A stretch of DNA of 64,000 bases from Mytilus edulis. Its lineage: Eukaryota. Under the pieces are notes generated by a model. The model searched no databases and was not told the DNA's origin. It worked only from the letters and a program-made list of their open reading frames with translations. Below, in pieces: positions 1-64,000 of the stretch; position 1 is the stretch's first letter, and every line of letters begins with the position of its first letter. A program made the position numbers and the translations under genes. Location of the stretch: contig NC_092346.1 in the NCBI RefSeq assembly GCF_963676685.1, positions 103,478,001 to 103,542,000 on the forward strand. The letters are read 5' to 3'.

Positions 1-154
1 ATTGATTGTCTCCCATATTACTTTCTATTCCATGTGCATGCAATAACTGTTCAGAGTTCTATTGTCATGTATTTCATTTTATTATTTCATTGTTATAACA
101 AATCATTGTAATCATTGTATGAAATTTAAAACCCGCAAGGGTCCATAATTGGAT

Positions 155-194
155 TAATAAAGTATTCTTATTCTTATTCTTATTCTTATTCTTG
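155..194 (+). repeat. AATAAA followed by (TTATTC)n microsatellite tail, probable 3' end of a non-LTR element
   Basis: aataaaagtattcttattcttattcttattcttattctt; a similar motif occurs near 60930-60960. Confidence 0.45.
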
Positions 195-391
195 ACCTTT
201 ACTTTGATATTGACACAGATTAAAAACATTTTAAAAGGATGATTTTAACTTTCCAATTGTCAATTTACCCATGTCTGAATAGATCTATCTATTTAGTACC
301 ATCATATAATGTGCACATATCTCAATTAATACCTTTAGCTCATGCATGTTGAGTCAGTACAGACTTCATTAATAGGGGTATACTGTAATGA

Positions 392-1330
392 TCCTGTAAA
401 ATCAACACTAAGGCCGGAATTGTCGCATACCGTACGCCAGATTCGCCGTTTCAAGTGTGGCAAATCGACATTTTTGGACCAATAAATCCAATATCTCCAA
501 CAGGAAATCAATATGTTTGCACGGCGATTGACCTTTTTAGTAAGTTTGTATTTGCCGAGGCTATTCCTACCGCCGATACTATTACAGTGTCTGAAGTTTT
601 ATTCAGGATGGTTTCGCAGTTTGGTGTATTTGATACTATAATCAGCGATCAAGGCTCCGAATTCATCAGTAAATGTTTCAAAGAAGTTTGCCGGTTACTA
701 GACATAAATCATGAATACACCCCGAGTTTTGCACATCACTGTCTGGGTGCGTGCGAACGTTCGCATAGAACTTTAGCCGAACGCATGACTCCATACATTG
801 CAGATGGTAAGAACTGGCAAGATTTATTACCTTGTATTCTTTTCTCAATGAACAATACCGTTAACGCCAGTCTAGGATATTCTCCATTTGAGATAGTTTA
901 CGGCAGGAGGCCTAATTTTCCATTAACCGGACATTTTAGACAGGATATAAACACGCTTCCAAACGATTGTCATGAATATGTTCAAAATTTGTGCGCAAGA
1001 TTAGAAATAATTCGATCAGAAGTGAAAGAACATGCATTAACTTCTCAAATAAAAATGGTGGAACGTGTAAATGACAGTTTGAACCCTCTACAGTACGCAG
1101 AACATGATTATGTTTATCTCAGCAAAAATCCTACAGGACAGGGACAAAAACTGAAATACCGTTATGCTGGGCCATATATCATTCATAAAATTCACAGTCC
1201 TCATATGGTAGTTTTGAAGGACCCAGATTCACAAAAATGCCTTCCGAATCCTATTCACATTAATCGGATAAAACCGGCGTACGTGCGTCAACCAAATCCT
1301 GCACAATACTTCATGGATCATTCAAGTTGA
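392..1330 (+). pseudogene. Gypsy-type DDE integrase core with GPY/F motif; N-terminal zinc finger missing
   Basis: WQIDIFGP (D), IISDQGSEF (D), GACERSHRTL (E), YSPFEIVYGR, YAGPYII; frame open from 392 with no ATG before the first catalytic Asp. Confidence 0.9.
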
Positions 1331-1337
1331 AACAAAA

Positions 1338-1820
1338 ATGCATGTAAATACAACCACGGACCAAAATACTGCATCGGACTTCTCTGAAACAAGTGAATTA
1401 TCGAATACGACAGTGTCACATTCTGAAATAAATGACAATGATTCAAATGATACAGAGAACGACACAGGAAAAATTGTGATGAATAACAATTCAAACAATG
1501 CGACAGACGAACAAACAAAAAAGTGCAAAGGGAAAAGTATTCAGTCCCCAATCCGGAAATCAACCCGATTAAAAAAGAAACCAGCTCGGTTTGAAGATGA
1601 AAGTTTCACCGATCCAGGAGACGAAACTGTTTCGAGTGATGAAAATCGTTTTTACAAAGTTAAACGAATACTTGCTAGGAAAATTGTGGACGGAACAATG
1701 AGTTATTTAGTTCATTTCATTGGAGAACCGGCTCAAAATGCCCGTTGGCTAAAGGAGTCCGATTTTGACAAGAAAACCCGTGATTTGATAAACCACCGAC
1801 CACCTCCACAAATTCTTTAA
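1338..1820 (+). pseudogene. Integrase C-terminal linker and chromodomain, frameshifted relative to the core
   Basis: FYKVKRILARKIVDGTMSYLVHFIGEPAQNARWLKESDF matches the chromodomain pattern; different frame from 455-1330. Confidence 0.75.
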
Positions 1821-3046
1821 GTCGTTTTGTGTCCGTGAGGTTTACCTCATGATACACCGTTTTTTTTAATGTTTTATTCAGACGTGAGCGTTTAATTTTA
1901 TGGAACGCTCATATTGTACATATTTGTTGTAAAATTCAAGACAATTGCCAATGCTTGACGAGGATGTTTATTTTGAACCTTTTTGTCCGTGAGATTTATC
2001 TCATGACAATTTATTAATCTGTGTACAGCGATGTTTTTCTTGAACTTATTGTCCGTGAGATTTATCTCATGACAATGCCCTTTGATGATGGTACAACGAC
2101 TTTTTCTGGCGAACTTTTCATGTTTTTGTCCGTGGGATTTATCTCATGACAATCCGTTACTATGATATGCTAAACACTTGTGCATTTTTATACATGTAGC
2201 TTTTTTATTTCAATTTCATTTACATAAGTATCATCTAGTCATTAATATTTGATTTATTTAATTTTGTAACATAATAGCAGAAAGATGGTACTGCGTTTTC
2301 AGATTTGTAATTCAATAATTATTTTCTAGGAAGAATGCCGAATTTTGTATCTTTATATTGAACATCGATCTTTACTATTTTTGAAATATGTTGATGAGAT
2401 CGTATGAATATGGTTCATTTTGTATTTAGTGGATTTTTAAGGAAACACGATAGTGATATACAGTTTCATTAGCAAACAAATTGAGGAAAATGTAGAGAGA
2501 ATTTTTTTTTTTGGTTTTTTTTTTTTTTTTTTTGCATTGTATAAAGACGGAAATCTGTAGTTAACGTCCTTTTGGAACTTTTATGACGATTGTATTATCT
2601 AGGATCTATGTTAGTGATATCGAAATAATTTCATAAATAAACCCCGTGAATTGTATCTTTCTGATATGTTTTATCTGTTAGCAATTTTATATTTTTTTTA
2701 TGAGAGTGTGTGTGCGTAAATGGGTTTGGTGCACCATGATTCTGTGAGAGACAGTTGATATATTTTTTTGAAACTTGCAACTTATGAAATGTGATCATTA
2801 TAGGACATCTTCACAATATTGTAAGAGTTAGGGGCTCTGTTGAATTTATTACTCAATGATACATGTATCACGAAACAATTTCGGATCTGTAAAAATATAT
2901 TTAACTACTAACTTTCAAAAGTTGAGATTTCGCAACGTCAGATAATTGTAATTTTTCATGCTGTGTTTTGAGATGGTATATGAGTTGGTGCATATATATT
3001 GTAAAGCGAATTCAACCCTGAGCAAAATTTACATTTTTCTTTTGTC

Positions 3047-3246
3047 GGGGGGGATGTAATATATATAGGGGGTTGAATCCGCGTTTCCGGAAATACTGTT
3101 CAGTCCGTATATGATTTTGTTATATACATGTATGTAATCGTAATCACATGTACTGTCTCTTTTTCGTTTTGCAAGTGCCATTAAAGGACGTAATTTTATT
3201 AGCTGTTGATATTTTGCCTCTCGCACCCCCATACAGGATCATTACA
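3047..3246 (+). repeat. Polypurine tract (3047-3054) and 3' LTR (3055-3246, ~192 bp)
   Basis: GGGGGGGA immediately followed by TGTAAT...ATTACA; ATTAAA near 3180. Confidence 0.75.
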
Positions 3247-4043
3247 ATACTCCTGACTACTTAAAACAGGCCGCAGATTTTAAAGGGATTTTAAACTTAT
3301 TAGTCGGCAACAATATCAAAACATCATGGCAAAAGTTGAAGAGCAGTGTATGACAAACAAAATCCTACAAAACACTACATAGGAATCTAAAGATCAACAC
3401 GACCCTTACTGAAAACCAGGGGGTTATCTCAAGTGCCCACGGAAGGTTTAGCAGATTCGGTTCTAATTGTGACACTGAAGTGTCGAACGTGGAAATTAAG
3501 ATTTGGTGACATGTACTAAATTATGAGGAAGAACTGGCAACTGAAATAGACACAAAATAAGTGTTTATATCACCATATCAAGAATAATGTTACCTTTATA
3601 TGTTGTGACCCAACTCACTAGCAATATCTTTTCGCAAACTACAAATATATATTGCCAATAACCCAGACATCTAGTAGGGTACTGGTTTTAATATTTATTA
3701 AAACAATATACATTGATAAAACTCATAAGCATAAGCATAAATAAAATCATAACAATTATTAATAAGAAAATGTATTTGAGAGAGAAAGAAATGGCAAACT
3801 CGTTATCATCGACAATCCCGCTGGTCAGGAAAAACCAACTAAAACGAGTGAAATCGTGGAAAAAAGTTGGAAACCTGTGTCTAAACCTATTAAATGCTTT
3901 GATAGTAAAAGTCTATTATTATTAAAAAAAATAAAATTCCATTTTTAAATAATAATTAAACAAAAACTTAACATTTCTTAACAAGTTTTCATGCTATTCC
4001 TTGAAATGAGGGAAACTTTTGTATCATAATTAAAAATGCATAA

Positions 4044-4345
4044 GGGAGCTACCATTTGATTTTTATGGGGGGGGGGGGGGGGGGGGGGGGGGGCTAGGAT
4101 GAAAAATTTTGTCCTGCATTTTTTTTTAGCTATAATCTCTGTCCTGCCTTTTTATTTTTCACTCTGTTCGGTCCTGCCTTTTTTTTTTAGTTTATCCCGA
4201 CTTTTTTTTACCTTAATTGTCGTCCTGACTTTTTTTTTTTGCAAGTGTCTCATCCTGCCTTTTTTTTTACTCAAAACTCCTGTCCTGCCTATTTTTTTCA
4301 AATTTCATCCTAGCCCCCCCCCATAAAAATCAAATGGTAGCTCCC
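4044..4345. mobile_element. PIF/Harbinger (Tourist-like) MITE
   Basis: TIR GGGAGCTACCATTTGATTTTTATGGGG / CCCCATAAAAATCAAATGGTAGCTCCC; TAA TSD; same family at 56664-56836. Confidence 0.85.
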
Positions 4346-6249
4346 TAAATGACACTACCTGCCTCCCTAATGTTTTTATAAAAATTAGCCAGTGAACATG
4401 TTCATGCTGTCTGGTTGTTATAAAAAAACCCACAAGAAAACTATTGTCCAGCTTGTACAATTTTGTGTGAGGCATATACCTATACAAACAAAATAAGCAG
4501 TAGTCCGGTTAAATTTAAATTGGTACTATGAAGCAGAGAGGAGCATAAGTTAAGGATCAAAATAAGCTAAAAATATTGATGATTGTTGAACTCCTTTTCA
4601 AGATATTTGATATCTAATACATGTATTTAAAAAATGATGGGAAATGGCTGACTCAGCATTGGCATTCTTTGGGTGTAAAATCTTAAGAAAAAGAAATATA
4701 GAATCTGCTTAGATTTTGGTAAATGACCTTTTATGAAATTTTGAAGTCTTAAATATGAAAAGAAAAGTGGGTGATATAGTGCAAAATATTTTACACTGAA
4801 TAATAGGAAGAAACCATAGGAGTTCAAAAATGATAATCTGACAAAAATTCCTAAACCTGATGTGACTGCTTCTTTAAAAGGGTTTCAAATTTCATGAATT
4901 TTATTTTAACACTAGAAAATAAAAATTCATAGGATATGATTTTAGTAAATATAAAGTTTCATAACAGTTTTGACATAGCAAATCAATTTGGAATTATAAG
5001 CAGCTCATACTTATATATAAATTTTCATAACAATCTTCGCACAAAAAGAATATTTCTAACAAATACTAAGTTTAATTCATCAAATTTGACACTGGAAATC
5101 TATTTGTCATAGCATAGTGTATCTATATAGATGTATAATTTATTGTGTGTATATATATGTATTTTGATTATAATCTCAGCACTGTTTTGATTTTTTTTTT
5201 TAACAAAAACTATGTTTTTACTGTAATGGATTATTCCCCTTTTTTATCCTTACTTATCACTAAGTATTATAAGCTTTAACAATGACAAAATAGAAAATAG
5301 ATAAAAAAAAAAAATGATTACATTGTGTTAAAACAAAGGAAAATAGATATTTTTGTTCACAAATTATGATGTTGTAATTTGCATACAGATTAATTAACTA
5401 ATGAAGCTGTAACTGTATATCAGAAGAAGAAATACAATGAAAACATGCAATAAGGTTTTTTTGCAAGATACAGAGCTCATGCATCAATGAAACAGATTTT
5501 TTTGCACTAGGTTTGTTATGATAAATGAACTATTTCATACTATTTGGTGCCATATACAGTACCTTATGCTTCTATTCAAATATATATGGTGTTATTTTAA
5601 GTACTTATAAATAGTAAAATCTAGCTGGTGTCATATAAGTATTTTATGCTTCTGTTCAAATCTATTTTGTGCCATATTTTAAAAGTACCATGTTCTAGTA
5701 AATTCTATAGGTGCCTTATAATTACTTTTATTTCAATGATATTATGATTATTTATATTTACAAATGTTAATAAACAAACTGATATTGTTACACAGTTTGT
5801 TCTTATGAATTCATAGAAGACTGATTGATTGGTGTTTAAAGCCACTATCAGCTCTGTTGCCTTCCTTATGGCAGGATGAAAGGAGAGTGCAGAGAAGACA
5901 GAAGTATTGGTAGGAAGTTTGAGTTGAACACCTGCTACGTGGATAATTCATATTAAATTTCTTTATTCATTTGAATGGTCTATGAAAGATTCATTTATGA
6001 TAATTGTAAATCTTTTATAACAATATGTCAGGGATTGCTTGAGTATTTATCGATGTTTGCATGTTTTAATTTCTAGGACACCTTCATCAGAATAAGAACT
6101 ACAGATGAGTACAAAATGGTGAAGTGATAATTCGCACTTCAAAGTGTCAACAGGGGGAATAATCATCAATAGAAAATGAAAGTAGGTATGAAAGTAAACT
6201 TTAAAAAGAATGTTAAATAAAATTTGTTTAAAAGCGTTTAATTAATTTT

Positions 6250-6455
6250 GCAGAGGTACATGCTTCCAATTGGCTTCGCTCAGAGTTACATGCCTCTAAT
6301 TGGGACCGCTCTGCCAGTGGTACATTACTTCCAATTGGCGTTAGCAGACAGAGATATATATATGCACTGCTTCCAATTGGCTTCGCAAGGACAGAGGGTA
6401 CACTCCCAATTAGCTTCACTAAGAGGTACATGCTTCCAATTGGCTTCGCTCAGAC
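6250..6455. repeat. Degenerate 30-35 bp minisatellite
   Basis: Repeats of gaggtacatgcttccaattggcttcgc. Confidence 0.7.
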
Positions 6456-6557
6456 AACCGTACATACTTCTTCAAGTGTTGAAAAGGGTACGGGACTGCA
6501 AGTCTGTACTATTTTCAATGTAGTAAATGATACATAATTGCAAGTAAAATGTCGTCC

Positions 6558-7141
6558 AAAGGAGTAGGTCCAGTAAGATCCCTTTTTGGCCCCAAAATAT
6601 AGCCGTTTTACAAAATTGTCTAAATGTAAACTTTTAGTTATTTATTGGACAGTAAAATGCTTCTGCTACATAAATATGGGCTGTTTTTGACAACACAATG
6701 CACATATATCGGGTACTAGCACCATTAAGTCATATTAAATTACTGAAAACTTCACAATTCTAGCATTTTAAATAAATTTTAGACGGTTTTCGTGTAAAAC
6801 GAAAGTGGCCGCATTCGTGTTCATCCTTAATATTGAAATGTAAATTGTATTTTATGATAATACATAACATATATAAAGGTTGAGGATGAACACGAATGCG
6901 GCCACTTTCATTTTTGACAAAAATCATCTGAAAAGTGACATTTTTCAGCATATTTGGTAGATTTTTCATATTTCAGCTTGAATCGATGCGTTTTTTATGA
7001 CAAAATCAGTTAAAATCTTTCACATAAACTAATTGATTCAAATAAAATAGACACTTAAGTGTTTAAAAAGTGGTCAAAATCTTTCGTTAGATGAACCTGA
7101 AATTTGAGGCCAAAATCAGCCCTTACTGGACCTACTCCTTT
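6558..7141. mobile_element. Non-autonomous TIR element with internal palindrome
   Basis: AAAGGAGTAGGTCCAGTAAG / CTTACTGGACCTACTCCTTT; internal IR aaagtggccgcattcgtgttcatcct (~6802) / aggatgaacacgaatgcggccacttt (~6882). Confidence 0.8.
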
Positions 7142-7989
7142 ATAAAAAAAAACATATTTTAATTAACTTTCTTGATCCCGTTAACTTTCACATCTACTTT
7201 CACTCCCTATATATAATTTCCCCTGATGATGACATTGTGAAATACAAATTTTCTTTTCAGGCTTTAGTATACCTCTGTAGTTTCAATTCTGATAAAGGTG
7301 CCATAGGAACCAAACTATGTCTATCTTATCAAATCACTGCAGCAATCCCTAAAATCTCATTTTATTCTGTGATTTATCAAAACCAAACCTTTCATACATG
7401 AATCACTTTCAGATTATATCGTATTGGATTTTTGGATTGATTGATTGTTGGTTGCTTTACATCCAGTGTCATATATTGCATGCATGTTCAGGACGAAGTT
7501 TTGGATAGAAGATGAAAATGGACAAATAAACAAACGTTATCCTCTTTAACTGATCATTACAAATTAAACAAAGAAAAATCTTATCTTGCAGGTTCCTTTA
7601 ACTGATCATTACAAATTAAACAAAGAAAAATCTCATCTTGCAGGTTTCTTTAATTAATATTTATGTTAGATTTCAAAATATCACTTAAAAAATTGAAATG
7701 GTTGTCCGAGGGGAGGGGGCTATTTTCAAATCACACTTAAATATTTCATGAATGGGCAGACTAGAAATGTTGAATAATCTTGTCAATTAACAAACTAAAA
7801 ATGGCACATCAGATAAAATAAAAAGGTTGATACAATAAAACTACATAAAATTACATAAATGAATATTCATTAATTAAACAGTAATTTACCTATATACCTT
7901 ATTAACAAAGGGAGCATTACACACTAAAGATTACTAACTGTAAGCATATTTAATTTGAACTCATCTATGCATTTATATCAGTCAAACGG

Positions 7990-8410
7990 GCCTCTACCGG
8001 TAGTTTTTAGTTCATTCGGGATAAACCTCATTATCTTCAGCATAGGAATATAAGTTCATATTGTGACTTCTGACGATTTCATCAATACGTTTTAAAAAAA
8101 CCAAAGAGTACATTTACAATCCTAATAGAGATCCTTGTGGAACACCAAAATGTAGCTGCATATCATCATTATCAATATTTATTAGAGATAAGTTATGTTC
8201 TGTTGTTTCAGTAAAATCTAATCCATGAAAGGGCATTATCAAATATTCTGTAGGAGTATTCAAGATGTTCAATCAGAATCAGCTGGTCAATAAATTCAAA
8301 TGCAGCACATAAGTCTAACATTACAAGAGAAAGCACAACAGTTGTTATCAAGTGCTAGCACAATGTTGTCATGAACTTTATTGAAAGCTGTGTCCTTTAA
8401 ATGTCAACAT
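7990..8410 (-). pseudogene. Old L2/CR1-group LINE reverse transcriptase remnant
   Basis: Minus strand gives LDLCAAF, HFGVPQGSL and YSYAED (degenerate YADD), with stops. Confidence 0.65.
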
Positions 8411-9061
8411 GCACGGTTGGCCAACTGTATGTCAACATTAAGACAAAAATTCTTTTATGCAGTCACAGTAATAATGGTAACGATAGACTGAAAAAGAATT
8501 AAGACATTTTCAATTTTTCTGGCATATTACATAAGCGGGAGGATTGGTTATAGCCATAACACCAGGTTCCACCCATATTTATTTCTTAAAATGTCCTGTA
8601 CCTAGTCAGGAATATGGCAGTTGATATCAAATAGTCAGATTCTATGTATGTTTGTTTTTGTTGCACTTCATCCTTCTGTTGTTCTGCTGATATGCTTTTT
8701 TTGTAACCCGGATTCGTTTTCTCTCGACCAATTTCTGACTTTTGAACAGCAGTATTTATATACTATTAATGTCTTTATTTCAGAGATTTAAATTGGGAAT
8801 TACAAAAAAAGGTAAAGTTTTCATCAAATATTCTTAAAGTGATCCATATTATACATATTGAACAGCAGGTTTTTATAATGTTTTTATAACCAAGAAAAAA
8901 CTTTTAACCAAACAAACTTTCCATAACAAAAGAAAGAGACACTTCCTTAAATAATTTTTTTGCCTTCCTAAATCTTGGTCCATCCTTTCAAAAAACGTTA
9001 GATTGTAAGAAGATTATAAAAACCCTGATCATGTACATGCTCTTTAAATACAAACAATTTA

Positions 9062-9420
9062 TTTAAGAATTGAATGCTTCTTTTTGCAACTTCATTGGGG
9101 TGTAAAGCGTTACCGGAGTACATTTTGTTTCCGCGCTTCATTCTAACAAGAGTGCACACGGTCAACACTTTTACAACCCTATGAAGTTACAAAAAGAAGC
9201 ATTCAATACTTATAATTACATTTTTTAGCAAGGATCATGAAAACACGATTTTTATCAAGTTTTTATTTATTTACCTGTGCACTTTATAGTGGGACCAAGT
9301 GTCATCATGAATGATAAATTTTATTGTGTAATGAGTTGCATAAGGAATAACGCTAGAATGCAGTGTAGCCAATCAAAATAACGTATTATAATGAAACATA
9401 AATCTAATGTTATTATAAAT
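9062..9420. repeat. Interspersed repeat with a long terminal hairpin
   Basis: Arms ~9065-9106 and ~9169-9211 are near-perfect reverse complements. Confidence 0.55.
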
Positions 9421-10004
9421 CTTTGTAACAGCTATTTCTTACCTTAAAAATCAATGCCAATGGTTATTTCCAACATGAATCCTTATGGACAAGCTGTAAT
9501 GCTGTACCCTGGAATATGAAATGTCTTGGTCAATCAAAATTGTTTATAATACCTCTGTTGGTATATTTATGTACATGATATAGAAATAAGTGATTTATAA
9601 TATTTCAAGGTAAAAGGAGAAACACATCAATGTGGCCTAAAAAGTAAAATGATAAGTCATTCGAAATTGTTTAAAAAAAATCAGTGTTCAAATATTGTAG
9701 GTATATTATTGGGGCTTCCTTTAATTTTTGTGGAGATCAATTTCAATGGATTGAGGACCAGTTGTATTTTTGTTGGTAACGATTCTCATGGATTGATGGA
9801 CAGTTATATTTTTGTGGGTAACAATTTCCATTTATTCAGAAACATTTGTATTTTTGTAGGAATTTGATTGTGTTTTGCCAAAAAAATCTGCATGCAAGCC
9901 TATAGAAAATTTGCACTCTGTTTATTATTTATATTTGTTGTTCACCTATAGCCACAAAAATTCGTTCATGAAGAATAAAATTCTGCAAGTTTTGTATATC
10001 TTAA

Positions 10005-12196
10005 CCCTTTCGCTGCCAAATAAATTGTTAACAAAACCCCTTCAGTGCCAATGCTTTTGTTGATTGTCTTAACAAGACCGCAAAAACGTCGACGTCATAG
10101 TAAAGGTATAATAGCGCCAAAAGATGTTAACTGCAAGTGGCGGGTAATTAAACTTTTTTTACTAATAGTCCATTTTCTTACATATAATACCGATTTTTGA
10201 CTCCGAAGTTATAATATTTTAGACAAGTTACGTGTAATAAGATATTCTGGTCCCGGTTCTAGTAAAAGCAACAAGATACGGTAATTTTTTTTTTTTTTAG
10301 GGAGGGGTCACTGTTTTATGTTTTCCATGAAACATGACAAACTAATTGCACCGATTTTAAGTTTGACTTTACTTCTTTTAGTTGCCTTCACTTGAACTAA
10401 TATCAGAAATTCCCTACTGTAGAGACGGTAACCTGTTAAAAAATCATATACTCCCGAGTCAAAGTTCGGTAATACGAAAAGAGATAATGCAAATTAATTT
10501 GTCACTACTTATAAATTAAAGAAAGTTTGTGATTATTTTGTGTGAACAACTTCATTATATGAGCTAGATACAAAATTCAAGATTCATATTAACATTTCTC
10601 AAGAAAGATATGTTATTCGTCGGTGTTACATCGTCTGTCGTGTTTCTTATATTTACTACATGGTTTATGAACAATTTTACGACAGAGAGCACACATGCAT
10701 ATACATGTTTCGGCCCTTTCCTGCAACCAGGGACATTTCGTACAGAACATACAGAACACTCTCTTCTTTTCGACCCGGCAATTTTCTCAAATGTCGTTTT
10801 GTTCTTATTATATGATCTTCGGAAATGTCATCAAACAATTAATTGTATAAAATAAAGACCTGATCGAACATTGTCAGAGTTCTTTTAATAGGAATTTTCT
10901 ATCGTATCTTAATATTAAAAATAATGTGTTCATTAATTCTTGACAACCGTACAATAATAATTTACTGTGATTGTAATTTTGAATGTATAATTGTTCACAA
11001 AGTTTTCATGTTGTTTGCGGTTTTGCTATCTTTTATTTTGGAAGACAAATAGAAGAAGGGATAAATAATAAATGAGTACAGACATGCACCGATCAAAGAA
11101 CATGTAGTTTACTAGGAAACATGTTACATGTTATTGTATCAATTAAAAGTGTCATGTTGACCTGGAATATTAATTTGGCCGGCACAATCCGGCAATACTC
11201 TTTTTTTACGATGCTATACAGGACATTGCATTTTCACACGATAAATACAATATTAAATATTTTCCTTGTATCTCTTGTATTATTCATGTTTAACTGTTTT
11301 GCCTTTGAAATTTATATAAAAGTATGCCGTATAAAGCCTAGAAAAATTAAACGCAGCAAAACAAAAAAAAAATTAACGAAATTTATTCCATGCATTAAAA
11401 TTCTCTGGTGGCGTTTTAATGGAACATGGGCATAAATGTATATTATCAAGACAAATTTCTTCGTCGAATGAATTGTGAAAATCAGCACGATATAGGCAAT
11501 GGTTTTGAAATTTCCCTGCAGTATTCTTTTATATGGCCTACATTCTGGTTAAATAATGTGTGATCCCTCACTCAGGAGGATAACCACGGATAAGGATTAG
11601 CAATAATCCGATGGATTCGTTATAAACGAATCACGTCATTAACATGTCGTGCACTTTTTGCGTACGTTTCATCTTTTTAAGTTTTTGATTTTTTTTGCGC
11701 TTTTTCTAATCCGTTCTTTGTAAAGGTATTTGAATAACTTCTATCTTCTATATTTTATGTATGTAAAATTTTATTTTTATTATATTCTTACAATTTTGGA
11801 AAGTAAATGCTTAAAAACTTTAGGCAGTTTAGGAAAGTAAGCCTAGAATATATAAATATACTAAATGGCCTACTGCAATAGCGTCGGGAAAAAAGAGTGG
11901 ATTTGAAACTCTATAGTTCTAAATATTATATAATTTTATATATATTTATAAACGCATCCTTACGTAATTTTATTTTCATAAATTTCATAAAAAAGCTCCC
12001 CTTTCATATCTTTTAATATTGGTAAAAAAACGCGCGAATGTTTCAAGACGGAGGAATTAAATTTATCACTAAAACGGCGACGTCATAGTACATTACGTAG
12101 TTCATAACATCATTTCAATCGGCCGATGAATCGGCCCTTTGGCACTAAAAGGAGTATGACTTTGGGCCGATCATCGGCCCTATGGCACAGAACTCG
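10005..12196. mobile_element. Possible TTAA-flanked (piggyBac-like) non-autonomous element
   Basis: TTAA|CCCTTTCGCTGCCAAA at left; two inverted copies of the TGCCA motif before TTAA at 12197-12200; CpG-richer than flanks; no transposase seen. Confidence 0.4.
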
Positions 12197-12272
12197 TTAA
12201 ATCGATTTTTACATATATCCCTATTGGTAAATCAATTTCCCCAAATTAAGTTAAGAGGGGGGGGTCAGTGAA

Positions 12273-13670
12273 ATAAAGGGCTGCGCTTTATCGCATGATA
12301 CGCCCGTTGCTCTTTTAACTTGTCTTTTATGCTTTAAATGAATTTATATGATCAACTAGAAATATTTATACTGCAATCAGCTATTTTACTATACAGATAA
12401 AGCTATACGTATAAACGTTAGCTTTATACGTCAATGACCTCAACTCACCTATAAGCCCCGCCTACTTACAACGTCACGTCACAACCATGACAACGTGTAG
12501 TAACAATGGTCAAACTTTTATGAATTTAAACCTGTTTTGTCTTCAAATTGATAATTTATATACCATGTTTATCAAATGCTATTAATTAAATTCATTTTCC
12601 CTTTCTAATTCCTTAAATTGTCAATGCTTACCGCCTAGACTACGCTCATAGGGAAATACCCCAAAATGGTACCCCAAGGGGGAAATTCCAAACACTTTTT
12701 TTTTAATAATATTTGTTTCATATTTTTATTATTTTTTTATTATTTTATCGATTTCAGTATAAAAACAATATACGTATAGTGTCTTGAAATATGAAATTTA
12801 TTTGTATTCGGCACGAAACGGGAAAATGCTCGGTAGAACCTCGCATTTTCCCGTTTCTAAGCCTCATACAAATAAATTTCATATTTCAAGACACTATACG
12901 TATATTGTCTAAATATACATTAATATATTCACCAAAGTTTCATAAAATCCCCCTTTTTTAAGTATAAAAATTCATTACTTAAGGAAACGTAAAATCTAAA
13001 ATTTATAAAAATGGAAAGGGAGCTTATGTCAATAGATATAAACAATTTATCAAAGTTGCATAAAATTTTGTGACAGTGTTAGTTATTGTCCCAAAATTGG
13101 AAATTCCCCCCTTTTTTAAGCATAAAAATTCATAACACGGAAATGTAAAATCTGAATTTATAAAAATTGAAAAGGGGCGTACATCAATAGATATAAACTA
13201 TTCACCATAGTTTCATGGACATTGGTGAAAGCCTTTTTGAGTTATTGTCCGAAGTGTTGAAAATCCACCTTTTTTTTATGAATAAAGCCCCATAAATCCA
13301 AAACTTAAAATCTGAAATTTATAAAAATTGAAAGGGAGCTTACATCAATAGATATAAACAATTCACCAAAGTTTCATGGACATTGGTGAAAGCCTTTTTG
13401 AGTTATTGTCCGAAGTGTTGAAAATCCCCCTTTTTTTATGAATAAAGCCCAATAAATCCAAAACTTAAAATCTGAAATAAAAAAAAAACGAAAGGGAGCT
13501 TACGTCAATAGATATAAACAATTCACTTAAGTTTCATGGAAATTGGTGAAAGTGTTTTTGAGTTATTGTCCGAAGTGTGGACGACGGACGACGGACGGAC
13601 GGACGGACAGACGGACGGACAACGGTATACCATAATACGTCCCGTCTAAAAGACGACGGGCGTATAAAAA
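12273..13670. mobile_element. Helentron-associated (HINE/DINE-1/pearl-like) element, copy 1
   Basis: Subterminal IR atacgcccgt/acgggcgtat, ~160-bp core repeats, (GGAC)n microsatellite, terminal hairpin, A-run; second copy at 37271-38585. Confidence 0.8.
12765..12908. repeat. Near-perfect 144-bp palindrome inside HINE copy 1
   Basis: acaatatacgtatagtgtcttgaaatatgaaatttatttgtat ... atacaaataaatttcatatttcaagacactatacgtatattgt. Confidence 0.85.
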
Positions 13671-13736
13671 CTATGTGAATTAAGTTTTTTATCCTACATT
13701 GAACTTTTGATGTCGTCCCTAACTATTTTGATATAA

Positions 13737-13780
13737 GCGTCACTGATGAGACTTATGTAGACAAAACACATGCATGGCGT
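13737..13780 (+). ncRNA. Degenerate type I hammerhead ribozyme remnant within a short repeat
   Basis: gcgtca CTGATGA gac ttatgta gac AAAAC acatgca tggcgt: stem I and CUGAUGA retained, GAAA and cleavage triplet mutated. Confidence 0.45.
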
Positions 13781-14829
13781 ACTAAATTATAGTCCTGGTA
13801 GCTTTGATAACTATCTACTTCAAATCTTTAAAAACTTCAAAGTCATAAAAATGTAAAAATATGAAGAAAAAAAGTTTCACACCTTTAAACTTTAAAAAAA
13901 AACTAGAACACTTCCTTTAAATTAAATGCTGAAAATAAAATGTATTTCACTAGACGGTATATACCTACTTATATATAAGCAGTATTAGACCAAGTCTTAC
14001 TCCACATCCATGTAAACATTGTCGCTGAAATAACATACAGAAGAATTGAAATTTAACATGAATATATATTTTTACAAATCTATTAAATCGGCCTAAAATT
14101 TAGTTTTCTATTAACATTTTTTTTAATTTAAATTTCAACCTCAATTTATTTTTACTATATGCTCTTTTAGTTATCTTTCATTGAATTAAAACTTCCCTTT
14201 GAAGGGAAATCCTATCTCAGATTCCTTTTTCATATCTAAAAATTTTATTCCTGAAAAATGGTTACAAAAAACTCAAGAATGTCAAACCAGAAAACATTGG
14301 GCTAAAACCCAGTTTAATTTTGGAGGATTCACTTCTGCTAATGCCCACATGAGAAAGTCAACCTACTCTCTTAACAAAAATTTTCTTGCTAGATTAATTT
14401 TGATAGACTTTTACTGACATATGCAATGGAATTGAAGTTTTATGCCAAATTGGCTCAGCTGAACCAAAATTGTGAATGGGAAGAGGGTATATAATATCTC
14501 ACACTATCAGTCTTATACCTTCCAAGAAAGATTCCAAAAAACATTCTAGTCTAAAGGATAGCTGACCTAAGATCTTCTGCTTCACCCCATTGAAGAAAAC
14601 CAAAGTGGTGATGTACAGATTGTGAAGATTGATGTCCAACATACTGATGGTGTCAGGATAGTTATATCTCACACTGTCATTCTAAGGCCTTCCTTATGGA
14701 GGATCCTTGACAATCTTCTAGTCATGATGACAGCTGAACCCAAATCTTCTGCTTCATCTCATGACAGAAAACCAACATGATGAATTGGAAGACAGTAGAG
14801 GATCCTAGACTGTAGAGGTTGATGTCTAA

Positions 14830-17800
14830 AACATTATTGGTGTCAGGATGGTTATATCTGACACTATCAGTCTAACGCCTTCCTTATAAAGGATCACAGA
14901 CAATCATATAGTCAAGAGTATAGTCTTTGAAGATTGATGTCCAGGATACAGATGGTGTCAGGATGGTTATATCTCACACTATCAGTCTAACGCCTTCCTT
15001 ATAAAGGATCCTAGACAATCATATAGTCAAGAGTATAGTCTTTGAAGATTGATGTCCACGATACTGATGGTGTCAGGATGGTTATATCTGACACTATCAG
15101 TCTAATGCCTTCCATATGGAGGATCCTAGACAATCTTCTAGTCAAGAGTACAGTCTTTGAAGATTGATGTCCAGGATACAGATAGTGTCAGGATGGTTAT
15201 ATCTGGCACTATCAGTCTAATGCCTTCCTTATGAAGGATCCTTGACAATCTTCTAGTCAAGAGTAAAGTCTTTGAAGATTGATGTCCAGGATACTGATGG
15301 TGTCAGGATGGTTATATCTGACACTATCAGTCTAATGCCTTCCATATGCAGGATCCTAGACAATCTTCTAGTCAAGAGTACAGTCTTTGAAGATTGATGT
15401 CCAGGATACTGATGGTGTCCGGATGGTTATATCTCACACTAACAGTATAATGCCTTCCTTATAAAGGATCCTAGACAATCTTCTAGTCAAGAGTGTAGTC
15501 TTTGAAGATTGATTTCCAGGATACTGATGGTGTCAGGATGGTTATATCTGACACTATCAGTCTAAAGCCTTCCATATGCAGGATCCTAGACAATCTTCAA
15601 GTCAAGAGTACAGTCTTTGAAGATTGATGTCCAGGCTACTGATGGTGTCAGGATGGTTATATCTGACACTATCAGTCTAATGCCTTCCTTATAAAGGATC
15701 CTAGACAATCTTCTAGTCAAGAGTGTAGTCTTTGAAGATTGATGTCCAGGATACAGATGGTGTCAGGATGGTTATATCTGACACTATCAGTCTAATGCCT
15801 TCCATATGGAGGATCCTAGACAATCTTCAAGTCAAGAGTACAGTCTTTGAAGATTGATGTCCAGGCTACTGATGGTGTCAGGATGGTTATATCTGACACT
15901 ATCAGTCTAATGCCTTCCTTATAAAGGATCCTAGACAATCTTCTAGTCAAGAGTGTAGTCTTTGAAGATTGATGTCCAGGATACAGATGGTGTCAGGATG
16001 GTTATATCTGACACTATCGGTATAATGCCTTCCTTATGAAGGATCCTAGACAATCTTCTGCTTCATCTCATGACAGAAAACCAACATGATGAATTGGAAG
16101 ACAGTAGAGGATCCTAGACTGTAGAGGTTGATGTCTAAAACATTATTGGTGTCAGGATGGTTATATCTGACACTATCAGTCTAATGCCTTCCTTATAAAG
16201 GATCCTAGACAATCATATAGTCAAGAGTATAGTCTTTGAAGATTGATGTACAGGATACTGATGGTGTCAGGATGGTTATATCTGACACTATCAGTCTAAC
16301 GCCTTCCTTATAAAGGATCACAGACAATCATATAGTCAAGAGTATAGTCTTTGAAGATTGATGTCCAGGATACTGATGGTGTCAGGATGGTTATATCTGA
16401 CACTATCAGTCTAACGCCTTCCTTATAAAGGATCACAGACAATCATATAGTCAAGAGTATAGTCTTTGAAGATTGATGTCCAGGATACTGGTGGTGTCAG
16501 GATGGTTATATCTGACACTATCAGTCAAATGCCTTCCATATGGAGGATCCTAGACAACTAGACAATCTTTAAGTCAAGAGTACAGTCTTTGAAGATTGAT
16601 GTCCAGGATACTGATGGTGTCAGGATGGTTATATCTGACACTATCAGTCTAATGCCTTCCTTATAAAGGATCACAGACAATCATATAGTCAAGAGTAAAG
16701 TCTTTGAAGATTGCTGTCCAGGATACTGATGGTGTCAGGATGGTTATATCTGACACTATCAGTCAAATGCCTTCCATATGGAGGATCCTAGACAACTAGA
16801 CAATCTTCAAGTCAAGAGTACAGTCTTTGAAGATTGATGTCCAGGATACTGATGGTGTAGGATTGTTATATCTGACACTATCAGTCTAATGCCTTCCTTA
16901 TGAAGGATCCTAGACAATCTTCTAGTCAAGAGTAAAGTCTTTGAAGATTGCTGTCCAGGATACTGATGGTGTCAGGATGGTTATATCTGACACCATCAGT
17001 CTAATGCCTTCCTTATGAAGGATCCTAGACAATCTTCTAGTCAAGAGTAAAGTCTTTGAAGATTGCTGTCCAGGATACTGATGGTGTCAGGATGGTTATA
17101 TCTGACACTATCAGTCAAATGCCTTCCATATGGAGGATCCTAGACAATCCTCAAGTCAAGAGTACAGTCTTTGAAGATTGATGTCCAGGATACTGATGGT
17201 GTCAGGATGGTTATATCTGACACTATCAGTCTAATGGCTTCCTTATAAAGGATCCTAGACAATCTTCTAGTCAAGAGTAAAGTCTTTGAAGATTGATGTC
17301 CAGGATACAGATGGTGTCAGGATGGTTATATCTGACACTATCAGTCTAATGCCTTCCTTATGAAGGATCCTAGACAATCTTCTAGTCAAGAGTACAGTCT
17401 TTGAAGATTGCTGTCCAGGATACTGATGGTGTCAGGATGGTTATATCTGACACTATCAGTCTAATGCCTTCCATATGGTGGATCCTAGACAATCTTCAAG
17501 TCAAGAGTAAAGTCTTTGAAGATTGATGTCCAGGATACAGATGGTGTCAGGATTGTTATAGCTGACACTATCAGTCTAATGCCTTCCTTATTAAGGATCC
17601 TAGACAATCTTCTAGTCAAGAGTACAGTCTTTGAAGATTGATGTCCAGGATACTGATGGTGTCAGGATGGTTATACCTGACACTATCAGTCTAATGCCTT
17701 CCATATGGTGGATCCTAGACAATCTTCAAGTCAAGAGTACAGTCTTTGAAGATTGATGTCCAGGATACTGATGGTGTCAGGATTGTTATAGTTGACACTA

Positions 17801-20262
17801 TCAGTCTAATGCCTTCCATATGGAGGATCCTAGACAATCTTCTAGTCAAGAGTAAAGTCTTTGAAGATTGATGTCCAGGATACTGATGGTGTCAGGATGG
17901 TTATATCTGACACTATCAGTCTAATGCCTTCCTTATAAAGGATCCTAGACAATCTTCTAGTCAAGAGTACAGTCTTTGAAGATTGATGTACAGGATACTG
18001 ATGGTGTCAGGATGGTTATATCTCACACTATCAGTCAAATGCCTTCCATATGGTGGATCCTAGACAATCGTCTAGTCAAGAGTGTAGTCTTTGAAGATTG
18101 ATGTCCAGGCTACTGATGGTGTGAGGATCGTTATATCTCACACTATCAGTCTAATGCCTTCCTTATAAAGGATCATAGACAATCTTCTAGTCAAGAGTAC
18201 AGTCTTTGAAGATTGATGTCCAGGATATTGATGGTGTCAGGATGGTTATATCTGACACTATCAGTCTAATGCCTTCCTTATAAAGGATCCTAGACAATCT
18301 TCTAGTCAAGAGTACAGTCTTTGAAGATTGATGTCCAGGATATTGATGGTGTCAGGATGGTTATATCTGACACTATCAGTCTAAAGCCTTCCATATGGTG
18401 GATCCTAGACAATCTTCAAGTCAAGAGTACAGTCTTTGAAGATTGATGTCCAGGATACTGATGGTGTCAGGATTGTTATAGCTGACACTATCAGTCTAAT
18501 GCCTTCCTTATGGAGGATCCTAGACAATCTTCTAGTCAAGAGTGCAGTCTTTGAAGATTGATGTCCAGGATACTGATGGTGTCAGGATGGTTATAGCTGA
18601 CACTATCAGTCTAATGCCTTCCATATGGTGGATCCTAGACAATCTTCAAGTCAAGAGTACAGTCTTTGAAGATTGATGTCCAGGATACTGATGGTGTCAG
18701 GATTGTTATAGCTGACACTATCAGTCTAATGCCTTCCTTATGGAGGATCCTAGACAATCTTCTAGTCAAGAGTGCAGTCTTTGAAGATTGATGTCCAGGA
18801 TACTGATGGTGTCAGGATTGTTATAGCTGACACTATCAGTCTAATGCCTTCCTTATGGAGGATCCTAGACAATCTTCTAGTCAAGAGTGCAGTCTTTGAA
18901 GATTGATGTCCAGGATATTGATGGTGTCAGGATGGTTATATCTGACACTATCAGTCTAAAGCCTTCCATATGGTGGATCCTAGACAATCTTCAAGTCAAG
19001 AGTACAGTCTTTGAAGATTGATGTCCAGGATATTGATGGTGTCAGGATGGTTATATCTGACACTATCAGTCTAATGCCTTCCTTATAAAGGATCCTAGAC
19101 AATCTTCTAGTCAAGAGTACAGTCTTTGAAGATTGATGTCCAGGATATTGATGGTGTCAGGATGGTTATATCTGACACTATCAGTCTAATGCCTTCCTTA
19201 TGGTGGATCCTAGACAATCTTCAAGTCAAGAGTACAGTCTTTGAAGATTGATGTCCAGGATACTGATGGTGTCAGGATTGTTATAGCTGACACTATCAGT
19301 CTAATGCCTTCCTTATGGAGGATCCTAGACAATCTTCTAGTCAAGAGTGCAGTCTTTGAAGATTGATGTCCAGGATACTGATGGTGTCAGGATTGTTATA
19401 GCTGACACTATCAGTCTAATGCCTTCCTTATGGAGGATCCTAGACAATCTTCTAGTCAAGAGTGCAGTCTTTGAAGATTGATGTCCAGGATATTGATGGT
19501 GTCAGGATGGTTATATCTGACACTATCAGTCTAAAGCCTTCCATATGGTGGATCCTAGACAATCTTCAAGTCAAGAGTACAGTCTTTGAAGATTGATGTC
19601 CAGGATATTGATGGTGTCAGGATGGTTATATCTGACACTATCAGTCTAATGCCTTCCTTATAAAGGATCCTAGACAATCTTCTAGTCAAGAGTACAGTCT
19701 TTGAAGATTGATGTCCAGGATATTGATGGTGTCAGGATGGTTATATCTGACACTATCAGTCTAAAGCCTTCCATATGGTGGATCCTAGACAATCTTCAAG
19801 TCAAGAGTACAGTCTTTGAAGATTGATGTCCAGGATACTGATGGTGTCAGGATTGTTATAGCTGACACTATCAGTCTAATGCCTTCCTTATGGAGGATCC
19901 TAGACAATCTTCTAGTCAAGAGTGCAGTCTTTGAAGATTGATGTCCAGGATACTGATGGTGTCAGGATTGTTATAGCTGACACTATCAGTCTAATGCCTT
20001 CCTTATGGAGGATCCTAGACAATCTTCTAGTCAAGAGTGCAGTCTTTGAAGATTGATGTCCAGGATACTGATGGTGTCAGGATGGTTATATCTGACACTA
20101 TCAGTCTAATGCCTTCCATATGGTGGATCCTAGACAATCTTCAAGTCAAGAGTACAGTCTTTGAAGATTGATGTCCAGGATACTGATGGTGTCAGGATGG
20201 TTATATCTGACACTATCAGTCTCATGACTTCCTTATGAAGGATCCTTGACAATCTTCTAGTC
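14830..20262. repeat. Tandem array of a 115-bp unit (~46-47 copies); longer, more diverged units at ~14490-14830
   Basis: Period 115 (agtctttgaa at 17281, 17396, 17511); units carry GGATCC and the IR actgatggtgtcag / ctgacactatcagt. Confidence 0.95.
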
Positions 20263-20689
20263 AAAAGAAAGGTTGATCATAAAATCGTCAGCGTCATTCA
20301 AAGGCAAAATAACAAATAAGCCAAAGTGGTGATTGGGGAAAAGCAAATTTGCTACTGTTCTACAATCAAATTTCAGAAGGTAGTTTAGCTGATTTTCCTC
20401 AACAATGTTTAGAACTTCAGTTCCATTGGATCTGTCTATCAAAATAGGATCTGCGTATGAAAATCTTTTTTTAAAATGGTAGGGATAACTCATATATGCC
20501 TATAGCAGAAGTGAAATCTCCAATTTTATCAAGTTTATATCCCCCTGTTTTCTAGAGCAGTAACATCCAATGTCTTTTGCACAGCTGAATACTTACCATC
20601 ATAAAGCACAGGTCCTACCCGAAATTCAGCACAATATCTATAATTTTGATGAACAATAAAATAAAATGCATGACTACAAAAAAATATGT

Positions 20690-20915
20690 GTTACATATTT
20701 GTTTTTCGTTCATTTTTTTTACATAAATAAGGCCGTTAGTTTTCTCGTTTGAATTGTTTTACATTGTCTTATCTGGGCCTTTTATAGCTGACTATGCGGT
20801 ATAGGCTTTGCTCATGGTTGAAGGCCGTACGGTGACCTATAGTTATTAATGTCTGTCATTTTTGTCTTTTGTGGATAGTTGTCTCATTGTCAATCATACC
20901 ACATCTTCTTTTTTA
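20690..20915 (-). repeat. Common SINE-like dispersed repeat
   Basis: aaaaagaagatgtggtatgattgccaatgagacaac family, also at ~30643-30790, ~34730-34870, ~41830-41885 and ~51070-51260. Confidence 0.65.
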
Positions 20916-21636
20916 TATCATCCTACAAACAAAGATGGTGGTCCCCTTGTACTGACGGTACTAAGAATACAGTTGAAGATTTAGGTTATAAGTATTATAC
21001 CTTGTGGTGATTGTAATTCATTATTGTACCAACAATAAGCCAATAGACTTATATTAATTTAACGATTTTTGACCTTGGAGAATATATTTTATCTACAGGT
21101 TACCTTTTCTGCGGAAGGACATCCTGATACTCGCTTTAGGAAGAGCAACCTAAAGGAGTAAAATCAATTTTTAATCAGTATCATCGGTATACAATCCATG
21201 CTGTCAGGCAGACATATACACCTTCCAATATTTCAATACACAAATTATAATTGACCTATTGATTATTATAATAGAAAAAACGACAAAAAAAGGAGAAAAA
21301 ATAATATTGACCAAAGTTCCATGAGGTCAAGGTAATAAAATTTTATTTCTGGATACAATCTTATTATCATAAACAATCTTCTATCCAAGTTAGGTAGAAA
21401 ATCAGGATATTTTAAGAAAGTTATTAAAATTTCAGAGTAAATATTTGTGGAAGCCGCCACCTTTTAAGACAACAATGACAGAACATAGAATTGCTTTGTC
21501 TTGCTTTTTTGTCCTAAGCTCAACAAAAATAGTGCTAAAAAGGTCAAATGTTATAAACTAACCTGTTTGCTTGTACTGGCCAGCTGAGCTGTGGATTATC
21601 TGGACTAAAGGAGTCTGTAGACCAAGACAAATGCCA

Positions 21637-21816
21637 ACTGTAAGACACCTGACTCTTCCTTTCCATATACCAACTGTAAGACACCTGCCTCTCCCTTTCC
21701 ATATACCCACTGTAAGACACCTGCCTCTCCCTTTCCATGTACCCACTGTAAGACACCTGACTCTTCCTTTCGATGTACCCACTGTAAGACACCTGACTCT
21801 TCCTTTCGATATACCA
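21637..21816. repeat. 36-bp minisatellite, 5 copies
   Basis: actgtaagacacctgactcttcctttccatatacca units. Confidence 0.9.
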
Positions 21817-21974
21817 GTTTCAATTCTCTGTTATGACTTTGGCATGAGGTATCCAGCCAAGTTGTTATTTTTTTAAAAAGAATAAAAAAAAGGTAATTAA
21901 AATGTGGAAAGTAAAATATTCCATTTACAATTTTGAAGTTTTGTAATTTACAAACATTTAGAGACAGTTATTCA

Positions 21975-23725
21975 TCCCTATTTAAAAACTTTACAAAAAT
22001 ATTAAATCATCCCCATTTAAAAACTTTGCAAAAATATTAAATCATCCCCATTTAAAAACTTTACAAAAATTTTAAATCATCCCCATTTAAAAACTTTACA
22101 AAAATTTTAAATCATCCCCATTTAAAAACTTTACAAAAATTTTAAATCATCATTATTAAAAAACTTTACAAAAATATTAAATCATCCCCATTTAAAAACT
22201 TTACAAAAATATCAAATCATCCCCATTCAAAAACTTTACAAAAATATTAAATCATCCCCATTTAAAAACTTTACAAAAATATTAAATAAATCATCCCCAT
22301 TTAAAAACTTTACAAAAATATTAAATCATCCCCATTTAAAACTTTACAAAAAAAGTTACACATTCCCATTTAAAAGCTTTACAAAAAACAGTTAATCTTT
22401 ACAGTTAAACATCCCCATTTAAAAACTTTTTTGAAAAACAATTAAACATCCCCATTTAAAAACTTTTTCGAAAAACAATTAAACATCCCCATTTAAAAAC
22501 TTTACAAAAACAATTAAACATCCCCATTTAAAAACTTTTTCGAAAAACAATTAAACATCCCCATTTAAAAACTTTTTCGAAAAACTATTAAACATCCCCA
22601 TTTAAAAACTTTATAAAAACAATTAAACATCCCCATTTAAAAAACTTTACAAAAAACAGTAAACTTTCCCCATTTAAAAACTTTACAATAAACAGTAAAA
22701 TATCCCCTTTTAAAACTTCTACAAAAACAGTTAAACATTCTCTTTAAAAAAACTTTTACAAAAACAATTAAACATCCCAATTTAAAAACTTTACAATCAC
22801 AGTAAGTCATCCCAATTAATACAAAACAGTTAAATGTCCCACTTCAAAAACTTTACAAAAACAGTTAAATATTTCCATTCAAAAACTTTACAAAAACAGT
22901 AAAAACATCCCCATTTAAAAACTTTACAAAAACAATTAAACTTCCCATTTAAAAACTGAACATTAAACAGTAAAACATCACCTTTTAAAACTTTACAAGG
23001 AACAGTTAAACATCCCCATTTAAAAACTTTACAAAAACAGTTAAATATCCCAATTTAAAAACTTTACAATAAACAGAAAAACATCCCCTTTTAAAACTTT
23101 TACAAAAGCAGTTAAACATCTTCTTTTAAAACTTTTACAAAAACAGTTAAGCATCCCAATTTAATTTTTTTTACAAAAACAGTAAATCATCCCAATTTAA
23201 AAACTTTACAAAACCAGTTAACATCCCAAATTTGAAAACTGTACAAAAAAAGTTAAACATCCCTTTTTGAAAACTTTACAAAACGGTTAAACGTCCCAAT
23301 TGAGAAACTTTACAAAAACAGTTAAACATCCCAATTTAATATCTTTACAAAAATAGTAAAACATCCCCATTTAAAAAATTAACAATAAACAGTAAATCAT
23401 CCCCTTATTAAACTTTTACAAAAACAGTAAAACATCCCCATTTAAAAACTTTACAAAAACAGTTTAACATCCCCATTTTAAAATTTTACAAAAACAGTTT
23501 AACATCTTCCATTAAAAACTTTACAAAAAACAGTTAAAACATTTCCATTTAAACTTTACAAAAACAGTTAAACATCCCCATTTGAAAGCTTTACAAAAAC
23601 GGTCAAACATCCTAATTCAAAAACTTTACAAAAACAGTTGAATATCCAAATTTAAAACTTTACAAAAACAGTTAAACATCCCCATTTGAAAGCTTTACAA
23701 AAACAGTTGAATATCCAAATTTAAA
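21975..23725. repeat. 35-bp AT-rich minisatellite, ~50 copies
   Basis: acatccccatttaaaaactttacaaaaacagttaa units. Confidence 0.9.
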
Positions 23726-26189
23726 CCAGTAATAGCGGTTACTTGGTACATATGGTGTGCTGTAGAATATATATGTTTTTTGGTCAAACTGAGACGCCTC
23801 AGTTTGTGGATGCGTTGTGGTACATATGTAGGGGACGTTACTATACCTAAATGGGAGGTATAGTATCTGTGAACCCTAAACACAGATGGCGACTTAACTT
23901 CCCATATCCAATCCAATGCTTACTTAAACATAATGTTTTGTTTTTCATGTCAGTCACCGAAAATAACTCTAATTATAACAACTGAAGAACCTACTGCAAT
24001 TCAATAATATCGGTACAATAAATTATAAGTTTTTTTCTTGTTATCATAATTGTCAAGTTTTACTAACCAGTCCATTATCACTGAACTAAGTAAATATTTT
24101 TGTTTAAGGGCCATCTGAAGCACGCCTCTGAGTGTCTGATTTTCTGGCTGTATTGAAGAGCCTTTATTGGAGCCTGCTGTTTTCTGCTCTTTGGTTGGGT
24201 TGTTGTCTCTTTGCCACATTCCCCATTTCCATTCTCAATTTCATTCTTAAAGGTTTTTGAAATTATGGGAAAAGTTGTGACCATAGGGTAAACACAGTGT
24301 GACAGAAACTCAACAATACAGCTCAAAAGAAATACATGAAGATGTCAAAACAGTTTATAACAGTAAACTATCATGACTTACAGTATTAATGGTATTCAAA
24401 TGTGGTGACTTTTCTTTTGTATTTAAATCCATGATAATTAATTATTGATTCATTATCTTTGATACATGGTCTTATGGAGTAAGTAATGTCTCATTGACAA
24501 TCATATCACATCTCCAGTCTCATCTTTGGCTGAGAGGACAACTGTATATTTTGTGTTCCTTACAAATGAAACAAGTGTGGTATTAACTCCAGTAAATCAA
24601 TCTATGAACACATATACAATGTGTCATACAAAAACATCTTATAGAATCTATAAAATAAAGATAATGGAAGGATACATATATACATTTTCCAAAGGTCTAT
24701 TTGTGTGGTATGTCTTTAAGCATATCAATCAAGAATCAGTATATAAGAATTATGCGATAAGTGGCATGAAAAAAAAACACACTTTTCTAACCTTTCTGTT
24801 TTCTTCTTTAATTGATTAAAGGTTACAATCATGTAACTATATATATAAAAACGTATTAAGAACAACCTTCAATTCATACACAGTTAGTATCTGAAACAAA
24901 TTTTCTTCAAATCACAAGAAGATATTCATGCCTTTAAATGTTTGTAACATCTGATTCTTTGCCTTGTCATACAAATGCTAGTCAGATACATCCACTCTTT
25001 GTAATAACAATCAAATATGAATTATTGTCTCATGATTCAGTGCTGTACTAAGACAATTTATTAAAAGGTGAACTCTTTGCTGCTGTGATTCCTCTTCAAG
25101 CAATATCTTGTTCTGAACTCTCTATATACTGAAAAATAAAAAAAATAAGATTCTTAATCCGTAACATTATGCTGCATGTTGGAATTAAATCATCCTAAAA
25201 CAAAACATTCATATGCAAAGTTCAGTTGAAACATTTTAAAATTAGTAAATGAACATGATTGTCGTTGGTTCAAGTTTGCCAAATTATTTTTTTTTTTCGT
25301 AAAATTTATTTTCTGTTCATCTTGTGGATAAATCTAACTCCTTTGTTTAATCCTTGGTTAAATGATAAGATTCACCCTTGCTTCAACAATAAAATGATAT
25401 ACATAAGAAAGATAATGTTTTTATCTATAATCAAATAGTGTATAATCAATACTGCAATCAATGCTACTTTTCAAACAAAAGGTGGTCTCTGTCACATCTG
25501 TGTTGTACTTGTTCTAAGAACTTGGATGCTGATAAGTGTATAGTTTTTTATAATTATAATTTTATTTTATTGTCATTAAACATTTACAATGTTTGTGTCA
25601 AGACAAGTTTAAACAAACAATAAACAACAAAATAAAAACAAAACATTATAAATTTGCATAACAAATATCATTGACTTAACATTAGCTGTTCATCTTAAAC
25701 TGATCTAATCACAAAGTAATACATGTTTACTAAGCAAAAGTTTCTAAGTGGATAGACCATAACTAAGGGGGCAGGACAAAATATTAACCATGGTAATGAG
25801 ATGTGCTAATGATTAACAACTGAATACCAATTAACATTTGCCTACCTTAAATGGTCCCCTTGAAATGACCCAATCACAAAATAATACAAGTTAACTTAGC
25901 AAAATTTTCGAAGACAATAGACCATGACTAAGGGGGTGGAGCTAAATAATCTTCATGAAATTGAGATATGCCATCGCTTATACAACTGCATACCAAATAT
26001 CATTAACTGACCTAATCACAAACTAAGACATGTAAGATAAAAAAAGTTTCAAGTCAATAGATCATGACTGAGGTGGCAGGGCCAAATAATCTTAATGGAA
26101 ATGAGATGTGCCAGTGCTAATACAACAGCATACCAAATATGATTGACCTACCACTTGTGGTTCACCATAAACGAAATTCTACTTTGATC

Positions 26190-29100
26190 TACAAGAGTGC
26201 ACGCACTGAAATGTCTCTCCTTCTATGCTAATCATTGATGTTATTTGAATAATTCTAAATATAAAGCTTTACTGCTCTTTACTATCATATAAACTTAACA
26301 TGATCCAAGAAAATGAGGTCAAGGTCAAATAAACCAAACAAGAAATACATGTACACCTTACAATCATACAATATACTAAATATAGACCTATTGCTCATAG
26401 TTTCTAAGAAATAGACTTAACCAAAGACAAGAGTGCACACGCTGAAATATCTCGCCTTCTTTACTAATCATTGATATTATGTTGATAGTCCCAAATATAA
26501 AGCTTTATTACAACTGTCACATAAACTTAACATTAACCAAGAAAACTAAACATTGAGCAATGAACCATGAAAATGAGGTCAAGGTCAGATAAACCATGCC
26601 AGGCAGGTATGTACAGCTAACAATTACAACAAATATAGTTGATCTATTACTTACAGTTTAAGAAAAACAGACCAAAACATAACAAGAGTGCACACGCTGA
26701 AATGTCTTGCCTTCTTTACTAAAATTGATATCATGTTGATAGTCCTAAATATAAAGCTTTATTACAACTGTCAAATAAACTTAACCAAGAAAACTAAATA
26801 TTGACCAATGAACCATGAAAATGAGGTCAAGGTTAGATGAACCATACCAGGCAGACATGTACAGCTAACAATTCTTCCATACAACAAATATAATTTACCT
26901 ATAGCTATTGCATATAGGTTAAGAAAAACAGACCAAAACACAAAAACTTAACAACACTGAGCAATGAACCGTGAAAATGAGGTCAATGTCAAATAAAACC
27001 TGCACGACTGACAAATAGATCATAAAACATTTCCATACACCAAATATAGTTGACCTATTGCAATTAGTATTAGAAAAAAAGACCAAAACTCAAAAACTTA
27101 ACTTTGACCACTGAACCATGAAGATGAGGTCAAGGTCAAATGACACCTGCCAGCTAGACATGTACACCTTTCAATCATTCCATACATCAAATATAGTAGA
27201 CCTATTGCATACAGTATAAGAACAAGAGTGCACACACTGAAATGTTCCGACTTCTTTACTAATCATTGATTTTATGTTGATAGTCTTAAATGTAAAGCTT
27301 TACTACAACTGTCACATAAACTTAACATTAACCAAACATTGATAAGTGAACCATGAAAATGATGTCAAGGTCAGATAAACATGATAAACCATGCCAGGCA
27401 GACATGTACAGCTAACAATTCTCCCATACAACAAATATAGTTGACCTATAGCTTATAGTTTAAGAAATAACGACCATAACACAAAAACTTAACACTGAGC
27501 AATGAACTGTGAGAATGAGGTCATGGTCAAATAAAATCTGCGCGACTGACATAAAGATCAGAAAATATTTACATACATCAAATATAGTTGGCCTCTTGCT
27601 TATTGTATTAGACAAGAAGGCACACGCTGAAATGTCTCGCCTTCTATACTAATCATTGATATTATGTTGATAGTCCTAAGTATAAAGCTAAGCTTTAATA
27701 CAACTGTCACATAAACTTAACATTAACCAAGATAACTAAACAAAGACCAAGGAACCTTGAAAATGAGGTCAAGGTCAGATGAACCATGCCAGGCAGACAT
27801 GTACAGCTAACAATGCTTCTATACAACATATATAGTTGACTTATTACTTATAGTTTAAGAAAAATAGACCAAAACACAAAAACTTAACACTGTGCAATGA
27901 ACCGTGAAAATGAGGTCACGGTCAAATAAAACTTGCGCGACTGACCTAAAGATCATAAAATATTTCCATACACCAAATATAGATGACCTATGGCATATAG
28001 TATTAGATAAAAAGACCAAAACTCAAAAACTTAACTTTGACCACTGAACCATGAAAATGAGGTCAAGGTCACATGACATCTGCCCGCTAGATAGGTACAC
28101 CTTACAATCATTCCATACAACAAATATAGTAGACCTATTGCATATAGTATGAGAAAAACAGACCAAAACACAAAAATTTAACTATAACCACTGAACCATA
28201 AAAATGAGGTCAAGGTCAGATGACACCTGCCAGTTGGACATGTACACCTTACAGTCCCTCCATACACCGAATATACTAGCCCTATTGCTTGTAGTATCTG
28301 AGATATGGACTTGACCACCAAAACTTAACCTTGTTCACTGATCCATGAAATGAGGTCGAGGTCAAGTGAAAACTGTCTGACAGACATGAGGACCTTTCAA
28401 GGTACGCACATATCAAATATAGTTATCCTATTACTTATAATAAGAGAGAATTCAACATTACAAAAAATCTGAACTTTTTTTTCAAGTGGTCACTGAACCA
28501 TGAAAATGAGGTCAAGGACATTGGACATGTGACTGACGGAAACTTCGTAACATGAGGCATCTATATACAAAGTATGAAGCATCCAGGTCTTCCACCTTCT
28601 AAAATATAAAGCTTTTAAGAAGTTAGCTAACACCGCCGCCGCCGCCGCCGGATCACTATCCCTATGTCGAGCTTTCTGCAACAAAAGTTGCAGGCTCGAC
28701 AAAAAATAGACCAAAACTCAAAAACTTAACTTTGACCACTGAACCATGAAAATGAGGTCAAGGTCAGATGACACCTACCAGCTAGACATGTACACCTTAC
28801 AATCATTCCATACACCAAATATAGTAGACCAATTGCATACAGTATAAACAAAACAGACCAAAACACAAAAACTTAACTATAACCACTGACCTTGCAAGGT
28901 ACGCACATACCAAATATAGTTATCCTCCTACTTATAATAAGAGAGAACTTAACATTACAAAAATTTTTAACATTTTTTTCAAGTAGTCACTGAACCATGA
29001 AAATGAGGTAAAGGACATTGGACATGTGACTGACGGAAACTTCGTAACATGAGGCCTCCATATCCAAAGTATGAAGCATCTAGGTCTTCTACCTTCTAAA

Positions 29101-29742
29101 ATATAAAGCTTTTACGAAGTTAGCTAACCCCGTCCGGCGTCGCCGCCGGATCACTATCCCTATGTCGAGCTTTCTGCAACTAAAGTCGCAGGCTTGACAA
29201 AAACAGATCAAAACACAAAACTTAACTATAACCACTGAACCATGTAAATGAGGTCAAGGTCAGATGACACTTGCCAGTTGGACTTGTACACCTTACAGTC
29301 CTTCCATACATCGAATATACTAGACCTATTGCTTATAGTATCTCAGATATATGGACTTGACCACCAAAACTTAACCTTGTTCACTGATCCATGAAATGAG
29401 GTCGAGGTCAAGTGAAAACTGTCTGACAGACATGAGGAGTCAGGACCTTGCAAGGTACGCACATATCAAATATGGTGATCCTATTACTTATAAGAGAGAA
29501 TTCGACATTACAAAAAATCTGAACTTTTTTTCAAGTGGTCACTGAACCATGAAAATTAGGTCAAGGACATTACACATGTGACCAACAGAAACTTCGTCAC
29601 ATGAGGCATCTACCGGTATATACAAAGTATGAAGCATCCAGGTCTTCCACCTTCTAAAATATAAAGCTTTTAAGAAGTTAGCTAATGCCGCTGCCGCTGC
29701 CAGATCACTACCCCTAAACAAAAGTTGCAGGCTCGAAAAAAA
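26190..29742. mobile_element. Cluster of self-nested HINE/Helentron-type non-autonomous elements
   Basis: Five left ends (acaagagtgcacacgctgaaatg) at ~26191, 26428, 26682, 27222, 27612; three right ends ((gcc)n...hairpin...ctcgacaaaaa) at ~28705, 29200, 29740. Confidence 0.8.
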
Positions 29743-30030
29743 TGCAGCAAATTTTCTAAAAGATGATTATCCCTATTTAAATTACTGAGAACACAAGCAA
29801 TCTAAGAAAACTTTGAAAATTCAACTATTTTCAAGGCAACTAACTTTTTAAAAATCCATAATAAAAATATGGTTATTGATCTTACCATGTATATTGTACA
29901 AATGTCCATCTCCTATTATCCAGTAACATCACCAGATCATTAAAACATCAACATTCTCTCCTGTACAAAATAAATATATAACCTACATAAGTCTAATGAA
30001 CTAAATTTTATCTGCATTTACAAACATTAA

Positions 30031-30306
30031 GGCAGCAACCATTTGATTTTTTATGGGGGGGGGGGGGGGGGGGGGGGGGGGCTATGTTTTTTTTTGGAAA
30101 AAAAGTTTGTTTCCAGTTTTTGGAGGAAAAAATAATTTGTTTCACCCTCAGCTGCCACTATATGTAATGCTAAAATTGAAAGAAAAAAATTGTTTTCGAC
30201 TTGTTGCGAAAAAAAATAGATTGTTTTTCGCCACAGGCGAAAAAAAAATTTGTCCAGAAAAAAAACCATAGCCCCCCCCCACCCCAGAAAATCAAATGGT
30301 TGCTGC
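30031..30306. mobile_element. PIF/Harbinger-like MITE related to the 4044 family
   Basis: GGCAGCAACCATTTGATTT / AAATCAAATGGTTGCTGC, flanked by TAA. Confidence 0.75.
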
Positions 30307-30409
30307 TAAGCCATTTTTGTAAGAACTTTTCAAACTTCAATTGTATCAAAACTAGATATAATGAATAAAAGAGATAGGCCATTTTAGTAATCCTTTTGAA
30401 TTATTTAAA

Positions 30410-31595
30410 CCAAACATTGCAAATCTAAGCAGTTTAGGTATGGCCAATACACTTTGAATTAATTATTTATTTAAGTTCACCATTGCCAACTTTACCAAAT
30501 TAGGAAGGGCCAGTTCCCTTTTTAATTTATTTAAATACACCATTGTAAACTTTACCAATTTGGTTAGGTCAATTCCCTTTTAATCTATTTAAATACACCA
30601 TTGCCAACTTTACCAATTTAATTAGGTCAATTCCCTTTTATATAAAAAAGAAGATGTGGTATGATTGCCAATGAGACAACTGTCCATAAGAGTACGGCCT
30701 TCAACAATAAGCTAAGCCCATGCTGCATAGTCAGCTATAAAGGGCCCTGATATGACAATGTAAAACAATTAAAACAGAAAACTAACGTTAATCTATATTT
30801 AATTTACCATTGTAAACTTAACCAATTTAGGTAGGGTCAACCCCTCTTTGAATTCATTGAATTCACCATTGCAAACTTTATCAATTTAGGCAGGGCCTTT
30901 GAATATTTATTCAAATACACCATTACCAACTTTACCAATTTAGTCCGGACCAAAGTATGCATTAGATTTATTATTTTTTTAATATTAACATGAAGTCTGT
31001 CAATTCATTTATTGTTTTCAAACATGTGGTCTCTTATTACTGCAACTGCTGCTTTTCAAGTCTTCAATGTTTTAGACAAAAGATAATTCATTTGTGGCTG
31101 AAATTATTTCTTGTTGCCTATTTCTAAACTCCATGCTTAGATTTAGCAAGAGTTTACTTTTGTGATGTTAAAATTTCACCTGTTGAATCCCATCCATTGG
31201 ATAGAGCTCCAGAATAGCTTGACAATTCACACTGAGGATCTTTTTGGAAACCTGCTATTCCTAATTCCTCCATCAGTAAGGCCCAACTTGGTAACTGATT
31301 GACATTTGTGTTAACCTCTAACTCACTCATGTAAGACACCAATGATACTTCCATGAACATATCACCTGACAAAGCATTGTTTGGGTATACTTCCCTGAAC
31401 ATATCACCCGACACAGCATTGTTTGGGTACACTTCCCTGAATTTACCATCGCAAACTTTACCAATTTAAGTAGGGCCTTTGAATTTATCTAAATACACCA
31501 AAGACAATTTTACCAGTTTAGGTAGGGCCAATTCCCCTTTGAATTCACTTAATTCACCATTGCAAACTTTACCAATTTAGGTAGGGCCTTTGAAT
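30410..31595. repeat. Interrupted ~55-bp minisatellite
   Basis: acaccattgcaaactttaccaatttaggtagggcc repeats at ~30410-30945 and ~31440-31595. Confidence 0.7.
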
Positions 31596-31596
31596 T

Positions 31597-31900
31597 TCAG
31601 GTGATATGTTTAGGGAAGTATATCCAAACAATGCTTTGTCAGGTGATATGTTTAGGGAAGTATACCCATACAATGCTTTGTCAGGTGATATGTTCAGGGA
31701 AGTATACCCATACAATGCTTTGTCAGGTGATATGTTCATGGAAGTATACACAAACACTGCTTTATCAGGTGATATGTTTAGGGAAGTATACCCAAACAAT
31801 GCTTTGTCAGGTGATATGTTCAAGGAAGTATACACAAGCACTGCTTTATCAGGTGATAAGTTCAAAGAAGTATACCCAAACAATGCTTTGTCAGGTGATT
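31597..31900. repeat. 42-bp minisatellite (~7 copies) with ~2 inverted copies at 31345-31440
   Basis: tcaggtgatatgtttagggaagtatacccaaacaatgctttg. Confidence 0.9.
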
Positions 31901-33409
31901 GAAGCATAACCTTGTGACAGTGGACTAACAATATATTATTTTTAGACACTGGTCCAGACATACCATAGTAGAATAAATTATAAAGTGTGTACATGGTCAG
32001 TGATGATGCAGTTGCATAAATTGCAAAAAAATTGTGTTACAGAGTTATGGGAACATAGACTTTGTTTAAGCTGGCCTAAGAGACAGGTCACAATTTCTAA
32101 CACATTGAATCGGTTCAAAACCAAAATGAATTATAAATCAAAGTGCTTGAAAGCATTAAAAGGTAAAGATTGGTTCAATTTATCAGTGGGTGGGGCATAA
32201 CAAAAACTACAATTGCATGAAAGACTAACTCATAAACAATAATTTTATTAGTATTTGATATGTATAATGTATAATTAGATATTGAAGTACAATTAATGTG
32301 ACATAATAATATAAAATAGATTTAAATGGTAAATCATTTGCATTTAAATAAATGAAAACACAAGTATCTTTAAATTTAGTCAACATTTACAAATTCATCC
32401 TCTTAACTATTGACGTACATACAGTATAAACTGAAAGTCACCATATTAATTACTGTAAACATTTAATGTTCTGTGACATTCCTAGAACTCCAATTTAAGA
32501 CAAAAAAAAATCTTTTTAATTGAAGAAAATATTGACCTGATCAATTTTTACATCTTCATTTGTTATTTTGTGTTGTATATCAAACAAAATCAATTTCAAA
32601 ATAAAGAAAAACAAATATATTATTTAAATGGTAAGAAATTGATAAAAAAAAAAGGGGGACAGGACCTTTTCCCTGACATCAGGATCGGGTGTTTTTAAGC
32701 ATAGGATATCAGGATTAACCCTTTCAGGGTCCAAGATTTCTTTTTTTTTGAATTTTGAGATGTCAGGATTTTTTTTTTTTTTAATTGGGGACCTCAGAAT
32801 TCCATGTTTTTAAGCCTGGGATTTCAAGATCAGAACCACTCCACCCCCCTCTATAAATATTATATTACATGCATAATAATTATATATTAGGGCTGGTCCA
32901 TAAATAGGATTCCACTACAATCTTCATCAATAGACAATACCATATGGTATGAATACATTACATTCACAATGAACGCACACGTCATGCTTACAACCACAAA
33001 ATATCAATTTATGCAAGGGCAAATAACCCAGTCATTATATACCAATTGTGTATGAAAATAATAATAAATTTATACTTCACAAAAAATCATAGCATTAATA
33101 TATATCTATCAAAATGAAAAACATGTGTCTGCAATCTGATATGATTAAACAGTTAAATGTTGGTATATGTGAACAAAAAATATGTTCTTTGCAGTCGAAA
33201 ACAACACCAGAATGTGGTGAAAATTTTAAAATATTCAAGTAAAATATGGCACATTTCTCATTCTTAAACAGGATATTTTGTTTGTATCTGCCTAAATTTT
33301 CCATATCAATATAAAATCTTTTTTTATGTGATATTTTTGTAGCAGTAATAAATACTTTTTAGTGGTACAATACAGCATATAAAAATAACATCAGTCATTA
33401 CTTATAGCC

Positions 33410-33917
33410 TCAGTCGTTACTTATAACAGATTCAGTTTCTGTATCATCCTCACAGACTTCATCTTCATCTTCGTTGTTCATTTGGCTTGCTATCAATTTT
33501 TCATAATCTAAATCATTAGGATTCTTTTTCAAATTACCTAGGTTTTTGTTTTGAAAGTTAAATGCAGATTCTGATCCACTTTTGATATCCTTCTGAACAA
33601 AACCGAAACGAGAAGAACTAGGACTAGCAGGACTGATGGGTGAACCTCCAGCTGGTTGTGGTGGACTGGAACTTCTGGCAGGGCTTGTATTTGGTCTTCC
33701 CCCTGAAGAGGATCTTTTAACAGCACCACCTAAAACAGGAATTTGAGTTCTGCGAGACGCATGAGTTTGAGGCATTTGACATTTCTGAAATGCCATTATA
33801 CAATGCAAGTTTCCTCCAACTTTTTTAGTATTACGTTTTTGTAGTCCCTTTTCCAGCCGTCGTATGTCAACATAATCTGGATTAGTGCAATTAAGATCTA
33901 CTGATATATCTTCCCAT
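33410..33917 (-). CDS. BIVM: BIVM last coding exon
   Basis: ttttgcag|a tgg gaa; WEDISVDLN...[15 protein letters not shown]...stop. Confidence 0.92.
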
Positions 33918-36900
33918 CTGCAAAAGAAAAAAAATGTGAAAGATCAGTTTTTCTATTTTCATGTTTAATGGTCCCAACATCTAATGATTCATCTTAAGTT
34001 CATTTTCCAACAGTTTCATACCTTTTAAAATTAAACTAATTTTCTTTATATATTCCCTTGAAAGTTTGGTGAGATTAACAACATAGCTTCAAAGAAAATA
34101 CAAATGTATTGTCCTTGAAAACAAATAGTGTTTGGTGCTATTGCATGTTGTAAATTTAAATTCATTATATTCTTTTAAGTACTGACCGTTTACAATGTAA
34201 ACATGGGTGTCGTCTACTAGGATCTCCTATTAATAGCCATGTGTTATAATCTTCCTCGGATAATTCACCACTGAAAACAAAACAATAATTGATTAAGACT
34301 AAGAAATTGGCTTTCACCTGGCTTTTTTATTGTCAGTACTCCTGGTTAATTAACTTGTTTGTTGTCTTTTTGTTTGATGTTGTTTGAGCTGACGATTCAA
34401 GCCCTTTCCAACTGATTTTACGGCTAGTTACAATGGTGTGTTGTTAACATTATCCCACGTTAGGAAAGGGTTGCTCATAAATAAAGTTTAACCCCACCAC
34501 ATTCTTTCAGTGGTTATAGATAGATAGATATTTTTATTTTAAAGTACAAGTTGGTACATATTCATGAAATACAATATATTATAATTTTAAACATAAGCAG
34601 TCAATTAACATGTATAATTATACCAACCAGCCTTTAGTATGATGCACTGTCATTTATGTACAAAAAAATATTAGTTGCTGTCTGCTATATTTTTTGTTTT
34701 TTTTTGTTTTAGCATAATTCAGGTTTTTCTTGATTGAATTGTATCATTTCTTCATGTCAGGGTCTTTTATAGCTTACTATACTGTATGGAATTTGTTCAT
34801 AGTTAAAGACTATTCACATCCACATCCTTCGATCTGTGGGTGATATTTTCTCATTGGCAATCTTTCCACATATTTCAATAAAATCACATTGAATCTGCTT
34901 TTATTAACGCAGTAGTATCATAAAGATATTTTACCTGTAGGCTTGCTCAGCTTTACATGGAGTATCTTCATAACCAATAGGACAGAATATATATAAAGGT
35001 GATGTAGATATGTTTACCTGTAGGCTTGCTCAGCTTTACATGGAGTATCTTCGTAACCAATAGGACAAAAGTAATGATTTTGGCAGTGGTATATAAAGGC
35101 TATATTAGGATCCTCAAGACCTTTCTTTAATATGACTAGAGCTTCATCTGATGTTAATCCACTGGTTTTATTTTTACCCTGTGGCTTGTAAAGGTTAAAA
35201 CACCTCCCTTTCACTTTGTAGTGGTCATTCAACTGTCTAAACCATCTGCAATGAATGTAAGATAGCAATATAATTGAGAAGCATATATCATTTACTCGTT
35301 TGAAATCAACTGATTATTAATCTATTCTGGAAATTAAATGAGTGATCTATTGATCACAGATACCCTTGATAGCAGAAAAAACTTTTTACTGTAAATGCCA
35401 AATATTTGGTCAATCAATATTAACATAATCATCCAGAAATAGAAGAAATATTTAAGATAATTAAGGGGCACAACTCTTAAACCATCGATATCAGTCCCAC
35501 CCAAATTAAACTTAACCTGTTTCCTATGGTCCAACACCTTATGAAAGATTTAGTTAGCAGTTCTTATCATCCAGAAACCAAATTTGTGACTTTAAAATAG
35601 GGACAGACAGGAAATGTGCACCATTATTTACTGAATTACAGAATAATGAAAAAAATATCCAATTTTCTTTATTATCTCCCCTTACCATGTATATACATAT
35701 AAGCACAAAAAATTATCATCATACTCTTTCACTGAAAAACTGAGGAAAGTTCAAAATTTCATATAATCAAAAGATATTATCAAAAGAAACTATTTTTTCC
35801 AAATCTCCACTTACAATTCATTTAATTTCCCTTTTAAAACCAATAATGTTTTTTTTTTCTCTCAATACATTCTATATTTCACAACTAAAAAGTATTTTAA
35901 ATTACCGTCTTAAAAGTTGCCGTTTACTAAAGAAGGATATTTATTCCTGAAAACATTGGTTGGTCACTGTACTTTTATTTATAACTTTTTCATATTGTTA
36001 TTCACTTTTTAGACACATATCTTATTTCCCTTATTTTACTCGTTGAGAAGCGACTGCATGTTTTCATATTGATTTGTTAACTTCTATTTCATCCAACATG
36101 TAAATACCTCATAAGAGTAATGTTTCCAGTAAATGGTCCAAATCTTATTTCACCAAATGGAGGTTTAAATCCCAAAAATAATAAAGCTTCTTCTTGAGTT
36201 ATTGGTGAAAGGCTGTAAAACAAAATGTATAATGAGTTTTTTTTTTTATTATTTGACCCAAGATATATTCTTATATCATTATAAAAGCTAACAAATACAT
36301 ATATATATTCATAGCTTCTTTTTCAAAGTAACTGGTAAATTCAATTAAGGAATGATAACATATTACTTCTGCTTTATGTTTGCATAATTTACTACCCAGC
36401 AATAATTGACAGTAAATAAAATGTTCATTTTAAAATAGGTGAATCAAAATCACCAACAAATTTCTTCATGAAGGACTGAAAGGTAGCTATCCATGAAGAA
36501 TTTCAAACAGAATAAATAAATTATAACATACTGTAAACCAACTTATTTTCGCGACTTTCGCGAGTAGAAAAATAACGCGAATATAAATCGTCGCGAATAT
36601 GTCAGTCTTTGATCTTTCCTTAATAAACTTCATCAAGTAAATAAGATAATCGCGAAATTAAATAGTCGCGAAGTGGTCAAGCAAGGTTAAAACGCGAAAT
36701 AAAGTATCCGCGAAAATAAGTTGGTTTACAGTACATCACAATAAAATTTAAGCTCAAATTCCAAGTATATAATTCAATTAAAGTATTAAATAGCTAGACC
36801 AATAATAACATGTATCCCAATGTATTATATATTAAATTAAAAAAAAGACATTTGTTGGTCAAGATAAATAATTATATTGTGCATTCATACAAACCTTCCA

Positions 36901-39900
36901 TGTCCTAAAGTACTAAAGAGGTAATTCCAACACGAAACAACAGACGAAATACCACATGATTTACTGTACTGGGGTCTGCTCATACAAATCCTAAATCAAA
37001 AAAGTTTATATCAAATAAATCACTGTAACATCATATAGCAGCTTCAACCAACTGAAGTAATATCATGATGCAATGCAGACAATGTAAACTTTATAAACTT
37101 CAAAATTAAGTAGTGGGAATCTTTTTCTAGCATTATTCAAACTCTCTATTACTTTGATTTATCCATGATAGGAATTTAAATCTTTAAACAGGTACCCACT
37201 GGTTAAAAATATTAACTCCAAAAATATTAGCAGAAATAAAGAGAGTAACAAGCACTGATTATATTTACTAATAAAGGGCTGCGCTTTAGCGCATGATACG
37301 CCCGTTGCTCTTTTAACTTGTCTTTTATGCTTTAAATGAATTTATATGATCAACTAGAAATAGTGTGAGCCCTGTCAAATACCCCCCCCCCCCCCCCCCC
37401 AAATAATAAATAAAAATGCACAGAAAAATTGGCACTATTAAGGCTACCTCAAATTTAACTAAGTTTGTTGTCTTTAATTTTTCATCCATACATAAAATTT
37501 TGTGAAAGTGTTAGTTATTGTCCCAAAATTGGAAAAATCCCCCCTTTTTTAAGCATAAAAATTCATAACACGGAAATGTAAAATCTGAAATTTATAAAAA
37601 TTGAAAGGGAGCTTACATCAATAGATATAAACAATTCACCAAAGTTTCATGGACATTGGTGAAAGCCTTTTTGAGTTATTGTCCGAAGTGTTAAAAATCA
37701 CCCTTTTTTTATGAATAAAGCCCCATAAATCCAAAACTTAAAATCTGAAATTTATAAAAATTGAAAGGGAGCTTACATCAATAGATATAAACAATTCACC
37801 AAAGTTTCATGGACATTGGTGAAAGCCTTTTTGAATTATTGTCCGAAGTGTTAAAAATCACCCTTTTTTTTTATGAATAAAGCCCCATAAATCTAAAACT
37901 TAAAATCTGAAATTTATTAAAATTGAAAGGGAGCTTACATCAATAGATATAAACAATTCACCAAAGTTTCATGGACATTGGTATAAGCCTTTTTGAGTTA
38001 TTGTCCGAAGTGTTAAAAATCACCCTTTTTTTATGAATAAAGCCCCATAAATCCAAAACTTAAAATCTGAAATTAAAAAAAAACGAAAGGGAGCTTACAT
38101 CAATAGATATAAACAATTCACCAAAGTTTCATGGACATTGGTGAAAGCCTTTTTGAGTTATTGTCCGAAGTGTTGAAAATCCCCCCTTTTTTATGAATAA
38201 AGCCCCATAAATCCAAAACTTAAAATCTGAAATTAAAAAAAAACGAAAGGGAGCTTACATCAATAGATATAAACAATTCACCAAAGTTTCATGGACATTG
38301 GTGAAAGCCTTTTTGAGTTATTGTCCGAAGTGTTGAAAATCCCCCCTTTTTTATGAATAAAGCCCCATAAATCCAAAACTTAAAATCTGAAATTAAAAAA
38401 AAACGAAAGGGAGCTTACGTCAATAGATATAAACAATTCACTTAAGTTTCATGGAAATTGGTGTGGGTGTTTTTGAGTTATTGTCCGAAGTGTGGACGAC
38501 GGACGGACAGACGGACGGACGGACGGACGGACAGACGGACGGACAACGGTATACCATAATACGTCCCGTCCCGGGCGTATAAAAATATCATCAATTGCTG
38601 ACTTCTTTTTATCAACATTTCATTTTTTTTTGTTTTATTTCACTAAAAATATAAATCTAGGAACTAACCATCTCTTTTGGTCCATGACTTTGCGAGCAGC
38701 AATTTGTGAGTATGTAGCAGTAACAGTAGGTGGAATATAATCTGTTAGTATATCTTCTCTTTCACTAGGCAATACTGTAAAACAGCACTAGTCTAAACAC
38801 ATGCATATATAAGGCAGTTTGCTGGTGTGATTCAATATGACAAGATAAATGAAATTTGTAACACATTTAAAACAGATTTTTATTAAGGGCTATTCCAGAA
38901 TTAAATATATGAGAGGATTGGAAGTTTTCTCATTGTTTTTGCTACCTTTAAATTTGATCTCTTCCACTTGAAAAACTTTACCCAGCACAGAATAGTTATA
39001 ACCTTCATTAATTCAGTCGTCTTTTATGACAACAAGTATCGTAAATAAAATATAAGGGATGGAATGTGTGTTATTTCAAGAAATAATCTTTTATTTACAG
39101 TTCAGAATCTTGAGGCTTTATAGAACTATTGATAATTTATTGTTTCTACATCAAAATAAAAACTAAGTTATGTCATTAATGATATTTCAAATGTTAAGGA
39201 CCTTAAATCATTATCAAATTCATTTGTTTAAAGTGCAATCCTGAATAATCATGAATAGATAATCACCTGGCTTCTTCACAGATCTTTTAGATGTTATATC
39301 AGAGACATCAACGTCCCAAACTAAAGTATCTCCATTTAAATCTGGTGCCACTCTTATCAAATCAGGAACAGCCCCCACCTGATTGGTTAAGGAAGATGTC
39401 ATAGGTTTAACATTATTATTGTTCTCACTCTTTGACTTATTCACATCCTTTTGCATTTGTGTGGAGTTATTTCCCTTGTTTGCATATACAACTTTGTTCA
39501 AAGTATCATCACTTTTGTTTTGTCTAACTTGACCAGTTGAATTTGTTCTGTTAGTTTTCGTCCCCTGACCTGATAATGCAGTGTCATCTCCACTTGAACT
39601 GAGCCTGGAAGGACTAGAGCTTGAGTATCTAACTTTAGGTTGAGGAAGTTGTCGTCTGATATTTCTTAATTTCTCTTTTTGCAGTTTTGATGTTATTTCC
39701 AAAGATTTAATTCTGTCACCAGTAAAGGCAGATCCTACAAATATATCACAAATCACAAATCTCTAAAATGTAAATATAGATTAAATGACTGCAACAAGTG
39801 ATTACGATATTTCTCATATCGAAACTTAATTTTAATATTTAAAGTGTGAGGCTATCCAAGCTTTCTAAATAATTAAAAATTAATTGTTGAGAGCAGAATA

Positions 39901-42844
39901 ATATTGCAAAACACAATTTATAGTTGTGGGATTTCTTCCACTTATGATTTTAATGTTTCCTTTATAGAGATTTGAAGAAAATTTTGTCCTCCATATGCAA
40001 CGTCATCAGACATGGTTGCCTTTTTTCATGACCTCATGATAGGAAACTTGAAAGAAACAGAAAATTTTACCTCATTATTAAATTTCGAACAAGTACAGAT
40101 TTTTCACTACATGATATCAAGAAATGTGAAAATTAGAGCAGTGTCATGTAGTATAAGTATACTTCACATGAAACCTCAAGTTTATAGTTCCTAAGAAAAT
40201 GTGACCAAATTTTGTGGGTCAAAAGGATATCACAAGTTTAGCTATATAACATGAAAAACTTGAAACATATTTAAGAGTCAAATAAAAGGCATGCTTCCAA
40301 GAATATAGTCATATTTGTAACATGTACTATAAATATCCTCAAGGACAATATTATATAATGGACAAACTTACCTGTAATTTCTATAGGACAATATTATATA
40401 ATGGACAAACTTACCTGTAATTTCTATAGGACAATATTATATAATGGAAAAACTTACCTGTAATTTCTATAGGACAATATTATATAATGGACAAACTTAC
40501 CTGTAATTTCTATAGGACAATATTATATAATGGACAAACTTACCTGTAATTTCTATAATTGTTCTACTTCTGTTTATGTCACATTGCTATGTTGTAATGA
40601 CTTTAATATATAGACAGAATTCTTAAACCCATGTTTATTTTAAGAAGATTATTTTAGGATTAAGTTAAGTTTACCAACATTTATAGGTAGTATACACTAA
40701 CTAACACAGAAATCCGTGACTGGATTTAAAGCTTTTCACTTCAACCTTAGATAATTTAACCAATTACTCAATGTATAGACATTGAAATAACTAATAACAG
40801 AATTTCCTGATTTTAAATATATCTTCATTATTTTTTAAAATCTAATTCTTATCTATGTTTTACTTTTTTACTAAAAAAAAGGGAACTGGGAAGGTACCGT
40901 AGGGTCTCAAATCTGACTATTGTTCAATTTTCATTTAATTTCCTACACATAAGGAATTTTGCAGTATGCAAATACTACTCAAACCAAAGGAGGAGGAATG
41001 ATAAGAACCATCATTTGGTCAGGGAAATCGCAAAGATAGTAAACTCACTTCAGCCTTCAAAATTGTTATAGATGAACAGGCTAATTTAATCTGGACATTT
41101 TAGTGCAGAAAGAGATCGCATGTTACGTTACTAAGAAGTCTGGAAATTTATTTATTTGATCTAAAATAGTCATTTCACCCATAGATTTAGGTCAAAGTAA
41201 TATACATATGAGCATTAGCTTTACCCATTAAGATATTTTACACACATTAACATCCTTGTAAAACATATTTTGGGTGAAAAGTTGTTGCTCATAATTAAAT
41301 ATTAATGACAAGACCTCAAAATAAGGCAAGTTTTTTGTCAGTATTTGCCGTTCAGCCCTAAATGTATGAAGATTGAAGCCCTTATGTCAATATGTAAGAC
41401 AAAATTCAAAAATATAATGTCCGACAGACTAATGTCTTATAAATATATGATGGGTTTTATTTGTTAGAATTGTAATGATTTTTTATTTTTTTTGAAATTT
41501 AAAGAGCTTAAATAAGTGGCCCTGTCATACCTTTATTGGCTTTAATATGAGTTGTCTAATATTTAAAACTAAGCTTAATTACCTATATTGACTTGCTGTA
41601 ATAGTTTTGCTGCATCAAAAGCAGCTTGGTAATCCTGTCTTGTCACATGGTTTAGTAGTTCTTCCACTTCAGTCACAAGCTTGGAAACAATGGATACATC
41701 AATCAATGTGGGAGGACGCTACATAATATAATAATAACATAAATGTCAATACAAATTAATGGAGGAATGATTTAAAGCAATATTTTTCTCATCATACCTT
41801 TGGTTCAGTTTCCAAACTTTTCCATTATAAAAAAGAAGATGTGGTATGATTGCCAATGAGACAACTATCCACAAAAGACCAAAATGATTAGTATTGTCTA
41901 AAACTGTGTGTACAAGAAAACTAGTTACTTTTTTGTGTACATTTGCTTCCAATACAGAGTTCGCGAAAACTTTGTTTGACCTGTCGGTTATTGGACCGAC
42001 AAAGAAAGATTATTTGTCAGTCCTACAAAATTTTAGCCAGTCCTAAAAAAATCTGTCAATTTGATCCTAAAATAAAAATAATAACATATTTTATTCAAAA
42101 GTAACTTTATTATTATTCGTTTTATTTTTCACAGCCACGGACAAATTATTATGAAGGACCAGTTCTGATCTTCTGATTGTTCTTAATTAAAGTCATTTTC
42201 TTTATCCATTTCATCATCATCTGAATCATTTTTTCAGTATTTGTTATCTCCATTTAAGATTTCAATTGCCGATTGTTAGCCATGAACAAATTTAGCAGGC
42301 CACGTGTAGATCGGCACTTTGGCTTCCATAGGTTTCAGTTTGTTTATAACAGGAAACCAGTACCGGAAATTAGTAGCAGGTACATCTGAAGACCGATGTT
42401 AACACATATTGGAATTAGTTGCGGTACAACTAATTACCGATAAAAAAGGCACTGACTGCAACGGCCGTTTTACATCGGTCATCAGGACCGGCACTAGCTT
42501 TCAAAATACTGGTCTGAGCCTCATTTTGACCGATAGGACCGACAGGACCGACCATTTTCGCGAACTCTGCCAATAATCATTATCTTTAAAAAATATTGGT
42601 ATCTATTGTTATGCATATGAAGATATTTGTCTAAGAAACATGTATATTTACTACATACTAATTGGTTTACCTTTTCATTGAACTCATCTGCATCATAGAA
42701 TTCGTCATCGCTATCCTCCTCTTCATTATCCGTGTCCTCCTGATGATCATCGTCTTCATAATCCTTCAGATTGAGAGGCTCAATGATCTCTATTTTACCT
42801 TCATACTGCTGCAGTAAACTATCTGTGGAGTTGGAATTACCCAT
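33410..42844 (-). CDS. BIVM: Basic immunoglobulin-like variable motif-containing protein (BIVM orthologue), 9 coding exons, ~634 aa
   Basis: Exons 42844-42671, 41718-41583, 39734-39267, 38774-38669, 36990-36895, 36212-36108, 35245-35018, 34270-34187, 33917-33410; all GT-AG with compatible phases (1905 nt). Motifs [71 protein letters not shown] match my recollection of vertebrate BIVM. Confidence 0.92.
34187..34270 (-). CDS. BIVM: BIVM coding exon 8
   Basis: [27 protein letters not shown]; AG/GT bounded. Confidence 0.9.
35018..35245 (-). CDS. BIVM: BIVM coding exon 7
   Basis: [13 protein letters not shown]...[17 protein letters not shown]. Confidence 0.93.
36108..36212 (-). CDS. BIVM: BIVM coding exon 6
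   Basis: [34 protein letters not shown]. Confidence 0.92.
36531..36731. mobile_element. TA-flanked MITE (Tc1/mariner-type TSD) in a BIVM intron
   Basis: TA|CTGTAAACCAACTTATTTTCGCG ... CGCGAAAATAAGTTGGTTTACAG|TA. Confidence 0.85.
36895..36990 (-). CDS. BIVM: BIVM coding exon 5
   Basis: [31 protein letters not shown]. Confidence 0.92.
37271..38585. mobile_element. HINE/DINE-1-like element, copy 2, with ~6 core repeats of 160 bp
   Basis: Same ends as 12273-13670; core period 160 (37581, 37741); (GGAC)n. Confidence 0.85.
38669..38774 (-). CDS. BIVM: BIVM coding exon 4
   Basis: [34 protein letters not shown]. Confidence 0.85.
39267..39734 (-). CDS. BIVM: BIVM coding exon 3
   Basis: 468-nt phase 1-1 exon containing LVWDVD. 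Confidence 0.82.
40343..40557. repeat. 43-bp minisatellite, 5 copies, each containing a minus-strand CAG|GTAAGT donor consensus
   Basis: ggacaatattatataatggacaaacttacctgtaatttctata. Confidence 0.9.
41583..41718 (-). CDS. BIVM: BIVM coding exon 2
   Basis: [45 protein letters not shown]; phase 0-1. Confidence 0.75.
41955..42569. mobile_element. Non-autonomous hAT-like element with 6-bp TSD
   Basis: CCAATA|CAGAGTTCGCGAAAA ... TTTTCGCGAACTCTG|CCAATA. Confidence 0.8.
42671..42844 (-). CDS. BIVM: BIVM first coding exon
   Basis: Acceptor ttgacag| 6 nt before the ATG; MGNSNS...acidic tract...EK|gtaaac. Confidence 0.75.
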
Positions 42845-44802
42845 GTCAGTCTGTCAAAAAATTATAACAGGTTATTAATACGAGTTACTAATATCTTTTC
42901 TCTGAAATAAGTTGAACTTTTTGCCCTTGTAGAAAAGTACAACTTGTTAAAAGAACATTTTTGTAGAATGCAGTACACTTTAAAATATATCATACATGCA
43001 TATTTTTTCTAAAACTAAGAAATATTGCCATATCTTATTTGCCTGAAACTTTATAAATACACTTTTTAATAAAAACTGCATAAAATATTTTTGACAGAAA
43101 CTACCCAATTCCCCCATCCCTTAATTTATCAGAAAGCCTACCTCCTCAACCTCCTTAATACACGCCAAACCACATGCCATATTATAAACCAGAAAGTTTT
43201 AAACTTCTTTTTCTTACTATAAACATGTACATAAAATGACTAATTCTACCAAGCTGACACTGAGTCGACATCTGTTGACAGAATTATATGTATGGAAGAA
43301 TGTGATAGATGTGTTTTATTCAGATATTACTAATTCTGATCAAACATGTACTCATCAATAAATACATGTAGTTTTTTATCAATTAAAAATATCAATGTTT
43401 CCAAACAAATATGTGTTGCATCTTTAAATTCTAAGGACACTTTCATTGGAGCTTTTTTTTTCATTTTTAATAGCTCCTATTAATTACAATTATCTTCAAA
43501 TTCTAGAAAATCAGATAAAAAAGATACAATTTGAATTACCTTTTCTATTTAAGGATATATATTTTTAATATGGTAGAACAAATTTTCTTGTAAAAACTAA
43601 AGCAATGAAGTAGGGATTGTTAATCCCATGTATGGGCCCCATATAATTTTCGAAAACTATTTTTATTTAGATACCAACAAGAAATTCATTTTTGCATGGA
43701 AAATATAAAATGGTCTCATCAAAATCTCACCAATAAGGACTTTATACTTTACCAACATGAGTCACTGTGACCTTCAAATGTATTGAAATCAAATTATAAG
43801 ATTACCATTATCTTAAACCAGAGATATCCAGGCCAACTTCAGACATTGCAGAAATTTAAACAGAAATGACTTTATTGCCACAAAATATGTATGTGGTCAT
43901 TTGTGGTGTAGCCTTATTTTCAGTGACCCATCTAAAATGACTCTTAGAACATAAATAAGTGCTAGTTTTCACATTTTTTCTTGAACATACCATCATTCTG
44001 AACTTGATTCTGAGGCAGTTACCTGCCCTACCCCCATTTTAATGAAGCTACATATATGATAAATGCAGAGACTTTTTACAAGTATCAATCCAAACTTAAG
44101 CTATCGAGGGCCCAGGCCTCTCTTTTTCTCAAAACCCTCGATCTACACCTGTTATTTCTGATTCAAGAAACGTTGGAGGAATAAACAATAATATAGTAAC
44201 AATACAGGATGTTATATAGAATACTAAAGTGTCCCAAAGTACACTATCAAACTATTGTATTTTGTAATTTAATACTCTACAAAACTAAACTAAAGATTTT
44301 TAAATATGTACTTATTTTTTATGTTAAAATACCCATTAAAATTTGACAACTTGTATACAAAAGTAAACAAAGGTAAACACAAGGAGGGTTGAAATATTAA
44401 AACCAAAGGTGTCAGATAATTCATGCTTACCAAGTGGCCATAAACTTACTTCATGGGTGGTTGATCTGATTGTAAACATTTTTATGTTCAATTCAAAATT
44501 TAAAGGCTCTTAATTCTATTCATGTTACGACTTTTCAACTGACAAGTGGAGCACAAATTCGTTTTTTATTTAAAAATAAATCTGTTCAACTATTTAAAAA
44601 ATTCATCAATTCATTCGTAGGTCAAATGCAGGTCTTGAGTTTTTTATAGTTATTCTACTCCTGATATGTAAATTTCTAATGAACTGCAATTAAACCATAC
44701 TTTTATATATTGATACATTTCTAACCAATGCATTGCTTTTGGTCTAGTAAATAAAGATAATTAAATAAGCATCTCTTTTTTCAGAGATTCAAAGAATGTT
44801 TA

Positions 44803-44913
44803 CCTTACAACTGTACTTTTTGTACAGGTATCTTAGTCTGTTGAGAGATTTACTGCCCTTCATTCATTATTGTAGGCATATCACATTTTCCATTGGGCTG
44901 TTTTCGGATAAAT
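44803..44913 (-). other. Probable BIVM 5' UTR exon
   Basis: tttttgcag| ... aag|gtaaac. Confidence 0.35.
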
Positions 44914-45990
44914 CTGCAAAAAAACTTTGGCATTACAAATTACATTGTTGATTCAGAGTATAAATCTTATTATTGAATAATAGGACCATTTTATATAACA
45001 AAAAATCAATTTAATGAAAAAGTTTACACTTTACATCTGAATTTTGTTTTTAATGCATTATCACCATGCTATCATTAAAATGGCAGAATACCAAATACCT
45101 GACACATTAACCTAAAATAAATTATATCTTAAATATATATCATGGTTAAAACATACATATATACCGAGTAGAAAAACATTTTAAATATATCTCATGGTTA
45201 AAACATACATTTATACTGAATAGATTGACAATCTTTCAAATATATATATTTTCATGCAGACAATTATTTAACAGATCAATTTTATATACTTGGTCTCAAT
45301 TGATTATTTGTTTTTTAACTTGATAACATGTATTTTTGGTTGTCACATTTTCAAAATGTTAATCAAGCATTAATTTTATTTCTGTATACTAATATAACTA
45401 GTAAGTTTTTCATGTTTCTTCAGCAAATTTCTTTTAAAAACAAACAAATGCTCTCAAAACTCCCTGCCTCAGAAGAAACATGTGAAAAGCAAATATTTGG
45501 ATCTAAATACAAAACTATAGACTTGTAAAGGTTAATTATTCCCATGCTGTGATCTCAAAACGAAGCATATCCATACATGAAAATTATTACAGTTAATCAT
45601 TTCTTTTAAACAAATGTGTCGTCTTAAGCAGCTGTTTGAACTCTCTCTTAAGGGCATACAATACAGTTACAGGGGAGGTATGTAATGACGTTGCTAACGT
45701 AAATTGTTATTTTTCGCGAAATCAAACTACGACTGATTTTTATCATTCAAACTTATCTAACTCTTTTTTAAAATGCCATTTGGTTCGATACGTAAGACGT
45801 TTTAAAATGTGTATAAATTCTCATGAAAACGTAAATAGTGCAATTTTTTTCAATTAGATAAATATACAGCAAAAATTTTTTTATTTTTTTTACATTCGTG
45901 AACATTTGATAAATTTGAGTTATTAGAAAAAACAAATTGCACAAATTTAAACTACATTTATATAAAACAGAATTAACAAATAATTTAACA

Positions 45991-47955
45991 AACTAGAGGC
46001 TCTAAAGAGCCTGTGTCGCTCACCTTGGTCTATGTGAATATTAAACAAAGGAAGCAGATGGATTCATGACAAAATTGTTTTTTGGTGATGGTGATGTGAT
46101 GTACATCTTACTTTACTGAACATTCTTGCTGCTTACAATTATCTCTATCTATAATGAACTTGGCCCAGTAGTTTCAGTGGAAAATGTTAGTAAAATTTTA
46201 CAAATTTTATGAAAAATTGTTAAAAATTGACTATAAAGGACAATAACTCCTTAAGGGGTCAATTGACCATTGCAGTCATCTAGACTTATTTGTAAATCTT
46301 ACTTTGCTAAATATTATTGCTGTTTACAGTTTATCTCTATCTATAATAATATTCAAGATAATAACCAAAAACAGCCAAATTTCCTTAAAATTATCAATTC
46401 AGGGGTAGCAACCCAACAAAGGGGTTGTCTGATTCATCTGAAAATTTCAGGGCAGATAGATCTTGACCTGATAAACAATTTTATCCATGTTTATGAACAT
46501 TATTGCTCTTTACAGTTTATCTCTATCTATAATAATATTCAAGATAATAACCAACCAGGTGCTCTGCATGGCGCAGCTTTATACGACCCCAGTGGTCGAA
46601 CCCTGAACAGTTGGGGCAAATTTGGTTACAATATTCAAGCTTGATACCGTCTGAATTTTGATTGTGATCAAATTTTTGACATAATATAGGTTTTTGCCAC
46701 AAAATTAATGTGGTTCAAGATCTAACACATCTATTGCACAATACTGTGCAATTGAATATTTCTTATTGAAACTTTTCAAAATTTGAAATTTGAAAAATGA
46801 AAAAAAAAAATCCCTTACAAAAAATGGTAAACTGAGATCCCCCCCCCAAATTTATTGAAACCCCCCCTTGGAGCAATAACCCTTGAACTCAATCCAATGC
46901 TTTCCTTTGTAATATTGAACCATGTAGTACGATTTCAGAGAGATCCATACACTTAAACACAAGTTATTGTCATTATTGTTTGGAAACTAGAAACATGCTT
47001 CTTTTTGGCCCTTTTTTGGCCCTTAATTCCTACATATTTTGGACAATTACCCCAAAACTAATTCCCAGCCTCCCCTTTGTTATATAGTACATTGTGGTAC
47101 AATTTAAGAGCGATCCATGCAATTACACACAAGGTATTGTATGGAAACTAGAAAAATGCTTGTTTTGGCCCCTTTTTGGCCCTTAATTCCTAAACTTTGG
47201 CCCCATAACCCCTTAAATGAATCCAAACCTTCTACTTGTGATTTTAAACATTGCAGTATACTTTCAGTGCAATTGAAATACTGGTAAACAAGTTATTATC
47301 CTGAAACTAGAAAAATGCTTGTTTTGGCCCCTTTTGGGCCCCTAATTCCTAAACGGTTCAGACCATCATCCCCAAAATAATTCCCAACCTTCCTTTTGTG
47401 GTATTGAACCTTCTGAAAAAATTTCATTAAGATCTATTTACTTAAACTAAAGTTATTATCCGGAAACCAAAGTGTCTTCGGACGACGACGACAACGACGC
47501 ATACGACGACATCATACCATTATACGAACCCAAATTTTTTTTGGGGTCGTATAAAAACAGTAAAATTTCCTTAAAATTACCAATTTAGGGGCAGCAATCC
47601 AACAATGAGTTGTCCGATTCATCTGGAAATTTCAGGGCAGATAGATCTTGACCTGATAAACAATTTTACCTCATGTCAGATTTGCTCTAAATGCTTTGGT
47701 TTTTGAGTTATAAGCCAAAAACTGCTTTTTACCCCTATGTTCTATTTTTAGCCATGGCAGCCATCTTGGTTGGTTGGCAGGGTCACCGGACACATTTTTT
47801 AAACTAGATACCCAAATGATGATTGTGGCAAAGTTTGGTTAAATTTGGCCCAGTAGTTTCAGAGGAGAAGATTTTTGTAAAAGTTAACGACGACGGACAC
47901 CGGACGCAAAGTGATGGGAAAAGCTCACTTGGCCCTTTGGGCCAGGTGAGCTAAA
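45991..47955. mobile_element. HINE-type element, family B
   Basis: aactagaggctctaaagagcc...gctcacttggccctttgggccaggtgagctaaaaa; second copy from 62915. Confidence 0.8.
46553..47555. mobile_element. HINE-type element, family C, nested in family B
   Basis: aaccaggtgc...tttatacgacccc / ggggtcgtataaaaa; (GAC)n tract; host reads gataataacca|aaaacag across it. Confidence 0.75.
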
Positions 47956-48620
47956 AACAGCTGGTGTTTATCTTTTAAAACAAAAAAGTTATGTATTTCT
48001 GTCGAAAGGTAAAATACATCCACATATCCAAATTTTGAGCATATATATAAAAATTTCGACCTCATTTTACTCAAAAAGTAGCACATGAAGGTATATTTTT
48101 TATTACATATTTGAATTAATCAGGCAAAAAATAGCCTATAGGCAAATTGTCAATATAGGATAAAACTGTATCATAGGCCCTTTTAAAGTATTGCAAGGGA
48201 TATGGCTGTGCCTTGCTAAAAAGTATATTATTTAAAGATCTTATTCTAGCAGAATTTGGTTACTCATGAAGCCTAAATAACAGCCAAAGTAAACTTGTAA
48301 ATGAGAATACTTATGTTTTTGGATAATTGAGAGTTTACTTGTTTTTCTATATTTGAAAAGTGTAGGAAATTGACTTTGAAACCTGTGTTCAGCTTGTACT
48401 AAATTTCATTCAATTACTTCCACAGGCATAAGATACTGATGAAATACTATCAAAGTTTTTTATGGGATTGACAGTTTTTTTAACAACTAAAGGATGTTTA
48501 AAATAATTGGCATATTTATAATACTTTTTCATTTTCGAATTCAGGGGCCAATTTGCCTCATCATTTGTTGACCTCTTTCTTTACCAGAGTAATTCAAGAA
48601 AGAAAAGCAGTTCATTGTTA

Positions 48621-49209
48621 ATCAAAGGAGTAAGTTCGGTAAGTGCCATATTTGGCCCCGATTATAAAGTTCATGGTTACAAGACAATAATTGTTTTAAG
48701 TTGCCTTAAAGACATGTGAAAAAGTTAAACAGAGCTGTTTTTGTCAAAGTTTAATTATAACACAACAATTTTTACATTCCAAAACGGTCAAGATAAGGGA
48801 TTTTGGTGAAATTTGACAAAATCAGCGGGATTTCAACCAAATAAAGGACCAGGAAACATAGAACGCAGGCGTCGACAAGCTTAATATTCAAATAAGACAT
48901 GTTAAGTGTCTTCACAAACATTATTTTAAAAGATCTTTGTTGTCGACGTATGCGCTCTATGTTTCCTGTCAAATAATCTTTGGAAATTTACCCATTTTCA
49001 TTGATTTTTTCGTGAAAAATCAATATGAGTACAACTTGTGACGTCATAATGAAACGCAGAAACGTAAAATCTTAAACAAAATGGCTTATATCCTATCTAG
49101 TCAATGTATTAGCTATAATTTATCGTGATATTGGTCAATAAATCCGAATTTGAAATTTACGCTAAAAAAGTGGGCCATTTTAGGACCTTATCGAACATAC
49201 TCCTTTGAT
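48621..49209. mobile_element. Non-autonomous TIR element related to 6558-7141
   Basis: ATCAAAGGAGTAAGTTCGGTAAG / CTTATCGAACATACTCCTTTGAT; internal IR aggaaacataga...gtcgacaa / ttgtcgac...tctatgtttcct. Confidence 0.75.
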
Positions 49210-50310
49210 GAAATTTGTGGGAAAATAAATTCAAGATTGCAATGGTCAAATACTAGTATTAAATATAAAGGCAAGAAACATTAAAACAGTTGTTTCACTT
49301 ACTTTCATTTCAAATACAAACACATTGAACATTAAACAAATTCAACATAACTCTTTTCTTCCAATATATATATTTATCATTTCCTCACTATCTCTGACTT
49401 AAAGGATTATTTTTACTAGCTTTTAAGTTCCAAGTTTAATATCAATGCTAACCCAGTAGAAAATGAAAAATAAATCCCAAAATATTTTAATTTGAAACAT
49501 TCACAACTACAGAAACATAATTCATGTCATAAAATATGCAAATTCTGTATCAGATCTGACAGCTCAGGTGAAACAGGAACATAAAAAGTGCAAATAAGGC
49601 AAAAATACTGACCTTAAAATTTGATAAACAAACTGTAAGCAAGCTGTTACAGAAATGATAGTATCTGAGTTATACTATTTAAATTATCAAGTTACTTGAT
49701 ACAATGTACATTAAAGATCTTACAAAATATCCATTCTATCCAATATTTACACGCTATATAGTATTTCTTCCCACAATATAAACATCAGTAATCATATTCC
49801 TATATTGATATAGGTACAAAAGCTACTTAATAGAGTATTAAACATAAGTAAACAAAGTTTCCAGATTTTCAATACCTGTAGAATGTCCTAATAGTTTAAT
49901 AAGGTGTTAACAAAGTTTCTGTGTTACCTGATAAACATCCATGTGTTGTCTCTCAGAAATCCTTTTAAACTATTGTTTACATGTTAATTATTTCATGTGC
50001 TTATTTAAACTGAAGGTGGATTACATGCAAAAAAGATTTGAACTGAAAATACAAATGTATAGTCTATTTCTTCTTTACCTACATAGATCAATACTTATAT
50101 GGGTCATTTTCATATTCATCTACAAAAGCTTCTTTTTCTTCTTGCTCACACTGACTTTAACTTCTAACACCATATTTAGTTGAAATATGAGGTGTTACAC
50201 ACAAACCTAAAAAAGATTTCAAATATATAAGCTTATTACTGATTATATCTTGTAATACCCCTTAATTAAAAATTCAGTTACCATGATAATGAACTAGATG
50301 TTAAACTTAA

Positions 50311-50606
50311 TCCTTTCCTCCATAATGACGCTTTTTGACGCCACCACCTTTACTCCATAATGACGCCTTTTGACGCCTGTGTAGTACTTCAGTTGAAACG
50401 CTTTGACTACAAAATGTCTGCATCAAACTTTTAAAAAATTGTATCTAATATGAAAAGAAAATTCATGAGAATATCTGACTTGAATTTCATTGATGAAATA
50501 TTCGTTTTTGTAATGCATTAATACTTTAAACCTGGTAATTTTTTTTTATTGAAAAAATCCTATGCGAATCAAGTATCTAAAAAAAAAATCTCCATGGAGT
50601 AAAGGG
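50311..50606. mobile_element. piggyBac-like MITE
   Basis: TTAA|TCCTTTCCTCCAT ... ATGGAGTAAAGGG|TTAA. Confidence 0.65.
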
Positions 50607-53496
50607 TTAAAGCATGTATAAAGTCCTTTATTTTATACGTGTTGACAAGTAACCTTATTTTTCTATTACACTTAAAAAACATTCTTCTAATGGAGTTATT
50701 TGTCGGTCCAATATGAACGTGTTTATTTATAACCCTACAATTTTAAACTATTTTAAAATACTGGGAAAAGAAGTACAGTCAAATGAGGATACCTGTAAGA
50801 AAAGTCCACCCTCTAGACCAGACAAAATTATCTTAAAAGAAACAGTACTTTAGTTTACTTTTTTTAAGAAATGCTCGCATGTCTGACAACATCATGGAGT
50901 CTTCCTTTTCAAAAACTGGATGAAAAAAAGTTGTCATCAATCAGGCTGATTGTCTTTTTTCTCGTTTGTATTGTTTCACATTTTTTCATTTAAGAGCCTG
51001 ACTATATTGCCATGATTATGGGTTTTCATCTGTAATAGCCTTGAGTTGCTAACTTCAATTATATTTGAACTACAGCTTTCTCATTGGCAATCATACTTCA
51101 TCTTTTTATTCTTGAACTGAAATTTTAAGATTTGAAGTAAAAATAAATTGTAATTAAATAACTAAGAAACTGCAAATAATTGATGAATCTGAAGTGGACT
51201 TTTAGTTTAAACAATCATAGATGGCTCATTGGCAATCATACCACATCCTCTTTTTCATGTATAGATGACCAATATTAATATTTTGTTATTCAAACAAACC
51301 TACTCTGTTAAGATGACTCTTACCAGAGGTGGATCCAGAACTTTTTATAAGGAGAGGGTGCAGTTGACAGACCTAAAAGGGGGGGGGGGGGGGGGCTCCA
51401 GTCGTTCTTCAGCGAGTCCCAATATAATATACCATATTTTTTCCAGGCCGCCACCCTGGATCCACCTATGTTACAAAGGTAATTCACTTGACCAATATAT
51501 ATTTGTTTTTTAGTAGATGTGAATTTTGAATATTTATCAAATCAACATGAAGCATTAAATTATAAAATACAAAAATAATGCATTTAGAGGTGTGAACATG
51601 TATTTCATTATTTCAGATTATGCAGTGGACATATTTGAGCTGTACCCATGGCTGATTTGTTACTCACAGTGAAATTGCTACCAATTCTGAGATTTTTTTC
51701 TCTCAAAGCACTTTAAGCATTAGGAACAACAAAAAATAGTTGCCTCTGATTTAATTATATCATTAGGTCTTTCGTCCTTAGGTGTTGTAAAGGTCTATGA
51801 CTTTTCAGTGAAAATTATTAATTTGAGACCCTAGATAGTTTAAAGGACCAATCATCTTTTTTCAAGGTGGGGGTTATGTCTTTTTTCTAAAAAAAATATT
51901 CTGATCCGGGCCACAATTAAAAATATTTTGGTTTGCCCAAACCCTACCCAAGGTTGAGACAGTGGGTAGGTAGGTACATTTAGGCATTTTTTTTTTTTTT
52001 TAATTTAAGAAATTTACGTATCGGATGTTTATTAGTCTTCATGCCTATCTGATTTAAAAAAAAATTCTTCAAATCAGGACAATAAAAGAATATGAGTAGG
52101 CAGCTTTTTTCTGGGTAGGTTTGTTTGCCTAGGTAGGTTTGGGCAAACAAACCTATTCTTTTTTTATGGCCCCGTGTTGTTACTCTTAATTTCACATGCT
52201 TGTCCTGAATGTGATAAAACTGCAAATATGGACAAATTCAAAGTCACCACGGATGCTGCATGTTTGTACCTACTGAAACAGGGGAAAAAACAGTCGCCCA
52301 AGGCGACCAGAAATTGACCTGGGCGATCTTTTTACTCAGTTGTGGTAGCCCAGGTGGCGAATTGAAAACAAGTTCTTGACTGACTGAAATTCGCCATTTA
52401 CCGTGACTCCAAGAACTGGCTACTTCACGGACAAAAAATTAAATTCAAAAAGAAAAATCTTTTTAAAATGTATTGCATCAAAGTCGCGGTCGCCAAATGA
52501 GGATGTCAAATCAGTGTTTACCTGTGATTAAATATAGTTCACGTTAATTCAGGTCACTGATTGGTCGTCTATTTAAAGTCAGAATGTATCGTATGCTTGC
52601 AAGGATAACAAGAGAGGTGTGCCGATGGTCATTAACAATATGAAGCATTCACGGATTTGGCTTCAAGAAAGCGAAGAAAGTCAGTGAAGATGACAATAGC
52701 ATGTCATGAAGTAATATCAGTCAAATAAAAGAAAGTATGATATACATGTATATAATGCTGTTAAGAATCTGGAAAACAGTACCTTTTTGTAGTTACATTT
52801 TCAAAGCCCAAGTGGTGTACACAGAATGAAGGTCAAAAACGAAAGTAGAGTATTGTCGACCACAATAAATAACATTTATAGTTAAAAACGATTTTTGTTT
52901 CTTACTAACTGAACAGTTTACAAAAAAAAAAGAAAATCAGAGAAGATATCAAGTTCATGGCAACGCTTTTGGAATACACGAGTTAATTTTGACCCCTGTC
53001 AGAAACCTGCATGTGTTATGATAAATCTAATAGAATTTTGATTTCTACTTTTTTAATTGTATTGTTTATGTATGGTATGTAATATAATCCCTCAAATTAC
53101 TATGAATAATATTTTTTTTCAAATCTGATGCTACTAGCAGGGACGCTTAAGGTGACTGCACAGGTCTTCATGTCCATTGATAATGATTGCATGGTCTTCA
53201 AGAACTGCTGAGTAATAACTTTTAGTCACTTTTTCCTTTGTTTCTCATGCTTCGTTTTCCCCCCAATATTTATTTTCCGAGCAACACTTTTGTTGCGAAT
53301 TTGTTCACGTTTTGTATTCACATACCCGGGGTCACCCCCCATTACCACCCTCTTAAATACTGTGAGGAAGATCTTTGGAGACATAGAAATTTAGTTCATA
53401 TGTCTGCTTTTTTTCTATGGCAAGAATTATAGTCTGTTTTGTTTACACTGTTCCAGGTTTGGTGTTCATGTTTTTCAATCGTTTAGCCAAATTTAA

Positions 53497-54096
53497 GGTT
53501 CATGTGGACCCTTTGGCCATGTTGGCTAAAATAGCTGTACTTTCACCTCAAAATTTACTCGGAGTACAGACAAACCTGCTCATCTGTAAAAATTTTAAGG
53601 TATAGCATGCCCTACATGTATATAAAGATATTTCAAATATGTTTTATGTTTCATGTTTTAGAAAAATAAAAACTTGCCAGGATTTTGCAGTTCACTTTTC
53701 ATTCCTCCAGAAGATGTCAAAATAAACTAAGTTGTAAAACAGGTTTGAGAACTTCCCCACAGGTAATAATTAAATATTGAGCTGGATTGATTGACATGGA
53801 CAATAGATTGGCAATAGATACCTGACAATGATTGGTGATTCAAACTGTGTACACTACATGAATGGATTATGGACCATATCAAGGAAAGCTCAACTGTTTG
53901 TTAATTTTATCATCTTCTGTAGGGACGAAAAAAAGTGCACAGCAAAGTCCAGTTCAGTTGTGAATTTTCTAAATCATTCTATTTATCTAGGGCATGCTAT
54001 GCCTTAAAACTTTTCCAGATGCACAGATTTGTCACTGATCAGAGTAAATTTTGAGCAGAAAATACGGACATTTTAGCCAAAGGGTCCACATGAACC
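53497..54096. mobile_element. Kolobok-like non-autonomous element with ~115-bp imperfect TIRs
   Basis: TTAA|GGTTCATGTGGACCCTTTGGC ... GCCAAAGGGTCCACATGAACC|TTAA. Confidence 0.75.
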
Positions 54097-54485
54097 TTAA
54101 ATTATGAAATTGCTTTGACGAAATAGTTAGTTGAGACCAAAGACATCACTGGAATGCACGAGAACATGTTGGGTTTGGTTGTTTACCCTCCATGTAATCT
54201 GTAAATCAGTTCCAGCATCAGGACCTTTTCCCGCCAAAAAAATATAAATTGGATAATAGGCGGACGAACTATGTAAAATTTCCGTTCAAGTTAATGGTCT
54301 TGATAATCATGAAAAGTTAACTAACAACTTACAACTGGGTACCATCCACATTTTCTAAATGAGATCCTTGTGTTTTATATGCCCCCCTTTTTGTGGGGAA
54401 AAAATGGTACATTTGTCAACGTATATGATTTGTTCCACCTAACAGAAGTTCCAATGGAAACTTTGTTATAATACCTGTTCCTGTT

Positions 54486-54710
54486 GAGGGCCCTCATGGG
54501 GTTTTTGATTATGTGATTACTTGGCCGTTTTTTTAATGATTATTTGATTATTAAGCCAAATATTTCATGATTATTTGATTACCTAGGACTGTATTTTTAG
54601 TTTATGATTATTTGATTACTAAAGATAAGCAAATATTTAATGATTATGTGATTATATTGGCAAAAAAATGGTGATTATGTGATTACTAGGACCCCCCCAT
54701 GAGGGGCCTC
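54486..54710. mobile_element. MITE with GAG termini, 6-bp TSD and internal gattatttgatta repeats
   Basis: CCTGTT|GAGGGCCCTCATGGGG ... CCCCATGAGGGGCCTC|CCTGTT. Confidence 0.75.
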
Positions 54711-55629
54711 CCTGTTGGAACAAATATTCTATACCATTTATTCCGTTAGGAACATTTACTGTAATATTTATTTCAGTGGAAATACTATATATTCCAGAAT
54801 ATTGTTTCCATTTGGAACTTATGTTATGAAGGAACTTCTCATTCCGTGACAGATTATCATAGTATATAGGGAATCACTGAGTGAAGTATGACTGGAGCCC
54901 CCACCCCTTTTATCTCAGTCATCTCCCCTCTCATAACAAGTTCTGGATCCCCCACTGTATTCTAACATCTGAAGTCGATTTCACAAAAAAACTTAGTTAC
55001 GACTAATTTCACTAATATTGATCGTAAGTATACTGATTTGTTCATGACTTAAGACCAATCTTAGTCGTAAGTATACTGAATTGTTGACTTACGAAAAATC
55101 CTAGTCGTAATTTTTTTTGTTGTGAAATTGACTCCTGCTGAAGAGTATATGTGTTTCTAATCAGTGGTGTTCAAATCATACGGTGTTCTCTCAGGAATCT
55201 ATAGGCTCCGTTTTTTGTTGTACCTCTCTTATTATTAATCATAGCCGGCTTTAAGGTCGTCTTTAACTTTTTCACAATTTGTAAGAAAATAGGGTATGTG
55301 ATTATTTGACTTGTCTCAGTTTTTGGTAATATATGGTTTTATATCTATTTATGTTATTACTCGCCGGGTTGGCGGGACAGTCAAATAGGCCAGCATGGTT
55401 TAAAGTTAGATGACATTTATGCCATTACCACCGACGGTTCAAGTTCAGTGTTGTAAATAGCTAGGTCAGATAGGTTTTCAGAGCCTCTCATGTGGCCGAG
55501 TTCTCCGTGAACCTGTGCCGTTAGACCACAGTTTGTTGATATTTCTTTTTTGTGATTTTGCGTTTTGAATATCTTTGTCTTGTGCCCTGTTCATTTACTA
55601 TTATGTTGCTTTACTCTTTGTCTGGAAAT

Positions 55630-57737
55630 AAAAGCAAAAAAACTGACTACAGTGGCATAACATCACTTAAGCAGAATGGGAAACTTATTACTGACACCAA
55701 ACAAAAATCTGACGCACTCAACAGGCAGTTTCAATCAGTTTTCTCAGAACCAAACAAAATCACTGCTACTGAATTTGAAAACAATCAATACATGCAACAG
55801 AAAACAGCGTACCCTACCATGCCTGACATAAATATCACCATCCAAGGTATCTCAAAATTACTTCTAAATTTAAATCCATCCAAGGCAAGTGGACCAGACG
55901 AACTTAAGCCACGTCTCCTTCGGGAGTTAGCACATGAAATTTCACCAATACTATGCCTTATATACCAAAAATCATTAGACACTGGCGAAGTCCCTACTGA
56001 CTGGCGTACTGCACATGTTTCACCCATCTATAAGAAAGGTTCCAAATATAATCCAGAGAATTATAGACCTATTTCTTTGACATGTATATGTTGTAAACTT
56101 ATGGAACATGTTGTAGTTAGCGCAATCATGACACACGCAGACAAACATAACATCCTATATCCCCTACAACACGGCTTTCGAAAAAACAGATCTTGTGAAA
56201 CTCAACTTTTGGAATTTGTAGATGATGTCACTAAAAATATGGAAAACTCAAAACAAACAGATGTACTTATAATGGATTTCTCCAAAGCTTTTGATAAAGT
56301 CAGTCATAACTTGTTAACACACAAATTAAATTATTATGGGATACAGGGGAAAACAAATGCATGGATACAGGGCTTCTTATCATGTCGTACCCAAGCAGTC
56401 ATTCTAGAGGGCGAGACTTCAGGCTATGTCCCTGTAAAGTCCGGAGTGCCTCAAGGATCTGTTCTGGGCCCAAGTCTGTTTTTATTTTATATTAACGACA
56501 TACCAGTTGGGCTAAATTCCACCATACGCCTATTTGCAGATGACACCATTGCATATCTGGTAATAAAATCAAACAGTGATTGCGAAACCCTTCAAAAAGA
56601 CCTCAACACACTAGGCATTTGGGAAAATACATGGAAAATGGCTTTTCATCCTGACAAGTGTAAGGGAGCTACCATTTGATTTTTATGGGGGGGGGACTTT
56701 TTTTTACATAAATTGTCATCCTGACTTTTTTTTTTTGGCAAGTGTCTCATCCTGCCTTTTTTTTTTACTCAAAACTCCTGCCTATTTTTTTCAAATTTCA
56801 TCCTAGCCCCCCCATAAAAATCAAATGGTAGCTCCCTAATGTCATGTCCATCAGCCGAAATAAAAATCCATTCGTTTATAATTACACTTTACATGGCCAC
56901 ATTCTTGAACATGTCGATAAGGCAAAATACCTAGGTGTGACAATTCAATCCGACCTAAAATGGCACAGTCACATAAACAACATCTGCAATAAAGCCAACA
57001 GCACTCTAGGTTTTCTTCGAAGGAATCTTAACATCAGTTCCACCTCAGTAAAGGAACAGGCATATAAATCTTTAGTCAGACCATCACTAGAATATGCCTG
57101 TTCAGTTTGGGACCCTTACTTTACTGAGGATATTAACAAAATAGAAAAGGTACAAAGAAGGGCTGCTAGATATGTCACTAACCGACACAGAAACACCTCA
57201 AGCGTTAGTGACATGCTAGATCATTTAAAATGGAGAGACCTTGCTAACAGAAGAACAGATGCACGCCTGGTCATGTTCTATAAAATTACATATCATCTCA
57301 TTGCAATCACAAAAACAGACAGATTAATTCAACCGCTCAGACAGTCCAGGAACATGCACACACTCTCATACCAAATTCCATCCTGCAGAACACAAATAAG
57401 ACAACAATCATTTTTCCCACGCACAATTAAAATCTGGAACAGCCTTCCCCTGAGTATTGTTATGAGCGACTCTATAGAGTCGTTCAAAGTAGCCGTCTCA
57501 AACTACACCTACAGCCCATAAATTCATCATGTGTAAATAGTTTTATCTTAATATTTTAAAAATAATAAATTAAAAATATGCACTACCACTATGTAAAAAT
57601 TTTTTGTTTTGTTTATTATCACAAATTTGTATATTTCACTGTATATATGTCTTCACAAAGCAATGCGCAGTACAAGTGACGTAAACTTCAACGTGTTGAA
57701 GGCGGTCATTACATAGTAGAAGTAGAAGAAGAAGAAG
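55630..57737 (+). mobile_element. 5'-truncated CR1-group LINE (RT domain and C-terminus), interrupted by a MITE
   Basis: ENYRPISLT, QHGFR, MDFSKAFDKV, SGVPQGSVLGP, LFADD, KYLGV, LEYACSVWDP; stop at 57521; (GAA)n tail ending ~57737; no endonuclease or ORF1. Confidence 0.92.
56664..56836. mobile_element. PIF/Harbinger MITE, internally deleted copy of 4044-4345
   Basis: Identical TIRs and TAA TSD; removal restores the LINE frame FHPDKC-NVMSISR. Confidence 0.9.
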
Positions 57738-57907
57738 TATGATTGAGTCTCAGCGGCCAACATCATAGAAAAATCAGCAAAAACAACAACTTGCATGTTG
57801 AACTCTTCCATCATCCCGTGCCTACAGCAGGCTTCCAACCAAATTTCAACTCAACTGAAACATATAGCACCACAAAATAATCTATATAAAGGTATTCTGA
57901 AGTCTCA

Positions 57908-58562
57908 TACAGTCAGTTGTGTCATTCAATTTGACGTGTTTTTGGAATACAGTCAGTTGTGTTATTCAATTTGACGTGTTTTTGGAATGCAGTCAGGTGT
58001 GACAATCAATTTGACGTGTTTTTGGAATGCAGTCAGGTGTGACAATCAATTTGACGTGTTTTTGGAATGCAGTCAGGTGTGACAATCTATTTGACGTGTT
58101 TTTGGAATATAGTCAGTTGTGTCATACAATTTGACATGTTTTTTTAATGCAGTCAGGTGTGACAATCAATTTGGCGTGTTTTTTTAATACAATCAGTTGT
58201 GTCATTCAATTTGACGTGTTTTTGGAATGCAGTCAGGTGTGTCATTCAATTTGACGTGTTTTTGGAATACAGTCAGGTGTGTATTTCGATATGCCGTGTT
58301 TTTGGAATAAAGTCTGTTGTTTAATTCAAGTTAATTTGACGTGTTTTGGGAATATAGTCAGGGTTTTTTTTCATTTAATTTGACGTGTTTTTGGGGACGT
58401 GTTTTTGGAATACAGTCAGGTGTGTGTTTCGATATGCCGTGTTTTTGGAATAAAGTCTGTTGTTTAATTCAAGTTTTGTTTAATTCAAGTTAATTTGACG
58501 TGTTTTTGGAATATAGTCAGTTTTTTTTTCATTTAATTTGACGTGTTTTGGGAATATCGTCA
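57908..58562. repeat. 40-bp minisatellite
   Basis: cagtcaggtgtgacaatcaatttgacgtgtttttggaatg units. Confidence 0.9.
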
Positions 58563-59211
58563 GGTGGCATCTAATTTGGTTATAGTTGAAAAAGAGAAGT
58601 AAAAAGCACATTTTAATAAACTTTCAAACTGTTTAACAAAGAGAATATCAATCATCTCAATCCCCGTGTGTTCCAAAAAAAAAAGACTGAGCCAAATTGA
58701 ATATAATACCCACCATGCAAATCAAGCATATCCTAGTTGTTATTCAAGTTTCAAACACTGGATAACAATTTCAATGAAATTTGTAAGACGACACTTTTTA
58801 AGATAACTGACCTAAAATAAGAAAACCCATCCATCCTTTCAAAATTTAGGTATATAAGGGACCCGTCTCATTGCTTATGTTTTCCCTAGGTAGGAAAGTA
58901 AACAAACATCAACATATACTTCTATTAATACGAAGATATTCAACAAAACACAGAGATATTATCATTACTAAATAAAATTGAGAATGGAAATGGGGAATGT
59001 GCCAAAGAGACAACAACCCGACCATAGAAAAAAAACCAAAGACAAGATATTTACAAAGAAAGCAATTAAGTCTAGATTTTCAAAATTTTATTACTTGTTA
59101 ACAGGCGGGAATTGTAACATATTTATACTGGTAATAAATATTCCAGTAAAAGGATTTGTAATCATTAAGTTAAAGTAAATCGTAACTTCGCCAATGCTAA
59201 AATTCAATGCA

Positions 59212-60342
59212 CTAAAGTCGTGTTCTAGATAATACAGGGTAGATATTGGACCGCGATCGCGACGGTCTTTGATTAAAACAGGGAAATCTTCCAAAACAAG
59301 TATGGACAAATGTTTCTCTAAAATCCTTTGTCCCAAGAGCATATATTACTGGATTCAAAAATGAATTTGAAAATCCTAATATCAGCAAATGTGTCCCGAC
59401 AATGTCCTTAAGAAAACAAGTCTTGTCTTCACAGATGATCTGTGCGATAGATGTGATCAAGAAAGGCATCCACGTCAATAGAACACATCCAAACACAACG
59501 GTGAGAGTTTTCAAAGATTTTGCTGTCCTTGCAGAAATTCGTAATTGTCCGTTACTTAATCTAGGCTGAGTAATGTTTTCAATAGATTCAATTCTTTTTA
59601 TGTGAATTTGCGCATTTTTGTACAATCTCCCATAGATCACAAACATGGCTGTAATTGGAATAAAAACGCAGCTGGAAAATAATACAATTATGTAATTAGC
59701 CGGTACAACATACAAAAAGGAGCAATATTTATTGTACGTTGACACACGCCATCCCATTAATGGCAAGAATCCAACAGCAATAGAAATAATTGATACCAAA
59801 ATAATTCCAAATATCACTCTTTCCCGTTTCACTATTTGAATATATCTTAGTCCTTTAAAAACAGCGATGTATCTGTCTATCGCAATTAGCATTAGAACTA
59901 ACAAAGAATCAATACAAGCAGCTATTGTAAAACCAATACGAACCAAACATAAGTCTAGAGTTTTCTCTGAAGCTCTTGTTACGAGAGTTCCAATTGAGAC
60001 AAAGCCAACGCAAAGGTCTGCAAACCCTAGAGCAGCAATTAGCATGTATGTCGTGTTGTGAAATTTTTTGTTGACAGCAATCACCAACAAAACACAGACA
60101 TTGATGGCAATAATCAAAATAGTCAGTGGTATAAGACAAATCTGCTTAATGTTTTCATGAATACTATCTGTAGTGGAAATGCATTTCAGAGAATTTGAAA
60201 AGTTTTTCGAGTCGACAACTTCTAAATTTTCACATGAGTTCCAGAGAGAGCATTGTATATTCCTATTTTTAAATGTTGGTTGCAGTATATCAATCCATTT
60301 AATAAAGTTACGTCTTGCAGGAGCTAAAGCCGTCCAATTCAT
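59212..60342 (-). CDS. Intronless class A (rhodopsin-family) GPCR, loosely adenosine/GPR119-like
   Basis: Seven hydrophobic segments; TM1 IN, TM2 LGFADLCVG, DRY, TM6 WMP, TM7 NSFLNPVIY, helix 8 KDFR; 376-aa intact ORF. Confidence 0.92.
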   Translation of the reverse strand: MNWTALAPARRNFIKWIDILQPTFKNRNIQCSLWNSCENLEVVDSKNFSNSLKCISTTDSIHENIKQICLIPLTILIIAINVCVLLVIAVNKKFHNTTYMLIAALGFADLCVGFVSIGTLVTRASEKTLDLCLVRIGFTIAACIDSLLVLMLIAIDRYIAVFKGLRYIQIVKRERVIFGIILVSIISIAVGFLPLMGWRVSTYNKYCSFLYVVPANYIIVLFSSCVFIPITAMFVIYGRLYKNAQIHIKRIESIENITQPRLSNGQLRISARTAKSLKTLTVVFGCVLLTWMPFLITSIAQIICEDKTCFLKDIVGTHLLILGFSNSFLNPVIYALGTKDFRETFVHTCFGRFPCFNQRPSRSRSNIYPVLSRTRL

Positions 60343-61319
60343 TTGAATGTGTTAAAATTAATTCCAAATTTTACTTGGGGATAAAAATAGACTTTTTATC
60401 ACGTATCACAATTAGTTAAGAAAACAATCTGATAACTCCAAATATATGAATTAGATAAAAGAATTATTAACTACTTTTTAAGAAGTATTTAACCGATAAT
60501 CTGTTTATTCCTGTAAGAAACCTTATCTACGAATGACGTGTGGCGATTACAAAATCTGTATGTACATCTGCGCCTTCCCTCTTCAAGTAAGATGAAATCA
60601 TCACAATTGCTTGTTCAGAAACGGATATATAATGACAAGATAATATGAAAAATGTTGAATATTGAGTATAATGGACTCTGAAATAATGACACGGCGGCCG
60701 GCATGATGTGGATGTTTAGAAATGTTATTGAAATAGCGATAAAAGAGGTCAAATACATGTCAAATCTGTAATTCCATTCTTTTATTCACAATATACATGT
60801 GGTTTTGGCTCTGATTCTGACCAATTTTTATATACTAAATATATATTTATATGCCACATTGTTGTTGATACCAATTATGTAAATCAATTGTATCTAATTT
60901 TATGCCCTTTATTGGCCCTTTAATTTGGGAATTAAAAATACCCTATTCTATTCTAATCTATAAAGAAAAAAAAGTAAAAAATGAATTATAAGAAAAGGCA
61001 TATTACACATTGCAAAAGTGTCGTTGTTCTACGACTTCATAGCAAATGAACCTCATTGTCTTAAGACGTCTCGAGACAGTCTTGAGACATACACCTTATG
61101 TCTTGAGACATAGAGCATACGTCTTAAGACATGAAACCATTGAAGATGTGTCTTGAGACATGGAATATATGTCTTAAGACATGTATCTTGAAGACATTTT
61201 TGAAACTTCAAAAATTGTATCCTCTCATCCAAGACGTCTTGAAAAAAAATGTTGGTGTCTTGAAGACATTGAAACAAAAAAATACCAGTGGCCCATAAAA
61301 TATATTCTAAACACATAAA

Positions 61320-61623
61320 AAACTTGGAATTATTTTTAATTATGGAATTTGCTTGTTTTGTTGTTGAAATTTTTTATAAATTCCATGTTTATTCTGTACT
61401 GAAATGTTCTGTGCTGCGCACAACACTTTCTATTACAAAGAAAATAGTTTATTTTCAATAGAATGTACTGTGCCGCGCACAACACTATCTAACCAAAATA
61501 CATTTTATGGAAAGTGTTATTCACCGCTCAAAAGATTGTAATACCAAATAAACCTGGAATTTGTTAAAAATTTTAAACACAAGAAATTATGCAAATTTCA
61601 TAATTAAAAATAATTCCAAGTTC
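61320..61623. mobile_element. AT-rich MITE-like inverted repeat element
   Basis: aacttggaattatttttaattatggaatttgc / gcaaatttcataattaaaaataattccaagtt. Confidence 0.55.
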
Positions 61624-62914
61624 AAATAATAGCCTGTTAAACGTTTTTATATGCAAAATGGTTTTTGTAAGAAGACATCTAACTGACAGAAGATAATTTA
61701 AGGTAATTTCGGTGAATAATGGCAAAAACTTTTTTTTATGACATTGTAATTTTTTTTAAAATAAAATTGATGATTTTTCACTTCTTCTGAGATCAACAAT
61801 GCTTCCAGATTAATGTTTTTTTTAAGGTAAAACTAGAATTCAAAGTTCCTCTGATGTTCTGGGTCAAAACATGTCATGGAGGATTGAATTTTGTATATTA
61901 TGCTGAAGAGATAATTGGATGTTGCTCCACAAATAATCCATTCAAAGTTAACATCTCTAGAAAACATTGGTCCTAGATCATGATCATATCCTATTGAACC
62001 TCCATTAGTGACTTTGAGAATAGAAGTATGGTTACTCTTGGTCTTCTTTGTACCAGCAGTAAAACCATCGCCAAAGTGAGCCATCTGTTTGACTGTGCAG
62101 GATGTACAAGCAGGCAGACAGAATGGGATTTTTAATTCGATTACTTGTGTAGAGACAGTGACACCCTCTGCATGTTAAGAACCATTGCAACATAAGGAAT
62201 TTCGTAGGTGGCCTTTTGCAAGGCAAAATGTCTCTCCCTTTTCACTAAACCCTCATTTTTAAATGGCACAATTGGTAAAGGTAAACCATTAAAGGTCAAA
62301 GTACAGCCTTCAACAGAGCCTAACCTCACACCAAACAGTCAGCAGGCAATAAAGGGCCTCAAAAATTTCCAGTCTAACCTCTTTCAGACAGGAAAACCAA
62401 TGGTCTAAGATACATGTATATAAAAATTGAGAAACAATTATTAAACACATAATAAGCCCACTGAACATCAGGTTCTTGACATAGGGAAGGTGCAAAAAAA
62501 TGCACTGGGTTTAAACGTTTTATCTGGCACCAACCTTCACCCCAACCTGATACAGTGGTTCATGCATTTAAACTAGTATTGATCTTTATCGAAAATATAT
62601 GAACACTTCCATGACTTTAGTTGTAATATCTGTTTTCAAAGCCATATACCTTCCAAAATAAATGTTTCTCTCCCCTCACAAATATTCACAGATGACAAAT
62701 ATTTCAGTTATGTTTAGTCAACTTTAATTTTCAAATAAATAGAATTGTATAAGCAACAAAAATGAATTGAATTAATGTCAAATATTTGATTCCAAACTAT
62801 GTATCTTCTTTCTTGCATGCTGAAGTTGTTTTCTTATCTGTAAATATAGATTGAAATAAAATATTAATTTACATGGCATTTATGAGTTTGTTTATTGATA
62901 ATTTCAGCTTTAAA

Positions 62915-63910
62915 AACTAGAGGCTCTAAAGAGCCTGTGTCGCTCACCTTGGTCTATATGAATATTAAACAAAGGAAGCAGATGGATTCATGACAAAGTT
63001 GTGTTTTGGTGATAGTGATGTGTTTGTAAATCTTACTTTACTAAACAGTCTTGCTGCTTAAAATTATCTCTATCTATAATGAACTTGGCCCAGTAGTTTC
63101 AGTGGAAATGTTAATAAAAATTTACAAATTTTATAAAAATTGTTAAAAATTGACTATAAAGGACAATAACTCCTTAGGGGGTCAATTGACCATTTCCGTC
63201 ATGTTGACTTATTTGTAAATCTTACTTTGCTGAACATGATTGCTGTGTACAGTTTATCTTTATCTATAATAATATTCAAGATAACAACCAAAAACAGCAA
63301 AATTTCCTTAAAATTACCGATTCAGGGGCAGCAACCCAACAAAGGGTTGTCAGATTCATCTGAAAATTACAGGGCAGATAGATCTTGATCTGATAAACAA
63401 TTATACCCCATGTCAGATTTGCTCTTAATGCTTTGGTTTTTGAGTTATAAGCCAAAAACTGCATTTTACCCCTATGTTCTATTTTTAGCTGTGGTGGCCA
63501 TCTTGATTTGATGGCCAGGTCACCGGACACATTTTTTAAACTAGATACCCCAAAGATGATTGTTGCCAAGTTTGGATTAATTTGGACCAGTAGTTTCAGA
63601 GGAGAAGACTTTTGTAAAAGATAACTAAGATTTACAAAAAATGGTTATAAATTGACTATAAAGGGCAATAACTCCTAAAGGGGTCAACTGACCATTTCGG
63701 TCATGTTGACTTATTTGTAAATCTTACTTTGCTGAACATTATTGCTGTTTACAGTTTATCTCTATCTATAAAAATATTCAAGATAATAACCAAAAACAGC
63801 AAAATTTCCTTAAAATTACAAATTCAGGGGCAGCAACCCAACAAAGGGTTGTCTGATTTGTCTGAAAATTTCAGGGCAGATAGATCTTGACCTGATAAAC
63901 AATTTTATCC
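62915..63910. mobile_element. HINE-type element, family B, second copy
   Basis: Near-identical to 45991 onward, with an internal duplication of the core. Confidence 0.8.
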
Positions 63911-64000
63911 TGATTTAGGATAATTTCTCACAATTTGATTGGCTGATATTGTCCTAATAAATTTCAGTACAATTTTTTATTACGTCAATAGGAATTATCT

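Follow-up and report, generated by a model that had tools for sequence, protein, structure and literature searches.

A Gypsy retrotransposon fragment with two U5 ends in Mytilus edulis and its likeness in outline to Ginger transposons

Background

Ginger1 transposons, as described by Bao et al., are bounded by terminal inverted repeats (TIRs) of 40-270 bp, make a 4-bp target-site duplication specific to CCGG/CCGT, and encode a transposase of 500-800 aa with YPYY, H2C2, DDE and GPY/F motifs plus an OTU or Ulp1 domain (PMC2836005). The same account gives Ginger2/Tdd elements TIRs of ~50-180 bp, an H2C2 zinc finger and no GPY/F motif, and treats excision by integrase as unproven even for Ginger1 (PMC2836005). 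GingerRoot elements, which occur in hundreds of copies, carry an integrase-like gene close to Gypsy integrases, without a chromodomain, between TIRs of 100-150 bp and make a mostly 6-bp duplication (PMC6839031). Among retroviruses, aberrant HIV and ASLV proviruses are described in which one truncated end was extended by copying viral DNA of either strand; such host-repaired ends usually show long duplications or deletions in HIV, with the normal duplication usually missing (PMC5041404).

An insert that recalls several of these systems occurs in a 64,000-nt stretch of the Mytilus edulis genome (NC_092346.1, positions 103,478,001 to 103,542,000 of the forward strand; hereafter the window). A preliminary description, made from the sequence alone, had presented it as a Gypsy fragment with two U5 ends resembling a Ginger-like transposon. 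A literature search retrieved no description of this architecture; its coverage excluded the majority of subscription papers, among them older studies of retroviral deletions and Ty1 autointegration.

Structure of the insert

The two-ended structure is present in the assembly. The insert (window 384-3246) represents the 3' third of an element, from the integrase core to the 3' LTR, and belongs to a Gypsy family that has spread recently. The left target-site duplication, ATAC (380-383, no strand; 4 bp, the family size), is followed by TGTAATGATCCTGTA (384-398, minus strand), which repeats in inverted orientation the terminal 15 nt of the LTR, the U5 att end (3232-3246), and then by integrase sequence. 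The integrase remnant (398-1330, plus strand; Pfam rve, E=1.4e-17) is without a zinc finger and retains the residues D 467, D 647 and E 755 (D-35-E) and GPY at 1169, as expected from the DDE core and GPY/F motif first reported. The copy had also been said to lack an ATG; an in-frame ATG is found at 608, but this first one lies downstream of the first catalytic Asp. Four extra nucleotides (1318-1321, plus strand), private to the window copy and missing in 4/4 compared copies and 4/4 read runs, shift the frame ahead of the chromodomain, in agreement with the frameshift described earlier. The C-terminal part of the integrase continues in another frame (1322-1820, plus strand) and includes a chromodomain-like stretch at ~1653-1790, with a Chromo match (E=0.0018) that is below the Pfam cut-off.

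The 3' untranslated region (1821-3046, plus strand) is associated with four short repeats (1814-2153) and has a private deletion of ~279 bp after 2165. As first described, the right end comprises a normal polypurine tract (PPT; 3047-3054, plus strand) and a 3' LTR of 192 bp (3055-3246, plus strand), the latter 100% identical to LTRs at several other loci, and the second ATAC (3247-3250, no strand) completes a perfect duplication. The window copy is devoid of gag, protease and RT, and no 5' LTR or primer site was found in the window or in the 8 kb upstream, while the parents have both; the copy is therefore predicted not to retrotranspose. Without 5' LTR, primer site and zinc finger, and frameshifted, it is a predicted immobile dead end.

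The parent Gypsy family

Searching the 1.37-Gb assembly with the LTR yielded 40 scored matches, and seven full-length copies (~8-10 kb, two LTRs each) were among those retrieved. One full-length copy encodes, by Pfam, gag, protease, RT, RNase H, H2C2, rve and a weak chromodomain, which is the Gypsy order; of the Gypsy features tested, PR-RT-RH-INT order and gag are present in the parent, and the PPT, a TG..CA LTR and a short duplication in the window copy. Family LTRs with an intact start begin TGTAATAT (one begins TGTTATAT) and end in ATTACA, the primer site TGGCGGAG directly adjoins the LTR, and a 4-bp duplication flanks 15/15 two-ended family copies. The window copy shares this duplication length and is ~99% identical to the full-length copies over integrase, 3' untranslated region, PPT and LTR, although it is without two direct LTRs or a primer site. 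Its divergence from 12 other copies is 0.6-2.8%, with three private substitutions in 2.85 kb. The protein identity of its integrase to nine Gypsy-family copies (98-100%) places it with these copies, and the DNA identity to the parent settles its origin. Its private indels, of 4 nt, 11 nt and ~279 nt, indicate that the copy may have changed after insertion.

Some of the full-length copies carry an extra open reading frame upstream of gag (L046:814-1578 and L042:944-1474), which has no Pfam match above the cut-off and is missing from other copies. In several sister families (L142, L144, L147, L174 and others) the LTR ends in TA, AA or GA rather than CA, the duplications are of 4 bp and the primer site TGGTGGAG is directly adjacent; the integrase of this clade thus seems to tolerate non-CA right ends.

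Comparison with Ginger and related systems

The window unit is a Gypsy fragment that resembles Ginger in outline only and is not a Ginger. What stands of the Ginger-like label are the TGT..ACA ends and the length of the duplication; most of the defining features tested are absent. With Ginger1 and Ginger2 it shares these ends, a 4-bp duplication, a Gypsy-type DDE core and GPY/F between inverted repeats, and a length of 2.9 kb, and the TGTNR termini of both groups are found as TGTAA at both ends, as they are in the parent LTR. In contrast to Ginger1, the inverted repeat is 15 nt rather than 40-270 bp, the duplication is ATAC rather than CCGG/CCGT, and only DDE and GPY are present, with no H2C2, a frameshift and no intact open reading frame; no OTU or Ulp1 match was found in the unit. 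From Ginger2/Tdd it differs in the 15-nt repeat, the missing H2C2 and the presence of GPY. Unlike both groups, the unit is single-copy (its junction is covered by one of eleven genomic matches and recurs in 0/68 other copies), keeps a PPT and an LTR, and is a direct piece of a Gypsy family.

The likeness to GingerRoot lies in an integrase-like gene, close to those of Gypsy, between inverted repeats, and the long TIRs, high copy number and missing chromodomain set GingerRoot apart (PMC6839031). The resemblance to the aberrant HIV and ASLV proviruses concerns the extension of one truncated end by copied viral DNA; in those the host repaired the ends (PMC5041404), whereas both ends of the window insert look integrase-made. 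Neither group of proviruses is flanked as a rule by the normal duplication seen here. Copy-back defective viral genomes, in which the polymerase copies its own 5' end to give complementary termini, replicate further, whereas the window insert is a single DNA copy, integrated, whose stem measures 15 nt.

The left junction

As first reported, the left end matches the final 15 nt of the LTR exactly in reverse complement, the match breaking off at nt 16, and the fusion to integrase just past the missing zinc finger is likewise borne out, the join at 398 falling right after the H2C2 zinc finger of the full-length copy. Where the parents read GAAATTGACA followed by AAAATC, the window reads GATCCTGT followed by AAAATC. 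The diagnostic part of the match is shorter than 15 nt, since the first six nucleotides (TGTAAT, 384-389) also equal the normal LTR start and A398 (nt 15) is compatible with both sides, leaving 8-9 of the 15 nt. The chance of eight diagnostic nucleotides is ~9e-6, which implies that these 8-9 bases were templated from the U5 end in inverted orientation; the left end of the window copy is thus a templated inverted U5 end.

Two candidate accounts of the junction were rejected. No family LTR begins TGTAATGATCC, and the intact starts given above exclude a family whose LTR normally opens with the 15-mer, the circumstance in which the insert would have been an ordinary internal deletion. Microhomology had been proposed for inspection at 395-400 and amounts to one nucleotide, A398; with so little, a homology-guided switch was rejected.

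On the side lying ahead of a minus-strand polymerase, the breakpoint is bordered by the end of a perfect 6-bp stem, and such a stem within 1 nt is found at 0.8% of internal positions, a post hoc figure calculated with the site already seen. Over 40 nt, the breakpoint has an average folding energy (50th percentile), and neither the U5 minus strand nor the retained side folds unusually (z 0.53 and 0.01, respectively). A two-LTR deletion copy, L054 (G000:C2:2697379-2700979), resumes in integrase 10 nt past the breakpoint of the window copy.

Just 5' of the break the parent reads TTGACA, which is loosely att-like. This motif would suit the insertion of a whole LTR, inverted, into the integrase gene and its later trimming to 15 nt, either by autointegration or by a route of the kind proposed by Bao et al., in which opposed LTRs were the source of Ginger1 TIRs (PMC2836005); inversion circles are also described as forming in particles (PMC7197481). 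Joins made by integrase carry an att end, however, and the internal join here lies 14-15 nt inside U5; the route would also require that ~177 nt were lost in the absence of homology and that the element was mobilised once more, and we regard this route as extremely improbable.

Search for recurrence

Window 384-520 has 11 matches in the genome, and the first 14 nt are covered only by the window's own. A pattern search for the junction returned two hits besides the window, both without similarity to the family, and its control, the reversed pattern, returned five hits against three. The relatives screened comprised 77 stretches, 17 of the own family and 60 of sister families, the latter being part of 151 integrase matches picked by rank and partial length; 68 of the 77 have a 3' LTR end. 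None of these 68 other copies has a duplication-flanked inverted U5 match beyond the natural 6-7 nt, and all 15 copies with the distal 3' untranslated region were inspected and included no second case. The unit shows no sign of further movement, and the independent mobilisation that several loci sharing the junction would have indicated was not borne out, with no second junction locus in the genome.

A reverse-transcription jump as the probable origin of the left end

The most economical origin of the left end is a jump during reverse transcription, giving a cDNA with two U5 ends that was inserted normally by integrase, and we hold this reading with moderate confidence. Having copied the 3' third of the RNA, reverse transcriptase would have stalled at the stem, immediately 3' of the codons for the integrase zinc finger, and switched to nt 15 of a minus strand, whose first 15 nt it then copied. 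Because the primer site abuts the LTR, minus-strand DNA begins TGTAATGATCCTGTA, and the outer limit of the left end coincides with the starting point of minus-strand synthesis. Either the 5' end of the molecule itself (copy-back) or an abortive minus strand made from the particle's second primer may have served as template, and the sequence fits both. The minus-strand template switch of the preliminary description is favoured, while a switch onto the molecule's own 5' end is indistinguishable from one involving a second primer or a second cDNA. The product would be a cDNA with two U5 att ends, and its insertion, with the usual 4-bp stagger, was likely the work of integrase provided in trans. 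That such ends would be competent for integration agrees with in vitro work in which HIV integrase prefers U5-U5 pairs and makes a normal duplication (PMC8742673), and Ty1 integrase is described as acting on 15-bp U5 probes (PMC8487063).

Several observations favour the reverse-transcription jump. One switch accounts for everything, the duplication has the family length rather than the long duplications or deletions usual at host-repaired HIV ends (PMC5041404), a 6-bp stem lies at the breakpoint with the independent L054 break 10 nt away, and the copy looks young, with an LTR 100% identical to others, three private substitutions and the empty site in 6/7 runs. Against it stand the average folding energy and the fact that a hairpin could stall DNA polymerase too, the absence of a second case among the 68 other copies and of the junction from the seven runs, the six outer nucleotides, which could be the original LTR start, and the private indels acquired by the copy, possibly after insertion. 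Furthermore, a single A:T pair is less than the RT clamp described in PMC3035444, which needs 2 nt including C or G, so a strict clamp does not fit.

The duplication and the host read-through had been taken to mean that the unit inserted in its present form. This does not follow, as an internal deletion sparing TGTAAT keeps both. In L048 (G000:C11:78658404-78666636), the 5' LTR is without its first 27 nt, a 4-bp duplication (AGAC) is intact and directly abuts this abnormal left end, and the host repeat reads through, bar one base; duplication and read-through are therefore no proof of two good att ends at insertion, a point that also weighs against the reverse-transcription jump. It is thus possible, though we think it rather improbable, that a normal two-LTR copy inserted and that a later repair or replication error deleted ~6 kb, from nt 7 of the 5' LTR to integrase, the filler of 8-9 nt being copied from the other end of the LTR and primed by the LTR's own 6-bp inverted repeat. 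The outer six nucleotides would then be the normal LTR start and the duplication would be left intact, and internal deletions are common in these elements (8 short two-LTR deletion copies among 20 stretches examined) and occur privately elsewhere in the window copy; the L048 break at the element-host boundary likewise left its duplication in place. A deletion of this kind nevertheless requires two switches separated by kilobases, of which the second had a homology of 1 nt, in a copy that looks young; inverted filler was seen in none of the 11 other deletion junctions inspected, and a full-length allele was not seen at the site in four runs.

Integrase might instead have co-inserted the U5 ends of two cDNAs, after which host end-joining fused the free arms, one of them trimmed to the 14-15 bp that now adjoin integrase. 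A 1-nt microhomology fits end-joining. U5-U5 pairs from two molecules are also the favoured in vitro product (PMC8742673), and an arm of 15 bp comes close to the shortest att sequence in use (PMC8487063). This sequence of events is unlikely, as it leaves the breakpoint stem and the neighbouring L054 break unexplained and requires repair of a break capped by two arms; the literature search found no in vivo example.

Further aberrant copies were observed among the relatives. L048, L057 and L059 have independent breaks at LTR positions 28, 30 and 36, ~25 nt past a TATA-like run, and these positions may reflect where transcription starts and a mis-transfer of strong-stop DNA. The short copies L053 and L057 have one common internal deletion junction and different duplications (ACTG and TATT), so that this type is a non-autonomous derivative that moved at least twice. 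In L055 (G000:C4:4796430-4799881), internal sequence is joined exactly to the first base of the LTR without a purine tract, which fits a nested insertion followed by LTR-LTR recombination.

Host site, reads and age

The insert lies in a host repeat, whose left part, a decayed RT C-terminus, occupies 185-379 (plus strand) and whose right part occupies 3251-3400 (plus strand). The peptide remnant, which contains stops, resembles the end of a putative Penelope-type RT. In 15/19 paralogous host-repeat loci the two flanks are adjacent within 3 nt, and the element therefore interrupts one repeat.

The empty-site form was found in 6/7 read runs examined, although empty-site contigs may partly derive from paralogous host repeats. 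The junction was seen in none of the seven runs examined (24 listed), a weak absence given that contigs drop rare variants and that the reading of X24 covered only 3%. Independent read support for the junction is missing from these runs, as would also be expected of a young insertion private to one animal. No listed run has more than 0.88 of the words of 200-700, and none of the seven examined has all of them. A normal LTR start after the left flank, as in a full-length allele, was not seen in the four runs examined closely. With the empty site in six runs and the junction in none, the insertion is likely young and polymorphic.

The same absences, together with another family copy (L050) that abuts an assembly gap, could mean that the insertion is real and its junction was introduced by faulty assembly or polishing. 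We consider this very unlikely: a young insertion private to one animal would be equally absent, the junction is clean with both flanks joining the host repeat through an exact duplication, and it is hard to see how an assembler would produce eight inverted bases there.

Elsewhere in the window are a small MITE-like element (4043-4346), whose inverted repeat of 33 nt is perfect and which contains 30-nt repeats internally, and a tandem array (14838-20264) of ~46 copies of a 115-bp unit, 92-93% alike. Window 55540-57521 presumably encodes an RT of the non-LTR type, split over two frames, and a single-exon open reading frame of 379 aa at 59212-60351 is assumed to resemble a G-protein-coupled receptor.

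Implications

The insert is one inactive copy with no sign of DNA movement and no read confirmation, and the rival explanations could also account for it. That reverse-transcription jumps regularly make two-U5 inserts carrying integrase, that transposons of the Ginger1 and GingerRoot type were founded by such a slip occurring some hundreds of bases nearer the 5' end, where the whole integrase would be kept, and that the window insert is a fresh snapshot of this step, is a doubtful proposition. The pattern of a duplication, an inverted U5 end, internal sequence and a 3' LTR can be counted in genomes. The insert itself, unique and predicted to lead nowhere, illustrates how Ginger-like ends might be reached, and it touches on the question, stated as open in PMC2836005, of how LTR elements could acquire inverted ends. 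The product that it shows is a simpler one: a single switch would suffice to flank integrase sequence with att ends in inverted orientation, the whole lying within a normal duplication.
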